57,994 nucleotides of DNA from an uncultured Gammaproteobacteria bacterium (GTDB lineage Bacteria; Patescibacteriota; Microgenomatia; CAZETR01). A program made the position numbers and the translations under genes. The stretch covers positions 1 to 57,994 of the forward strand of contig CAZETR010000032.1 of NCBI GenBank assembly GCA_964514545.1, given 5' to 3'. Below, piece by piece: positions 1 to 57,994 of this stretch (positions within the stretch are counted from its first letter, which is position 1; each line of letters starts with the position of its first letter). The notes under the pieces were generated by a model. That model was given only the letters and a program-made list of their open reading frames with translations. It did not search any database and was not told the DNA's origin.

Positions 1-106
1 CACGCAGTTAATGAAAATATTGGCATCCATATATGAGAAGTCGTAATAATTTATGATTTTAGATTTGAACATTGTTTGGATCTTTGAATTTTGAAGTTAG
101 ATTTTT

Positions 107-1129
107 ATGCAATATAAGATTACTGCTTTTGGGAGCGCGCGAATGGATGTGTTTGTCCAGCTGCCGGATGACGAGATAGATCTGGCATGTGGGATTGACC
201 GAAAGAGGTGCGTGATTGAGTTGGGATATGGGGAAAAGATTCCGTTGCGCGGGGTTGAGTACTGGGTGGGGGGAAATGCGGCAAATTTGGTAGTTGGAAT
301 GAAGAGATTGGATATTAACGGCCAGTTGCTCGCTGAATTGGGAACAGGGCCAATGGCGGATTTGGCCAGCGAACAGTTGGCGAATGAGGGAATAGGAATG
401 GAACGGGTGACGCAGACGACAGGAGTGAGCGGGGGGCTGGGAATAGTTATTAACTATCAGGCGGAGAGAACTATCCTTTCTTATTACGCGCCCGAGAGGC
501 CGCAATTTCCGGAAACTCTAGTTCCGACGGAGTGGGGGTATTTGACCAGCATGGGAGAGGGATTTGAGGATTATTACGCAAAGGTTCTCTCCTGGGTGAG
601 AACAAATAAAGTGAAACTGGGGTTTAATCCGGGAGGGAGACAGATTAAGAAAGGCGCCGAATGGTTGGGGCAATACTTGAAGGCAACGGAGATATTGTTT
701 GTCAACAGAGAAGAAGCCTCCGCTCTGCTGAGCGGAAATCCCAAATCCCAAATCCCAAATCCCAATTTGAATGCCGAGATGATTGTCGATGTAAAAAAAT
801 TATTGGGGGGGTTGGTGGGGATGGGGCCGAGGGTGGTCGTGATGACCGATGGACCAAACGGGGCATACGCTTGTAACGGACAGACCTGCGTACATATACC
901 GATTATTGATGCTCCGGTTGTGGAGAGAACGGGGGCAGGGGATGCGTTTAGCACGGGATTTATGGCGGCAATCATTTTGGGGAAAGACATAGAAACGGCA
1001 ATGAAGTGGGGGACGGTCAATAGCGCGGCGGTGATCGGAAAAGTGGGAGCGGAACAGGGATTACTTCGGACGGGAGAGATAGACGAGTGGATGGGGAAAG
1101 TGGTTGCGGTGATTCAGGTGTCCGGGTAA
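107..1129 (+). CDS. PfkB/ribokinase-family carbohydrate kinase
   Basis: GGNAANL N-terminal signature and VERTGAGDAFSTGF PfkB motif; heptamer-repeat insert NPKSQIPNPNL at ~737-770. Confidence 0.9.
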   Translation: MQYKITAFGSARMDVFVQLPDDEIDLACGIDRKRCVIELGYGEKIPLRGVEYWVGGNAANLVVGMKRLDINGQLLAELGTGPMADLASEQLANEGIGMERVTQTTGVSGGLGIVINYQAERTILSYYAPERPQFPETLVPTEWGYLTSMGEGFEDYYAKVLSWVRTNKVKLGFNPGGRQIKKGAEWLGQYLKATEILFVNREEASALLSGNPKSQIPNPNLNAEMIVDVKKLLGGLVGMGPRVVVMTDGPNGAYACNGQTCVHIPIIDAPVVERTGAGDAFSTGFMAAIILGKDIETAMKWGTVNSAAVIGKVGAEQGLLRTGEIDEWMGKVVAVIQVSG

Positions 1130-1237
1130 GTGAACGCGTGGACGATGCCTGGATCGGTTGGATGTAGGTAATTAGCAACCGTAAAAATTTCTTGACGAAT
1201 CTAGGGTGCTTTGGGCTGACGTTTTCCACCCATTGAA

Positions 1238-1807
1238 GTGGAATTGGGGCTTGATTTTTCTAATTATGGTTACCATAATTTGCTAAGTATGGCTGAAGAT
1301 GATGCAAGAGCCGGTGAGCGGGGTCCAGGTGTAATTGAGGCGGAGCGTGTGGACTATAGGGAGCTAGCTCGTAGCGCGAAGTCTTATTTCACCAGAGCGC
1401 TAGGTGAAGTACGGTTGTCAGCTGAGCTCGGGGACTGTTTACTTAGCGGCAAATTAGTGAGTGAAACGGACGAAAGACAGTATGTATTTACTGAATATGG
1501 AGTATTTGTTGTAAACGTGGGACTGCCGGGTGCGCTTCTTGAAGAACAAATGGAATCGTTTGTGAGATCAGTCAAGGACGGAAAGGCTAGGAATGTGACA
1601 GGGTGGAGTGCAATGAGCGTTGGAGACAGGGAATACTCTGTGGGGAAGATGGAGCTGATGGGAGATCATGATGTTGATCTTCTGGCTGGTGATTTGGCAA
1701 AAATGGAGAGAATGCTAAAGAAAGCAGAAGAGGAGAGGGAGTTGACTAGCGGTCGAGTAACGGAGATCGACGCTCGATTTAGAAGTGCAGCGAGTTCTCC
1801 GGCGTAA
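1238..1807 (+). CDS. Hypothetical protein (alternative ATG at 1289)
   Basis: 189-aa ORF filling an otherwise empty gap; no recognised motif. Confidence 0.6.
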   Translation: MELGLDFSNYGYHNLLSMAEDDARAGERGPGVIEAERVDYRELARSAKSYFTRALGEVRLSAELGDCLLSGKLVSETDERQYVFTEYGVFVVNVGLPGALLEEQMESFVRSVKDGKARNVTGWSAMSVGDREYSVGKMELMGDHDVDLLAGDLAKMERMLKKAEEERELTSGRVTEIDARFRSAASSPA

Positions 1808-1863
1808 CTGTAGCTGGGTGGAGTGGCTGAGGAAAATGGGAGGGGTGGAAGCGAGACAGATTT

Positions 1864-1893
1864 GAGATAAGCAAAGCTTGTTTCTGCGAGATA
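1864..1893. repeat. 30-bp hairpin repeat (family B) in a GAGATA tract
   Basis: gagataagcaaagcttgtttctgcgagata; near-identical to the two tandem copies at 24082-24141. Confidence 0.85.
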
Positions 1894-1952
1894 GAGATGG
1901 AGAAATTAATTTGGTGGTTTGGTGACGGATTTGTTGGTATAGTGAACGTGCG

Positions 1953-2939
1953 ATGCGGATTTTTGTGACTAGAAAGATTCCGTTTTGGGACGAGGTGGCA
2001 AGGCCGCTTTATGAGGCGGGATATGAAATTGTGGTGAGGGAGGAGAATAGCCCGATTGCCAGATCCGAGATAGAGATAGAGATAGAGAAAGGATATGACG
2101 GGATGCTTACTTTACTGACGGATAAAATAGACTCTGAATTGTTGGAACACGACAAAAACAAGCAGTTGAAAATTATTGCCAATTACGCAGTGGGGTTTGA
2201 CAACATTGATGTTGAGGTATGTCGAGCGCGGGGGGTAATGGTGACGAATACGCCTAGCGATAAGGTGAACGAGAGTGTGGCGGAGCACACCTGGACGCTG
2301 ATGCTGGCGCTCTCCCGAAGAGTGGTTGAGGCGCATGAGTTTATGCGGAATGCGGCATACAGGGGATGGGAACCGGATATATTTTTGGGTCAGGATCTGG
2401 TCGGAAAAACAGTGGGAATTGTGGGAATGGGGAGAATCGGGGAAATGGTGGCCAGAAGAGAGAAGGGGTTTGGAATGAAAGTGCTTTACTTTAACAGACG
2501 GAGAATTGAGATAGAGATAGAGAAAGAATTGGGAGTGGACTATAGGGCTAGTCTTGAAGACTTGCTAAGAGAGAGCGACTATGTTTCTTTGCATGTACCA
2601 CTCACTCCCGAGACTCGGCATCTGATTAACGGAAAGAACCTGGCGTTATTTAAGAAGGGCGCGTTTCTGGTAAATACCGCTCGTGGGCCGGTGGTGAATG
2701 AGACGGAGGTGGTGGAGGCGCTAAGAGCGGGAATGCTGGGGGGCTATGCGACTGACGTTTATGAAAATGAGCCTAATCCACATCCGGAGCTATTGGGGAT
2801 GGCAAACGTAATAATGACGCCCCATATTGCCTCGGCGACTGTCGCGGCGAGGAGAGACATGGGTGAGATAGCGGTTAAAAATTTAGTGGAAGGCTTGGGG
2901 GGTAAGCAGCCTTCGAATATGGTTGGCGATAAATCTTGA
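1953..2939 (+). CDS. D-isomer-specific 2-hydroxyacid dehydrogenase (glyoxylate reductase / D-glycerate dehydrogenase-like)
   Basis: IANYAVGFDNID, GIVGMGRIG Rossmann motif, VNTARG, TDVYENEP, TPHIAS. Confidence 0.92.
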   Translation: MRIFVTRKIPFWDEVARPLYEAGYEIVVREENSPIARSEIEIEIEKGYDGMLTLLTDKIDSELLEHDKNKQLKIIANYAVGFDNIDVEVCRARGVMVTNTPSDKVNESVAEHTWTLMLALSRRVVEAHEFMRNAAYRGWEPDIFLGQDLVGKTVGIVGMGRIGEMVARREKGFGMKVLYFNRRRIEIEIEKELGVDYRASLEDLLRESDYVSLHVPLTPETRHLINGKNLALFKKGAFLVNTARGPVVNETEVVEALRAGMLGGYATDVYENEPNPHPELLGMANVIMTPHIASATVAARRDMGEIAVKNLVEGLGGKQPSNMVGDKS

Positions 2940-3007
2940 ATAACTTCTCAAATCGCAAATCCCAAATCCCAAGTTCCAAACAAATTCTAAATTCAAAATA
3001 ATAACAA

Positions 3008-4090
3008 GTGGAGCAAGACCCGCGAAAAATTAAGTTTGAAAATACGTCGGAGTTGCCGCCGACGACGAAAAGGTTTTCGGCGACTCGTGAGGCTAAGCCT
3101 GATTCAGAGAGGGGCGGGGAGGCTGACCAAGGGGGAGGGAAGGGATTGAAGCGAAATAAAAAGGTAGAGAGCAATCCCAGGCTGGTGCTGGCGATTCTGG
3201 CGCTGACGGTGGGCGCGACCTTAGTTATTTGGTGGACCAGGAGAATTCCCGAGGCAATTCGTGAGTTATCTAGCCCAAGGATTGTCGAAATTATGGGCGA
3301 TAGCAAAGAGTCTAAATCGAAGATAGCAGAAGAGAGAAGGATTGACTGGGAAAAACTTAAGATGGAGGTGGGATCCCAATTGAAAGCAGCTAAAGGGGAC
3401 TATTCGGTGGATGTTTATGATTTGGCAAGCCGGAAGTCAATTGGAATTGGCGAAAACAGGCCGATGACGGCCGCCTCTCTAATTAAATTGCCGGTATTAA
3501 TTTCTCTGTATCAACAGGGAGAATTCGGAAAGATAAATCCGGATTCAAAATATGTTTTGGAGGAAGCAGATAAAAGACAAGGGTCGGGGAGTATGGCATA
3601 TGCCAAGGCCGGGTCAAGCTATACTTATCGCAAGATGGCGGAACTGATGGGACAGCAAAGTGATAATACGGCCTTTCACGTTGTGACGGGAAGACTAGGC
3701 GGGGAAGCAATTGAAAAAACAATTACACAGGCAGGCTTGCTAAATACCAGCTTTAAGGAAAATGAAACGACGGCGTACGACGTGGCGACACTATTGATTA
3801 AGCTATACAGGGGGGAACTGCTAAATAGAAAGAATTCGGATGAGATTTTGGGGTTTCTGACAAAGACGATTTACGAGGACAGAATCCCAACCGGGGTGCC
3901 GACTGGGGTGAGAGTGGCGCATAAGGTGGGGACCGAGGTTGGGGTGGTGTCGGATGGGGGGATTGTATATGCAAAAAATCCTTACGTGCTGGTAATTATG
4001 AGTAAGGAGGCGAGTTTGGCTGAGGCACAAAAATTGTTGCCGGAGGTAAGTCGAGTGGTCTGGAATTATTTGGGGGATATACCCAAATAA
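3008..4090 (+). CDS. Membrane-anchored class A beta-lactamase-like serine hydrolase
   Basis: SxxK (ASLIK), SDN, HKVG (KTG-like) motifs; N-terminal TM segment. Confidence 0.85.
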   Translation: MEQDPRKIKFENTSELPPTTKRFSATREAKPDSERGGEADQGGGKGLKRNKKVESNPRLVLAILALTVGATLVIWWTRRIPEAIRELSSPRIVEIMGDSKESKSKIAEERRIDWEKLKMEVGSQLKAAKGDYSVDVYDLASRKSIGIGENRPMTAASLIKLPVLISLYQQGEFGKINPDSKYVLEEADKRQGSGSMAYAKAGSSYTYRKMAELMGQQSDNTAFHVVTGRLGGEAIEKTITQAGLLNTSFKENETTAYDVATLLIKLYRGELLNRKNSDEILGFLTKTIYEDRIPTGVPTGVRVAHKVGTEVGVVSDGGIVYAKNPYVLVIMSKEASLAEAQKLLPEVSRVVWNYLGDIPK

Positions 4091-4228
4091 CCCTAATTTG
4101 TAGGCAAACTGATTTGTGTATATATTCAAATACCCCCGTTTGCGGTTGCAAACCCGAGTATGTTGACTATAAATGAGCGGTACTTACCCATTGACAGGTA
4201 ATCTTAGTTGTTCCAGACTGGAGGAGCG

Positions 4229-5611
4229 ATGTTGGCAAACAGAAAGGGAGCTGCCCACCTGGTGATTCTGTTATTGGTTTTGCTGGTAGTGGGTTTGGTG
4301 GTAGCGTTGTCGGCTTCGAAGAAGACAATTTCCTTTAAGCCCAAGGCGGCGGAGGAGACGGTTATTTGTGGCGGGAGGGTGCCTTGTCCTTCGCCAACGG
4401 GGACAGGTAGATCTCTCAAGATTAAAGTTCAGTTTGAAAAGATAACTAAGGACGTGGGGGTGATTCCTGTAATAGTCAATTTCTACTCAAGCCCGAATGG
4501 CGGGTTGCCGCAGGCGGTCGTAGTGACGACGAAATTTGTTGGTATTGCTGGCCGGGGTGGGGGATATCAAGGCGTGTTGAATAATATTCCGGTTGGAGAT
4601 CGGTTTGACGTGGGGGTAAAGAGCGATAGGCACTTGGGAGTAATAGCGAAGGGGGTAATGTTTAAAGATGGGCAGACGGAGCTGGATCTGACTAACCGAG
4701 TGCTATTGGCAGGGGATATAAACGGGGGATTTGGGGGATGGGGGGATGATTACGTGACCATTCTGGACTTTAGCCGACTGTCGTCGGAGATGGGAAAGAA
4801 GGGGAAATATGTTTCGGACCTGGACTATAATGGAGTAGTTAACCAAGTAGATGCAGATATTCTGAAAGCCAATTTTGGCAAGCAAGGTGACTGGTCATTA
4901 TTGCCCGTACCGACGTCGATACCGACGCCGAGGCCGACTGGGGTGATAATTAAGACGTCTAGTGCCAAAAGGGGAGATTGCAATGGTGATGGAAACGTGG
5001 ACGCTGGGGATGTTTCGGCCTTGGCCTTGGAGATAGCAGATAGCAGTCAAAACAATGGTAATGCGTTGTTGGCCGGGGGTGGAACGTTTGCTGGCACTAT
5101 TGGTTGCGATGTGAATTATGATCGGGTAGTAAATTCTAAAGATAATGCTCCACTCACAGACTTGATCTTTAACACGCCCAACTCACTGCCCGGGGATTGT
5201 AATGCAGATGGGAAGCTGGATGCGGGTGATATTTCGGCAATGGCGCTAGAAATAGAGGATACATTTACCCAAGGGAACAATCCCTTCAAGGCGGGTTTGG
5301 GTAAGTTTAAGGGAGGCTTGGGGTGTGATGTAAACTATGATGGGGTAATAAATGCTGCGGATCCGGTGGCTCTGTCGCTTGTTGTGAGTTCGAATACCAA
5401 GATGGGTCGTTCCGGGGATTGTAATGGGGACTCGCTAATCAATGCAGGCGATATTTCGGCTTTAACTTTGGAAATAAAGGACATGTTTAAGTATGGGTCA
5501 AATCCGCTCGAGGTTGGAAAGGGCGACTTTAACGGGTCGCTGGGTTGCGACATGAATTATGACCGGGTAATAAATGCGGCTGACATATCTGCACAGGCAT
5601 ATCTAAAATAG
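4229..5611 (+). CDS. Secreted/anchored protein with multiple dockerin-like (EF-hand-type) repeats
   Basis: N-terminal hydrophobic segment; three ~70-aa GDCNxDG...GCDxNYDxVxN units plus an earlier GDIN...DLDYNG unit; SD ggagga at 4220-4225. Confidence 0.75.
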   Translation: MLANRKGAAHLVILLLVLLVVGLVVALSASKKTISFKPKAAEETVICGGRVPCPSPTGTGRSLKIKVQFEKITKDVGVIPVIVNFYSSPNGGLPQAVVVTTKFVGIAGRGGGYQGVLNNIPVGDRFDVGVKSDRHLGVIAKGVMFKDGQTELDLTNRVLLAGDINGGFGGWGDDYVTILDFSRLSSEMGKKGKYVSDLDYNGVVNQVDADILKANFGKQGDWSLLPVPTSIPTPRPTGVIIKTSSAKRGDCNGDGNVDAGDVSALALEIADSSQNNGNALLAGGGTFAGTIGCDVNYDRVVNSKDNAPLTDLIFNTPNSLPGDCNADGKLDAGDISAMALEIEDTFTQGNNPFKAGLGKFKGGLGCDVNYDGVINAADPVALSLVVSSNTKMGRSGDCNGDSLINAGDISALTLEIKDMFKYGSNPLEVGKGDFNGSLGCDMNYDRVINAADISAQAYLK

Positions 5612-5614
5612 GCA

Positions 5615-8119
5615 TTATCTGGGGAAGTTGGTTGGTGTGGATTTGGGTTCGAGGATTTGTTTGATTTGGTCCGGGGTGCAGGCGGCTTTGGGTTCGGTGC
5701 CGGGAAGGAAATATTCAGCGCGTTTGTTGGGACACTCGGGGCAGGAGCGGGTACCGGTGAGAGTGCAGATTTCAACCCGGACTAGGTTTTGTGGAGGGGA
5801 ATAGGGCTTGTCGGGAATGTCCCGGGTTAAGGCGTACATAGTTTTTTGCCAGATGGATGAGGCACCTGTTACTCCTGAGGCAACATAGCTCATGGACGAA
5901 CTATCGTTGTTTCCCACCCAGACCGCGACTAGGTAGTTCGGTGTAAAGCCGAGAGTCCAGTTGTCCTTGAGATTATTGGAAGTGCCGGTTTTAACAGCTA
6001 CGTGTTTGTTGGGAATTACCAGGGTGGAGTTGGTGCCGAAAGCGGGGGCGCGGGCGGAGTTATCGGAGAGAATATCGATAAGCTGATAGGCGACGGCGGG
6101 ATTGAGGACGTGTTTGGCGGGGCAGGAGGACGGGAGACTGAGGTTGGAAGTTTGAAGTTGAAGATTGAAGTTTGAGGATTGAAGATCGAAGGGACAAGTG
6201 TACTCTTCGAGTGTTTTGCCTTTGTAATCTGTTACTTTGAGAATGGGTTGAAGGTCGATGCGGGTGCCAAGATTGGCAATGGTGCCAAAGGCCGTGGCCA
6301 TGTCGGTCATTTTGACTTCTCCGCCACCCAGAGTGAGCGACAATCCGTATTGATTCGGGTCGACCCAGGTGGTGATGCCCATTTCCCTGCCTCTTTCGAT
6401 CATTCTTTGAACTCCGAGATTAGCCAGGGTGCGGACTGCCGGGATGTTATATGAGGAGGCGAGAGCTGTTCTAAGCGTGACCTTGCCGTGGAAGGAGCCG
6501 TCGTAGTTGCGGGGGGTATAGATAGGTTGGCCGGGGACTTTGAAACTGACAGGTGAATCGTCGATTATGGACGATGGCGTGTAGCCGTTTTCCAAGGCGA
6601 GCGAGTACATGACCGGCTTGATTGATGATCCGGGTTGGCGGAGGGCCGTTGTGACGTTGAAGTTGCCGTCGTGGGCAATATCGAAATAATCTTTGGAGCC
6701 GACCATGGCCAGGATCTCACCTGTCTGGGGATTGGTAACAAGGGCGGCCCCATTTGAAATTCTAAACCGGTCCAGGGTTTTGATTTCCTCGGAGAGAATT
6801 TGCTGTGAAAGTTTTTGAGTGTTGAGGTCAAGTGACGTGGTCACTTCCAGGCCACCCTGTTCAACAACGTCTTCCCCGTATTTCTCGGCCAACAAACTTC
6901 TGACGTACATGACAAAGTGGGGAGCTTGGATACCGTTTTTAAGGGGAGCGAAAACGAGTAGAGCGTTCTCGGCTTCAGTTAGCTGGGATTTGGTGATGAA
7001 ATTATTAAGATACATAAGACGGAGGACGTCGAGCTGGCGCTTTTTGGCGAGTTCCGGATGAGCACCAAACGGAGAGTAAGTGGTGGGAGAAGCGGGTAGA
7101 CCTGCCAAAAGGGCCGATTCGCTGAGAGTGAGGTCCTTGGCGGATTTGGCGAAGTAAAGTTGCGACGCCTCTTCAACTCCATAGGCTGAGCCACCGTAAT
7201 TGACCTCGTTTAGGTACATTTCCAGGATTTGGTCTTTGGTGTAATAGTTTTCAGTACGGATAGCCAAAACAAGCTCCTTTATTTTTCGGGAATATGTTTT
7301 TTCGGACGAGAGAAGGGCGTTTTTGACTAATTGCTGAGTAATAGTTGAACCACCTGTCCGGGCGTTGTTGGTGGTGTTTTTGTAGATAGCGCGCAGGATC
7401 CCGCGTAGGGAAATGCCGGGGTGGGTGTAGAAATCTTTGTCTTCAGCGGCAATTGTAGCCTGGCGGAGTTGGATGGGGATATTTTCGAATTTGGCAAGTG
7501 AACGGTTTTCATTTTTATAAACTTTGTAGAGAAGATTGTGATTCCGGTCGTAGATTTTGGTTGTCAGGTGGACCTGGCGGGAGGCCAGCTCCTGCGGTGA
7601 GGGGAGGCCGCGGAGGATAGCGATATAAAAATAGGTTGCGAATACAAAAGTAATTGATAGCAAGAGAACCGGCACGGGTCTGATCTTGGGGAGATTAATT
7701 TTAGGTTTTACTAAGATAGAGTGGAATTTTTTCGGTTTGGGTCTAGGGGGAGGGAGGATTAATTTAAATATTGCGGATGGGGCGGAGATAAGGATTGTTA
7801 ATAATTTGGAAGCACTGACTTTGAACTTCGAGAAAGGTCTGATGATGGTTAACAAAGTTTTTAATAAGGCAAACTTAAGTAAGAGAAATAGAAGACGGAG
7901 GAGAAAGTGAGCTGACTTGAGGACAAAAATTAAAGTCGCAGCGGATACAGAGATCGCAAACTGGATTAGATTAAGTGCAAAAAAAAGCGCGAAGTAAAGG
8001 GGTTTTCCTATGAGTTGAAGTAGACGAATGATGTCAGTAGGGGCGGATGCGCCGAACAGGGTCGGGTTCTTTTTAGTGGGTTTCATGTGATTTGGGCTAT
8101 CGAGCGCGGATTTTGACAC
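5615..8119 (-). CDS. Class A penicillin-binding protein (PBP1A family, transglycosylase + transpeptidase)
   Basis: EDKDFYTHPG, GGSTITQQLVKN, RKIKE; transpeptidase SSIK, SYN, KTG. Confidence 0.95.
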   Translation of the reverse strand: MSKSALDSPNHMKPTKKNPTLFGASAPTDIIRLLQLIGKPLYFALFFALNLIQFAISVSAATLIFVLKSAHFLLRLLFLLLKFALLKTLLTIIRPFSKFKVSASKLLTILISAPSAIFKLILPPPRPKPKKFHSILVKPKINLPKIRPVPVLLLSITFVFATYFYIAILRGLPSPQELASRQVHLTTKIYDRNHNLLYKVYKNENRSLAKFENIPIQLRQATIAAEDKDFYTHPGISLRGILRAIYKNTTNNARTGGSTITQQLVKNALLSSEKTYSRKIKELVLAIRTENYYTKDQILEMYLNEVNYGGSAYGVEEASQLYFAKSAKDLTLSESALLAGLPASPTTYSPFGAHPELAKKRQLDVLRLMYLNNFITKSQLTEAENALLVFAPLKNGIQAPHFVMYVRSLLAEKYGEDVVEQGGLEVTTSLDLNTQKLSQQILSEEIKTLDRFRISNGAALVTNPQTGEILAMVGSKDYFDIAHDGNFNVTTALRQPGSSIKPVMYSLALENGYTPSSIIDDSPVSFKVPGQPIYTPRNYDGSFHGKVTLRTALASSYNIPAVRTLANLGVQRMIERGREMGITTWVDPNQYGLSLTLGGGEVKMTDMATAFGTIANLGTRIDLQPILKVTDYKGKTLEEYTCPFDLQSSNFNLQLQTSNLSLPSSCPAKHVLNPAVAYQLIDILSDNSARAPAFGTNSTLVIPNKHVAVKTGTSNNLKDNWTLGFTPNYLVAVWVGNNDSSSMSYVASGVTGASSIWQKTMYALTRDIPDKPYSPPQNLVRVEICTLTGTRSCPECPNKRAEYFLPGTEPKAACTPDQIKQILEPKSTPTNFPR

Positions 8120-8142
8120 AAAAGCTGGTGATTTAGAAGCAG

Positions 8143-8676
8143 GTGATTTGGTGGGCCTGGTATGATATGCGTGGAGTGGAAAGGGAACCTAATACAATTG
8201 AGGTAGAGAGTTGGGGAAAATTGAAAGAGTTGTATGCTGCGTGGTCTGCGGTTTTGACAATGGCTGCAGGTCTAGAGGGATCAGGAAGCTTCGCGGCCAC
8301 TGTTAACGAATTGCCATTTTCTTTGCTATTAAAATTTCCTTCTCAGGTTAGGAAGGAGTTTCGAGAAAACGGAGTAGTAATGATAGTGAGCCCAGCCGGG
8401 AAGGCCGAGTGGAGATTTAGGTTCGTCCGACTTGGTGAATTTGCCGAGAGCCAAGGGCAAACGCCGCTGAGCATGTACCACCAGTTGTTTAGGGAGGCGA
8501 GAAGAGTGATTGAGTCAGGTAGGGTGAGGATGGACGAAGGAGGGGATTTTGAAGAGATCAGTGCCAGGTTGCAGGAATTCTTCTCTGAACTGTCACCCGC
8601 CTCAAAACTGGTGGCCGACCAAATGGGAATCACACCGGAATATCTGAATAAAGGCTTGCGGAATATGCCGTGGTAG
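8143..8676 (+). CDS. Hypothetical protein
   Basis: 177-aa ORF filling the gap between two minus-strand genes. Confidence 0.55.
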   Translation: MIWWAWYDMRGVEREPNTIEVESWGKLKELYAAWSAVLTMAAGLEGSGSFAATVNELPFSLLLKFPSQVRKEFRENGVVMIVSPAGKAEWRFRFVRLGEFAESQGQTPLSMYHQLFREARRVIESGRVRMDEGGDFEEISARLQEFFSELSPASKLVADQMGITPEYLNKGLRNMPW

Positions 8677-8691
8677 CCAGATGTTGAAACA

Positions 8692-9939
8692 CTAATTACT
8701 GATCGCTTGCCAGAGGGAGCCGGTTTCGTCGTCGTAGCCCCAGGCCCAGGCGGCGATGCCCGCGAGTCCGGCGTTATCGACCAGCTGGCGCTTGAGTCTA
8801 AGAGATACGGGGTTGTCATACCAGATTTGTTTTACATTTTTGCCGTCGGAGTAAATGAAATATGGAGTTAAAGAAACCGGGTCGATAGCCTGTTGGTACG
8901 GTTTGCCTAAAAGAGCAAGGGAGTTAATTGTAGCTTGGACCCGGTCATAGGAAGCAGTTATGCCTCTGTCGGTTGTGTTGGCTCCAGGGCTTGCTGAAAC
9001 AGTGGGCCACTCGTAGCCATAAAAGGGAACGGCGAGAACCAGCTTATTTACTGGTACGATCTGGGAGTAGTCGCGAATTGAGGAAGTAATATCATAATCA
9101 TATTGGCAGTGAGAAGTTTCTCTTCCGGAGAGATTTTCAAGTAGACCGGCAAGAGTATTTGCCGGGCAGGCGCCACGAAGCGGGGCGACCGGGCCGGCCT
9201 GAATTGAACCGGGACGAGAAAAGTCATATCCCATGATGATTACCGTATCAACCAGAGGCGAGAGAGATCCAAGGTCCCAAATTCGCGGTTTTTTAGCGGC
9301 GTCGGCGTAGGCATCGATCGATAATTGACAGGGGTTGCTAGTTGATGATTGGCACTGAGATCTGAGCTCTTTGACGAAACTGGTGAGGTTTTGGATTGTT
9401 GATTCCGGTGGGGTGCCGGTGTATTCAATATCGACATTAATCCCGTCGAAGCTTCTTTGGTTAAGCGTGGACATGGTAGTGTCAATTATTTTTTGGCGGG
9501 CCGATGGGGATGAAAGAGCTGTTTCTATGTCGTCGTTTTGCATCATGCGCAAGACCAGCAGAACTTTGCCCCCGCGGTCTTTGACCTTGCGGGCCAGGCG
9601 GGAGAAGGGCTCTTTGAGATAATGGGTGAGTCCGGGTTCTTTGTAACCATCAGCCGTCGTTACCCGAAGGTTTCCTTTTCCGTCAAACTCCAGTCCGAAA
9701 TAGGCAAGATGGGTAAACGGCGGCAAGTCGCGGTCGGCGACGTCGTCGATTAGCCAAAATGGCAGAAAGGCAAATACCTGGCGATTTGATTTGGGAACGG
9801 TGGTGTTGGTATTCAAGGAAAGAATTGATCCAAGCGGGGAGAGGAGTGTTTGGGGGCGGGAGAATCTAAGAACGGTAATGACAAGTCCGATTAGAAATAA
9901 AAACGATCCCGAGAAAAGGAGAGAGTGGGTGCGGGTCAT
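8692..9939 (-). CDS. Glycoside hydrolase family 18 (chitinase/YdhD-like), membrane-anchored
   Basis: FDGINVDIEY catalytic DxxDxDxE-type motif, IMGYDF, VPFYG, WAWGYD. Confidence 0.9.
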   Translation of the reverse strand: MTRTHSLLFSGSFLFLIGLVITVLRFSRPQTLLSPLGSILSLNTNTTVPKSNRQVFAFLPFWLIDDVADRDLPPFTHLAYFGLEFDGKGNLRVTTADGYKEPGLTHYLKEPFSRLARKVKDRGGKVLLVLRMMQNDDIETALSSPSARQKIIDTTMSTLNQRSFDGINVDIEYTGTPPESTIQNLTSFVKELRSQCQSSTSNPCQLSIDAYADAAKKPRIWDLGSLSPLVDTVIIMGYDFSRPGSIQAGPVAPLRGACPANTLAGLLENLSGRETSHCQYDYDITSSIRDYSQIVPVNKLVLAVPFYGYEWPTVSASPGANTTDRGITASYDRVQATINSLALLGKPYQQAIDPVSLTPYFIYSDGKNVKQIWYDNPVSLRLKRQLVDNAGLAGIAAWAWGYDDETGSLWQAISN

Positions 9940-9964
9940 GGCTACGGAATTTTAGCATTTCATT

Positions 9965-12403
9965 TTACGGTGATGGGGTGGGGGTGGGGGTGATGAAGTC
10001 GGCGGGACGGATTGAGACGGGCTCCGTAGGATAGGAGGAACAGTCGAGGCAAAGGAGCAGGCCAAATTTGTCAAAAACTACGGCGTGGTTTTGCATCTCG
10101 ATATTTTCCGGTGGTGTTTTGTCGTTTGCCTGGATGCCGGTGGTTTTGTCGACCGGGATGTCTCTTCTTAGATTTTCAATTTCTGTTGGCAGAGTTCCCT
10201 TTTTAAAATACTCGAAACGAAACTGGCCACGGTCGCAGGATGCCGGATTTGCGGGGTCCGGCGGGAGTAAGCCGGAGGTGTTGCAGATTGTTGCTCCCTC
10301 TATGCCTGCTGGCTGGGTGGGCCAGACAGGCTGGTGATTTTTGAGAGCAGCGAGTGTGATTCGATTCCAAATCGGAGAAGCGCCGGTAACTCCAGAAGCT
10401 ACGTTTCCCAGGGGAGAATTATCGTTGTTGCCAACCCAGACGGCTATTAATCTTTCCGGATTGTAGCCAATTGTCCAGTTATCCCGTTTGTCGTTGGTGG
10501 TACCGGTTTTGACAGATACTTCAGGATGTCCGCTGACGTTTAGGTAAGATGAAGGGCCGAATGTAGCCGAGCGGGCATTGTTGTCTAGGAGGATGTGGGA
10601 GATAAGAAATGCCGTTTCTGGAGAAATTATGCGGGGTTCGTTTGAGGATTGAGAACTGAGATTTGAAGTTGGAGCCTGAAGTTTGATTTTTGAAGTTTGA
10701 TTTTTTGACTTTTCGGTTGCGACAAGCGGTACCGGGTCGTATCTTTCTAAGATTTTTCCAGTGTAGTCTTCGATTTTAAGAATTGGGTGGAGGTCGACTT
10801 TGATTCCGGAGTTGGCAAAGACACCAAAGGCGACAGCCATGTCGACCATTTTTACCTCGCCCCCGCCGAGAGTAAGTGATAGTCCGTAGTTTTTTGGGTC
10901 AATGAAGGTTGTAATGCCGAAATCTCTGGCCTTGGCAACGAAATTCTCCAAATTATTAAGAGTGAGCACTTTGACTGCCGGGATATTGTAGCTATTACCC
11001 AGAGCGAAGCGGGCCTGGGATGGGCCATGAAACGTATTGTCGTAGTTGTCGGGGCAGTAAGGTTTTTGGCCGGAAACCAGAAAGCAGGTAGGAATGTCAG
11101 CCAAAAGGGATGCGGGCGTGATGAGATTCTTTTCAATTCCCAAAGCATAGTTTAAGGGTTTGATTGAAGATCCGGGCTGGCGGGAGCGCAGGGTTATATT
11201 GACCGCACCATCGGCCTCTTTATCGAAATAGTCTTTGGAGCCGACCATGGCCAGAATTTCACCCGTTGCCGGAATTGTTACCAGGGCAGCCCCGTTGCCG
11301 ACCTTGGATTTTTTTAGTTTGGCGGTTTCGGAAGCAACAATGAGTTGGGCCTGATCCTGGAGATCAATATCCAGGCTGGTTGTGACTCTGAGGCCGCCGG
11401 TTTCAACTACCTGTTCTCCGTATTTCTGGACCAGCAGGTCTTTGACAAAGAGGACGAAGTGGGGAGATCGGATACCAACCTGGGGCGGGGCAAAATCTAA
11501 TTTTTCCTCAATTGCGGTACGCGCCTGTTCGCGGGTAATGAGATGATTGTCAACCATGCGACTGAGAACTAATTGCTGACGTTCCTTTGCCAGTTCCGGA
11601 TGAGCCCCGAATGGCGAAAAACGTGTCGGTGCTGCCGGAAGACCTGCCAGAAGCGAGCTTTCAGGTAAGGAGAGCTGGGAGGATTTTTTACCGAAATAAG
11701 TTTGTGATGCCGATTCGATTCCGTAGGAGGTCCCGCCATAAGGAACTTGATTAAGGTACATTTCAAGGATTTGATCTTTGGTGTAAATAGATTCGACTGC
11801 AAAGGTTAGTACAAGTTCCCGCAGTTTGCGCCTGATCGTTCTTTCCGGAGTTAAAAGGGCAGTTTTGACTAATTGCTGTGTAATGGTTGAGCCTCCCTGA
11901 AGCGTAAGTTTGCAATTTTGAATTAGGGTTTTACAAAGACCATACCCGAGATTTTTGATAGAGGCCCTGGCAATGCCGGAAAGGGCAAATCCATTGTGCT
12001 TGTAAAAATCTTTATCTTCAATGGAAATGGTTGCCTGTTTAACGTAAGGAGGAAGGTCGGAGAGCTTGACGGGCGTGCGGTTTTGGTCAGCGAAGATATC
12101 GTAGAGGAGAATTCCGTTGCGGTCATAGATTTTGGTTGAAACTGGAAATGGATTACGGGTTAGGCGTCTGGGGGAGGGAAGATCTTTAAAGACATAGACA
12201 AGTAATAGTAACAGTAAGAGTAAGGGTAAGAGAATTGCGGGGAGACGAAATTTAGTGGCGAGACCAAACTTTTTCCGTTGGGCGTTTCCATTTGATGGCG
12301 GGTTTGATGGCGGGGCGGTTAATTGGGAAAAGCGGCCGGCGGAGTTTCGGTAGAGAAGTTTGGATTTGTTTTTGGGATTGGGAATTGGAGATGGCATTGA
12401 CAA
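9965..12403 (-). CDS. Second class A penicillin-binding protein (PBP1A family)
   Basis: EDKDFYKHNG, GGSTITQQLVK, RKLRE; SSIK, SYN, KTG. Confidence 0.95.
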   Translation of the reverse strand: MSMPSPIPNPKNKSKLLYRNSAGRFSQLTAPPSNPPSNGNAQRKKFGLATKFRLPAILLPLLLLLLLLVYVFKDLPSPRRLTRNPFPVSTKIYDRNGILLYDIFADQNRTPVKLSDLPPYVKQATISIEDKDFYKHNGFALSGIARASIKNLGYGLCKTLIQNCKLTLQGGSTITQQLVKTALLTPERTIRRKLRELVLTFAVESIYTKDQILEMYLNQVPYGGTSYGIESASQTYFGKKSSQLSLPESSLLAGLPAAPTRFSPFGAHPELAKERQQLVLSRMVDNHLITREQARTAIEEKLDFAPPQVGIRSPHFVLFVKDLLVQKYGEQVVETGGLRVTTSLDIDLQDQAQLIVASETAKLKKSKVGNGAALVTIPATGEILAMVGSKDYFDKEADGAVNITLRSRQPGSSIKPLNYALGIEKNLITPASLLADIPTCFLVSGQKPYCPDNYDNTFHGPSQARFALGNSYNIPAVKVLTLNNLENFVAKARDFGITTFIDPKNYGLSLTLGGGEVKMVDMAVAFGVFANSGIKVDLHPILKIEDYTGKILERYDPVPLVATEKSKNQTSKIKLQAPTSNLSSQSSNEPRIISPETAFLISHILLDNNARSATFGPSSYLNVSGHPEVSVKTGTTNDKRDNWTIGYNPERLIAVWVGNNDNSPLGNVASGVTGASPIWNRITLAALKNHQPVWPTQPAGIEGATICNTSGLLPPDPANPASCDRGQFRFEYFKKGTLPTEIENLRRDIPVDKTTGIQANDKTPPENIEMQNHAVVFDKFGLLLCLDCSSYPTEPVSIRPADFITPTPTPSP

Positions 12404-12480
12404 TCTATTATATCTTGCGTGGGGAAACTTGCCTTTGGTTGACCGAGAATGTTACACTCCTATGGCTTATGAGTATGTGG

Positions 12481-13119
12481 ATGAGAAGGTTGGTTTGGTG
12501 GATGGTCTTGTCTGTCTTAGGACTCGTCATTTTGGGGGTTTCGATTGTTCGTTCAACTATGGCAATGTCTCAAGATCTGGTTTTAGTTGGTAGCACTTCT
12601 CAGAATTCCCGACCTGTGAAGGTAGTTGCCACTGTGGCTCAAATACCTACCCCTAGCCCAATCCCTGCGGTTGAATATAAATTAGTATATCCGGGAATTT
12701 TGCCCGATCACTTTTTGTACCCGCTAAAGATGGTAAGGGATAAAGTTAGACTATTGTTTACCCGCGGGGTTCAAAAGAAAACCGAGCTATTAATTTTCTA
12801 CGCAGACAAGAGATTGGGGGCGGCCAAGGCTCTGATTGAAGGGGGAAAAGAGACTTTGGGAGTGGCTACGGCAGGGAAGGCAGAGAAGTATTTGGAACGG
12901 TCGTTTAGAGAAATTGAGAAGGGATCGAGGGGGGGAGAGGAGATAAAAGGGCTGTGGAAGAGGCTTAACCTGGTTGCCCGGAAACACGTTGAGATAATGG
13001 AAGAAGTGTCCAGCACTATTTCTCCGGGAGAAAAACGGGCGTGGAATAAGGCGATGGATATTACGAAGATAGTGAGAGATACGTCGGCACAGAAGATTTT
13101 GGAAATTAAGGAGAATTGA
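12481..13119 (+). CDS. DUF5667-like membrane protein
   Basis: YPGILPDHFLYPLK and ADKRL motifs after a TM segment; the ORF-track start at 12292 overlaps the PBP, so 12481 is preferred. Confidence 0.7.
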   Translation: MRRLVWWMVLSVLGLVILGVSIVRSTMAMSQDLVLVGSTSQNSRPVKVVATVAQIPTPSPIPAVEYKLVYPGILPDHFLYPLKMVRDKVRLLFTRGVQKKTELLIFYADKRLGAAKALIEGGKETLGVATAGKAEKYLERSFREIEKGSRGGEEIKGLWKRLNLVARKHVEIMEEVSSTISPGEKRAWNKAMDITKIVRDTSAQKILEIKEN

Positions 13120-13186
13120 CGAAGTTCTTTCTGAGGCTGTTCGAGTTTAGTCGTGATCCACTCCGATATAGATGTTGATAGTTGAC

Positions 13187-13234
13187 CCGCTTTATCTAGC
13201 GTTTTAGTGTGGTTGGTACCCCTAGATATAGGGG
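13187..13234 (+). promoter_or_regulatory. Tandem NrdR boxes
   Basis: ccgctttatctagcgt (13187-13202) and cccctagatatagggg (13219-13234) match acaCwAtATaTwGtg and start 32 bp apart, upstream of nrdR-nrdJ. Confidence 0.8.
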
Positions 13235-13300
13235 CGGCTTGGGAATAGCTTAAGAGGTTAGTACAAGTCTAAGTAAGAAAAAAATTGACAGATTAATAGC

Positions 13301-13750
13301 ATGCGATGTCCATTTTGCGGTCATAGCGAAACTGGTGTTTTAGAGTCCAGGGTGGCTGAGGACGGACAGTCACTCCGTCGCCGGAGGGAGTGCGAAAAAT
13401 GTCAGAGGCGATTTACGACATTTGAACGAGTTCCCGGCCCGACTCTATTTGTGATTAAACGGGGCGGTGGTCGAGAGCCCTTTGACCGGGAAAAGATTGT
13501 TCGAGGAGTGATCCGCTCCTTTGACAAAAGACCCGTGTCAATTGATCTAATCAATCAATTAGCCGACGATGTCGAGCGGGAAGTCAGACGCAAGGAGGTG
13601 TCTGAAATTGCTAGCAGGGCTATCGGAAAAATGGTCCTAAGAAAACTTAGAAACATCGACAAGGTTGCCTGGCTAAGGTTTGCCAGCGTTTACTTTGAGT
13701 TTACAGACGTCGAGGAGTTTGAAAAATTAATGGAAAAAATTTCAAATTAA
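13301..13750 (+). CDS. nrdR: Transcriptional repressor NrdR
   Basis: MRCPFC, RRRRECEKC, RFTTFE, ATP-cone, WLRFASVY. Confidence 0.97.
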   Translation: MRCPFCGHSETGVLESRVAEDGQSLRRRRECEKCQRRFTTFERVPGPTLFVIKRGGGREPFDREKIVRGVIRSFDKRPVSIDLINQLADDVEREVRRKEVSEIASRAIGKMVLRKLRNIDKVAWLRFASVYFEFTDVEEFEKLMEKISN

Positions 13751-13752
13751 GC

Positions 13753-16254
13753 ATGAAAGCACTTAGATTACACATAGTTACGAGTAGCGCAAAAAAGACA
13801 ACCAAGGCGAAGTTGGTTGGCCGAGGAAATGGGTTTTTGCCTAAACCACACTTTGTGGCGATGGAAGAGGGAACTGAACTTTCAGGAATAAGAAAAGATG
13901 TATTTTTGGATCGGTATTCGCTGAAAGATATTGACGGCAAGGCTATGGAGGCGTTTCCGGAACAAATGTGGCAGAGAGTTGCCTGGGGCATAGCTCAGAC
14001 TGAAAAGACGGGAGTTCTGAAGAGGGAGTGGGAAGGAAAGTTTTACAAAGCGATGCAGGGATTTAAATTCGTACCAGCGGGACGAATTTTGTCAGGGGCC
14101 GGTACCGGATACGAAGTGACCTTTTACAATTGCTATGTAATTCCATCTCCTAAAGATAGCCGGCATGGAATTATGCAGAACATCGAGCTGACCGTGGAAA
14201 TTCAGGCTCGGGCGGGCGGGGTGGGATTGAACTTGTCGTCCCTTCGGCCCCGGGGAGCAAGAGTCAAGAAAGTAAACGGGACATCTTCAGGTCCGGTTAA
14301 CTGGGCGGCTCTGTATTCGACGGCTAATCACGATGTGATTCAACAAGGGGGATCGAGAAGGGGGGCGCTGATGCTAATGCTAAACGACTGGCATCCGGAT
14401 GTGGAGGAATTTATTACCGTGAAACAGGATTTGACAAAGATTCCCGGGGCGAACCTTTCTGTGTGTATCAGCAAAGCGTTTATGGATGCGGTTGAGACTG
14501 ACGGCGATTGGGATTTGGTCTATCCTGATTTATCCGACCCGGAGTATGACGAGGCTTGGGATGGAGATATAGAGAAGTGGAAAAGTTTGGGAAAACAAGT
14601 AAAAATCCATAGGACTCTTAAGGCTAGATATCTATGGGATCTGATAGCTGAGGCGGCTTGGAAGTCGGCTGAGCCGGGGGCGGTTTTCATCGATAGGTAC
14701 AACGAAATGAGTAACAGTTGGTACTTTGAGAAAATAATCGCGACAAACCCCTGTGGTGAACAGGGATTGGGGGCATGGGGGGTGTGCAATTTGGGCCATG
14801 TCAATCTGTCTCCGTTTGTGAGTCACGGAGTGATGGACTATCAGGGATTGAAGGAGCATGTGGCTATTGCGACTCGGTTTTTGGACAATGTAATTGAGGC
14901 TAATTTCTACTTCGCCAAAGAGAATGAACGGGCACAGAGATTTGGGATTAGGAGGACGGGCTTGGGGACCTTGGGCTTGGCAGACGCGCTAATTAAGATG
15001 GGAATAAGATATGGGAGTGAGGAGTCTTTGAGTGAGATAGACAAGATTTACAAGCTGATCCGCGATACGGCATACGAGACATCTGTAATGCTTGCAAAAG
15101 AAAAGGGGGCGTTTGCCAAGTTTGAAAAAGAGAAGTACTTGCAGGGAAAGTTTATTCGCGAGTTGCCTTCCCTGATAAGGGAAGGAATCGCCAAGCACGG
15201 TATCCGAAATGGAATTTTATTGACCCAGGCGCCGACGGGGACGATTTCTTTACTCGCTGGTGCCAGCAGCGGGATTGAGCCGGTTTATGAATTTACTTAT
15301 CAGAGGCGCGATCGGACAGGGGAACACATTGTGAACCATCCGATCTATCAAGAATGGATTGACAAGCACGCGGGTGAGGTAGCGCCGGAGTACTTTGTGA
15401 GCGCGTCTCAATTGACTCCGGAGGAGCATGTTCGGGTGCAGGCACTAGTTCAAAAATATGTTGACTCTTCGATTAGCAAAACCGTGAATGCGCCAAACTC
15501 TCACACGGTTGAAGATGTAAAAAAGTTGTACCGGATGGCTTATGAGTTGGGGTGCAAGGGAGTGACTTATTTCAGGGATGGTAGCAGAACCGGGGTATTA
15601 TCCAAAGTGGAGGAGAAAAAGACTGAAGAGGTTTCCAGACAGACAATCAAGCCGCGGCCGGTAAAAGTGGAAGGGGCGACATACAGGATCGAGACGCCGT
15701 TGGGAATTGCTTTTATTACTGTAAACCAGGATACGGACGGCAATCCGTTTGAAGTGTTTGTGACGATTGGGAAAGCCGGATCTGAAGTGGCGGCGATGGC
15801 CGAGGCTCTGGGGCGGTTAATATCGACGACGTTAAGATTTGGAAACCATATGCCTGCAAAAGAACGGGCAAAAGAGATAATGGAACAGCTGTCAGGTATT
15901 GGGGGGGGCAGGTCGGTGGGGTTTGGGCCGAATAAAGTAAGGAGTTTGCCGGATGCGGTGGCGAGAGCGATTGGGATGCACTTTGGGTTGATAGGATACC
16001 AAGATAGTCAAATCTCAAATCTCGAATCTCAAATCTCAAATCAGGAGACGCGAGGGAATGGGCATGTGGCAAACGGGGTGGTGAAACAGGAGTTGTTACC
16101 CGATTCGGGAATGAGTGAAGTGGGTACGGAATCTTCGGTCTTGCGCCTTTTCGCAGACGCGCACAAGGATATTTGTCCCAGCTGCGGAGAGGCGTCGTTG
16201 GTACTCGAGGAAGGGTGTAAAAAGTGCTATACGTGCGGACACAGCGAATGTTGA
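13753..16254 (+). CDS. nrdJ: Class II (adenosylcobalamin-dependent) ribonucleotide reductase with C-terminal TSCPD and zinc ribbon
   Basis: PAGRIL, FYNCYV, TNPCGEQ, APTGTIS, DSSISKTVN, KGVTYFRDG, terminal CPSC...CYTC; true start may be 13861. Confidence 0.92.
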   Translation: MKALRLHIVTSSAKKTTKAKLVGRGNGFLPKPHFVAMEEGTELSGIRKDVFLDRYSLKDIDGKAMEAFPEQMWQRVAWGIAQTEKTGVLKREWEGKFYKAMQGFKFVPAGRILSGAGTGYEVTFYNCYVIPSPKDSRHGIMQNIELTVEIQARAGGVGLNLSSLRPRGARVKKVNGTSSGPVNWAALYSTANHDVIQQGGSRRGALMLMLNDWHPDVEEFITVKQDLTKIPGANLSVCISKAFMDAVETDGDWDLVYPDLSDPEYDEAWDGDIEKWKSLGKQVKIHRTLKARYLWDLIAEAAWKSAEPGAVFIDRYNEMSNSWYFEKIIATNPCGEQGLGAWGVCNLGHVNLSPFVSHGVMDYQGLKEHVAIATRFLDNVIEANFYFAKENERAQRFGIRRTGLGTLGLADALIKMGIRYGSEESLSEIDKIYKLIRDTAYETSVMLAKEKGAFAKFEKEKYLQGKFIRELPSLIREGIAKHGIRNGILLTQAPTGTISLLAGASSGIEPVYEFTYQRRDRTGEHIVNHPIYQEWIDKHAGEVAPEYFVSASQLTPEEHVRVQALVQKYVDSSISKTVNAPNSHTVEDVKKLYRMAYELGCKGVTYFRDGSRTGVLSKVEEKKTEEVSRQTIKPRPVKVEGATYRIETPLGIAFITVNQDTDGNPFEVFVTIGKAGSEVAAMAEALGRLISTTLRFGNHMPAKERAKEIMEQLSGIGGGRSVGFGPNKVRSLPDAVARAIGMHFGLIGYQDSQISNLESQISNQETRGNGHVANGVVKQELLPDSGMSEVGTESSVLRLFADAHKDICPSCGEASLVLEEGCKKCYTCGHSEC

Positions 16255-16270
16255 ATGATACAATAGCCGC

Positions 16271-17248
16271 GTGATAATTACCCAAACGCCACTTAGGATT
16301 TCATTTTTGGGTGGAGGGACGGATCTCGGAGATTTTTATCGGGAGTTTGGGGGATGTGTGCTTACGAGCGCAATTGATAAATATGTGTATTGCATAGTTA
16401 AGGAAAGATTTGACAAGAAAATCTACGTAAATTATTCGGTGAAAGAAATTGTAGAGCGGGTCGATGATTTAGAGCATGAGCTCGTGCGCGAGGCGATGAA
16501 AAAAACAGGAGTTACTGAAGGCGTTGAGATTACATTTCTTTCCGACGTCCCTGCTGCGGGATCGGGACTTGGGTCATCGAGTACGGTTACCGTGGGAACG
16601 CTCAACGCGCTGTATCAATTTACCGGGCAGGCTGTCGAGGCGGTACGTTTGGCTCGCGAGGCTTGTGAGTTGGAAATAGATGTTCTAAAGAAGCCAATTG
16701 GAGTCCAAGATCAATATATTGCGGCTTTTGGCGGGGTGAGGTTTTTGGAGTTTCACAAGGATGGCGCGGTGAGTGTGGAGCCGCTGAGGTTAAGCGAGGA
16801 ACAACTGGATGATCTGAAAAGCTACATGATGGTATTTTTTACCGGGGTAACGCGTCAGGCGGGATCGGTTTTGTCTGAGCAGAAGAGTAACATCGGAAGG
16901 AAAACTAAGGTTCTGCAAGAAATAGCACAGCAGGCAAGAACAGGTCGCCGGCTATTGGTAAGTGGAAGGATAAGAGAGTTGGGATTACTTTTGGATGAGG
17001 GGTGGAAACTAAAGAAACAACTGGCGAGCAAGATTAGTAACAATGAGATAGATAAATTTTACCAGGCCGCGAAGAGGGCTGGGGCGATTGGGGGGAAAAT
17101 ATCCGGGGCCGGAGGAGGAGGGTTTTTAACCTTGTTTGTGCCGACTCACAAAAGAGAGAAGGTGAGGTCGGCCCTCAAGGGACTGCGGGAGATGCCGGTG
17201 GGACTGTCGAAAGATGGGAGCAAGGTGATATTTAATATTCGGAGATAG
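16271..17248 (+). CDS. GHMP sugar kinase (HddA-like)
   Basis: TPLRISFLGGGTD, PAAGSGLGSSS, GVQDQY, GGKISGAGGGGF. Confidence 0.88.
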   Translation: MIITQTPLRISFLGGGTDLGDFYREFGGCVLTSAIDKYVYCIVKERFDKKIYVNYSVKEIVERVDDLEHELVREAMKKTGVTEGVEITFLSDVPAAGSGLGSSSTVTVGTLNALYQFTGQAVEAVRLAREACELEIDVLKKPIGVQDQYIAAFGGVRFLEFHKDGAVSVEPLRLSEEQLDDLKSYMMVFFTGVTRQAGSVLSEQKSNIGRKTKVLQEIAQQARTGRRLLVSGRIRELGLLLDEGWKLKKQLASKISNNEIDKFYQAAKRAGAIGGKISGAGGGGFLTLFVPTHKREKVRSALKGLREMPVGLSKDGSKVIFNIRR

Positions 17249-17251
17249 CCA

Positions 17252-17884
17252 ATGGTTAAGTCAAAGGTCAAAAGGCAAAAGTCAAAAATACAAGTTAAAA
17301 TGCAAAAGCGACATTTTGCTGTATCCAGGATTTACACAAGGATGGGGGATAAAGGGGAGACGGGGACGTTTCGGGGCAGAATGAATAAGAGCGAGCAGTT
17401 GGCGGTGGCGTTGGGTACGATAGACGAATTGAATTCATGGATAGGAGTGTGTAGAGAGGAAAATCAAAAGTCAAAAATCAAAAGTCAAAATTATAATTTA
17501 AAAGTCAAAAGTTTTAGCTTAGGTGGTGAATTGAGGAGAGTGCAGGGGAATTTGCTTAGGATTGGGGCGATACTGGCGGGGGCGCCGGATAAGTTTACCG
17601 GAATAGAAACGAGGAGACTGGAGAAAATGATTGATCGGTTAAGTTCGGACCTGCCGACATTAAGAAACTTTATCTACCCAACCGGAGTTGGCGTGGCCGG
17701 ATATTTGCAGGTGGCAAGGACAGTGGCGAGACGAACAGAACGAGAGATCGTTCTGGTCGTAGATCCAAAATCAAAAAGCGAAGAAAATGTTTTAAAATAT
17801 TTAAATAGGTTGTCGGATGCGTTGTTTGTGATGGCTAGGTGGGTAAATCTGGAATTAGGGGGGAAGGAAGAGGTTTGGAAGTGA
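17252..17884 (+). CDS. pduO: PduO-type ATP:cob(I)alamin adenosyltransferase
   Basis: IYTRMGDKGET, GTIDELNSWIG, ARTVARRTER, YLNRLSD; two K/S/Q-rich repeat inserts. Confidence 0.9.
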   Translation: MVKSKVKRQKSKIQVKMQKRHFAVSRIYTRMGDKGETGTFRGRMNKSEQLAVALGTIDELNSWIGVCREENQKSKIKSQNYNLKVKSFSLGGELRRVQGNLLRIGAILAGAPDKFTGIETRRLEKMIDRLSSDLPTLRNFIYPTGVGVAGYLQVARTVARRTEREIVLVVDPKSKSEENVLKYLNRLSDALFVMARWVNLELGGKEEVWK

Positions 17885-17896
17885 TATCATTTAGGT

Positions 17897-18484
17897 ATGG
17901 ACCAAAGCGCTGGCGCGCAAATCCCAAACAGCCCCCTTCAGGATGTTTCGATTCCAGCGATGCAAGCTAATGGGGCTATCCCTTCTGTATATCAGCCCAC
18001 TCAAGCAAACTTGAATGCGGCGGATCCGGCTACGGCACCTGGGGGGCCGTTTTATGATCCGTATCCGACGGCGGCTCCCGGTCAAGCGATTACCAATGAC
18101 CCGTGGAAAGCGGATTTTCCACAGACTCCCGCGGCTGGAAAAGAGCGACTAGATGCGTTTCCCCGAATTACGGAGAGTGAAAAACACCCAATCGTAGAAA
18201 TTCCGACGACGATTGAGAAAAAAGAAGTAGATAAGATTGGCGAGGCGGGAATTGAAGTGGAGGAGAAGGAGCATGCGAGACTAGAGCAACCGGTTAGGGA
18301 TGGCTTAATGCGTGAGCCGTTGGTGATGGCACCGGAACACGAAGTAGCTTCGATAGAAGTGCCGGTAAGTCACGCGCAGTTCGTAGCTGGGGCTAAAGTT
18401 AGTCCCGATTTCTCCTTAAGATGGATAGTAACTCTGGTTAACTTGTTGTTTAAAAAAGGATACAGAATTGTATTTAAAGATTAG
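17897..18484 (+). CDS. Hypothetical protein (Pro/Ala-rich N-terminus)
   Basis: 195-aa ORF co-directional with and abutting the ATPase gene. Confidence 0.7.
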   Translation: MDQSAGAQIPNSPLQDVSIPAMQANGAIPSVYQPTQANLNAADPATAPGGPFYDPYPTAAPGQAITNDPWKADFPQTPAAGKERLDAFPRITESEKHPIVEIPTTIEKKEVDKIGEAGIEVEEKEHARLEQPVRDGLMREPLVMAPEHEVASIEVPVSHAQFVAGAKVSPDFSLRWIVTLVNLLFKKGYRIVFKD

Positions 18485-18488
18485 AAGA

Positions 18489-20828
18489 ATGACAGAACTT
18501 GTGACTACATTACTAAACCTGCTTGCCGTTTTTGCCTGGGGGGTTTTGGGTGTGGCGATATTAATTGCCCTCGGGTACTGTGCGCTTTTGTGGTACAGGC
18601 ACAGGAACCGAGAGACACACGCGCTGGACTTTAAACTGCTGCAGATTGCCGTACCCCGGGATAACGAAACGAAGATTGATGCGGCAGAGCAAATGATGGG
18701 GGCGCTGTACTCTATTAAAAAAGGAGGGTGGGGGCAGTTTTTAAAAGTTCAACCGCATTTGACATTTGAATTGGTAGCCAGGGAAGGAGACATACGATTT
18801 TATGTCTCTGTTCCTGAGGGTTTGCGGGATCTGGTAGAAAAGCAGATCCACGGAGCTTACCCCGGGGCGGAGATTAAAGAGGTACCGGAATATAATATCT
18901 TTACCGAAAACGGACGGGTAGCCTATGCGGCGCTACAACTGCGGAGTCATCCGTTTTATCCACTCAAAACTTATAAAGATTTGCCGACTGACCCGCTGTC
19001 CCTGCTAACTTCGGGATTAGCCAAGATGGGGGCAGACGAGGGGGCGATTATTCAAATTTTGGTTTCGCCGGCGGAGAATAAATGGAGAGCGTCGGGGCGG
19101 CGGTGGGTAGCCAAGACCAAGAAGAGCGAATCAGACCCGGAAAAGGCAAGCTTTAAAGTTGATCCCAAGGTATTTGAAGCAGTTGATACTAAGTGCCAGA
19201 AATCAGGATTTAACGTATCGGTGCGAATAGTGGTTTCAGCGGGGACGGCGGATATGGCCAAGATGCACCTAACTAATATTAAAGGCGCTTTTGAGCAATT
19301 TGCTTCGGATTTAAACGGGTTTAAGGGAAAGAAGATTCGATTTAAGCCGGGATTTATGATGGATGTGATTTACCGTTATCAAACAATTGGAAATCCGTTT
19401 GCAAATCAATCAATTTTGACCCCGGATGAGCTTGCGACCTTGTGGCACATGCCAAACAAAACCGTCGAGACGCCGCATATCTTCTGGCTTAATTCCAAGA
19501 GAGCTCCGGCGCCAGCGGACATACCTGATCACGGAGATTTATATCTCGGAAAAAGTATTTTCCGCGGGGTGGAGCGGCCGGTGTATATGAATAACGATGA
19601 TCGCAGACGTCACATGTACACAATTGGAAAGACGGGGACTGGGAAAACGGAGTTTTTGAAAGACATGATGATCCAGGATATAAGGGCTGGGCACGGGATT
19701 GCCTTCTTGGACCCGCACGGATCGGGGATCTCCGATATCTTAACCATGATCCCGCCGGAGAGAGCGGAGGATGTGGTTTACTTTAATCCCAGCGATCTGG
19801 ATCGGCCGATGGGGCTAAACTTACTGGATGCTCGGACCGAGCAGGAGAAACATTTTATTACCAGCGCAATTATAGGGCTTATGTATAAGCTCTATGATCC
19901 GCATAAAACCGGAATTATCGGGCCGCGGTTTGAGCACGCTATCCGGAATGCGATGCTGACTGTGATGTGCGAACCGGGGAATACGTTTGTTGAGGTGGTA
20001 CGGGCCCTGACGGACTCGGCATACGTACAAGAATTGCTGCCGAAAGTTCAGGATCCGATGGTAAGAAGATATTGGACTGACCAAATTGCCCAGACGTCTG
20101 ACTTTCATAAATCAGAGGTCCTGGACTATATCGTGTCAAAGTTCGGGCGGTTTGTGACGAACAAGATGATGCGAAATATCATCGGCCAATCCCACTCTTC
20201 GTTTGATTTCCGCGAGGTGATGGACCAAAAGAAGATTTTGTTGGTCAATCTGTCAAAGGGAGATTTGGGAGAGGAGAATGCCCAGTTTCTGGGACTGGTG
20301 ATAGTTCCCAGAATTCTGACTGCGGCCATGAGCCGGATCGACATGCTATCTAAAGGTCAAGACTTCCCTGATTTTTACCTCTACGTTGACGAGTTTCAGA
20401 ACTTTGCTACGCCTGATTTTGCGTCCATAATGTCTGAGGCGAGAAAGTTTAAACTGAACTTAATTGTGGCTAACCAGTATATCGCCCAGATGGAGGAGGA
20501 TATTAAAAATGCCGTATTTGGTAACGTAGGAACGATTGTTTCCTACCGGGTGGGTGTAGCTGATGCGTCATTTTTGGCACATGAGTTTGCGCCGACATTC
20601 TCCGAAACGGATCTGGTAAATGTCGAGGGCCAATCAGTGTTTGTAAAGACGATTGTAAATGGGCAACCGCAACCATCGTTTACAATGAGCGTCCTTAAGG
20701 ACATGACGGCGCAAAAGGCGATGATGCGGAGAGACGTAGCGGAGGCCATAACGCAACTTTCGAGACTCAAGTACGGGCGGGATGCGAAAGTGGTGGAGGA
20801 GGAGCTATCGCAGAGATCAAGGCTCTAG
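18489..20828 (+). CDS. VirD4/TraG/HerA-like coupling ATPase with N-terminal TM
   Basis: Walker A GKTGTGKT, FLDPHG, Walker B LYVDEFQNF, EARKFKLNLIVANQYIAQ, GNVGTIV. Confidence 0.85.
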   Translation: MTELVTTLLNLLAVFAWGVLGVAILIALGYCALLWYRHRNRETHALDFKLLQIAVPRDNETKIDAAEQMMGALYSIKKGGWGQFLKVQPHLTFELVAREGDIRFYVSVPEGLRDLVEKQIHGAYPGAEIKEVPEYNIFTENGRVAYAALQLRSHPFYPLKTYKDLPTDPLSLLTSGLAKMGADEGAIIQILVSPAENKWRASGRRWVAKTKKSESDPEKASFKVDPKVFEAVDTKCQKSGFNVSVRIVVSAGTADMAKMHLTNIKGAFEQFASDLNGFKGKKIRFKPGFMMDVIYRYQTIGNPFANQSILTPDELATLWHMPNKTVETPHIFWLNSKRAPAPADIPDHGDLYLGKSIFRGVERPVYMNNDDRRRHMYTIGKTGTGKTEFLKDMMIQDIRAGHGIAFLDPHGSGISDILTMIPPERAEDVVYFNPSDLDRPMGLNLLDARTEQEKHFITSAIIGLMYKLYDPHKTGIIGPRFEHAIRNAMLTVMCEPGNTFVEVVRALTDSAYVQELLPKVQDPMVRRYWTDQIAQTSDFHKSEVLDYIVSKFGRFVTNKMMRNIIGQSHSSFDFREVMDQKKILLVNLSKGDLGEENAQFLGLVIVPRILTAAMSRIDMLSKGQDFPDFYLYVDEFQNFATPDFASIMSEARKFKLNLIVANQYIAQMEEDIKNAVFGNVGTIVSYRVGVADASFLAHEFAPTFSETDLVNVEGQSVFVKTIVNGQPQPSFTMSVLKDMTAQKAMMRRDVAEAITQLSRLKYGRDAKVVEEELSQRSRL

Positions 20829-20900
20829 GGCCCCGTCATTTATTGTAATTGGTAGTCATTTGTGGTCATTTGTTGTGGGTTTGGGTAAAATGTGAGCGTT

Positions 20901-20972
20901 GCGCCCGTAGCTCAGCGGTAGAGCAGATGTCTTATACACATCGTGTCGGTGGTTCGAATCCATCCGGGCGCA
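20901..20972 (+). tRNA. tRNA-Ile(UAU)
   Basis: Cloverleaf gcgcccg/cgggcgc, D-stem gctc/gagc, anticodon stem gatgt/acatc, loop cttatac (TAT at 20933-20935), T-loop ttcgaat, A73. Confidence 0.9.
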
Positions 20973-21090
20973 CCGTAAATTTCTTGAGAATAGCTTACGG
21001 CGTAAACCCACCTGAGAAAAGTTTAAGGTCTAAACATAAGGGTAAACCGGTCCTTGACACAAAGAAAACAGTTAGTGTATAGGTAGGTTT

Positions 21091-21537
21091 ATGGGAGCAG
21101 AGACAGGTGATGGACGAAATATTGGAGATGAAGATGTGAAGCTGGCTTTTGATCTCGCGACATTGTGGGAGGCGATAGCGGAGAAGGTAACTAGCGAGGT
21201 AAAGGATGGGGTTGGGAGGCTTTATATGCGAGAGGTCTTGCAACTAACTGATGAAGAGATTGAGGCCTTTCTTCGTGAGGAGCAAAATATTTGGGGTATC
21301 GTGGGATTAAAGCAAAATACCTTTCATGGCGATACACCTGTGAAAGGTTTTTGGGCGATGGTGCGGGAACTCGCTCCTGAGTTGGTTTCGGGGGAGGCTA
21401 ATGAGCGTTTTCTATCTGACAAAGGAGGTGTGCCGGGGGTACTTAAGTTGGCGTGGACGCTGCAACACGAGAGTAGAAATGGGAATTTGAGCTGGGTTCT
21501 GATTTTATTGAAGCGGAACGCGATTGCCTACAAGTAG
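21091..21537 (+). CDS. Hypothetical protein
   Basis: 148-aa ORF preceded by TTGACA at 21054-21059. Confidence 0.6.
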   Translation: MGAETGDGRNIGDEDVKLAFDLATLWEAIAEKVTSEVKDGVGRLYMREVLQLTDEEIEAFLREEQNIWGIVGLKQNTFHGDTPVKGFWAMVRELAPELVSGEANERFLSDKGGVPGVLKLAWTLQHESRNGNLSWVLILLKRNAIAYK

Positions 21538-21542
21538 AAGGG

Positions 21543-22403
21543 TTACAGTTCGTCGAGCTTGACGGAGCCGGTTGATTCGCCTTTGATGAGCTGGAGATAT
21601 TTCTCGGTGGTTGAGAGGCGCTTGTGACCTACTAACTGACTCATAACCAGAGGAGAGGTGCCTGCGGCCAGGTGGTGGGCGATAAAGGTGTGGCGCAGGT
21701 CGTTGACTTTGGCATTCTGGATGCCGGCGATTCTGAAATAGCGATCGATGGCGGTTCTGATATTACGAGTTAATAGGGGCCGGCCGGTTTTGGTGATAAA
21801 AAGCGCCTGGGATTTGGATTGAGGACGGATGGCCAGATAACGGTCCAGGGCTTGCTTGGCGGCCTTGTTTAGCGGAACTGTCCGCTCCAGGTGGGACTCG
21901 AAGGGTTTGATGTAGAGCTTATCTCCTTTGATATCTTCTGTTTCCAGGCTTGAGACTTCGCCGATGCGAATTCCGGTCTGGAGCATGAGCTCAACGATTG
22001 CAGCAATGCGGTAGTCGCTTCTGCAGGTGTCACGCAGAGCGCGATACTCGACCTGGGTAAAGATCCGGGGAGGGGAGACCTGGTATTTGGGGTGGGTCAC
22101 GGCCGTAGCCGGATTGGAGTCAAGAAAATCCTCGCTTTTGGCATAACGAAAGAAGGTTTTGAGGGAATTAATCTTGCGGCTGACGGATTTGGCGGTATAG
22201 CCGTCTTTGAGAAGGCCGTTTTTGAACTCATCAAGCGCGCTTGATGTAATTTGGCTTAGTTGCTGGACGTTTTTCTTGATAAGAAAATCGACCATTTGGT
22301 CGATGTCTTTGCCGTAGGCCAAAATGGTAGAAGAAGCCTTTTTGCCGTCCTTGAGGAATTTGAGGAAGCGGGTGTGGGCTTCTTTGAGGGTAATTTGAAT
22401 CAT
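21543..22403 (-). CDS. XerC/XerD-like tyrosine recombinase
   Basis: SAM-like N-domain (RKINSLKTFF), TGIRIGE, NDLRHTF, LVGH...TTEKY; ATG at 22403 preferred over the ORF-track extension. Confidence 0.9.
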   Translation of the reverse strand: MIQITLKEAHTRFLKFLKDGKKASSTILAYGKDIDQMVDFLIKKNVQQLSQITSSALDEFKNGLLKDGYTAKSVSRKINSLKTFFRYAKSEDFLDSNPATAVTHPKYQVSPPRIFTQVEYRALRDTCRSDYRIAAIVELMLQTGIRIGEVSSLETEDIKGDKLYIKPFESHLERTVPLNKAAKQALDRYLAIRPQSKSQALFITKTGRPLLTRNIRTAIDRYFRIAGIQNAKVNDLRHTFIAHHLAAGTSPLVMSQLVGHKRLSTTEKYLQLIKGESTGSVKLDEL

Positions 22404-22500
22404 AACTGAACTTTTTGTAATACTATGGGGTATCGGCAGAGATGATAGCAAATTTGGGTGGGTGGTGTCAACAGCGGGATTTGTGTATGATTTTGTGGGT

Positions 22501-22884
22501 ATGAGGAAGCTAGTCCAGGCAGTGGTCGTGATTTTGTTCGTAGGCACGGTGATAAACTTTGTCAAGACGACTCGACGGCTGGCCGGGGTTTCGAGGGAAA
22601 TCCAGGCTCAGAGGGACAATCTGGTGAGGCTGGAGCGGGAACAGAAGGAGCTACTGGCAAAAAAGGCGGAGGTCGAGACTCCGGGGTTTGTAGAGAAGGA
22701 GGCCAGGGAGAAGCTGGGGATGGGAAGAGAAGGGGAGACCATTTTGGTCCTGCCGGACCAAAATGAAATTCCCAGACCTCCCTCCTTCGCTGAAGCTTCG
22801 GCGGGCAGGCAAATGACAAATCAAGTGTTGGAGAATTTAGAAAATTGGGAGAGGTGGGCGGTGGTGTTTGGGTTTAAGAAGTGA
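22501..22884 (+). CDS. Septum formation initiator (FtsB/DivIC-like)
   Basis: TM segment + coiled coil + VEKEAREKLGM.REGE motif. Confidence 0.75.
   Translation: MRKLVQAVVVILFVGTVINFVKTTRRLAGVSREIQAQRDNLVRLEREQKELLAKKAEVETPGFVEKEAREKLGMGREGETILVLPDQNEIPRPPSFAEASAGRQMTNQVLENLENWERWAVVFGFKK
22780..22809 (+). repeat. 30-bp palindromic element (family A), in frame in the FtsB-like gene
   Basis: ccctccttcgctgaagcttcggcgggcagg, encodes PSFAEASAGR. Confidence 0.85.
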
Positions 22885-22901
22885 AGAAGGAAGAGGGTTT
22901 G

Positions 22902-22973
22902 TGGCTGCGACAGGACTCGGACCTGTAACCATTGCCTTATGAAGACACCGCTCTACCATTGAGCTACGCAGCC
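22902..22973 (-). tRNA. tRNA with CAU anticodon, probably elongator Met
   Basis: ggctgcg/cgcagcc acceptor (G1:C72), loop ttcataa, T-loop tccgagt. Confidence 0.88.
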
Positions 22974-23062
22974 ATAACGTGACTGGCATATTTTAACGTA
23001 GATTGGGCGAGTTGTCATTCGGCTTTGAATCTGGTATAGTTTTGTGGCTGAAAAGCAAAACA

Positions 23063-23132
23063 CGCGGGGTAGTGTAAAGCCGCACGGAAGGCTCATAATC
23101 TTCCAGTCCTGGTGCGATTCCGGGCCCCGCAA
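23063..23132 (+). tRNA. Atypical initiator-type tRNA-Met(CAU)
   Basis: cgcgggg/ccccgca acceptor with C1xA72 mismatch, loop ctcataa; anticodon stem gaagg/tcttc; T-loop tgcgatt. Confidence 0.75.
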
Positions 23133-23142
23133 CACGTAAATA

Positions 23143-23170
23143 AAGAGGCTGTAACTAGCTTCTTTTTTGT
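23143..23170 (+). terminator. Probable intrinsic terminator after the tRNA
   Basis: aagaggct...agcttctt stem followed by a T-run. Confidence 0.55.
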
Positions 23171-23187
23171 TATTATATAATCGTGGT

Positions 23188-23631
23188 ATGGCTCTTCAAG
23201 ACGTTTGGTCACAACTAATCAGGTTTCCCAATGGTGAGGCCGTAGGAAAAAGAATGGCCTAGTTGTTAGAGCTGTCTTTGAGGCTAGGCAACGACGATCT
23301 CTACCCTTCAGTCCAGACAATTTGGCGAGCCATAGAAAGCCGGGAGGAGCAACTTTTGGGTAGAACTTTTGAGGATGTTCACAAAGGAGGCAGCGTCACT
23401 GTCAAGCTAGAAGATGCCATGAGAAAAGCCGGCGACGACGAGTGGGATGAGTTCAAAAGGATTATTAACTTGGAACCAATTAAAGACAAGGAAGCCGAGA
23501 GAATAATCGCCGACGGCAGCGGCCTGGTAAGGGGAACCGGTTTTGAGGACTGGGTATTGGGAAAAACCGAAAAACCCATCGACCCAGAAACAATAATAAG
23601 GAAGGTGAAAACTTTGGGGAAAGAAGCCTAG
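23188..23631 (+). pseudogene. Hypothetical gene interrupted by one in-frame TAG (23260-23262)
   Basis: ATG 23188 lies 6 nt after TATAAT and is in frame with ORF 23263-23631. Confidence 0.55.
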
Positions 23632-23652
23632 TTCAGGTATAATGCACAAATT

Positions 23653-23838
23653 ATGGCGAAGGAGGGGCGGGTAATATCAATTTATGTGTGTTCGAGCATG
23701 GGGGACACCATGCAGGAAGTGCCGACAGTTAAGGGCAAATTTCGCACGATTTATGTTAAAGCCAGCGCCGGCCGGGAGAGAAACCAGGATCTGATTTTAT
23801 GGAGTCCCCGCAACAAAGAACGACGATTCGTAGAGTAG
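23653..23838 (+). CDS. Short ORF, possibly a truncated MOSC-like N-terminus
   Basis: GRVISIYV...MQEV resembles MOSC N-termini; TATAAT at 23638-23643. Confidence 0.35.
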   Translation: MAKEGRVISIYVCSSMGDTMQEVPTVKGKFRTIYVKASAGRERNQDLILWSPRNKERRFVE

Positions 23839-23847
23839 AATTGGGGA

Positions 23848-24075
23848 ATGAAAATGACCCGCGAAGAGATACTGGCAAAGATTGAGGAATTAAAGAAGAA
23901 AAAGGCCGAGAAGGAGGCAAGGTATAAGCACAAGATGCGGTTTTACCGGGGGGTGATACACGAGAGCGCGGCGAGCGAGCTCAAACACCAAGAGGTGAAG
24001 GTGCTGGAGAGTTATCTGGATAGTATTGAGAAGGAAATTAAGGCGTGGGAGGAGAAGCTGGGAGGGGGTAGATAG
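23848..24075 (+). CDS. Small coiled-coil hypothetical protein
   Basis: 75-aa highly charged helical ORF with + strand codon style. Confidence 0.65.
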   Translation: MKMTREEILAKIEELKKKKAEKEARYKHKMRFYRGVIHESAASELKHQEVKVLESYLDSIEKEIKAWEEKLGGGR

Positions 24076-24081
24076 AGATTT

Positions 24082-24141
24082 GAGATAAGCAGAGCTTGTC
24101 TCTGCGAGATGGAGATAAGCAGAGCTTGTCTCTGCGAGATG
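24082..24141. repeat. Two tandem 30-bp family B hairpin repeats
   Basis: gagataagcagagcttgtctctgcgagatg x2, internal gcagag/ctctgc stem. Confidence 0.9.
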
Positions 24142-24256
24142 GAGATTTGAGATAGAGATAGAGTAATTGAGGAAAAGATTGGAGAGATTGAACAATTGGT
24201 TATCGGTTGTCATTGGTAGTCATTTGTGGTCATGGGTTGTGCGGTATAATTAAGCT

Positions 24257-25243
24257 ATGAATAGAATTGTGTTTTCGGGAATACAGCCCTCGGGCAATTT
24301 GCATATTGGCAACTACATTGGGGCGATGCGGCAGTGGGTGGCGGGGCAAACAATCGGGATGAATATTTTCTGCGTTGTAGATTTGCATGCGATTACGGTG
24401 CCACAGGATCCGGTGGTATTGCGGGAAAAAACGCTTGAGGTGGCCGGGCTAATTATTGCCTGCGGAATAGATCCGGAGAAATCAATTCTATTTGTGCAGT
24501 CGCACAATCCGGACCACGCTAATCTCGCGTGGATTTTAAATTGCAATTTATCTATGGGTCAGATGAGCCGAATGACGCAGTTTAAGGAAAAGTCGGAGGA
24601 GAAGGAGTTTGTGGGGGTGGGACTATTTGATTATCCGGCCCTGATGGCGGCTGACATTTTGCTTTATGACACGACCGAGGTGCCGGTGGGAGAGGACCAG
24701 AAACAGCACGTGGAACTGACGCGGGACGTGGCGGAGAGGTTTAATTCTAAGTACGGAGAGACGTTTGTTTTGCCAAAACCAGTCATCCCGCAATTGGGTG
24801 GGAGGGTGATGAGTTTATCTGACCCCTTGAAGAAAATGAGCAAAAGCGACGATGACGCGATGGGGGCAATTGGGTTGTTGGAAGGAAAAGACGCGATTGT
24901 AAAGAAAATAATGAGCGCCGTGACTGATAGCGGAGATGAAATAAAATATGATGAAGAGAAGCGACCGGGGATTTCTAATCTGATGGCGATTTATCGGTAT
25001 TCAACTGGAAAGAAAATCGAGCAGGTGGAGGAGGAGTTTGCGGGAAAAGGATATGGTGAGTTTAAAAAGAGAGTGGCGGAGGCAGTGGTTGCGCTTCTGG
25101 AGCCAATTCAGGCAAAGTATAAAGAATTGCGGGAGTCGGGGGAGCTGGTAAAGATACTGGCCGGAGGAGCTGCCAAAACCCGGGAGATTTCCGGAAAGAA
25201 ATTGGAGCAGGTGTATGAGAGGGTGGGGTTTGTAGTCGGATAG
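24257..25243 (+). CDS. trpS: Tryptophanyl-tRNA synthetase
   Basis: SGIQPSG, HIGN, YPALMAADIL, VPVGEDQKQH, KMSKS. Confidence 0.98.
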   Translation: MNRIVFSGIQPSGNLHIGNYIGAMRQWVAGQTIGMNIFCVVDLHAITVPQDPVVLREKTLEVAGLIIACGIDPEKSILFVQSHNPDHANLAWILNCNLSMGQMSRMTQFKEKSEEKEFVGVGLFDYPALMAADILLYDTTEVPVGEDQKQHVELTRDVAERFNSKYGETFVLPKPVIPQLGGRVMSLSDPLKKMSKSDDDAMGAIGLLEGKDAIVKKIMSAVTDSGDEIKYDEEKRPGISNLMAIYRYSTGKKIEQVEEEFAGKGYGEFKKRVAEAVVALLEPIQAKYKELRESGELVKILAGGAAKTREISGKKLEQVYERVGFVVG

Positions 25244-25296
25244 AGAAAGTAAAGATTAAATATCAAAAATCAAAAGTACACATTAAATATCAAAAA

Positions 25297-25626
25297 ATGA
25301 TTACGATTGACGAGTTTGAAAAGATTGAGATGAGAGTGGGGATGGTAACGGAGGCGAGCGAGGTGGAGGGGAGCGCGAAATTAATAAAACTAAAAGTAAG
25401 AGTAAGTGTAGGTGGGGACGAAATAACTGTATTTACGGGGGTTAAAAGATGGTATTCGGCGGAGTTTTTTACCGGGAAAAAATTTATATTTCTGGTGAAC
25501 CTGGAGTACAAGAAAATAATGGAGAGCGAGTCGCAGGGAATGATTTTGGCGGCGGAGCACGAAGACGGAAAGCCTATTTTTTTGGTCCCGGAGGGAGAGA
25601 TTAGGGTGGGAGCGAGGGTACGATAG
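25297..25626 (+). CDS. tRNA-binding OB-fold protein (MetG C-terminal/CsaA/Trbp111-like)
   Basis: DEFEKIEMRVG, VNLEYKKIMESESQGMIL. Confidence 0.85.
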   Translation: MITIDEFEKIEMRVGMVTEASEVEGSAKLIKLKVRVSVGGDEITVFTGVKRWYSAEFFTGKKFIFLVNLEYKKIMESESQGMILAAEHEDGKPIFLVPEGEIRVGARVR

Positions 25627-25732
25627 GATGGGGGACCAAGAAAATGAGTGTAAGTGGGTAGTCTAAGTCTAGTAAATCGGGGTTGGCCGTGGATAAAAAT
25701 GGGCTTGGGGAGTATGATATGGAAGCAAAAAT

Positions 25733-27688
25733 ATGGAGAAAAAGACAGTTAGGAAAAAAGTCGGAGCCGGGTTTGGATTGCCGGCGCGTAGTGGCAATGG
25801 AAACGGAAAGAAGGTAAAAAAGTTTGAGCTGCGACTGAATTTTAACCTGCGCACAGTTTTGACCTGGATGCTGATTTTTTTCTTTTTGGCATCGATTGTT
25901 TTTACGACCCGGGGCGGGGTGTTGCCTGACAAAGAGTTGTCAACAGGGGAGGCGTTAAGGGCTGTTTCGGAACAAAAGGTGAAGAAATTAGAAGTGGACG
26001 GAGAAAAAGTGCTGGTTTATTACAAGGATTCCGACAAGGTTGACTTTTTCCGTAAAGAATCTCAAGACTCCCTTATTACAGTGCTGCAAAGATCCGGGAT
26101 TGATCCGAAGATGGTTGAAACGTCGGTTAAAGATCAAAGTACGGGGAGATTGGTGAGTGGGTTTTTTAATATCGTTTTCCCGCTTTTGGTTACTGTAATC
26201 GTGATTCTGTTTGTTTTTCGCCAGGCCAGGGGAGCGCAGGATTCAATTTTTTCGTTCGGGCAAAGCCGCGCTAAGCTCTTTTCAAAGGGCAAGCAGAGTG
26301 TCAAGTTTGGGGACGTAGCGGGGGTGGACGAGGCCAAAAAGGAACTTGAGGAAATCGTTGATTTCCTGAAGAACCCGGGCAAATACAAGGCTGTCGGTGC
26401 GAGAACACCCAAAGGAGCTCTGTTGGTTGGGCCGAGCGGGGTGGGAAAAACTTTACTTGCCCGTGCTGTAGCCGGAGAGGCAGGAGTGCCGTTTTTTAGC
26501 ATGGCGGGATCCGAGTTTATGGAGATGCTGGTGGGGGTCGGCTCGGCTCGGGTGAGGGATTTATTCGCGACGGCGAAAAAGGCGGCGCCGGCAATAATTT
26601 TTATAGACGAGATTGACGCGATTGGGAGGCAACGGGGGAACGGGATGATGGGGGGGCATGACGAGCGAGAGCAGACTCTAAACCAGATACTGGTTGAGAT
26701 GGACGGGTTTACCCAAAATGATAACGTGGTGGTTCTAGCCGCGACTAACCGGGGGGATCTCCTTGATCCGGCTTTACTTCGCCCGGGAAGGTTTGACCGG
26801 AGGATTGTGGTAGATATGCCGGATATCGAAGGAAGGAAAGCGATCCTCGGGATATACGCCAGGAATAAACCATTTGACGCAGGGGTTAACTGGGATGCGG
26901 TGGCCAAAAGGACGGTCGGGTTTTCGGGAGCGGATTTGGAAAATATGCTTAATGAAGCCGCAATTACGGCAGCGCGGGAGGACAAAAAACTAATTGAGAT
27001 GAAGGATGTGGAGGAGGCGGCGACCAAGGTGAAGTTAGGGCCGCAGAAGAAGAGGCTGCAGAGCGAAGACGATCGGAAAATGACGGCGTATCACGAAGTG
27101 GGACACGCGATTGTGAGCTGGGCGATGCCGGGGGCCGACCCGGTACATAGGATCTCCATTGTGTCGCGCGGTATGACATTGGGACATACGTTGGTTCCTC
27201 CTTCAACGGACAGGGTACATGAGACTAAGAGTAGACTGCTGGGCCAAATTGCGATGATGCTGGGAGGAAGAGCCGCGGAAGAGCTGGTATTCGGAGAACT
27301 GACAACCGGGGCTGGAAACGACATAGACAAGGCGACAATGGTAGCGCGAAATATGGTGATGGAATACGGAATGAGTCAACTGGGACCGATTAACTATGGA
27401 CCCCAGCAGGACGTGGTGGAGTGGGGCAGGGCTTATTATGAGCCGACACAGGTGTCACAGGAGATGCAGGGTAAGATTGATACTGAAGTCAAAAGAATTG
27501 TAGACGAGGGTTATACAAAAGCTAAGGAGGTGCTGAAAAAATATCGAAGGCCAATGGACAAGGTTGTCGAGAAATTGATGGAGATCGAGACGATGGATGG
27601 AGATGAGTTTGTGAAGATAATGGCCGCGTCAAACGCGATTGCGGGAGATAAAGACAAAGCAGAAGAGCGTAGAGGCATAAAAGCGTAA
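25733..27688 (+). CDS. ftsH: ATP-dependent zinc metalloprotease FtsH
   Basis: Two TMs, GPSGVGKT, IIFIDEID, SRH ALLRPGRFDR, HEVGH. Confidence 0.98.
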   Translation: MEKKTVRKKVGAGFGLPARSGNGNGKKVKKFELRLNFNLRTVLTWMLIFFFLASIVFTTRGGVLPDKELSTGEALRAVSEQKVKKLEVDGEKVLVYYKDSDKVDFFRKESQDSLITVLQRSGIDPKMVETSVKDQSTGRLVSGFFNIVFPLLVTVIVILFVFRQARGAQDSIFSFGQSRAKLFSKGKQSVKFGDVAGVDEAKKELEEIVDFLKNPGKYKAVGARTPKGALLVGPSGVGKTLLARAVAGEAGVPFFSMAGSEFMEMLVGVGSARVRDLFATAKKAAPAIIFIDEIDAIGRQRGNGMMGGHDEREQTLNQILVEMDGFTQNDNVVVLAATNRGDLLDPALLRPGRFDRRIVVDMPDIEGRKAILGIYARNKPFDAGVNWDAVAKRTVGFSGADLENMLNEAAITAAREDKKLIEMKDVEEAATKVKLGPQKKRLQSEDDRKMTAYHEVGHAIVSWAMPGADPVHRISIVSRGMTLGHTLVPPSTDRVHETKSRLLGQIAMMLGGRAAEELVFGELTTGAGNDIDKATMVARNMVMEYGMSQLGPINYGPQQDVVEWGRAYYEPTQVSQEMQGKIDTEVKRIVDEGYTKAKEVLKKYRRPMDKVVEKLMEIETMDGDEFVKIMAASNAIAGDKDKAEERRGIKA

Positions 27689-27701
27689 AAAGGAGTAAGA
27701 G

Positions 27702-28745
27702 ATGAAAACATTGTTAGTAATCGATGGGAATGCGGTACTGCATCGGGCTTTTCATGCGATGCCGGAGTGGAGAAATAGAAGCGGGGAGGCAACTAGCGGA
27801 GTGTATGGGTTTTTTTCCATGCTTTTAAAGGCCAGAGAAGATTTGAATCCGGATTATTTAGTCGTGACATTTGATATGCCGGAGCCAAACTTTAGGCATG
27901 CGATGTATGTGGGTTATCAGTCCAATCGCGGGAGAGACGAGCAACTAGATCGGGATATTTGGGAACAGGTGGAGAAACTTAAAGTTGCTTTGGAGAAACT
28001 GGGAGTGCCTGTTTTTGCGGTAGCGGGATATGAGGCGGATGATGTAATAGGAACTGTTGCCCTGCAGGCAACTAGTTCCAAATCCCAAATCCCAAATCCC
28101 AAATCCCAAAAAGTTGATGAAGTAATAATTTTGACAGGGGATCGCGATTTGCTGCAATTGGTGGACGACCGAGTGAAAGTTTACATGCCAATTAAGGGCT
28201 TGTCGGAAACAGTATTACTGGATCGGGATGGAGTAAAGGCAAAAATGGGGGTATGGCCGGAGCAGATAGTTGACTACAAGGCATTGGTGGGTGATGGGAG
28301 TGACGGGTACCCGGGGGTGGCGGGAGTGGGACCTAAAGGAGCTTGCCAACTCATATCACAATTTGAAAACCTAGACAGATTATACGGGGAAATCACAAGC
28401 TCAAAACCACAAATCCCTGCTCGCAATGCTACGCATAGCGTTGCAGGCGGGCCAAATCCCAAATCCCAAATAAAGGACAATCTGAAGGCAAAACTTTTGG
28501 AGGGATATGAGATGGCGAGGATGAGCCAAAAATTGGCAACTATTATTTGTGATGTTCCCTTGACACTGGATTTAGGGAAAGCGGTAATGCCTAGCAAGGA
28601 GAAGTTTGCTCAGTTGTTTGAAGAGGTGAGACATCCGAGCTTAAAAGCGAGGGTGATGGGGGAAGAATTCAAAACTCAAAATTCAAAACTCAAAAGTGAA
28701 AGGCAAAATTCAAAAGTTAGCGAGAATCAGGAACTGTTGTTTTGA
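27702..28745 (+). CDS. Standalone 5'-3' exonuclease (Pol I N-terminal/flap endonuclease)
   Basis: IDGN, GYEADD, TGDRDLLQL, LVGDGSDGYPGVAGVGPK; no polymerase domain. Confidence 0.92.
   Translation: MKTLLVIDGNAVLHRAFHAMPEWRNRSGEATSGVYGFFSMLLKAREDLNPDYLVVTFDMPEPNFRHAMYVGYQSNRGRDEQLDRDIWEQVEKLKVALEKLGVPVFAVAGYEADDVIGTVALQATSSKSQIPNPKSQKVDEVIILTGDRDLLQLVDDRVKVYMPIKGLSETVLLDRDGVKAKMGVWPEQIVDYKALVGDGSDGYPGVAGVGPKGACQLISQFENLDRLYGEITSSKPQIPARNATHSVAGGPNPKSQIKDNLKAKLLEGYEMARMSQKLATIICDVPLTLDLGKAVMPSKEKFAQLFEEVRHPSLKARVMGEEFKTQNSKLKSERQNSKVSENQELLF
28416..28451 (-). repeat. 36-bp family A-related palindrome, in frame in the exonuclease
   Basis: cctgctcgcaatgctacgcatagcgttgcaggcggg; reverse complement runs cccgcc...gcagg; encodes PARNATHSVAGG. 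Confidence 0.75.
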
Positions 28746-28945
28746 CCCTCCGTCGCTTGCCTCAAGCCTTTGGTCCTGATTGAATCGGGAACTGCTTGAA
28801 GAGCGCTTCTGGCGGGTTTCGCACTGTTTTGCAATTTGGTTTAAGATGGTTGTGCTCATGAAAAACCCCACCTTGCGGAGGGGTTTTTCGAAAGAACAAT
28901 TCTTGCGAACTATTCCTACTGATTAACCCTTGCGAGTTGATCAGT
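28745..28945 (-). ncRNA. Candidate structured RNA with three C(GCAA)G hairpins
   Basis: Hairpins 28918-28945, 28893-28916, 28860-28889; G-U pairs work only on the minus strand; consensus promoter immediately upstream; 3' end uncertain. Confidence 0.6.
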
Positions 28946-28951
28946 GAAGGC

Positions 28952-28980
28952 ATAGTACATAAAATCTAAATATATGTCAA
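28952..28980 (-). promoter_or_regulatory. Sigma70 promoter TTGACA-17-TACTAT (TG-extended)
   Basis: -35 at 28980-28975, -10 at 28957-28952; predicted +1 about 28945. Confidence 0.8.
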
Positions 28981-30311
28981 GAGGGAAGTTTAATCAAGCC
29001 ACAAGCCACAAGCCACCCGCCTACGCTGAAGCTTCCACTTTCGCAGCTGCTTCGGCGGACAGGTCGGCGGGCAGGCAAATTCTAAGAACCATAAAGATAG
29101 CTATCGTTCATGACCCCGCACAAACCTCGTCGCTCCCGAGGTCTACGTCCTCGCGTCGCGATGTCGGTAATGCGGGGCAGGTTACTTTAAAGGTAGCACT
29201 AGTGCACGATTATTTAAAGGAGGTGGGGGGGGCGGAGAGGGTACTGATGGTACTAAAGGAAATGTTTCCGAATGCCACGGTTTATACAGCTTATAAATTT
29301 CCTCCCTATTGGGGACAGTTCCGGGACGAACTTCTAAAATGGGATATTCGGGAAAGTTGGGGACGGTGGTTGCCTTTTCTACCTAAATTTATTAGCTATT
29401 ACACGATATTGTCCCCGCTTTTTTTCTCTAGAATGGATCTATCAGAATATGATCTGGTGATTGTTTCGGCGACGGGGGGGTACTTTCCAAACGGGGTAAA
29501 AATCGGGGAGAAAACAGGACTACTGACTTATTGCCATACTCCTCCACGGTTTTTGTACGGCTATCCGACGGCAACAGTCGAACGGAATAAATGGTATTGG
29601 AAGCCGATATCGGCTGTGGCAAATTTGATTTTGAGACAGGTTGATTTTCGATTTGCGCAAAGGCCACATTTGTTTATTGCCAATTCAAAAAATGTGGCAA
29701 GGAGGATTTGGAAGTTTTATAGAAGAGAATCAGTGGTGGTATATCCACCAATACAAATCCCAAATCAACTAATAAAAAAGAATCCTAAACTGGATTACTA
29801 TTTAATGGTTTCTAGGATTGTGGGGGGGAAGAATATCGAGATGGTGGCAGAGGCGGCGGAAAAAGGCGGATTTAAATTGATGATTGCCGGAAGACCAATT
29901 GGCCGAAGCGGGCGGGAGATTTTAAACAAGATCAGTAACAGTAAAAGCAAGATGGTCAAGTATTTGGGAGAGGTGAGTGATGAGGAAAGAGGTAGGCTAT
30001 TTGCTGGAGCCAGGGCCTTTTTGGCGATGGAGAGTGACGCGGATTTTGGAATTACGGCAGTTGAACCGCAAATATATGGAACACCGGTAATTGCATACCG
30101 GGGAGGGGGATATTTGGAGACAGTGGTCGAAGGAAAGACGGGAATTTTTGTTGATAGGTTGGATGTTGACGGGGTTATAGAGGCTGTCGAGAAATTTGAA
30201 AAAACAGAATTTAACAGCATGGTTATCAGGAATAATGCTGAGAAGTTTTCTAAAGAGACTTTTAAGGAGCAGATGATAGAATTGATAGCGAAGTATGCCG
30301 GAATTACCTGA
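28974..30311 (+). CDS. GT4-family glycosyltransferase with repeat-derived N-terminal extension
   Basis: KVALVHDYL...GGAERV, YCHTPPRFL, DFGITAVE; TAAAAT at 28960-28965 supports this start. Confidence 0.9.
   Translation: MSRGKFNQATSHKPPAYAEASTFAAASADRSAGRQILRTIKIAIVHDPAQTSSLPRSTSSRRDVGNAGQVTLKVALVHDYLKEVGGAERVLMVLKEMFPNATVYTAYKFPPYWGQFRDELLKWDIRESWGRWLPFLPKFISYYTILSPLFFSRMDLSEYDLVIVSATGGYFPNGVKIGEKTGLLTYCHTPPRFLYGYPTATVERNKWYWKPISAVANLILRQVDFRFAQRPHLFIANSKNVARRIWKFYRRESVVVYPPIQIPNQLIKKNPKLDYYLMVSRIVGGKNIEMVAEAAEKGGFKLMIAGRPIGRSGREILNKISNSKSKMVKYLGEVSDEERGRLFAGARAFLAMESDADFGITAVEPQIYGTPVIAYRGGGYLETVVEGKTGIFVDRLDVDGVIEAVEKFEKTEFNSMVIRNNAEKFSKETFKEQMIELIAKYAGIT
29016..29075 (+). repeat. Nested family A elements (a 30-bp unit inside a 30-bp unit)
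   Basis: Outer 29016-29033 + 29064-29075 = cccgcctacgctgaagcttcggcgggcagg; inner 29034-29063 = tccactttcgcagctgcttcggcggacagg. Confidence 0.8.
29114..29181 (+). repeat. 68-bp hairpin element with family A-like ends
   Basis: ccccgca...tgcgggg followed by cagg. Confidence 0.6.
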
Positions 30312-31182
30312 GATTGAAACCGTCCGGTTGCAACTCGCGAAAGTGTTGCCGGGTTTGGAGGTCGAGGGGCTTGACGTGTTGAAGGAAAAGAGTGTGCAGG
30401 GAGATTGGAGCTTGGCGAAAGGAAAGAAGGTCGAGGAGGTATTGAGAAAGGGGAAAATGTTACAGATAAATTTGTCTGGGGAAATTTCAGTGGCGATTCA
30501 TTTTAAGATGACCGGTCAATTGGTGTTCGAACCAATTGGCAAGCCACAAATCCCAAGCCACAAATCCCAAATTGGCCGGATTGTAGGTGGGCATCCGACG
30601 GAGGATTTCTTCGGGCCCTTGCCGAGCAAACACACGCGGGCGGTTTTTAACTTTACCGGTGGATCAAAAATGTATTTTAACGATCAGCGGATGTTTGGGT
30701 GGATAAAAATAGGAATGAGATTGGAGATTGCGAAAATGAAGTTCTTGCAGGAGCTGGGGCCGGAGCCATTCGAGTTGACGAGTGAGGAGTTTATAAAGCT
30801 AATAGAGCGATCAAAAAGGCCAATTAAATTGGTGCTGATGGACCAGACGATAATTTCTGGAGTGGGAAATATTTATGCTAACGACGCTTTGTGGGAGGCA
30901 AGAGTCGACCCAAGGCGAGGGGCAAATACGCTCACGGAAAAACAATATAAAGATTTATACAAGGGCGTGATAGATGTGCTACGGGAAGGAATTAAGTATG
31001 GGGGAGCGACAGCGGCGGATGCTAAATATATAGATCTTCACGGCATGGGTGGGCATTATCAAGATCATTTTCGGGTTTATGACAGAGAGGGACAACCCTG
31101 CTTGCGAGAGGATCGAGGAATTGTTCACAAGTTTGTCCTAGGAGGGAGAGGAACGTATTTTTGCCCGGAGTGCCAGAGATAA
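30295..31182 (+). CDS. mutM: Formamidopyrimidine-DNA glycosylase
   Basis: MPELPEIE, HFKMTG, DQRMFG, GVGNIYANDAL, C-terminal finger FCPECQ. Confidence 0.95.
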   Translation: MPELPEIETVRLQLAKVLPGLEVEGLDVLKEKSVQGDWSLAKGKKVEEVLRKGKMLQINLSGEISVAIHFKMTGQLVFEPIGKPQIPSHKSQIGRIVGGHPTEDFFGPLPSKHTRAVFNFTGGSKMYFNDQRMFGWIKIGMRLEIAKMKFLQELGPEPFELTSEEFIKLIERSKRPIKLVLMDQTIISGVGNIYANDALWEARVDPRRGANTLTEKQYKDLYKGVIDVLREGIKYGGATAADAKYIDLHGMGGHYQDHFRVYDREGQPCLREDRGIVHKFVLGGRGTYFCPECQR

Positions 31183-31251
31183 GTAAATAGTTAATGGTAA
31201 TAGAAGTTAAAGGGTAATGAATTGCCGCAGATTATTACTTGTTGTCCGAGT

Positions 31252-32091
31252 TTAGTTCGAGAGGAGTGAGTCGAGGTTCTTGAGATATTTTCTAAATCTG
31301 TACTGGAGACGCTTTATGGATTTTTGGGGGTGAGGAGTTTTTACTTTTCCCCCCATGGGATAATCAAATAGCTCTTGGGTGATCGGGCCTTCCAGGAAAT
31401 ATTTTCTACCGGCAATGGCATACTTTCTAAGCAAGGCAAGAGTGCCTTCGCGACGAAAACGACGGAAGGAAATAGTTGTCTTTGGGTCGCGTAAGATTTG
31501 GAGTCGATACTGGAGGCGATGTAGTTGACGGGCAAGCTCATGGTCTTCTGCCATTCTGAGTTTTTCGTTGAAACCGCCGACCTTTTGGAAGGCTGATTTT
31601 TTTACTACCATAACAAATCCCCCTATAACTGGTTTGGCCGTGGTTTTTGAGATCTCCAAGGCAATGTTATAGAAATTACAAAGCACAGAGTCGGCTTTTT
31701 TATCTGAGTCTGGCCTGATCCAAGTCGTTAGAAAGCGGCAGTTTTTGTATTCATCAGTGAGGGCGTGGTGGACTTCGCTGATAAAGTTGGAAGGAAGAGT
31801 TACGTCGGCGTCAAGGAAAACCAAAAAATTCCCAATCGCATTTTTGACACCTAGGTTTCTCTGGTGGGAGACGTTTCTTTTGGGTGAGGCGATTGTTGTG
31901 AGTGAGGGGAGACGGGAGATAAATTTGCGCGCTGCAGAGATGGTCTGGTCTTCGGAGTTGCCATCGATGACCACAACCTCGAAATCCTTGTCAAGTTGAG
32001 CAGAGAGGGATTTAAGGAGTTTAGGGAGGTATTTTTCTTCGTTCAGAGTGGGGATTACAATGGAAAAAAAGGGATCGGGTTTATTTGACAT
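31252..32091 (-). CDS. GT2-family glycosyltransferase
   Basis: SIVIPTLNEE, VIDGNSED, RNLG, FLDAD, EDHEL. Confidence 0.92.
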   Translation of the reverse strand: MSNKPDPFFSIVIPTLNEEKYLPKLLKSLSAQLDKDFEVVVIDGNSEDQTISAARKFISRLPSLTTIASPKRNVSHQRNLGVKNAIGNFLVFLDADVTLPSNFISEVHHALTDEYKNCRFLTTWIRPDSDKKADSVLCNFYNIALEISKTTAKPVIGGFVMVVKKSAFQKVGGFNEKLRMAEDHELARQLHRLQYRLQILRDPKTTISFRRFRREGTLALLRKYAIAGRKYFLEGPITQELFDYPMGGKVKTPHPQKSIKRLQYRFRKYLKNLDSLLSN

Positions 32092-32099
32092 GATTGGGA

Positions 32100-33263
32100 T
32101 TATAGTGGGATATTATCTGTATTGTTCTTTTTGACTAAGCCCGCGAATAGTTCCTCCAATTGGTCAATGGTCTGATCGAGCGAAAAGAGGTTGGATTTTT
32201 GTTTTGCATTGTTTCCTATCTTTTCTCTCAATAGTTTGTTGGTTAGAAGTTTTTCAAGGTAATTTGTGAATTCTTTCTGATTATTTGCGAGGAGTCCGTT
32301 TTTTCCGTGATCTATAAAGTCGTTAGGGCCAGGAGTGTTGAACGCAATAATTGGGAGGCCGGCCGACATGGCCTCGAGAATAACTCCGGCCTGGACTTCG
32401 GCTTGAGATGGGAAAGCAAACAAGTCGGACGCCGAGTAATAGAGAGACATCTTGTCAAACGGGATGATGCCATAAAATTTGACTTTGTTTGCTAAGCCCT
32501 GTGAATTAACCTGTTTAATTAATTTGTCTTTTTCGGGACCGTCACCGACGATCATCAATTGAAATGGCAGTTGATTAAGTTTGCCGAGCGAATCGATGAG
32601 CACACTTACTTCCTTGTCCGGGCTAAGACGAGAGACGCAGAGAATTACCGGGATACTAGTATCTAAGCCGAGTTTTAGCTGTAGTTGCCGTGTTGAAAGT
32701 TGAGGATGGGTCATTGGATTATGCACGGTAGGGATGACTGAAATTGGAATTTTTACGCCTTGTTTTTTTAGTCGCGACTTTGATGTTTGGGTCAAAGCGA
32801 CAACGTGACTGGCGTGGTCAATTGTTTTTCTGACAGACCAGGTGATTGCCCTTGAAACAATACCCGCAGGAATAACCTTGGAGATAAAGTGGGTTGCCAT
32901 GACTTCGTATGCGGAGTGATACATGAAGACTGAAGGAACCTTGTAGTAACTTGCCAGACTGTTGGCGATGTCGCCGAGAAGAAAAGGGTGGTGAAAGAAG
33001 ATTAGGTTCGGTTTGGTTTTAAGCTCGCTGACTAGCTTTGGTGTAGGAATTGGGAGAATAATTGGGTAGTCAGGAGCTTTGGGGTTGGGGAGAGAAGGAA
33101 CTCTAAACACTCCTGGTTCGTTTTTTTCCTGCCGCGGGTGCATGGGAGCAACTACCATGATTGAATGCCCTCTTTTTGAAAGTTCCTTTTGAAATATATT
33201 GGCATTGACAGCAACGCCGTTGGCGCTGGGGGAGTAAGTGGCAGTAAGAAGAAGGATGCGCAT
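32100..33263 (-). CDS. GT4-family glycosyltransferase
   Basis: YSPSANGV, VSRLSPDK, VGDGP, ILEAMSAGLP. Confidence 0.92.
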   Translation of the reverse strand: MRILLLTATYSPSANGVAVNANIFQKELSKRGHSIMVVAPMHPRQEKNEPGVFRVPSLPNPKAPDYPIILPIPTPKLVSELKTKPNLIFFHHPFLLGDIANSLASYYKVPSVFMYHSAYEVMATHFISKVIPAGIVSRAITWSVRKTIDHASHVVALTQTSKSRLKKQGVKIPISVIPTVHNPMTHPQLSTRQLQLKLGLDTSIPVILCVSRLSPDKEVSVLIDSLGKLNQLPFQLMIVGDGPEKDKLIKQVNSQGLANKVKFYGIIPFDKMSLYYSASDLFAFPSQAEVQAGVILEAMSAGLPIIAFNTPGPNDFIDHGKNGLLANNQKEFTNYLEKLLTNKLLREKIGNNAKQKSNLFSLDQTIDQLEELFAGLVKKNNTDNIPL

Positions 33264-33283
33264 TAGGGTATTATACTGGGCAT
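33264..33283. promoter_or_regulatory. Overlapping bidirectional -10 elements
   Basis: TATACT (+, 33272-33277) and TATAAT (-, 33275-33270), each 6 nt from a start codon. Confidence 0.7.
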
Positions 33284-34360
33284 ATGGTAATTAAGGCTGT
33301 TAATCTACACAACTTTAGAAGTTATAACAGGGTGGAATTTGAATTTGACCCGGAGACGACTGTCGTAATCGGACCGAATGGAAGCGGGAAGACAAACATG
33401 CTTGAGGCGATCTATATGATAGCGACGGGAAAGAGCTTTCGGGCGGAGATGGAGGCGGAAGTAATTCGATATGGGGAGGGATTTGGGAGAATAGAGGCGG
33501 AAATCCGAATCAAGCCTCAAATCACAAGCCCCAAGTCACAAATTAAACGACTGGAAATTCTGGTGAGCGACGGTAGTCAGGAATTTCCCAGGAAGAGGTT
33601 TTTAGTTAACGGTGTTTCCAGGAGAATGATTGACTTTGTGGGAAATTTAAGAGCTGTATTGTTTGGGCCGTGGGATATGGAACTACTGGACGGGAGTCCC
33701 GGGAAAAGAAGGAGGTATCTGGATATGGTTTTGTCGCAGGTGGACCGAGAGTACGGGAGGTCGCTAATTTCCTATGAAAAAGGAATCAGACAGAGAAATA
33801 AGTTGCTGGAAAGTATTCGAGAAGGGTTTGCCAGTCGAACACAGCTTTCGTTTTGGGATAAGCTGGTAATCCGCAACGGAAATTATATTACAGACAAGAG
33901 GGCGGAGTTTATTGATTTTCTTGTTAACCGAGTTGGTCAGCCAATTGAACTGGGAATGGAATATGATAAAAGTGAGATTTCGGAGGCGAGATTGGCCCAG
34001 TACGAAAATGAAGAAGTAGCGGCCGCGGTGACACTAGTGGGACCGCACCGTGACGACTTCGTCGTCGCGCAAGCCACAAATCTCAAATCTCAAGCCACAA
34101 AAGACGTGGCGAAATTTGGATCTAGGGGGGAACAGAGAATGGCGGTGTTGTGGTTAAAGATGGGGGAGCTGGACTTTATAGAGAGCAAGACCGGAGAAAG
34201 ACCGCTGTTGCTGTTGGATGATATTTTTTCTGAGCTAGATCAAAAACACAGGATGGTCGTTTGTGGGATGGTGGGGAGCCAGCAGACGATAATCACCGCA
34301 GCGGATGAACACCTGGTTTTAGGGGTGGGGGGGAAAGTTTTGCGGTTGGGCGTAGAGTGA
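33284..34360 (+). CDS. recF: DNA replication and repair protein RecF
   Basis: NFRSY, GPNGSGKTN, GPHRDD, SRGEQR, LLLDDIFSELD. Confidence 0.95.
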   Translation: MVIKAVNLHNFRSYNRVEFEFDPETTVVIGPNGSGKTNMLEAIYMIATGKSFRAEMEAEVIRYGEGFGRIEAEIRIKPQITSPKSQIKRLEILVSDGSQEFPRKRFLVNGVSRRMIDFVGNLRAVLFGPWDMELLDGSPGKRRRYLDMVLSQVDREYGRSLISYEKGIRQRNKLLESIREGFASRTQLSFWDKLVIRNGNYITDKRAEFIDFLVNRVGQPIELGMEYDKSEISEARLAQYENEEVAAAVTLVGPHRDDFVVAQATNLKSQATKDVAKFGSRGEQRMAVLWLKMGELDFIESKTGERPLLLLDDIFSELDQKHRMVVCGMVGSQQTIITAADEHLVLGVGGKVLRLGVE

Positions 34361-35023
34361 CTTGTAGTATTGGGCTGCCGAATCCAGGGGCATGGCCAGA
34401 AGAGGGAGGTCACGGTTAAAAACGCGATCCAGTTCCGGCCTACTGGAGTTTGACCCGCAACCCATGACCCAGACAGGTGGGATGTTCCAACCAACATGGC
34501 GGATATTACGGTTTACGCGGCCCTTGGGAACTAGCTTGTTAAAGAGGACAGCGACGTCGAGGCTGATACGACGGAGACTGGCGTCCTGGTTGATGTTCCA
34601 GATTGTCCAGCCTGTATCTTCCATGTCTTCCAGAAGCAGGGCCTTGATGTGGGTCTCCGGATAGAAGGAGAGCGGGGTCACTTTGGATATTTCTTCTGAC
34701 CTGGCATTTTCTCCGGTAACAGACCTATATTCTATCGGGATGATTGACGGAAGCGTATCTCCATGGGCGGCTTGCCAACGACGCTCGAGTTGCGTGGCGA
34801 GGAAGCTGCCTCCCTTACGGTTATAAAAAATAAGGTCGTACAAGAAGGGGTTGATTTCGTGTGCGAGCCTATTAAGTTGGGCGATGACCGTAGCTTCGTC
34901 AACAACCAGGGCAACCTCCTGACTACCAAACTGAAGAACTTGAATAATTTCGGGAGGAGGATATGTGGGAACAGAATCGTGAAGCGGAACTAGATTTGCC
35001 TGGCGTTCGGTTCTCCAACCCAT
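34319..35023 (-). CDS. Phosphoribosyltransferase-fold protein (HPRT-like)
   Basis: LLLEDMEDTGWT PRPP-binding loop, RKGGSF, WVMGCG; ATG at 35023 preferred. Confidence 0.65.
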   Translation of the reverse strand: MGWRTERQANLVPLHDSVPTYPPPEIIQVLQFGSQEVALVVDEATVIAQLNRLAHEINPFLYDLIFYNRKGGSFLATQLERRWQAAHGDTLPSIIPIEYRSVTGENARSEEISKVTPLSFYPETHIKALLLEDMEDTGWTIWNINQDASLRRISLDVAVLFNKLVPKGRVNRNIRHVGWNIPPVWVMGCGSNSSRPELDRVFNRDLPLLAMPLDSAAQYYKSLYAQPQNFPPHP

Positions 35024-35150
35024 GTTTGTGGTTTGGGGATTCCCTTTACCATTGTTAATTTTTGTGCAAATAGTTTGCAAGGGGCAAAATGGGGATTGCG
35101 GGTGCGGTAATATTGCGGTAAAAATGCGGAGAATCCCAGCACTAGTCTTA

Positions 35151-35207
35151 CCCTGCGCCGGAGGCTTCCAGCCTCGCGCTCGCGAGGGGCGACGGTGCGG
35201 GACAAGG
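35151..35207 (+). repeat. Intergenic hairpin element with family A-like ends
   Basis: cctgcgccg...cggtgcggg + acaagg; inner gaggct/agcctc. Confidence 0.6.
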
Positions 35208-35213
35208 CGGGAT

Positions 35214-36290
35214 ATGTATATTCCAAAATATTCAATTACACAGGGGATCCTCCGAAACATCGGGATAATCGAGGCGGCGAAGGAAGTGATAGTGAACGCG
35301 CCGTTGGTTCCTGCGTGGGAGGCGAAGTTTCGGGAGGAGGCGATGCTGCGAATGGTTCACTACGGGACGAAGATTGAAGGAAATGACTTATCGTATGCGG
35401 ATGCGGGCAGGGTTGTGGCCGGTGAGCAGATTGTGGCGCGCGACCGGGATATTCAGGAGGTAATTAATTATAGAAATGTGGTGGCAAGACTGGCCGAAAT
35501 GGTGGAAGGGTCCAGGGAAGGGGGAAGGTTTATCTACGGCATGACGGTTTTATTGGAGTTACATAGGCTGGTGACCGAAAAAATTGTATCCACCGAAGAC
35601 GTGGGACGAATTAGGCGGGTACAGGTGGTTCTGCGGAATGCTCTAACCGGGGAGGTGGGATACCGCCCGCCGCCGGCGATCGAGGTAAAGTATCTGCTGG
35701 ATGATTTTTTATTTTGGTTGAATAGCGATGAAGGAAGAGATGCGCATCCGGTAATTCGGGCGGCGATTTCCCACTATACACTGACCGCGATTCATCCATT
35801 TGTCGAGGGAAATGGTAGGACTGCAAGGGGCTTTTCGATGGTGGTGCTTTTTTCGGAAGGATATGATACGAGAAAGTTTTTTTCGCTGGAGGAGCATTTT
35901 GATGGTGATGCTGCCGGATACTTTGGAAAGCTAATGGAAGTGTCAAATCAGTCGACGGAGCTGGAAAATCGTGACCTAACCGCCTGGGTTGAATATTTCG
36001 TATCTGCCTTGGCCATTGAGCTTACCAAAATAAAGGGGAAAGTGAGGCAACTGTCTGTTGATGTAAAGATTAAGGAGAGGATCGGTGGGGAACAGTTGTA
36101 TCTGACCGAGAGACAAATGAAGCTAATGGAGTATTTACAGGCTCAGCGGCAGATGACGATGAATGCTGCAAAAAGCTTATTGCCCCTGGTTTCGGAGGAC
36201 ACAATTCTTCGTGATCTAAGACTACTTATGGATCGGGGGGTGGTGAAGAAAGAAGGAGTGACAAAGGCGGCAAGATATGTGCTGGCCTAA
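35214..36290 (+). CDS. Fic-domain protein with C-terminal winged HTH
   Basis: HPFVEGNGRTAR, inhibitory-helix-like TKIEGN, SEDTILRDL HTH. Confidence 0.92.
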   Translation: MYIPKYSITQGILRNIGIIEAAKEVIVNAPLVPAWEAKFREEAMLRMVHYGTKIEGNDLSYADAGRVVAGEQIVARDRDIQEVINYRNVVARLAEMVEGSREGGRFIYGMTVLLELHRLVTEKIVSTEDVGRIRRVQVVLRNALTGEVGYRPPPAIEVKYLLDDFLFWLNSDEGRDAHPVIRAAISHYTLTAIHPFVEGNGRTARGFSMVVLFSEGYDTRKFFSLEEHFDGDAAGYFGKLMEVSNQSTELENRDLTAWVEYFVSALAIELTKIKGKVRQLSVDVKIKERIGGEQLYLTERQMKLMEYLQAQRQMTMNAAKSLLPLVSEDTILRDLRLLMDRGVVKKEGVTKAARYVLA

Positions 36291-36362
36291 ACAAATCAAA
36301 AATTAAAAGTTAAAAGGCAAAAGTGAAAGTCAAAAATAAAAAGTTGGATGTAAGATGTAATC

Positions 36363-38114
36363 ATGCTTTTTAGGAGGTTTGCAGAATTTCTGGAAAAATT
36401 GGAGGGGATGAGTTCGAGGAATGAGATGACTGTGGTGTTGGCAGAATTATTAAAGGAATTGAGTGCAGAGGAAGCTGACAAAGCGGTCTATCTGGCATTG
36501 GGATATTTGGCACCGCCGTATGCGGGACTCGAGATTGGGCTGGCCGAGAAGATGATGGCAAGGGTTGTGGCGCGTGCATTCGGGGTTACGGAGATAGAAG
36601 CATGGAGGGAATATAAGAAGGCCGGAGATTGGGGAAGTGCTACGCTTCAAATCCCAAATCCCAAATCCCAAATCCCAAAGAAACTGACGATAGGCGATGT
36701 CTATGAGGAGTTGGTGCGGATTGCGAAGGAGGGTGGTGAGGGGAGCCAGGAGAGAAAGGTAGAGATGCTGGCGAACTTGCTAAAGGAGGTGGGGGACGGG
36801 AGAAGTGCTAAGTACTTGGCCAGGATACCGATTGGAAGGCTAAGATTGGGGTTTTCGGACGTGACAATTCTCGACGCATTGTCGGTCATGAAGTCGGGTG
36901 ATAAATCACTTCGGAAGGAGATAGAGAGGGCATTTAACGTGATGGTTGACATCGGAAGGATTGCAAAAGTATTTAAAAAGGATCCAAGAGAGATCGCGAA
37001 AATACAATCAGAGCCCGGGATACCTATACGTCCTGCCTTGGCGGAAAGAATTCCGACGGCCGAGAAAATTATTGAAAAACTGGGTGAATGTGTGGTTGAG
37101 CCAAAATACGACGGAGTTCGTGTGCAGGTGCATATTACCACCCAAGGAGAAGTATCAATTTTTAGCAGAAACTTGGAAAGTACGACCGCAATGTTTCCGG
37201 ATTTGGTGTTAGCCGCCAAGAAAGAGCTTCCGAGAGGAGTAGTTTTTGACGGGGAGGCAATTGCGTACGATCCAAAAACAAACAAATTTTTGCCTTTTCA
37301 GGAGACGTCGCAGAGAAAAAGAAAACACGATATTGAGGAGAAGGCTCGCGAGTTGCCTTTGCGGGTATTTTTGTTTGACGTACTCTACGCAAACGGCCAT
37401 AGCCATCTGAATTCTTCGTATCGGGAGCGAAGGGAGGTTTTGGAAAGGATGGTAAAAGATAAAGGAACTTTTATCAAGGCGAAGTATCTGGCTGTGAAAA
37501 ATGCCCAGGAGATAAGGGCCGAATTTAGGGAATCAATAAAAGCAGGTTTGGAGGGGTTGATGGTGAAAAAGCCGGACTCGGTATATCAGGCGGGGGGAAG
37601 AAACTTTAATTGGGTGAAGTTTAAAAAAAATACTGAGACAGAAAGCGGAAAATCCAGGCTAATTGATACCTTGGATTGTGTGGTGATGGGAATATATCGA
37701 GGACGGGGAAAGAGAGTAGGGTTTGGGGTGGGAGCTTTCCTGGTCGGAGTGCTAGGCGCAAATAAAAAATTAAATATCAAAGACCAAAAATCTACCAGAA
37801 TTTTTACTATTGCGAAGATTGGAACCGGGCTGACCGATGATAAATGGCGGGAAATGGAAAGGAGGGGCCGAGAGCTGTTGGTACAAGAGAAACCTCCAGA
37901 GTACGACGTCGACAAAAATTTAAGCCCCGATGTATGGATGAGGCCTAAACTAGTGGTTGAAATATTGGCGGATGAGATAACTCGAAGCCCGATTCATTCG
38001 GCCGGATTGGCCTTACGATTTCCCAGACTTATCAGATTTCGAGACGATAAAAATTATCTGGATGCGACGACGCTTACAGAAGTTGAGAAACTATTTAAAT
38101 TGCAGGGCAGGTAA
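36363..38114 (+). CDS. ATP-dependent DNA ligase (DBD + adenylation + OB)
   Basis: EPKYDGVRVQVH, FDGE, FDVLY, EGLMVK, WVKFK, LRFPR. Confidence 0.95.
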   Translation: MLFRRFAEFLEKLEGMSSRNEMTVVLAELLKELSAEEADKAVYLALGYLAPPYAGLEIGLAEKMMARVVARAFGVTEIEAWREYKKAGDWGSATLQIPNPKSQIPKKLTIGDVYEELVRIAKEGGEGSQERKVEMLANLLKEVGDGRSAKYLARIPIGRLRLGFSDVTILDALSVMKSGDKSLRKEIERAFNVMVDIGRIAKVFKKDPREIAKIQSEPGIPIRPALAERIPTAEKIIEKLGECVVEPKYDGVRVQVHITTQGEVSIFSRNLESTTAMFPDLVLAAKKELPRGVVFDGEAIAYDPKTNKFLPFQETSQRKRKHDIEEKARELPLRVFLFDVLYANGHSHLNSSYRERREVLERMVKDKGTFIKAKYLAVKNAQEIRAEFRESIKAGLEGLMVKKPDSVYQAGGRNFNWVKFKKNTETESGKSRLIDTLDCVVMGIYRGRGKRVGFGVGAFLVGVLGANKKLNIKDQKSTRIFTIAKIGTGLTDDKWREMERRGRELLVQEKPPEYDVDKNLSPDVWMRPKLVVEILADEITRSPIHSAGLALRFPRLIRFRDDKNYLDATTLTEVEKLFKLQGR

Positions 38115-38119
38115 AGAGG

Positions 38120-39061
38120 TTAGACAATTTTGATAGCCAGCTCGGCGATTACAAAAGCGATGTAAATAAGAACAAGGAAATAGCCTTCCTTTAGTGAGAT
38201 ATGCCGTCTGGTGTAGGAGGCGATTGAGAAAAACGCAAGAGCTGCAAGCAGGAATAGGCCCCCGAGTAGTATTTCTCCTTGGTCGGTGATTGAAAAAGGC
38301 GAGATGAGCGCGACTATGCCGAGGATTAGTGAATTTGCGGTGGCACTACCAATGATATCTCCCAGAGCCATTTGCTGGTGATGCTTACGAAGGGCTGTCG
38401 CGATAAGAGTAATCTCGGGCAGGTTCGTGCCGAACGAGAGGATGAGTAATCCGACGAGGAGGGTGGAAATCCCTGCGATTTGGGCAATTGAAACAGCTGA
38501 CGCGACAACGAAGTGTGAAGAAATGATAAGTAGTGTAATGGCAAAAGTTACATGGAAAATTGTTTTTAGCATTCCTTGTTGCGGGTGTTGGTTAAGCTGA
38601 ACTTCCCTTTCACTTTCGGAGATTTCCTGAACAAGGCGAAGCGAGTAGAGACCGACGAGGAAAAGACCTTCGATTCTACTCAAGCTTTTGTCCAGAAGAA
38701 AGATTACGGGCAAAAGAATTAGGAGATTGGTAAAGAGTAGTTGGTGAGATTTGATTTCCCGGTTGGTGGAAAGACCGTTTTGCGCGATAGCTGCAAAGCC
38801 AGCAAGACCGGCAAAAAGCAGGATTGTCGCGCCGATGAGGTTTCCGGCTGCTAGTTGTACGTTTCCGGAGAGGGCGGAACTGATGCCGACAAATAATTCA
38901 GGGGCGGATGTCGCGAAGCTAAGAACCAGGACTCCGGTTATAAATTCACCCAAGTGAAGATGTCGCGAGAGTCGGGTGATTGAGACCATTAGCAAATCGG
39001 CTGATCTAATAAGGAGAAAAATGGAAACGGAAATGATGACGAGATTTGGGAGTAGCGACAT
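38120..39061 (-). CDS. CaCA-family Na+/Ca2+ exchanger
   Basis: Alpha-repeats ATSAPEL and GTNLPEI, ~10 TMs. Confidence 0.88.
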   Translation of the reverse strand: MSLLPNLVIISVSIFLLIRSADLLMVSITRLSRHLHLGEFITGVLVLSFATSAPELFVGISSALSGNVQLAAGNLIGATILLFAGLAGFAAIAQNGLSTNREIKSHQLLFTNLLILLPVIFLLDKSLSRIEGLFLVGLYSLRLVQEISESEREVQLNQHPQQGMLKTIFHVTFAITLLIISSHFVVASAVSIAQIAGISTLLVGLLILSFGTNLPEITLIATALRKHHQQMALGDIIGSATANSLILGIVALISPFSITDQGEILLGGLFLLAALAFFSIASYTRRHISLKEGYFLVLIYIAFVIAELAIKIV

Positions 39062-39238
39062 GTCTGTGATTGTTTGTAGGGTGGTTGAGAGGTGCTGCCA
39101 CGCGCCGTAGGGGTATTATTTCAAATTTATGGAAAGAAGGACAGGCGGCAGTGGTTTGAGGATGCTGTCGGAGTAGGCTTAAATTTATGGTTGACTTGGA
39201 TTATTAATAATGCAATCCTTGATTAAGGAGATGTAGCG

Positions 39239-39568
39239 ATGGCGACAGAAATTTCAGGGCTACCGAAAAATACAGCTGCGGCTTTGTCGTACTTGGCCTG
39301 GTGGGTTACAGGGCTAATATTTTTGCTGACATCAAAAGATGAGTTCGTGAGGTTTCACGCGATGCAATCGACTGTAGTTTTTGGGGCTTTGAGCTTGGCA
39401 ATGATGGTTCCTGTTGTAGGCCGGTTTTTGGCTACCTTTCTGGGGTTGGTAGGGTTTGTACTATGGTTGGTGCTGATTATTAAGGCGTATAAAGGCGAGG
39501 AATGGGAAGTTCCGGAGTTGGGGAAATTGGCAAGACAACTACTAAAACAGTCTAAGATTTCAGTCTAA
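39239..39568 (+). CDS. DUF4870-like small membrane protein
   Basis: AAALSY, FVRFHAMQS, KAYKGE; SD aaggag. Confidence 0.8.
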   Translation: MATEISGLPKNTAAALSYLAWWVTGLIFLLTSKDEFVRFHAMQSTVVFGALSLAMMVPVVGRFLATFLGLVGFVLWLVLIIKAYKGEEWEVPELGKLARQLLKQSKISV

Positions 39569-39605
39569 GTTTGGTTTGACTAGACATGGGTGATATATTC
39601 GGGTT

Positions 39606-40283
39606 GTGAAGTTTGTCGAGGGAAAGGAGCGGAAGGAAGAGAGAGAACGGATGGTGGAGAATTTAATTCGAGACGGAAAGGTATGGGATTATGAGGTGCT
39701 GCGGGCGATGAGGCGGGTGCCGCGGCACTTATTTGTAACTGGTGCAAACCAAGACAGTGCCTACGAGGACAAGGCACTTCCGCTTGCTTGGTCTAAAGAG
39801 GAAGTGATGTCATCTGTGTCCCAGCCAACTACGATCGGAATAATGCTCCAATTATTGGAACTTTCCAGAAAAGACAAAGTTTTGGAAGTAGGGACCGGGA
39901 CTGGGTACCAGGCGGCGTTGTTGTCGATGATTGTAGCTTATGTATATACGATTGAGATGGAAGCAAATTTGGCGAGCAAGGCAAGGGAAATTTTGGCAAA
40001 GTTGGGAACTGATAATGTCAGAATAACAGAAGGAGACGGGAGGGAGGGGTGGGAACAAAATGCCCCATTTAATGCAATTATTGTGGCGGCGATGGCTGAA
40101 GACGTGCCGCCCAGGTTAATTGAGCAATTGGACGTGGAAGGAAGGTTGGTAATGCCGATTAAGTCAAAAAGAGAGGGAGATTTTTCTGCAGACTTGGTCT
40201 TGGTCAGAAAAACGAAACATGGAGTGAAACGGACGGTTGCAGAGGAGGGATTTGGGTTTGTGCAGCTGTTGGGTGTGGTCTGA
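39606..40283 (+). CDS. pcm: Protein-L-isoaspartate O-methyltransferase
   Basis: VPRHLF, AYED, SQP, LEVGTGTGY, GDGREGW, QLDVEGRLV. Confidence 0.9.
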   Translation: MKFVEGKERKEERERMVENLIRDGKVWDYEVLRAMRRVPRHLFVTGANQDSAYEDKALPLAWSKEEVMSSVSQPTTIGIMLQLLELSRKDKVLEVGTGTGYQAALLSMIVAYVYTIEMEANLASKAREILAKLGTDNVRITEGDGREGWEQNAPFNAIIVAAMAEDVPPRLIEQLDVEGRLVMPIKSKREGDFSADLVLVRKTKHGVKRTVAEEGFGFVQLLGVV

Positions 40284-40284
40284 C

Positions 40285-41184
40285 CTAGATTGGCCTAAGA
40301 AACTTTCCCATATCGCCGACCACGAAGGTTCCTTCGGGGTATCCTTCCTCTTGAGTACGTAGCAAGTAATAGTCGTTGTTCATTGCAAAAACCGGGATGC
40401 CGGCGAAAGCGTGGAAATCCGTAAAACCCATTTGTGGGAGAGTGGCCTCGATGGCCATGGCTCCGCGGACGGTCAGGGCTGTTGCGGCAATGAGTACTTG
40501 AACATCCTGATGGGGGAGGGCGTGGAGCGAGGCAAAAAGTGTGCCGACGGCGGCGATACAATCATCGGCGAAGATAACAGTTGCTCCCGGGAGGATGTCA
40601 GGCAGGCGATCGTTAAACCGCAGGCCGATGTTGTAGCCGTTGGGCCCAACCACTCGGCTGGCGCGATAGTCGACAATCTCAATAGAGCGGGGAACGGTTG
40701 GTAATTGGACAAACCGGTCTTTGACAAACTTGCCTCCGTTGAGCGGTGGCATGAGGGTAATGGTACCTTTGGCTCTGGCTAGAGCTTCTGTGAGGACAAG
40801 ATCAACGACAGGTGTGATGGCTGTCTGATAGTGCTCGCGGGAGGACGGGTCGTCTGGAGAATAAGACGAACCGTTAGCGATATCGGTTACGGTACGCATA
40901 CCGTAACTGATAACTCTGCGATTGTCGAGAAAAGAGGTGTGAGCGAGGTCTCTAATTTGTTCCTTAGTAGCGGGAATGCGCAGGGGTTCCAGGGAATGGC
41001 CGAAGTCGGCAATTTGGTGGAAAGGTCCGAGCTCGCCTTCAGTCACGACTTCTTGGCGAAAATAAAGCTCTCCTCCTTCCTGGTAAATGTGGGGAGGAAG
41101 AACTGGTTTGAATTCGGGAGTAAAAGATTTGAATCCTACTGCTTCTACTGCCATAGTTACAAAAAACCAGAGTCCTTGTTTCAA
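40285..41184 (-). CDS. Hypothetical protein with a PRTase-like motif
   Basis: IFADDCIAAVGT resembles a degenerate PRPP loop; C-terminal VVGDMG. Confidence 0.55.
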   Translation of the reverse strand: MKQGLWFFVTMAVEAVGFKSFTPEFKPVLPPHIYQEGGELYFRQEVVTEGELGPFHQIADFGHSLEPLRIPATKEQIRDLAHTSFLDNRRVISYGMRTVTDIANGSSYSPDDPSSREHYQTAITPVVDLVLTEALARAKGTITLMPPLNGGKFVKDRFVQLPTVPRSIEIVDYRASRVVGPNGYNIGLRFNDRLPDILPGATVIFADDCIAAVGTLFASLHALPHQDVQVLIAATALTVRGAMAIEATLPQMGFTDFHAFAGIPVFAMNNDYYLLRTQEEGYPEGTFVVGDMGKFLRPI

Positions 41185-41433
41185 GTATTCTTAAAGATAC
41201 TTGGCAGGCTCTGGGGTTAAAGAATGCCAGAGAGCGACTGGTTGGTCAAGGGGCAAATGGTTACATAAGCGAAGAGATGAATAGCCAATAGACAAGTAGA
41301 TCAGTAGCAAAGTTCAAAGCCCAAATGATAAATGTCAAATCAAACCTAATACGAAGGTTGATTTAGGTGTAGGAGTTATGAACAGTAGGCTAGAATCTAA
41401 AGTTTAAGTGAGAGCAGGTTGATAGCTGGTATC

Positions 41434-41459
41434 ACTTTAATGATTTAAATCATTAAAGT
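41434..41459. repeat. Perfect 26-bp AT-rich palindrome
   Basis: actttaatgatttaaatcattaaagt equals its reverse complement. Confidence 0.95.
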
Positions 41460-41478
41460 ATTTAGAAGCTGGAGAGCT

Positions 41479-42160
41479 GGGACGGTGTATGGGTTTGGGG
41501 CGGGTGGGTTGAAATCTGAAGATTGGTGATTGGAAGATGGGGTTGAAGGCCGGGTTTGTAAAGATATAGAAAATGCGGATACCGTCCCGCGGGTTTCCAG
41601 AGAGCGTCTTGAGTTTCGCGAAATGTGCGAAGCGACGCTATCTGTTCTCCCGCGGGACGGGGATCCAACCGCGTCAAACGCGGTGGGATTTTTATTTGCC
41701 GACCTGTTACCAGGCCGGCGACAACCCCGGGAGGAGGACGGGGCTGAAAATAACAGGAGCGAGCCGACGGCAGCTCGCCCACGGAGTCCCACCAGGAGAA
41801 AAGGTTATTGAATTAGCCTGGCCGCGTCCGGATGGAGCCGGAGGCGGCCGTTCTCCCATTCGGCTAGCATGTGTGTTAGGAGTGCCGAGCTATCGGCCTG
41901 ACGCTCGGCTTGATCCTTCTCCATCTTGAACCCCTTTGGCTTCCGCGCCAGTGCGCGGAATAGAGTTTTCGCGGCTGGTGGGGCGGCAGCCGCGTCCAGC
42001 TTTTTGTCGATCGCACGAAAATTGAGCTGGGGCATTTTAACTCCGGGTGGGTATGTCTCCGGTGGGACTGGGTAGGGAATCAGATTCCGTGAATGCGTAG
42101 AATGCGTAGAGTGCCTAGTTGCGCTAGATGTATACGTGACTGCCTAGCCGATCCCACCGG
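41479..42160 (-). ncRNA. Large, densely hairpinned locus of unknown class (strand tentative)
   Basis: Ten stems of 6-12 bp in ~580 nt; no match by eye to tmRNA, RNase P, group I/II intron or hammerhead cores. Confidence 0.5.
41805..42035 (-). CDS. 76-aa hypothetical protein inside the structured locus
   Basis: SD ggag 5 nt before ATG; amphipathic helical sequence. Confidence 0.5.
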   Translation of the reverse strand: MPQLNFRAIDKKLDAAAAPPAAKTLFRALARKPKGFKMEKDQAERQADSSALLTHMLAEWENGRLRLHPDAARLIQ

Positions 42161-42284
42161 ATTTGAAATCAATTTATAAAGAGCTAAGAGAAACAAAATA
42201 CCGGCGTGCCGGTACGATATCCTATAACACGTCTACAGGAAGAGTGTCAAGGGGAATTTGAAACTTGCGATGTACAATGGGATT

Positions 42285-42833
42285 ATGAAACTGACAATTG
42301 GTTTAGGAAACCCCGGCGAGAAATATGTGAAGAATAGGCATAATGTGGGGAGGATGGTGGTAGATCGATTAAATAAAAAATTAAATATCAAAGATCAAAA
42401 ATACAGAGCAAAAATAAAAAACGATGATGGTTGGGTTGTACTTGGAGGAGCTTTGGTGGCAAAGAACGGGAATATATTATTGGCAAAAGCCGCAGAAGAA
42501 AATTTTATGAACGAGAGTGGGGAATGGGTAGGGAAACTTAAAAATTTTTATAAAGTGGAAAATAAAGACATCGCGGTTATTTACGATGATCTGGACTTAG
42601 AAATGGGGAGGGTGCTGGTCAGCGATAAAGGGCCGAAGATCCACAACGGAGTGAATAGCGTGATTGAGAGAATTGGCGAGGGGTTTATCCACGTGCGGTG
42701 CGGAGTGGACGATAGAGCAGGTGACCGAAGTTTGCCCGGGGCAGAGTATGTACTGCGAGATTTCCCTGATAAAGAAAAAAGGGAAAGGTTAATTGAAAGG
42801 GCAGTTGGGGAAACAGAAACACTAATATGTTGA
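42285..42833 (+). CDS. pth: Peptidyl-tRNA hydrolase
   Basis: IGLGNPG, RHNVG, FMNESG, YDDLDL, HNGVNS, EYVL; TACAAT 6 nt upstream. Confidence 0.95.
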   Translation: MKLTIGLGNPGEKYVKNRHNVGRMVVDRLNKKLNIKDQKYRAKIKNDDGWVVLGGALVAKNGNILLAKAAEENFMNESGEWVGKLKNFYKVENKDIAVIYDDLDLEMGRVLVSDKGPKIHNGVNSVIERIGEGFIHVRCGVDDRAGDRSLPGAEYVLRDFPDKEKRERLIERAVGETETLIC

Positions 42834-44002
42834 GGGTCTATTTGCGGCATAGACTGCAGTTTCATCCTAAAGTTGAAAGGTCCGTTTTGGCGGGGTTATC
42901 GGCGAATGTTTTCTTGCGGAACATGGGGCTAGCTTCGGTGGCGCTCTTTTTACCTATATTTTTGTTTAAGTTAGGGGGGATGGGAATGCTGGTGGGGTAT
43001 GTGGTCGTGACCCGGTTTCTAGAGGCGTTGTTGGCTAACAAAATGGCTAAGATTGTGGCCCGGATCGGATTTAAGAAATCTGTGGTGCTGGCGGGGATTT
43101 TGCTGGCATTGGTACTTTTGAGTTTTGAGTATGCTAAAACATATCCGCTGCTGGTTTGGGCGGGGGCGCTGGTAGCCCCAGTTGCGGCCCTGCTTTATTG
43201 GGTTCCTTTCCATTTACTGTTTCTTGAAACAAAACCGGAGAAGCTGGGAGAGGAGGCCGGGATATTAAGTGTATTAACCCGTTGGAGTCAGGTTCTGGGA
43301 CCGATAATCGGTGGAATACTAATAGTCGGAAGCGGTTACCGCGGGCTGTTTTGGTGGGGGGTGGTTTTGGTTATTCTCTCCATTTTTCCCATATGGTTTC
43401 TGGAGCCGGATAATCTGAAATGGAGATTTCACTTGGATCATTATTGGGAGAAGGTTAGCGACCGGTGGTTCCGTAGAGACTTATTGGCTCATGTTGGGTT
43501 AGGTTTGGAGGAGGTTTTGTTTGAAACGTTCTGGCCCGTGTTTCTGATTGGAATTCTGGGGGGGTCCAATTTGCAACTGGGCGGGTATAAAACCGGGGTG
43601 CTGATTGTGACAAGTGTGGTTGTGATGGTGATGGGAAAGAAGATGGACCGGTCAGCTGGAGGGAAACTGATGACTGGAGCTTCTGTCGTGCTGGTTCTGA
43701 TGTGGGTGGTGCGCGGATACTTAAAAAATAGATTCGGATTGTGGGCCCTGGACTCGATTGATGGGATTATGGGAATACTGGTATTTATGCCGTTTACGGT
43801 TTATGTTTATAGGAGGGCGCTTGCGACCGATCGGCCGCTCTATGTGGTAGAGAGGGAGTCGGCGATAAGTATCGGGCGGGGATTGTCGGGGCTAATCGTG
43901 GGTTTGATTTATGTCTTGGGAGGGGGTTGGAATGTAATGGTGTGGATAGGAGTTTTGGGAATGATCCTAGTTAACTTTATGCCGAAAAATGAGGTCGCTT
44001 AA
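42827..44002 (+). CDS. MFS-fold membrane transporter
   Basis: ~12 TMs, ARIGFKK and KKMDR loop motifs. Confidence 0.75.
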   Translation: MLRVYLRHRLQFHPKVERSVLAGLSANVFLRNMGLASVALFLPIFLFKLGGMGMLVGYVVVTRFLEALLANKMAKIVARIGFKKSVVLAGILLALVLLSFEYAKTYPLLVWAGALVAPVAALLYWVPFHLLFLETKPEKLGEEAGILSVLTRWSQVLGPIIGGILIVGSGYRGLFWWGVVLVILSIFPIWFLEPDNLKWRFHLDHYWEKVSDRWFRRDLLAHVGLGLEEVLFETFWPVFLIGILGGSNLQLGGYKTGVLIVTSVVVMVMGKKMDRSAGGKLMTGASVVLVLMWVVRGYLKNRFGLWALDSIDGIMGILVFMPFTVYVYRRALATDRPLYVVERESAISIGRGLSGLIVGLIYVLGGGWNVMVWIGVLGMILVNFMPKNEVA

Positions 44003-44288
44003 GCAAATATTTGATGATCCGGCGTATGGGAAAGTGGCGGGTGGAAAGGCCATAAACAAATTCGTTTCCCGGGAATATCAGGACTATGGGTATCGATTGG
44101 CTGCGGAGCTTGATGACTTGGGACATAAGGCCTTGTATATCAAACTAGCCAAGGAGGCGGATCGGAAGTTGCTGGATTTGGCCAGGAGCTTTGCGATAGA
44201 TAGTAACGCGCGAAAGAAGGGGGCGCTGTTTATGTGGAGGCTGAGCGAGCTGAAAAAGCGAGAGAAGCTGACACACAAGAGGAGTTGA
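43989..44288 (+). CDS. Small hypothetical protein
   Basis: 99-aa ORF overlapping the MFS stop; helical, charged. Confidence 0.65.
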   Translation: MRSLKQIFDDPAYGKVAGGKAINKFVSREYQDYGYRLAAELDDLGHKALYIKLAKEADRKLLDLARSFAIDSNARKKGALFMWRLSELKKREKLTHKRS

Positions 44289-44346
44289 GCGAAGCGAGAA
44301 GCTTTTATGTGGAAATTGAATCAGCTGAGGAAATCAAATATTAAAG

Positions 44347-44733
44347 ATGAAAAATCAAAAATACAGATCAAAAATTAAAAACAACATTGGTTTGAGGTTC
44401 TTTGATAGTGTTTATCAAATTGTGAAGAGGATTCCGGCGGGAAACGTAGCGACATATGGGCAGATAGCGAAGGCGATTGGAACAAGGGATGCCAGGATAG
44501 TTGGGTTTGCGTTGCATGCCAATAGAGATTCTGATGTGCCGTGTCACCGGGTGGTGAACAAGGAGGGGGGGCTAGCGGAGAACTTTGGCGGCCCGTTCGA
44601 CCCTACTTCGCAAATGCTTCGCAGGACAAGTGGGTGGAGAGAACAGAGGAGGAGGCTGTTGGCGGAGGGGGTGCCGTTTAAAAACGAAAAGATCGTGGAT
44701 ACAGAAAAGTGTAATTTCGATGTCAAAGTTTGA
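44347..44733 (+). CDS. MGMT-family O6-alkylguanine alkyltransferase (single domain)
   Basis: VATYGQIA, ARIVG, PCHRVV. Confidence 0.9.
   Translation: MKNQKYRSKIKNNIGLRFFDSVYQIVKRIPAGNVATYGQIAKAIGTRDARIVGFALHANRDSDVPCHRVVNKEGGLAENFGGPFDPTSQMLRRTSGWREQRRRLLAEGVPFKNEKIVDTEKCNFDVKV
44601..44630 (+). repeat. 30-bp family A element, in frame in the MGMT gene
   Basis: ccctacttcgcaaatgcttcgcaggacaag aligns ungapped with the 22780 copy. Confidence 0.7.
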
Positions 44734-44768
44734 GTTGATTTAGAGTTTCGTGCTTGCGTTCTAGGTTA

Positions 44769-44875
44769 GTGATATTCAGAGGGTCCTGCCGAGTTGTCCT
44801 CCCCCAATAAGTGCTCGGATACCTGCGCGCTTATTGGGGGTCTGCTGCGGCCTCATAGAGCCCTCCACTCGTCAC
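44769..44875. ncRNA. Candidate rod-shaped RNA with central bubble (6S-like?)
   Basis: cccccaataag/cttattggggg 11-bp apical stem; gagggtc/gagccctc and gtga/tcac outer stems; intergenic. Confidence 0.4.
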
Positions 44876-44957
44876 CCAGTCTCAAGTCGGTTTAGTTACT
44901 TGATGGAGAATTTTTGGGCCACGAAACTCGTGATTGGTCCAGTGATATACTTGGAAC

Positions 44958-45524
44958 ATGAAGCTTGCCCGAGGGAATAGGGTACTCGTAGGATATGTGT
45001 TGGTATTGGTCCTTGTCAGAATTTGGTTTGGGGGATTATATAAAGGCATTACAGGAGATTATTTAGCTGGCTGGTTGAGACTGGGAACTATAGTAGTCGG
45101 TCTTCTAGCTGGGTGGATATTGCCCGCAGTAGACCATCTGATATATTGGTATACGTATCCTCATGAGTTGACGCCAATGCGGGGATTGGAGCTGATGAAG
45201 GCGAAAAGGTACGGGGAAACGTTTTCTCTGCTGCGATCGACGGAGAACGAGAGGGGCCGGCTGGTTTTGCATGGTATTTTGTTCCAAGCGGTGTTTGCGG
45301 TTTTTGCTTTTTGGGTAATTAGTTCGGCGGGCAATGATATAGGGCGGGGATTGGTACTGGGAGTTTTGCTAAATCTGCTAATTTGGGACTATGGGAAAAT
45401 AAAGGGTGGCGAGACACAAAAGATTTTTTGGCAGATAAAAAGAGTGGTGGAAAAGAGAGAAGGGGTTGTTGCGGTGGGGGTAATGGGAGCGGTATTTACT
45501 TATTTGACACTGGCTATTTTTTAG
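44958..45524 (+). CDS. Hypothetical membrane protein
   Basis: ~5 TMs, DHL motif; TG-TATACT 6 nt upstream. Confidence 0.75.
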   Translation: MKLARGNRVLVGYVLVLVLVRIWFGGLYKGITGDYLAGWLRLGTIVVGLLAGWILPAVDHLIYWYTYPHELTPMRGLELMKAKRYGETFSLLRSTENERGRLVLHGILFQAVFAVFAFWVISSAGNDIGRGLVLGVLLNLLIWDYGKIKGGETQKIFWQIKRVVEKREGVVAVGVMGAVFTYLTLAIF

Positions 45525-45742
45525 AGAGGAGGATTACTAACGGTGCGACTATGTCGGCGACATAGGCGAGACCCGCAAGAGCTGCCCAGAAAAACCTTGG
45601 ACTGGGGAAGCTAAGCGTAAGGATACCGGCGAGAACGGGGGTGCAGCGGGATGAGGAGAAAAGTAATGCGACAGGGAGCAAAGAGGGCAATCACGCCTCC
45701 GGCAAATGCAGCCATTAACGAGATTCCGTTTAGAAGCTGCAT
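45514..45742 (-). pseudogene. CcdA-like (cytochrome c biogenesis/DsbD-beta) remnant with internal deletion and frameshift
   Basis: Frame 1 AAFAGGVIALFAPC; shifted frame SSRCTPVLAGILTLS. Confidence 0.55.
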
Positions 45743-45746
45743 TGAT

Positions 45747-45845
45747 TTACAGTACGTTGGCCGAGACTGAAAGCGTGATCCTGGACTGGTTAGGGTCGTT
45801 GGTACCGAAGCTGACTGACCGGGAAACGGGGCCGTTTACGGGCAT
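45747..45845 (-). pseudogene. 32-aa fragment resembling a DUF1573/Ig-like C-terminus
   Basis: GPVSRSVSFGTNDPNQSRITLSVSANV between csoR and the ccdA remnant. Confidence 0.35.
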
Positions 45846-45884
45846 AATTTTGGGGCGATAACGATTTTGGTATCAGAGTTTATA

Positions 45885-46166
45885 TCAATCAGCTTTGTCC
45901 ATTACCTTCATGACTTCGTCCACCACTTCTTTGGTATTGCCTTTTTTTATCTCGTGCGCGACGCAGGTTAGAAGATGGTCTTTGAGAATTACCTTGTTTA
46001 TTTCTTCCAGGGAAGAGCTCACGGCCAAAGATTGATGGATAACGTCGATACAGTAATCGCCTTTTTCTACCATTCGGATAACCTTATCTAAGTGGCCGCG
46101 GGCGATTTTGAGGCGGTGAAGAACCTTTCTCTTGGTTGATTTGTCTCTAGGAACACCCTTTGGCAT
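45885..46166 (-). CDS. csoR: CsoR/RcnR-family metal-sensing repressor
   Basis: RLKIARGHL, YCIDVIHQ, DHLLTCV. Confidence 0.88.
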   Translation of the reverse strand: MPKGVPRDKSTKRKVLHRLKIARGHLDKVIRMVEKGDYCIDVIHQSLAVSSSLEEINKVILKDHLLTCVAHEIKKGNTKEVVDEVMKVMDKAD

Positions 46167-46172
46167 ACTTTT

Positions 46173-46189
46173 ATCCCTACTAGGGGGAT
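46173..46189. promoter_or_regulatory. Probable CsoR operator
   Basis: atccctactagggggat: C-tract/G-tract pseudo-palindrome between csoR and the cop genes. Confidence 0.55.
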
Positions 46190-46241
46190 TGACATGATTT
46201 AAGCACTTGATTATGATGTCTGTCAAGGGAAGATTTAAGAT

Positions 46242-46664
46242 ATGCAAACTGATAAAATTTTCGTTTTGTTGATTGGAGTCGGCGCCATGGGATTTACGTA
46301 TATATGGTTTATGACGGGGTGGGGGAAGAAGGATGTGAGACTGAAACTGCTAAAAGAAGAGGGAAAAAAGAAGCTCGAAAGGCAGACCATAGAAATTGTT
46401 GTTGATGGGGGCTATCGACCTGAAACTGTTGCTGTCGACAAGGGAGCCAGGACGACGATTAGCTTTCTAAGGAAGGATCCAAGTTCGTGTTTGGAAGAGG
46501 TAGTCTTGCCGGAATTTGGGATCAAGAAGTTTTTACCGCTGGGAAAGAAAGTGGAGGTAAGTTTTGTGCCTGACAAAGCCGGAACGTTTAATTTCTCGTG
46601 CGGGATGCGAATGTTTCATGGGAAGATTGTTGTGACTGACCAACCTCCTCGACTACATTTATGA
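46242..46664 (+). CDS. Cupredoxin-domain protein
   Basis: [19 protein letters not shown]. Confidence 0.88.
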
Positions 46665-48967
46665 ATAGCGTAAAGAAACAGTTTCCAATTGTAGGAATGC
46701 ACTGTGCGGCCTGCGCGATAAACATTCAAAGAACGCTTCGAAAGACTGTCGGGGTGGTGGTGGCTGATGTGAATTACGCCAGCGGAAGTGCTAGCGTGGA
46801 ATATGATCCCAGCGAGTGTAATGAGAAGAATCTGGAAGTGGCGGTTGCCAGCGTAGGTTCAGAGTATAAAGCTGTTCTGGGCGATGAAGGGGGCGGTGGA
46901 GCGAGTCCTTCGGGTTTAAGTGAAAGCGATCAAGTAGAAGAGCTGAAAAGAAAAGAACTCGACGATCTGCGGAAAAAGGTTGTTGTAAGTTGCGTGTTTT
47001 CGGTACTAATATTCATGGGGTCGATCCGAGACTTTGTTGCTTTTGTCCCATCCTTTTTGGCTTCCGGCCGGGTGCAGTTTTGGCTGTCTCTGCCGGTACA
47101 ATTTTGGGCCGGTGGAGTGTTTTTGAGAGCCTTGGTAAATAGTTTCAAAAACAGAATGGCCGGGATGGATACGCTAATTGGCTTGGGAACGATAGCGGCG
47201 TTTATTTTTTCTACGATCCAGGTTTTTGCTCCGGCGATGTTTGGGGGAGAGGGAATTTATTACGACACTGCGGCGGTAATTATTACCTTGATTTTACTGG
47301 GGAGGTTTCTGGAGATGAGGGCGAAGTCAAGAACGGGAGAGGCGATAAAGAAGTTATTGGGGCTTTCGGCTAGGACAGCGAGAGTGATACGGGGCAAAGA
47401 TGAGATAGAGATAGAAATTGAGAAGGTGATGGCGGGAGACTTGATTCGAGTGAGGCCGGGTGAGAAAGTGCCGGTTGACGGGAAGGTAATTGAGGGAGAA
47501 TCGGCTGTCGATGAAGCGATGATTTCCGGGGAGTCGATACCGGTTGAAAAAGGAGAAGGGGACATGGTCATCGGGGCGACGATTAATAAAAGCGGAAGCT
47601 TTGTTATGCAGGCGACCAAGGTAGGAAAAGATACGGTTTTGTCACAGATAGTAAAAATGGTCGAGCAGGCGCAGAATAGCCGGGCTCCGATTGCGCGGTT
47701 GGCGGACGAGATATCCGGATATTTTGTCCCGGTGGTAATGATGGCGGCGATTGGCACTTTTGTCGCCTGGTATTTGGCAGGGGCTGGGATTTCGTTTTCT
47801 TTACTTACAATGGTTGCGGTTTTGATTATTGCTTGTCCGTGCGCACTGGGACTCGCAACTCCGACCGCGATTATGGTGGGAGTGGGCAAAGGGGCTCAAA
47901 AAGGAATTTTGATAAAAGACGCGCAGGCCCTGGAGATTGCGCATAAGACAAGAACAGTAGTCTTTGACAAGACGGGGACACTGACCCGCGGTGAGCCAAA
48001 AGTAACTGACTTTGCGCTGATGCAGGCTCTGGAAAAGGTGGGGTTAAGTGTGAAGTGGCCTGTGGGCAGGATAGGGTCGATTGAGGGGTTTGTAAAACAG
48101 GCGGTCGCAAACCTGGAGAAAGGGTCGGAGCACCCTTTGTCTCGGGCGATAGTGGAGTTTTGTAGTAGTGACAGTAAGAGTAAGAGGGGTGAATTTCCGG
48201 TTAAAGAGTTTGTGGCGATTGAAGGATTTGGGGTTAGAGGAAGGGTGGGGGGGCTGAAAGTTGTAGTAGGGAACAGGAGGCTAATGGAGAGGGAGAAAGT
48301 GATGCGGTGTGCGGAGTTGGACAAAAAGGCTGACGCATGGTCGGGCGAGGGAAAGACATTGGCGTACGTGGGGATTGACGGAAAGAATGTGGCCTTGTTT
48401 GCCATTGCCGATACTCTAAAAGAAGAGGCTGGCGAGACTGTTGCAACACTAAAGAGGATGGGAGTTGATGTGTGGATGATTACCGGAGATAATACGCCCA
48501 CGGCCCAGGCGATTGGGCGAATGGCGGGGATCGATATGGTGATGGCGCAAGTGCTGCCGGAAGACAAGGTGAATAAGGTAAAGGAGCTGAAAGAGAAGTC
48601 AGGCGGGGTGGTGATGTTTGTCGGTGACGGGGTAAACGACGCTCCGGCGCTGGCGGCAGCTGATGTGGGGGTGGCCATGGGGAGCGGCACGGATGTGGCA
48701 ATTGAGTCGGCGGGGGTGACGCTACTCAGCCGTGACCTGCGGTCGGTTGTGTCGGCTCTCAAGTTATCGCGGGCGACGATGGGGGTGATAAAACAAAATT
48801 TGTTTTGGGCGTTTGCCTATAACGTGATTTTGATTCCGGTTGCAGCGGGAGCGCTCTTTCCTTTCTTTAGAGTTTTATTAAATCCAATACTGGCAAGTCT
48901 GGCGATGGCGGCAAGCTCGATTAGCGTGGTCGGGAACTCCCTGCGATTAAGGGAAGGCAAAATTTAA
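46661..48967 (+). CDS. copA: Cu(I)-translocating P1B-type ATPase
   Basis: [41 protein letters not shown]. Confidence 0.96.
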
Positions 48968-49105
48968 AATTCAAAGGGCCAAATTACAATTCAAAATTCA
49001 AAAATTATCGCCATTTGCCACCAATTTAAACCCCATATGGTGACAAGTGTCGTAAGGCGACTTGTAGTTGCTAAATGGAATGCTTTTGGTATAACCTGGG
49101 TTACA

Positions 49106-49426
49106 ATGTCGATAAAAATTACAGACCAAAATTTTGACACGGAGGTTATAAAGGAGACCTTACCGGTAATGGTTGATTTCTGGGCCGAGTGGTGCGGGCC
49201 GTGCAAAATGGCCGAGCCCGTGATTGAGGAACTGGCAAGTACGTACGTCGATAAGGTCAAAGTGGGGAAACTGAACGTGGACGAGAATACAGCTGTTGCG
49301 GCAAAGTATGGGGTGATGAGTATCCCGACGGTGATACTGTTTAAAGATGGTGCCGAGGTGGCCCGACAGGTGGGGTATGCGGGTAAGGCAGGGTACGAGC
49401 AATTGGTTGCGAAGGCGAGCGTGTAA
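49106..49426 (+). CDS. trxA: Thioredoxin
   Basis: DFWAEWCGPCK, MSIPT. Confidence 0.96.
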   Translation: MSIKITDQNFDTEVIKETLPVMVDFWAEWCGPCKMAEPVIEELASTYVDKVKVGKLNVDENTAVAAKYGVMSIPTVILFKDGAEVARQVGYAGKAGYEQLVAKASV

Positions 49427-49431
49427 TTAGC

Positions 49432-50015
49432 CTATCGCTTGAAGAGCCTCTTCTTTTTAAGATCTACCACGTTGGAGCAGAGGTCGGTTATAACAAGCTG
49501 GTTGCCAATCGGTTTGACGTTCCAGGCAATCATGTTTATGCCTACAGTTCGAAGCCGATTGTTGAAGTTTTCCGAGGCAAATTCTAATATTCTCAAAATT
49601 TCTGAGTTGATACTGCGTTCGAGGCTTCACCAACTTGAAAAATATCTGCTAAAGTTTTGCCGGGGATAAGTTTCGATATTGTGAACGGCACGATTGCACT
49701 TCGGATATATGGGTCTTGACACCTACCGATTCCAAGAATTGGATTGACTGACCAGGCGAAATTGCACTCTTTGTGTAAGGGAAAACCGGCAACTTTGATT
49801 GATCGAAATTTCCGGGCTGCATCATTTGTTACCTTTGTATAATATGAGACTGTTTCGTAATTTACACTATCGTGCTTTGTGGGATTGCGCAGCCAGTAGA
49901 TTTTTACAGCGATTGCTTCTCCGGTTTTCGGATCTACTCCTCTAAGAACTAAAGACTCGTTGTGTCCGATTGATTCTTTTTCTAATGTGTATGCGGATAG
50001 GCTAACCTCTTTCAT
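49432..50015 (-). pseudogene. Frameshifted kinase-like/hypothetical gene
   Basis: ORF 49593-50015 (IG...AIAVKIY) continues in a shifted frame to WNVKPIGNQLVITDL, stop at 49432-49434. Confidence 0.4.
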
Positions 50016-50107
50016 AATTATGTGGTGTATTGTCTATTAGGTGCTATGTTTTTGCAAGTCGGGGTCGCGGGTTGTGGGTATGACTGGCGGCATGGTATGG
50101 TAGGTGG

Positions 50108-51211
50108 ATGGAGGGCGATATTTACGATGTGATGATAATTGGTTCGGGGCCGGCGGGGCTGACGGCGGGGATATATTGCGGTCGGGCAAATCTCAAGACG
50201 GTGGTGGTCGGTGGATCAATCTGGGGCGGACAGCTGATGCTGACGACGGATGTGGAGAATTTTCCGGGATTTCCCAAGGGAATACTCGGACCGCAACTGA
50301 TGGGGAATATGCGGGCACAAAGTGAGAAGTTCGGCGGAAGGGTTGTTGAAGAAGACGCAACCGGGGTTGACTTTTCCAAGCGGCCGTTTGAAGTAAGTGC
50401 GGGGGAAAAGAAGTACTTGGGCAAAGCTGTAATTGTGGCGACGGGCGCGGCTGCGAAATGGTTGGAGCTGCCCAATGAGCAAAAGTTAATCGGCAGAGGG
50501 GTCTCGAGTTGCGCCCCGTGCGACGCGCCGTTCTTTAGGGAAAAAGATGTGATTGTGGTGGGTGGAGGAGACGCGGCGATGGAAGAGGCGCTGACACTCG
50601 CGAGGTTTGCTAAAACCGTGACGATAGTCCACCGGAAAAGCGAGTTTAAGGCAAGCAAGATAATGCAGGAGAGGGTGATGGGGGAGCCAAAGATAAAGAT
50701 AATTTGGAATACGGAGGTAGCGGATATATTGGGGGAGAGCAAGGTGGGGGGAGTAACATTCAAATCCCAAACCCCCCGCCTTCGCCAGGGCTATGGCGGG
50801 CAGGCAAATTTGAAGTTCCAAATAAACCAAAATTTTCAAAATTCAAAAGTTGTTTCGCAAAACGAAAAAGAGATTATTTGGGAGATGGCGATAGACGGGG
50901 TGTTTGTGGCGATAGGGCACGTGCCGGCGACGGGTATTTTTAACGGGAAGATTGAGCTGGACGAGAAAGGGTATGTGGCGAAAGCCACAAATTCCTCATG
51001 GAAAGGTTCTGGCGAATTTTCCAGGGCAAGCAAATTCCAAACCTCAAAAAGGTACTCATCAATGAGTAGTGTTGAGGGGGTATTTGTGAGCGGGGACGTG
51101 CATGATTATTACTATCGGCAGGCAATAACGGCGGCGGGTTTCGGGTGTATGGCGGCGATGGACGCGGAGAGATGGCTGGCGGAGCAGGAGATATCTGAGG
51201 GCACAGTCTAA
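50108..51211 (+). CDS. trxB: Thioredoxin reductase
   Basis: IGSGPAG, CAPCD, GGGDAAMEEA, VFVAIGH, RQAITAAG. Confidence 0.96.
   Translation: MEGDIYDVMIIGSGPAGLTAGIYCGRANLKTVVVGGSIWGGQLMLTTDVENFPGFPKGILGPQLMGNMRAQSEKFGGRVVEEDATGVDFSKRPFEVSAGEKKYLGKAVIVATGAAAKWLELPNEQKLIGRGVSSCAPCDAPFFREKDVIVVGGGDAAMEEALTLARFAKTVTIVHRKSEFKASKIMQERVMGEPKIKIIWNTEVADILGESKVGGVTFKSQTPRLRQGYGGQANLKFQINQNFQNSKVVSQNEKEIIWEMAIDGVFVAIGHVPATGIFNGKIELDEKGYVAKATNSSWKGSGEFSRASKFQTSKRYSSMSSVEGVFVSGDVHDYYYRQAITAAGFGCMAAMDAERWLAEQEISEGTV
50775..50804 (+). repeat. 30-bp family A element, in frame in trxB
   Basis: cccgccttcgccagggctatggcgggcagg within a heptamer tract; read as PRLRQGYGGQ. Confidence 0.85.
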
Positions 51212-51287
51212 GTCTTGAGAGTACAGAAGATTTGACGAGATGGTGGTTGACAGAGGGAATTTGAAAAGATAATGTTGAGACCGCTGT

Positions 51288-52100
51288 ATGGAAGGCGCAA
51301 AGGGAAACAAGTTGATACCGGTGTTGGTCGTGGTTTTGGTGGCAGCGGCGTTTTTTATCGGCAATCTATCGGCAAAGGTGGCGTTTTTGGAAAAGGGAGG
51401 CGGAGTTAAAAATACTGCCGCGGGTGGCGCTGATGCCGCAGCTGCCCAACCCCAACAGCCGGCGGCTCCCAAGGTAACGCTTGATCAAGTGAAGCAATTG
51501 TTTAAGGGTGATCGAATAAAGTTTGGCGATGAGAAGAAGAAATTGTTATTTGTAGAGGTGGCTGATCCTAGTTGTCCTTACTGTCACGTAGCTGCCGGGA
51601 AGAACCCAGCATTAAACAAGCAGGTGGGAGATAAGTTCACTTTGGTGTCTGATGGCGGCAGCTATGTAGCTCCCGTGCCGGAAATGAAAAAGCTGGTTGA
51701 CGAGGGGAAGGCAGCGATGGTCTGGATATATTCGCCGGGACACGGGAATGGGGAGATGGGAACAAGGGCACTCTACTGCGCCCAGGAGAAAGGTAAGTTT
51801 TGGCAGGCGCATGACCTACTGATGTCTGACGCGGGGTACACACTGCTTAACGAAAAGGTAAAGAACGATAAAGCTAAGTCGGGCGAAGTAGCTGAATTCT
51901 TGAAATCCGTGGTGGATTCTGGCCAGATGAAGTCGTGTATAGATAGCGGAAAATACGACAGTAGGTTGACTGATGAGCCGCAGCTGGCATCGACATTTGG
52001 AATTAATGGGACCCCGGGATTTATCATAAATGACCAGGTATTTCCGGGGGCGTATTCATATACGGATATGAAATCGACGATTGAAGGGATACTGAAATAA
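51288..52100 (+). CDS. Membrane-anchored DsbA-family thioredoxin-fold protein
   Basis: DPSCPYC, GINGTPGF, GAYSY. Confidence 0.88.
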   Translation: MEGAKGNKLIPVLVVVLVAAAFFIGNLSAKVAFLEKGGGVKNTAAGGADAAAAQPQQPAAPKVTLDQVKQLFKGDRIKFGDEKKKLLFVEVADPSCPYCHVAAGKNPALNKQVGDKFTLVSDGGSYVAPVPEMKKLVDEGKAAMVWIYSPGHGNGEMGTRALYCAQEKGKFWQAHDLLMSDAGYTLLNEKVKNDKAKSGEVAEFLKSVVDSGQMKSCIDSGKYDSRLTDEPQLASTFGINGTPGFIINDQVFPGAYSYTDMKSTIEGILK

Positions 52101-52136
52101 CTCTTTGGTCAAATTTGTTGAACTGGGCCAATCGGG

Positions 52137-52832
52137 GTGGATACAATTACAATATTGAAGATGAAGATACTTATATTTTCGGATACACATCTAAACGGAA
52201 AGTTTGAGGAGAAGAAGGCGCGGTTTTTGAAAAGGATTATTACCGGCGCTGATCGGGTAATTATCAATGGAGATTTTTGGGACGGATGGCGAATAAATTT
52301 TTCCCAGTTTTTGGATTCTCCATGGAAAGAACTCTTCCCCTTGCTTAGGAAAAAACACACAGTTTATATTTACGGGAATCACGATACTGAGGGAATGTCC
52401 GACACGCGGGCCTCGATTTTTTCATCTATGAAGGCAAACAGCTGGGAGATGTCGATAGACGGGAAAACTTTCTCTTTTGAACATGGACATCGGTTGTCCG
52501 GAACTGCAGACAAGAATTTTCGTTTGGCGAAATATCAGAATGCTGCGCGCTATTTGCTGGAGAAATGGGACTCGTTGGAAGAAAGATTGGTGAGAAATTA
52601 TGGGAAAGGATACCTAAAGTACTTTTGGGGGGTAATTAATCCCAAAATGAAGTGGGAGATGCGAAAGAGATACCCTGATTCTAATTATTTGTTCTGCGGT
52701 CATTCACACTTGGCTGAGGCGGATAATAAGAGCGGGTTTTACAATACGGGTTTGATAAGGTATGGGTTGGGGCAATATATTGTGGTGGAAGATTCTAAAA
52801 TTTCTCCCAAAGAGGAGTGGTATGAAAAGTGA
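52137..52832 (+). CDS. Calcineurin-like metallophosphoesterase
   Basis: SDTH, NGD, GNHD, HGH, GHSH. Confidence 0.9.
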   Translation: MDTITILKMKILIFSDTHLNGKFEEKKARFLKRIITGADRVIINGDFWDGWRINFSQFLDSPWKELFPLLRKKHTVYIYGNHDTEGMSDTRASIFSSMKANSWEMSIDGKTFSFEHGHRLSGTADKNFRLAKYQNAARYLLEKWDSLEERLVRNYGKGYLKYFWGVINPKMKWEMRKRYPDSNYLFCGHSHLAEADNKSGFYNTGLIRYGLGQYIVVEDSKISPKEEWYEK

Positions 52833-52879
52833 GACTTTCTTGGCTAGGGAGTCGAACGGGCTGGTTTTGTATTTGTTAT

Positions 52880-53034
52880 AGCGGATCGAGAGTCCACGGG
52901 CGTGAACCCGCGGGTGAATCGGTCAAATCACATATCGGAGCGAACCCGCGTTACACGCGGGGGCGACCCGATATGAAGCAGTTCAGGCTTTCAGCCTCAG
53001 AAGAAACCCCGGGCGTAAGCCCGGGGAGCTTCAT
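52880..53034 (+). mobile_element. Non-autonomous IS200/IS605-family mini-element (omegaRNA-like), no tnpA/tnpB
   Basis: Left hairpin 52894-52913; right end gaaa-ccccgggc/gcccgggg-agcttcat 53003-53034; internal stems; left boundary uncertain. Confidence 0.7.
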
Positions 53035-54567
53035 CAAGAGTTTTTGGACCACGATTTTGCCGAGCGTAGCCTGGTCGACAAGAGTTGAATTTGCTGAGAT
53101 AGCGCTGATCCAATCGGTTCTGGGAGTTTTCCTTTCGTCGGGCTCGATAATTAGAAATACCTGGTTAGTGCATGGTTTGGTTGGGTAAGAGTAGCGGGCT
53201 AGAGGAGGGTAGAAAAGTTTGCTCGAGTTTTTGTAAGGAGCGTACTCGCATGGAAGAAAGCCGTATTTTTTGAGACCGTACCAGTGGAATAGATATTGAT
53301 AAGGGTAATCGTAAATCGAGGGAAGATAATTATAAACATAGAAGCCCTGATTTCCGCTGTGTTCGTAAACCCAGTCGATCGCTGATAATTCATTGGTGAA
53401 CAAACTTGGGTCGTCGGTGGGGCGGAAGTTTTCGGCATATCGAGAACTAAAAACATGAAGGTGGGAATAAAGACTGATGACATAGAGAAGAAGAGCCAGT
53501 TTCTTCGGAAGAAATGGTAACAAGAGAAGAAATGAGATAAAGATAAGGGGAGAGAGAAAAGAGGTATGCCAATCTCTCCAACCGGAGTTGCTGATGAAAA
53601 ACATCCACGAGATAAGCGTGAGAAGAAGAGTGAGGCTAATAAAAACCCGAGCAAAGACGCTTGATGGAGACGGCCGCAGGTTTTTAAAAAAGATAAGAAG
53701 GCTTATGCAAAAGAGAAATATCCCCAGCTCGGGAATTTCCCTGAAAGTACTGCGGGAAATAGTAATTATAAAACGCCTCGATATGTATCGGGTATTTGAG
53801 CTTTGGAATACACCTTTAGGATTATCAAGTTCTCTGAGAAAAACTCTGGATTGGGAAAAGTTTGAAGATAATTCCGAAAAAATGTGGGGGGCGAGAAAGA
53901 AAACAACTATTGCCAAAACATACAATAAATTCTTGAGGCGGACTCTTTTTTTGTGTACCAATATTATGATTACGACTAGGAAAAAGGAAGTGAGGGCGGC
54001 GGCGCTAGCTATGTCTGCGTGAAACGATAATCCAACAAAAATCGATGAAAAAAGTAAGTGTTTAAGCTCTCGGCTGCGGAAAAATTTGATGAGGCTTAAA
54101 ATCAGAAGCAATCCCAGCAAGAGCATGGGAAAGGGATTAAAGGCATAGCGGGCGGTGTCGTGAACTGTCCAGCTGAAAAGGAGATTGGCTCCGACAAAAA
54201 GGCCGAAAGCGGGAGAAATTGCAGATTTGATTTCCTTCATGACAACAAAGAGAAACAGAGTATTGAGAAGGACTAGAGATATAACTGCACTGGCTGGATT
54301 GCCGCCGGAGAGAAAGTATCCGGGAGCGAGAAGGTAAAACCACAAGGGTCCGGCGAAAAGGCCAAAGACGCTGGTTTCGGGACCCAATAGGGGAAAGCGG
54401 CCGCGAAGAAGCTCGCGGACGTGGACCGCGTCGTTGCCCTGGTCCATGGTGAAGTAAAAATTATTATTTCGAAGTGGGAGGAGGCGGAGAAGGATAAAGG
54501 TCAGCAGGATACAAATTGAGAGAAGGGTGTAGTTGCGGGTTAAAAACTTGCTAATCTTTTGTTCCAT
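52951..54567 (-). CDS. ArnT/PMT-like (GT-C fold) membrane glycosyltransferase
   Basis: FTMDQGND, LLGP, GPLWFY, WNP-like AFNP, many TMs; last 27 aa come from the mini-element. Confidence 0.75.
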   Translation of the reverse strand: MEQKISKFLTRNYTLLSICILLTFILLRLLPLRNNNFYFTMDQGNDAVHVRELLRGRFPLLGPETSVFGLFAGPLWFYLLAPGYFLSGGNPASAVISLVLLNTLFLFVVMKEIKSAISPAFGLFVGANLLFSWTVHDTARYAFNPFPMLLLGLLLILSLIKFFRSRELKHLLFSSIFVGLSFHADIASAAALTSFFLVVIIILVHKKRVRLKNLLYVLAIVVFFLAPHIFSELSSNFSQSRVFLRELDNPKGVFQSSNTRYISRRFIITISRSTFREIPELGIFLFCISLLIFFKNLRPSPSSVFARVFISLTLLLTLISWMFFISNSGWRDWHTSFLSPLIFISFLLLLPFLPKKLALLLYVISLYSHLHVFSSRYAENFRPTDDPSLFTNELSAIDWVYEHSGNQGFYVYNYLPSIYDYPYQYLFHWYGLKKYGFLPCEYAPYKNSSKLFYPPLARYSYPTKPCTNQVFLIIEPDERKTPRTDWISAISANSTLVDQATLGKIVVQKLLMKLPGLTPGVSSEAESLNCFISGRPRV

Positions 54568-54600
54568 TGAAATTTTGGTGAGCTGGGGGGATTCCCATAA

Positions 54601-54720
54601 AAAATTTGCGATCAAATTTTTCAGGGCAAGCGAGTCACAAGTTCCTCGCTTCGCTCGGCCTCGCGACTCCATCTCCCTCGCCCCGTTTTTAGTGGGGCTC
54701 AGTCCGATTAGTTCGAATCC
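54601..54720. repeat. Palindromic element downstream of tRNA-Lys ending in an inverted T-arm copy
   Basis: Nested stems (aaaatttg/caaatttt, gagtc/gactc, gcccc/ggggc); gttcgaatcc at 54711-54720. Confidence 0.55.
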
Positions 54721-54730
54721 TCAATTCAAA

Positions 54731-54772
54731 TTATTAAAATTCCCAGAACTTTTGTCCAGGGAATTTTAATAA
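54731..54772 (-). terminator. 14-bp AT-rich hairpin immediately 3' of tRNA-Lys
   Basis: ttattaaaattccc/gggaattttaataa. Confidence 0.55.
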
Positions 54773-54773
54773 G

Positions 54774-54845
54774 TGAGCCGGGGGGGATTCGAACCCTCAA
54801 CCAAGAGCTTAAAAGGCTCCTGCTCTACCGTTGAGCTACCGGCCC
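54774..54845 (-). tRNA. tRNA-Lys(UUU)
   Basis: gggccgg/ccggctc, loop cttttaa, T-loop ttcgaat. Confidence 0.95.
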
Positions 54846-54862
54846 TGTAAGAAATTCTGAGG

Positions 54863-54936
54863 AATTTTTACAGGATAAACCCCTTCAGAAAATCTAACTA
54901 ATTTTTACAGGGTAAACCCCTTCAGAAAATCTGAAC
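54863..54936. repeat. Two tandem 37-bp direct repeats
   Basis: aatttttacagg(a/g)taaaccccttcagaaaatct.. x2. Confidence 0.85.
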
Positions 54937-54960
54937 GATCTTTAATGAGTGACCTTTGAA

Positions 54961-55218
54961 CTAGGGAACGAAATTTTCTATTAGTTTTAATTTATTTTTC
55001 CTTTTCCAGTTTTTGATTGACGCTTCTCTTTTGAGAGCTGAGCTTTGAGTGTCCACAATTTCATAATATTGTAAGATAACCGGCCTTTTGGCTTTTAAAG
55101 ATTTGGCGCCTTTAAGATTATCATGGTTGTGTTCGTTTACACGTCTTTTTAGGTCAGTTGTGATACCTGTGTACAAAGAATTGTCTTTGCACCGGACTAT
55201 ATAGACGAACCAGGCCAT
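54961..55218 (-). CDS. GIY-YIG nuclease (UPF0213/YazA-like)
   Basis: WFVYIVRC...LYTGITTDLKRR, SALKREASIK. Confidence 0.9.
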   Translation of the reverse strand: MAWFVYIVRCKDNSLYTGITTDLKRRVNEHNHDNLKGAKSLKAKRPVILQYYEIVDTQSSALKREASIKNWKRKNKLKLIENFVP

Positions 55219-55220
55219 TG

Positions 55221-55292
55221 TGACGCCACGGGGATTCGAACCCCGATTAGAGCCTTGAAAGGGCTCGGTCCTAGCCATTAGACGATGGCGCC
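55221..55292 (-). tRNA. tRNA-Glu(UUC)
   Basis: ggcgcca/tggcgtc, loop ctttcaa, T-loop ttcgaat. Confidence 0.95.
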
Positions 55293-55386
55293 GCGTCAAA
55301 CGCGACTAGAACATATGATGTTTTGCCGAACGGTGGAATTATACTAAATTTACTCCAAGTGGGCGAGTGGAGTAAAATTAGGAGCT

Positions 55387-55752
55387 ATGAGCGACGATCC
55401 GGAAAAAGGAATGGAAGAGAGCGAGAAAGGGGAGGTGCCGACCGGCGGGGGAACGATAAGTTCATCGAAGATGACACTCGCTAAGGCAATTGAGATGGGG
55501 GAATATGATCCAGACTATTTGGCCACATTTCCGGAGTGGTATACCCACCCCAGACATTCACAATTTCAGCTGATTAGCAAGGCGCTCGACAATAGGAGGA
55601 AACACCTGTTGGTGCAGTGGGCCGAGCTTAATAATGTTCTTGATTTCAGTAAGAAACCGCATTTAAGGGATGCGCTGAAGAATGTGGAACAACAACTGAG
55701 AAAAGTGAGGGGTGATAAAGAGAGGATATTTGTAGAGTTTTCCCGTGATTAG
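55387..55752 (+). CDS. Hypothetical protein
   Basis: 121-aa ORF with SD aggag. Confidence 0.7.
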   Translation: MSDDPEKGMEESEKGEVPTGGGTISSSKMTLAKAIEMGEYDPDYLATFPEWYTHPRHSQFQLISKALDNRRKHLLVQWAELNNVLDFSKKPHLRDALKNVEQQLRKVRGDKERIFVEFSRD

Positions 55753-55756
55753 ACTG

Positions 55757-56092
55757 TCAGGCATGTTTTTCCAATGAAGCTGCTAGGGTAAAGGCATAAA
55801 AATAACGTTGCCATTGTTTGGCAGTTTGCCGGTATTGATTTTTCCCCAGGAAGAAATCGAGCCAGAGCTCGCGTCCACGGGCTATTTCTTTGAGTGTTGG
55901 GTAGTCGGAATGTGTGTCCAGTGTCAGATCGAAAAGTTCAAGAGCCCGGATGTTGGCAAGATTAGCATATTCGGAATTTCCCTTTTGTCTCCAGCGAATA
56001 GCTCTTTCAACTTCGCTGCCGATGTTGGCAAATTGATTGAATAGACTGAGTTTTGACCAACTATTTTTGTCTAGGTCTGAGTGTTGCATCAC
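55757..56092 (-). CDS. Hypothetical helical protein coupled to the DUF5674 gene
   Basis: QFANIGSEVERA...RALELFDLT; ATGA-type overlap with the upstream gene. Confidence 0.75.
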   Translation of the reverse strand: MMQHSDLDKNSWSKLSLFNQFANIGSEVERAIRWRQKGNSEYANLANIRALELFDLTLDTHSDYPTLKEIARGRELWLDFFLGKNQYRQTAKQWQRYFYAFTLAASLEKHA

Positions 56093-56460
56093 TTGACTAA
56101 TTTATTAACGAGATCCCGAATTTGGGTTTGGATTTCGGGATCGTCAACTCCTCGGCTGCTGTTGCCCTGGCTGGGTCGAAGATTAATCATTGAGTCGAAT
56201 TCAACAAAATCATCTCCTGTGAGTTCCGGGTAAAGATTTATTCCCCAGAGATCTGATTGACCGGAGCCAGTGGAGAGTAGGAATGACTCTTCGTCTGAGT
56301 GTAAGCTAGCATCGATGGCCATGACCCCCTTTTTAATATCCACGACTGCTTTTACCAGATTCCCAAACTTTGAAGAGGCTATTTGCTGAAGGTCTGATTT
56401 GAGGATGGGGAAGTCGATGAGTTTCACTGGTGTGATTATACACATGGTCGAGAGTGGCAT
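56089..56460 (-). CDS. DUF5674-family protein (alternative start 56445)
   Basis: LVKAVVDI, LHSDEE, LWGINLYP, EFDSMINLRPSQGN. Confidence 0.75.
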   Translation of the reverse strand: MPLSTMCIITPVKLIDFPILKSDLQQIASSKFGNLVKAVVDIKKGVMAIDASLHSDEESFLLSTGSGQSDLWGINLYPELTGDDFVEFDSMINLRPSQGNSSRGVDDPEIQTQIRDLVNKLVK

Positions 56461-56508
56461 CCGTGTTAAAATTCGGTTAGTCGGCGTTTTGGATTATCTT
56501 TTTAGGAT

Positions 56509-57531
56509 ATGATTGCAGGTTATAAACAAGTTTGGGAGAAAATAAGCGGAGCTGGCAGGGTACTGATATGTTGTCATGCCCGTCCGGACCCAGACATGGT
56601 GGGATCGGCGTTGGCGATGAAACTTGTGCTGGAGAAGTTGGGGAAGAAGGTGACGGCTATCTCCGGCGACGATCCGCCCCTCCTGTCTGTAAGTTTTCTC
56701 AAAGGTTTTGAGACTATAAAGCACTCGAGTTTTGGGGAGGTTAATTTAGCTGACTATGACTTGTTTCTAGCACTGGACTCGGGAAGTCCCGGGCAAATTT
56801 CCAGTAAAACGCCGCCTGACTTCCCGCTTTCGATTCCGACCGTGGTAGTTGACCACCATCAAGATAACGGGAAATACGGCGTTGTCAATTTGATTGAACC
56901 AAACATTTCTTCTACTGCTGAGTTACTGGCAAAAATGTTTGGCGAAATTGATTTTTCCTTAGTGGACTCTAACGTGGCCACTTGTTTATATGCCGGGATG
57001 TGGTCGGACAGCGGGGGGTTTACGTACTCATCTGTGACCGGGAATACATACATAATGGCGGGGAAGCTGTTGGAGAAGGGGGCGGATTTTACCAAAGTTG
57101 TTGCCGCGCTAAGTACGGTAGATCTGGCTAGTTTGAAAGTGCAAGGGTTGGCCTTGGCTAATACTAAATTATATTTTGGAAAGAGAGTGGTTGTGGCGAA
57201 GGTGCCGCTATCAGTGTTTCGGGAATTCGGAGTTAGGGAAGGCAGAATCGGGGACGTAAAGGAGGTGATTAATCGGAGTCTGTCTGGTTGCGGCGAGGTG
57301 GAAGTGTCGGCGGTAATATATGAATATAAACCGGGAGAGGTAAGCGTAAGCATGCGGTCGAACAATCCGAGAAAATATTGGGATATCTCAAAAATTGCCA
57401 AAGAGTTGGGTGGAGGTGGGCATAGTCAGACAGCGGCAGGGAGAGTGGGCGGAACAGTGGATGATGGGGAGAGGAAGTTTTTGGCGGCGGCCGCAAGGGT
57501 CTATCCTCTGTGGGGGGAAGCAGAGAGTTAG
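56509..57531 (+). CDS. DHH/DHHA1 phosphoesterase (NrnA-like)
   Basis: HARPDPD, LALDS, VVDHH, SSTAEL, DSG, GGGGH. Confidence 0.92.
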   Translation: MIAGYKQVWEKISGAGRVLICCHARPDPDMVGSALAMKLVLEKLGKKVTAISGDDPPLLSVSFLKGFETIKHSSFGEVNLADYDLFLALDSGSPGQISSKTPPDFPLSIPTVVVDHHQDNGKYGVVNLIEPNISSTAELLAKMFGEIDFSLVDSNVATCLYAGMWSDSGGFTYSSVTGNTYIMAGKLLEKGADFTKVVAALSTVDLASLKVQGLALANTKLYFGKRVVVAKVPLSVFREFGVREGRIGDVKEVINRSLSGCGEVEVSAVIYEYKPGEVSVSMRSNNPRKYWDISKIAKELGGGGHSQTAAGRVGGTVDDGERKFLAAAARVYPLWGEAES

Positions 57532-57616
57532 GGTTGGGGTTTGGGCTAATTGGGCCAATTTGTCTAATTTGGGGGGATGGGGAAAAACTGGAGTTGGTCG
57601 GGTATAATGTGAGTGG

Positions 57617-57941
57617 ATTGCGGGGTCGTCTGGAAATTGCCAACGCAATTTCAGAGGCTAGCTTTGCTAGCCGACACGGTAGTCCGAAGGGAAAACTAGA
57701 TTTAATTGCGGGGTCGTCTAACGGTATCAGGTTCTGCGGAACTGATATCCCTTACCTCGCTTGGGGTATAACGGATTTGCGAGTCCGATATCGCTTACCT
57801 CATTTTGTTGCTCATCTTGACTGCAAGATTCGCAAGTCGTGAGGAGCGCGAGCAAAGTGTTTCGCAAGTCGCGAGGGGCGTGATAAGCCCTGGACGATTA
57901 TTTGTAATCAACATTAATAATTGCGGGGTCGTCTAACGGTA
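57617..57941 (+). repeat. Three direct copies of the tRNA-Gln 5' end with structured spacers
   Basis: attgcggggtcgtct at 57617, 57705 and 57920; copies 2 and 3 share 24 bp. Confidence 0.9.
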
Positions 57942-57993
57942 GGACGCATCTCTTTGGAAGATGATATTCTAGGTTCGAATCCTAGCCCCGCAG
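57922..57993 (+). tRNA. tRNA-Gln(UUG)
   Basis: tgcgggg/ccccgca, loop ctttgga, T-loop ttcgaat, G73. Confidence 0.95.
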
Positions 57994-57994
57994 C

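What the first reader, a model, noticed from the sequence alone, without database searches (positions are those of the whole stretch)
57603..57993. tRNA-Gln preceded by two extra copies of its own 5' end, separated by structured 88- and 215-bp units
Seen: TATAAT at 57603; a 15-bp copy (57617), a 24-bp copy (57703) and the intact gene (57922). The spacers have no plausible ORF and are hairpin-rich (gaaattgc/gcaatttc, ggctagc/gctagcc, atcag/ctgat, cggatt/agtccg) with internal repeats (gatatcNcttacctc x2; ttcgcaagtcgYgagg x2). Established: integrative elements duplicate tRNA ends, usually the 3' end, and are kilobases long. Inference: tiny non-coding elements targeting the tRNA 5'/D-arm, or a functional multi-domain pre-tRNA leader.
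Basis: partly seen in the sequence, partly recalled or inferred. Interest (0 to 1): 0.66.

Follow-up and report, generated by a model that had tools for sequence, protein, structure and literature searches.

The report
Mobile-element scars before tRNA-Gln gene
The only glutamine tRNA (UUG) gene of this tiny uncultured Microgenomates (CPR) bacterium is preceded by two dead partial copies of its own start. Each is split in the D-loop by inserted hairpin DNA, and one insert belongs to a previously unlisted ~100-base folded repeat that clusters at tRNA and 5S RNA genes, so this is a footprint of small selfish DNA, not an RNA control device.

Summary
Exact 15-nt and 24-nt copies of the tRNA-Gln(UUG) 5' end lie 305 and 219 nt upstream of the intact gene.

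Each copy is the stump of a pseudo-tRNA interrupted in its D-loop. Unit 1 carries a unique 44-nt double hairpin. Unit 2 carries a composite copy of a dispersed element that I call X.

- **Structure:** X is about 100 nt: a variable hairpin P1 plus two long-range helices. The helices are supported by covariation (97.8% of cells paired, 8 of 10 pairs compensatory, 0 of 500 shuffles as good).
- **Database status:** X is absent from Rfam.
- **Copy number and spread:** it has 12 copies in this genome and 1-3 copies in 10 of the 27 other genomes of its order. It is rare elsewhere in the class and was absent from 400 other genomes of the phylum.
- **Location:** eight of the 12 copies lie within 200 nt of a tRNA or 5S gene (P = 3e-11). 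Nine sit inside local partial duplicates of the neighbouring gene.
- **Junctions:** X usually follows ...RTA and is usually followed by TA.
- **Relatives:** seven of eight related tRNA-Gln loci have no such copies.

Best reading: these are scars of small non-coding mobile DNA that targets loop-coding parts of stable-RNA genes. How the 5' end gets duplicated is unresolved. A dedicated pre-tRNA leader function is not supported.

The parts
57603..57608 (+). TATAAT -10-like box, 10 nt before the first pseudo 5' end. It is the likely promoter of the whole ~390-nt precursor (inferred).
   Evidence: Sequence. The same layout (-10 box, 7-11 nt, pseudo 5' end) is seen at tRNA-Gly(GCC), tRNA-Gln(CUG) and tRNA-Leu(CAA). 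The consensus scan found no -35 partner.
57617..57631 (+). Pseudo-copy 1, 5' stump: an exact 15-nt copy of tRNA-Gln positions -2..+13.
57632..57675 (+). 44-nt insert in the D-loop of pseudo-copy 1. It has two perfect hairpins (57633-57652 and 57656-57672) and is unique in the genome.
   Evidence: The RNA fold of 57615-57994 has z = -4.4.
57676..57702 (+). Decayed remainder of pseudo-copy 1. ACGGTAGTCCG matches tRNA positions 15-25 with 2 mismatches. CTAGATTTAAT resembles the T-arm CTAGGTTCGAAT.
   Evidence: Read from the sequence. G021 has a pseudo-copy broken at the same point, T13|A15.
57703..57726 (+). Pseudo-copy 2, 5' stump: an exact 24-nt copy of tRNA-Gln positions -4..+20, ending ...AACGGTA in the D-loop.
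   Evidence: The independent Logan contig ends exactly at 57726.
57727..57885 (+). Composite copy of repeat element X. In order: a first 5' half (P1 hairpin 57725-57747, then ATATCCCTTACCTCGC to 57760); a D-loop-like filler GGGGTATAACGGA (57763-57775); a full X core (57782-57859, covariance-model hit); and a second 3' half TTCGCAAGTCGCGAGGGGCGTGATA (57861-57885).
   Evidence: (56.1 bits, E 2.9e-11). An 80%-identical copy precedes tRNA-Gly(GCC) on contig C14.
57886..57921 (+). Spacer or leader directly before the intact gene. 57895-57920 is 92% identical to the 26 nt directly before tRNA-Gln(CUG) on contig C1.
57922..57994 (+). Intact tRNA-Gln(UUG) with U1-A72 and G73. It is single-copy in the genome, and the contig ends 1 nt after the discriminator base.

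Best explanation
The locus is a stack of insertion scars, not a device.

**What the locus is**
- The tRNA-Gln(UUG) gene has been hit at least twice in the DNA that encodes its D-loop. Each time the outcome that survived kept an intact gene downstream and left the old 5' stump next to the promoter.
- The older event (unit 1) holds a unique 44-nt double hairpin and has decayed.
- The younger event (unit 2) holds a composite copy of X, flanked by perfect 24-nt direct repeats.

**What X is**
- X is a ~100-nt non-coding element: a variable hairpin P1, then the conserved motif ATATCCCTTACC, then two nested long-range helices P2 and P3 enclosing conserved loops.
- It is a lineage-restricted dispersed repeat. 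Its ends sit after ...RTA and before TA/G.
- It prefers loop-coding stretches of stable-RNA genes: tRNA D-loops and 5S rRNA.
- It survives only where a second, intact copy of the target is present.

**Most likely mechanism (inferred)**
- X moves as folded single-stranded DNA, mobilised in trans, in the way REP or IS200/IS605-type hairpin elements are.
- In the few cases I could orient, X mostly reads the same way as the gene it interrupts. I did not tabulate orientation, and there are exceptions (one own copy and several copies in relatives lie antisense to or convergent with a tRNA).
- Some copies end in a promoter-like -35/extended -10 that points at the downstream gene.

**Consequence for the tRNA (inferred)**
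- The tRNA is probably transcribed from the TATAAT at 57603 as a long precursor and released by RNase P.
- The pseudo-copies and X are passengers in the leader.

**What remains open**
How the 5' end becomes duplicated is not settled. Two options stand: a duplication built into the insertion mechanism, or a separate duplication with selection followed by trimming.
For: **Repeat family**
- The body of unit 2 recurs in the same genome upstream of tRNA-Gly(GCC), there flanked by a copy of that tRNA's own 5' end.
- A covariance model finds 12 copies in this genome. It finds 1-3 copies in 10 of the 27 other genomes of the order, and hits in 15 of 301 genomes of the class (own genome included). It finds none in 400 other genomes of the phylum.

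**Structure**
- 97.8% of cells are paired and 8 of 10 pairs show compensatory change.
- The covariation score is 0.538, against 0.179 in shuffles (0 of 500 as high) and at most 0.10 when the partners are slid.
- P1 also covaries by eye.

**Target preference and junctions**
- Eight of 12 copies lie within 200 nt of a tRNA or 5S gene (binomial P = 3.4e-11).
- About half of the copies in relatives and metagenomes lie next to tRNAs.
- The junctions read GGTA|X|GGAC, GATA|X|(TA)GAGC and GATA|X|GT.., with the flanks contiguous in the intact gene.
- Nine of 12 copies sit in local partial duplicates. These include a 5S 3' part and the last ~50 nt of a protein gene.

**Generality and dispensability**
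- By my reading, eight of the 43 tRNA genes here carry upstream pseudo 5' stumps with D-loop inserts.
- Seven of eight relatives' tRNA-Gln loci are empty.
- No Rfam family matches and the crossing ORFs show no coding signal.

**Candidate mobilising enzymes**
- No reverse transcriptase (Pfam RVT_1) is found in the 96%-complete genome.
- Four Y1 HUH transposase genes are present.
Against: - No transposase has been tied to X. The Y1 genes carry different palindromes and occur in 26 of 28 genomes of the order whether or not X is present.
- X has no terminal inverted repeats beyond about 3 nt.
- The TA flanks are clear in only about 6 of 8 junctions.
- No precise empty site for an X copy was recovered from a close relative. 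The only 77%-identical neighbour lacks synteny.
- The strong conservation of the unpaired loops and the promoter-like 3' end could instead mean a host function.
- The left edge of every 5' duplication falls within 4 nt of the tRNA start or predicted transcription start. Simple insertion plus selection does not predict that.
- Bases 57727-57994 have not been verified by reads.
Confidence: 0.6

Rival explanations
1. Gene-replacement cassettes. DNA carrying a tRNA copy with foreign flanks (sometimes with a nuclease-like gene) recombines with the resident tRNA gene. One end uses homology inside the tRNA and the other makes an illegitimate join in the D-loop. The resident 5' stump stays upstream. 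X is then cargo or the end structure of such cassettes, not an autonomous inserter.
For: - In G047, a 25-nt tRNA-Gln 5' fragment is followed by a 228-aa ORF and then an intact tRNA-Gln of different sequence.
- Homologues of that ORF sit directly upstream of tRNA-Met and tRNA-Tyr in this genome.
- Five small GIY-YIG genes were found. Four lie directly after a tRNA or tmRNA gene; I did not examine the surroundings of the fifth, on the rRNA contig C18.
- In the C15 tRNA-Arg locus, the pseudo halves differ in their stems from the intact gene.
- Duplication edges coincide with gene ends. That is expected if only the gene is homologous between donor and recipient.
- The 26-nt leader is shared at 92% between the two tRNA-Gln loci, although the tRNAs themselves are only 77% alike.
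Against: - The pseudo stumps at tRNA-Gln(UUG) are 100% identical to the intact gene, so no foreign allele is visible.
- Neither unit contains an ORF or an ORF remnant.
- X also sits in 5S fragments and in a protein-gene tail, with both flanks contiguous. That is simple insertion.
- The 228-aa ORF has no Pfam or PDB match, so its nuclease nature is unproven.
Confidence: 0.2
2. Functional structured leader. The pseudo 5' ends and X fold in the precursor, for example by competing for the 3' acceptor strand, and so tune processing or expression of the single tRNA-Gln(UUG). Alternatively, X is a reusable promoter and regulatory module for stable-RNA genes.
For: - X is under structural selection.
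- In several metagenome contigs, the X 3' end reads TTCGCA/CTCGCA, then 17 nt, then TGATAAAAT, with tRNA +1 8-11 nt later.
- X usually points toward the downstream gene.
- The minimum-free-energy fold pairs the second 5' copy with the tRNA 3' end.
Against: - Seven of eight relatives express tRNA-Gln without it.
- The -10 part is degenerate in this locus (TAAGCC) and in many other copies.
- X lies inside dead gene fragments, downstream of 5S, antisense to tRNAs, and upstream of a terminator.
- Unit 1 is decayed and its insert is unique.
Confidence: 0.12
3. Classical attachment-site scars of integrase-driven islands or phages at a tRNA gene, with most of the element since deleted.
For: - tRNA genes are the standard integration targets (established knowledge).
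- The contig breaks right at the tRNA 3' end.
- A 43-49-nt copy of the tRNA-Gln(CUG) 3' part lies about 600-660 nt downstream of that gene.
Against: - The duplications here are of the 5' end, not the 3' end.
- The units are 88 and 215 bp and contain no integrase or ORF remnant.
- The same small insert family recurs at many genes.
Confidence: 0.05
4. Assembly artefact: a repeat-induced misjoin near the contig end.
For: - The feature is within 400 nt of a contig end.
- The independent Logan contig stops at 57726.
Against: - The Logan contig independently reproduces the promoter, unit 1 and the second 5' copy.
- The same architecture exists at tRNA-Gly(GCC) with an X copy only 80% identical, so the two cannot have been collapsed into each other.
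- Analogous loci exist in other genomes.
Confidence: 0.03

Closest known systems
REP/BIME/REPIN elements and IS200/IS605-derived palindrome-associated elements, mobilised in trans by Y1 HUH transposases (RAYT/TnpA). Comparison from general knowledge.
   Same: - Small, non-coding and hairpin-forming, with many dispersed copies.
- Structure is kept by compensatory change.
- Insertion occurs next to a short motif with no clear target duplication.
- Y1 transposase genes are present in the genome.
   Different: - X is larger and has two domains with long-range helices.
- Its hairpins do not match the palindromes that flank the Y1 genes here.
- There is no co-occurrence signal with the Y1 genes.
- Its strong preference for the inside of tRNA and 5S genes, with partial gene duplication, is not a described feature of REPs.
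Correia repeat-enclosed elements of Neisseria and other bacterial MITEs (PMC2649163, PMC2229807)
   Same: - About 100-150 bp, TA at the insertion site, and able to create outward promoters.
- Transcribed into folded RNA.
- Copy number differs greatly between related genomes.
   Different: - Correia elements have 26-bp terminal inverted repeats and a true TA duplication. X has only about 3 nt of terminal symmetry, and its TA flanks are not always present.
- Correia elements are not targeted to tRNA gene interiors.
Integrative elements that target tRNA genes with tyrosine integrases (attL/attR partial tRNA copies). Comparison from general knowledge.
   Same: A tRNA gene is the target, and the gene stays intact because part of it is duplicated as a direct repeat.
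   Different: - Those elements are kilobases long, encode the integrase and duplicate the 3' part.
- Here the units are 88-215 bp, non-coding, and duplicate the 5' part from about the transcription start to the D-loop.
Mobile or reused promoters of prokaryotes (PMC3575422)
   Same: A near-identical upstream module is found before unrelated genes (several different tRNAs, and uvrC and other protein genes), with a -35/-10-like 3' end.
   Different: - Promoter function of X is untested and the -10 is degenerate in many copies.
- X carries covarying helices, which a double-stranded promoter does not need.
Free-standing homing-endonuclease genes that leave partial gene duplications (phage T4 seg genes in the tRNA cluster; fungal mitochondrial genes). 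Comparison from general knowledge.
   Same: - Insertion is at a conserved gene, with a spare copy of the displaced gene end.
- GIY-YIG genes lie beside tRNA and tmRNA genes in this genome.
   Different: - Neither unit contains an endonuclease gene or a remnant of one.
- X is multi-copy and structured.

Membership tests
Known RNA family (Rfam 15), including group I intron, ribozymes and riboswitches | A match to a curated covariance model | tested here: not met
   Only tRNA matched, even at E<=10 on 57450-57994 and at E<=5 on six X loci of other genomes.
Structured single-stranded nucleic-acid element (RNA or ssDNA) | Base pairs kept by compensatory changes beyond the controls | tested here: met
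   28 copies: 97.8% paired, 8 of 10 pairs with double changes, score 0.538 against 0.179 in shuffles (0 of 500) and at most 0.10 when slid. The alignment was fitted to the model, which favours pairing somewhat.
Dispersed mobile repeat (MITE/REP-like, in the broad sense) | Several copies at non-homologous sites, with patchy distribution and varying copy number among relatives | tested here: met
   12 copies here and 0-3 in relatives. Positive in 11 of 28 genomes of the order, 15 of 301 of the class, and 0 of 400 others in the phylum.
Dispersed mobile repeat (MITE/REP-like, in the broad sense) | An empty site: the same locus without the element in a close relative or population variant | tested here: inconclusive
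   Seven of eight relatives' tRNA-Gln loci lack any copy, but they are distant. The contig break at 57726 hints at a variant. The closest neighbour lacks synteny.
MITE of the IS630/Tc1-mariner type (Correia-like) | Terminal inverted repeats of roughly 15-30 bp | tested here: not met
   The ends read TCRG... and ...GCGTGA, with only about 3 nt of symmetry.
MITE of the IS630/Tc1-mariner type (Correia-like) | TA target-site duplication | tested here: inconclusive
   TA is seen on both sides in about 6 of 8 junctions where the target is known. However, the left TA can equally be the base of hairpin P1.
IS200/IS605-type or REP element moved by a Y1 HUH transposase | Insertion 3' of a short specific motif, no duplication, and subterminal hairpins | tested here: inconclusive
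   The target reads RRTA| (GGTA, GATA, AATA). There are hairpins at both ends, and about 10 nt from the foot of P2 to the 3' end. P1 starts at the very end of the element, leaving no room for a guide sequence.
IS200/IS605-type or REP element moved by a Y1 HUH transposase | A cognate Y1 transposase whose flanking hairpins match the element | tested here: not met
   Four Y1 genes are present, but their palindromes (TGACAGGGTTCAACCCTGTCA and TAGCTTCGCAAGG...) differ from X. Y1 genes occur in 26 of 28 genomes regardless of X.
Retro-element or RNA-templated insertion | A reverse transcriptase in the genome | tested here: not met
   No Pfam RVT_1 match in the 96%-complete genome.
tRNA-targeting integrase element (att scar) | A 3'-end direct repeat bounding a kilobase-sized element with an integrase | tested here: not met
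   The repeats are of the 5' end, the units are 88 and 215 bp, and the ORFs have no family match. The genome was not searched for integrases.
Sigma-70 promoter module | -35 and -10 hexamers 16-18 nt apart, with a start site before the gene | tested here: inconclusive
   TTCGCA-17 nt-TAAAAT with an upstream TG appears in some copies, 8-11 nt before tRNA +1. The element is degenerate here (TAAGCC) and in many other copies. The scanner found none in the locus. No transcript data were available.

The most novel reading that the evidence does not exclude
Insertion and duplication are one reaction. On this reading, a family of tiny hairpin DNAs enters the sense strand of heavily transcribed stable-RNA genes at an exposed loop (after GGTA in the D-loop). 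The integration chemistry itself regenerates the gene's 5' end from about the transcription start. The result would be a structure- or transcription-guided target duplication of 9-24 nt with one fixed edge. That is the mirror image of integrase attachment sites and is unlike any described transposition mechanism. X would be its largest, promoter-carrying member in CPR bacteria.
Probability: 0.2. Interest if true: 0.85.

Novelty: new variant of a known kind. Interest (0 to 1): 0.62.

Why it matters
**tRNA annotation in CPR bacteria.** tRNA genes in these reduced, uncultured bacteria turn out to be hot spots for very small non-coding insertions. The insertions leave 5'-end stumps and long structured leaders. 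This affects tRNA annotation, because pseudo-fragments and apparently split genes appear. It affects promoter and leader prediction, and contigs break at these loci.

**A new element family.** X is a new, covariation-supported structured element with a sharply limited host range and a recent burst in one genome. That makes it a tractable model for how hairpin repeats move when no transposon-like ends are visible.

**Possible new mechanism.** If the 5' duplication is built into the insertion mechanism, it would be a new way for selfish DNA to occupy essential genes without killing the host.

**Possible host effect.** If X supplies promoters, it is a natural mobile promoter for stable-RNA genes.

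Tried and rejected
- **Rfam:** neither the locus nor six other X loci matched anything but tRNA.
- **Group I intron or other tRNA intron:** rejected. The intact gene is uninterrupted, there is no model match, and the position is wrong.
- **Unit 1 insert as a repeat:** it is unique in the genome.
- **Retro-mechanism:** no RVT_1 gene is present.
- **Link to Y1 transposases:** their palindromes differ from X and there is no co-occurrence.
- **Orthologous locus through the upstream DHH gene:** the exact protein is found only on a 2.8-kb Logan contig. The 77%-identical homologue has no tRNA-Gln downstream.
- **The 110-aa ORF spanning the units:** it is not on record elsewhere.
- **Exact-pattern scans:**
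  - The promoter/pseudo-copy junction is absent from JGI metagenomes.
  - A strict pattern for the X 5' half hit only two reference genomes, an Amesbacteria and a Microgenomates MAG.
  - A degenerate pattern for the 3' half gave 19 metagenome loci.
- **The G047 ORF as a LAGLIDADG nuclease (my recollection of its motifs):** there is no Pfam or PDB match, and PHROGs gave only three weak hits (E 0.04-0.17) on the N-terminal part, so this is left open.
- **Comparison of the unit 1 insert with G021's insert at the same breakpoint:** no convincing homology.
- **Literature:** full-text searches found no description of 5'-end tRNA duplications with D-loop hairpin inserts in CPR bacteria.
Full report
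**1. Observation**

The window ends in a tRNA-Gln(UUG) gene at 57922-57994 (ARAGORN; Rfam tRNA 61.9 bits). It has U1-A72 and G73. It is the only UUG isoacceptor among the 43 tRNA genes of this 1.10-Mb, 63-contig, 96%-complete genome.

The 15-mer ATTGCGGGGTCGTCT occurs exactly at 57617, 57705 and 57920. The 24-mer TAATTGCGGGGTCGTCTAACGGTA occurs at 57703 and 57918. The copies therefore span tRNA positions -2..+13 and -4..+20, and both stop inside the D-loop.

TATAAT lies at 57603-57608, 10 nt before the first copy. The ORFs that cross the region have no family match.

An independently assembled Logan contig from run ERR3478687 is base-for-base identical to the window from 54903 to 57726.

**2. 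Anatomy of the two units**

Each unit is the stump of a tRNA-Gln pseudo-copy with foreign DNA in its D-loop.

- **Unit 1.** It consists of tRNA -2..+13, then a 44-nt insert with two perfect hairpins (57632-57675), then ACGGTAGTCCG (positions 15-25 with two mismatches), then a decayed tail whose CTAGATTTAAT recalls the T-arm. The insert is unique in the genome.
- **Unit 2.** It consists of tRNA -4..+20 ending ...AACGGTA, then 159 nt of repeat-family sequence (57727-57885), then a 36-nt spacer. The last 26 nt of that spacer are 92% identical to the stretch directly before the paralogous tRNA-Gln(CUG) on contig C1.

**3. The repeat family X**

*Discovery.* A search of the organism's own genome with the locus found an 80%-identical copy of the unit 2 body on contig C14. 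There it lies directly upstream of tRNA-Gly(GCC) and is itself preceded by TTGCGGGCGTAGTTCAGCG, a copy of that tRNA's 5' end. Partial copies lie near tRNA-Ala and tRNA-Arg. Weak hits in other genomes revealed a shared core:

- a variable hairpin P1 (TATC..GATA);
- then ATATCCCTTACCTCRC TTTG TTGC TCA, a variable stretch, and TTTC GCAA GTC GYGAGG RGCGTGAT.

*Structure.* A covariance model of 72 positions and 10 pairs aligned 28 copies.

- 97.8% of cells are paired.
- Eight of 10 pairs have compensatory changes, in 48 cells.
- The covariation score is 0.538, against 0.179 +/- 0.020 in shuffles (0 of 500 as high) and at most 0.10 with slid partners.
- P3 occurs as TTGC/GCAA, AGCC/GGCT, TCGC/GCGA, TGGC/GCCA and GGCT/GGCC within this one genome.
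- P2 is AGATTG/CAATCT in G002.

The alignment is model-fitted, which favours pairing somewhat, but the number of pair types and the slid controls are not explained by that. G-U-type pairs (5 cells) are no commoner than other mismatches (6 cells). The data therefore do not say whether the folded form is RNA or DNA, nor which strand folds.

*Database status and distribution.* Rfam has no matching family.

| Scope | Genomes with X |
|---|---|
| This genome | 12 copies |
| Own order | 11 of 28 genomes, own genome included; 1-2 copies in each of the other ten |
| Class | 15 of 301 genomes, own genome included |
| Rest of the phylum | 0 of 400 genomes |

Reference genomes carrying the canonical 5' half are titled Candidatus Amesbacteria and Microgenomates group bacterium.

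*The copy in the window.* It is composite. It has one extra 5' half (57725-57760), a D-loop-like filler GGGGTATAACGGA, a full core (57782-57859, 56.1 bits), and an extra 3' half (57861-57885). The C14 copy shares this build, and a C44 copy shares the doubled 3' half.

**4. Where X sits**

*Proximity.* Eight of the 12 copies lie within 200 nt of a tRNA or 5S gene. About 2.3% of the genome is that close, giving a binomial P of 3.4e-11. Nine of 12 have flanks that are repeated nearby, meaning X lies inside a local partial duplicate of the adjacent gene.

*Junctions.* Where the uninterrupted target is known, the two flanks of X are contiguous in it:

| Target | Junction |
|---|---|
| pseudo-tRNA-Gln on C1 | ..TCTAACGGTA \| X \| AGGACAATGG.., a 53-nt run to the 3' end |
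| pseudo-tRNA-Arg | ..CAACGGATA \| X \| (TA)GAGAGCAGACCCGT.. |
| pseudo-tRNA-Ala | ..CCGGTA \| X \| TAGAGCGC..TCATTTGCAATG |
| 5S rRNA, site 1 | ..GCGCAGACGATA \| X \| GTGATCCCGC.. |
| 5S rRNA, site 2 | ..GCGAAAATA \| X \| ..CGAGGCCAGAACAATGCTGTTTTT |
| protein-gene tail on C11 | ..GGATACGGTTCTTA \| X \| AAACAAAAGAAAGAGGAGATTATTTAA |

Both 5S sites lie in a single duplicate of the last ~45 nt of 5S, just after the intact gene. The C11 protein-gene duplicate lies just after the intact stop codon.

*Pattern.* X begins TCRG right after ...RTA and ends ...GGRGCG(NGA). It is followed by TA or G in about six of eight cases.

*Orientation.* Of the cases I could orient, most are in the sense of the interrupted RNA gene. 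One (C15, minus strand) is antisense, in a T-loop fragment.

*Other genomes.* In relatives and in 19 metagenome contigs, roughly half of the copies abut tRNAs.

- X lies directly upstream of tRNA-Gly(CCC), preceded by GCGGGATA or GCGGATA, a copy of that tRNA's first 8-9 nt.
- It lies upstream of tRNA-Asp, -Thr, -Met and -Pro.
- It also lies convergent with tRNA-Arg, -Thr, -Ala and -Ile.

**5. The pattern is genome-wide, and mostly absent from relatives**

By my reading, eight tRNA genes carry upstream 5' stumps that break in or next to the D-loop and are followed by hairpin DNA:

- Gln(UUG), with two stumps;
- Gln(CUG), with 18-22 nt;
- Gly(GCC), with 19 nt;
- Leu(CAA), covering -4..+23 and then a 32-35-nt hairpin;
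- Arg(CCU), Ala(UGC) and Pro(UGG).

In the four clean cases a -10 box sits 6-8 nt before the start of the repeat. The left edge of the duplication therefore coincides, within a few nucleotides, with both the tRNA 5' end and the predicted transcription start.

Seven of eight tRNA-Gln(UUG) loci in related genomes have no upstream copy. G021 has a 13-nt copy 111 nt upstream, broken at the same point as unit 1 (T13|A15). Its insert is different, and it also has 3' pseudo-copies downstream.

**6. Reliability**

- The Logan contig confirms everything up to 57726 and then stops at exactly the last base of the 24-nt repeat.
- Logan assemblies, as I recall, use 31-mers, and the preceding bases are unique to copy 2. 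An end at that point therefore suggests a fork in the read graph. That would mean some genomes in the sample continue differently, most simply into GGACGC, which is a variant lacking unit 2. This is an inference, not a result.
- Misassembly is unlikely, because the same architecture occurs at tRNA-Gly(GCC) with a diverged X copy and in other genomes.

**7. How it most likely works**

*Shown:*
- The 5' copies are parts of dead gene copies.
- X is a structured, dispersed, lineage-restricted repeat with a strong bias for stable-RNA genes and a recurrent junction pattern.
- It has diversified within this genome while keeping its helices.

*Inferred:*
- X is, or recently was, mobile as folded single-stranded DNA and is mobilised in trans.
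- A retro-mechanism is unlikely, because no RVT_1 gene is present.
- Y1 HUH transposases are the obvious candidates. There are four genes, and this enzyme class inserts next to a short motif without duplication and depends on hairpins.
- The link is unproven. Their own palindromes differ from X, and they occur in 26 of 28 genomes regardless of X.
- The bias toward the sense strand, loop targets and highly transcribed genes would fit exposure of the non-template or lagging-template strand.

*Promoter-like 3' end.* Some X copies end in TTCGCA-17 nt-TGATAAAAT, 8-11 nt before tRNA +1. X may therefore donate a promoter. In this locus the hexamer is TAAGCC. I therefore expect transcription from the TATAAT at 57603 and RNase P release at 57922.

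*Ways the intact gene could be preserved:*
- (a) X inserts wherever its target motif occurs, and only hits in spare copies survive. Spontaneous tandem duplicates would then be stabilised because the insert breaks the homology into stretches of 27 nt or less, and later trimmed. The multi-insert pseudo-5S and pseudo-tRNA-Arg fit this.
- (b) The duplication is part of the insertion reaction. The a-X-a layouts at Gln(UUG), Gly(GCC) and Gly(CCC), and the fixed left edge at the tRNA start, fit this.
- (c) Incoming DNA carrying a tRNA copy recombines by one homologous and one illegitimate join.

Nuclease-like genes crowd the tRNA loci, which is relevant to (c).

- Five small GIY-YIG genes were found. 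Four lie directly after tRNA-Glu (window 54964-55218), tRNA-Gly, tRNA-Tyr or tmRNA. I did not examine the surroundings of the fifth, on the rRNA contig C18.
- A 228-aa ORF family lies directly before tRNA-Gln in G047 and before tRNA-Met and tRNA-Tyr here.

I could not discriminate among (a), (b) and (c).

**8. Comparison with what is known**

X works most like REP/BIME or IS200/IS605-derived hairpin repeats and like Correia-type MITEs (PMC2649163, PMC2229807). It possibly also acts like a mobile promoter (PMC3575422).

It fails the membership tests that could be run:
- it has no long terminal inverted repeats;
- its hairpins do not match those of any cognate transposase gene;
- it matches no Rfam family.

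The gene-preserving duplication resembles integrase attachment sites. However, it involves the 5' end and elements 10-100 times smaller, with no integrase.

Earlier notes of this scan describe similar 5'-stump-plus-hairpin loci in other CPR genomes. I treated them as leads. My data agree with them. They add a larger, two-domain, covariation-supported family that also hits 5S rRNA and a protein-gene tail.

Full-text searches found no published description.

**9. Verdict**

The reading of a tiny element targeting the D-arm is essentially right, and the reading of a functional leader is not supported. The finding is a new variant of small non-autonomous mobile DNA. The open and potentially novel question is how the 5' end is regenerated.

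Noticed in passing
window 54964-55218 (-), with tRNA-Glu 55220-55292 (-) and tRNA-Lys 54773-54845 (-): A small GIY-YIG gene (Pfam E 5e-22) starts 2 nt after tRNA-Glu and lies before tRNA-Lys. Four more small GIY-YIG genes exist in this genome. Three lie directly after tRNA-Gly(UCC), tRNA-Tyr or tmRNA; the fourth is on the rRNA contig C18, and I did not examine its neighbours.
   Followed up: partly
window about 54860-54960 (-): Two tandem ~37-nt repeats (AGATTTTCTGAAGGGGTTTAYCCTGTAAAAATT) are followed by a hairpin whose 3' arm runs into the tRNA-Lys 5' end. The independent Logan contig starts inside this repeat.
   Followed up: no
genome contig C15:4270-4840 (locus L058): tRNA-Arg(CCU) is surrounded by two pseudo 5' halves (positions 1-37) and two pseudo 3' halves. 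Their acceptor strands pair with each other (GGTCTCG/CGAGATC and GACCCCG/CGGGGTC). They are joined to the complementary sequences GAAAAATTTGC and GCAAATTTTTC, and they are interleaved rather than nested. It looks like a tRNA-carrying insert in the anticodon loop of older copies.
   Followed up: partly
genome contigs C48:3583-4251 (+) and C10:about 17900-17330 (-); G047 locus L042:209-892 (-): A family of roughly 220-aa ORFs has an N-terminal helix-turn-helix-like region and a LYW(A/G)EG(S/T)K motif. Each lies immediately upstream of a tRNA gene (Met, Tyr, Gln). There is no Pfam or PDB match. In G047 the ORF separates a 25-nt tRNA-Gln 5' fragment from an intact variant tRNA-Gln.
   Followed up: partly
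genome contig C18:6213-6640 (locus L066): The intact 5S rRNA gene is followed by a duplicate of its last ~45 nt. That duplicate carries three inserts: two X copies and a 30-nt AT hairpin (TTTAAATTTTCGAGAAAATTTAAA).
   Followed up: yes
genome contig C1:2436-3290 (locus L071): tRNA-Gln(CUG) has its own 5' stump about 100 nt upstream. About 550 nt downstream, beyond a small ~80-aa ORF, lies a near-complete pseudo-tRNA-Gln with X in its D-loop.
   Followed up: partly
window 20901-20974 (+); genome contig C51:3228-3300: ARAGORN calls a tRNA-Ile with anticodon UAU in the window and one with anticodon AAU on another contig. Both anticodons are unusual for bacteria.
   Followed up: no
genome contigs C33:64917-65660 and C56:6470-7070: RAYT-like Y1 transposase genes are bracketed by, and internally carry, perfect palindromes (TGACAGGGTTSAACCCTGTCA and TAGCTTCGCAAGGCCAGGCCTTGCGAAGCTA). 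The second palindrome shares the 8-mer TTCGCAAG with X, which is probably chance.
   Followed up: partly
X 3' tails in all loci (alignment A5): The conserved tail GCGTGAT(T/A)GAA after helix P2 resembles three things: an extended -10, the first nucleotides of tRNA-Gly(CCC) (GCGGGATTAG, which replaces the tail in G002 and G019), and the tRNA-Gly D-arm (GCGGTAGAAT). Its origin is unresolved.
   Followed up: partly
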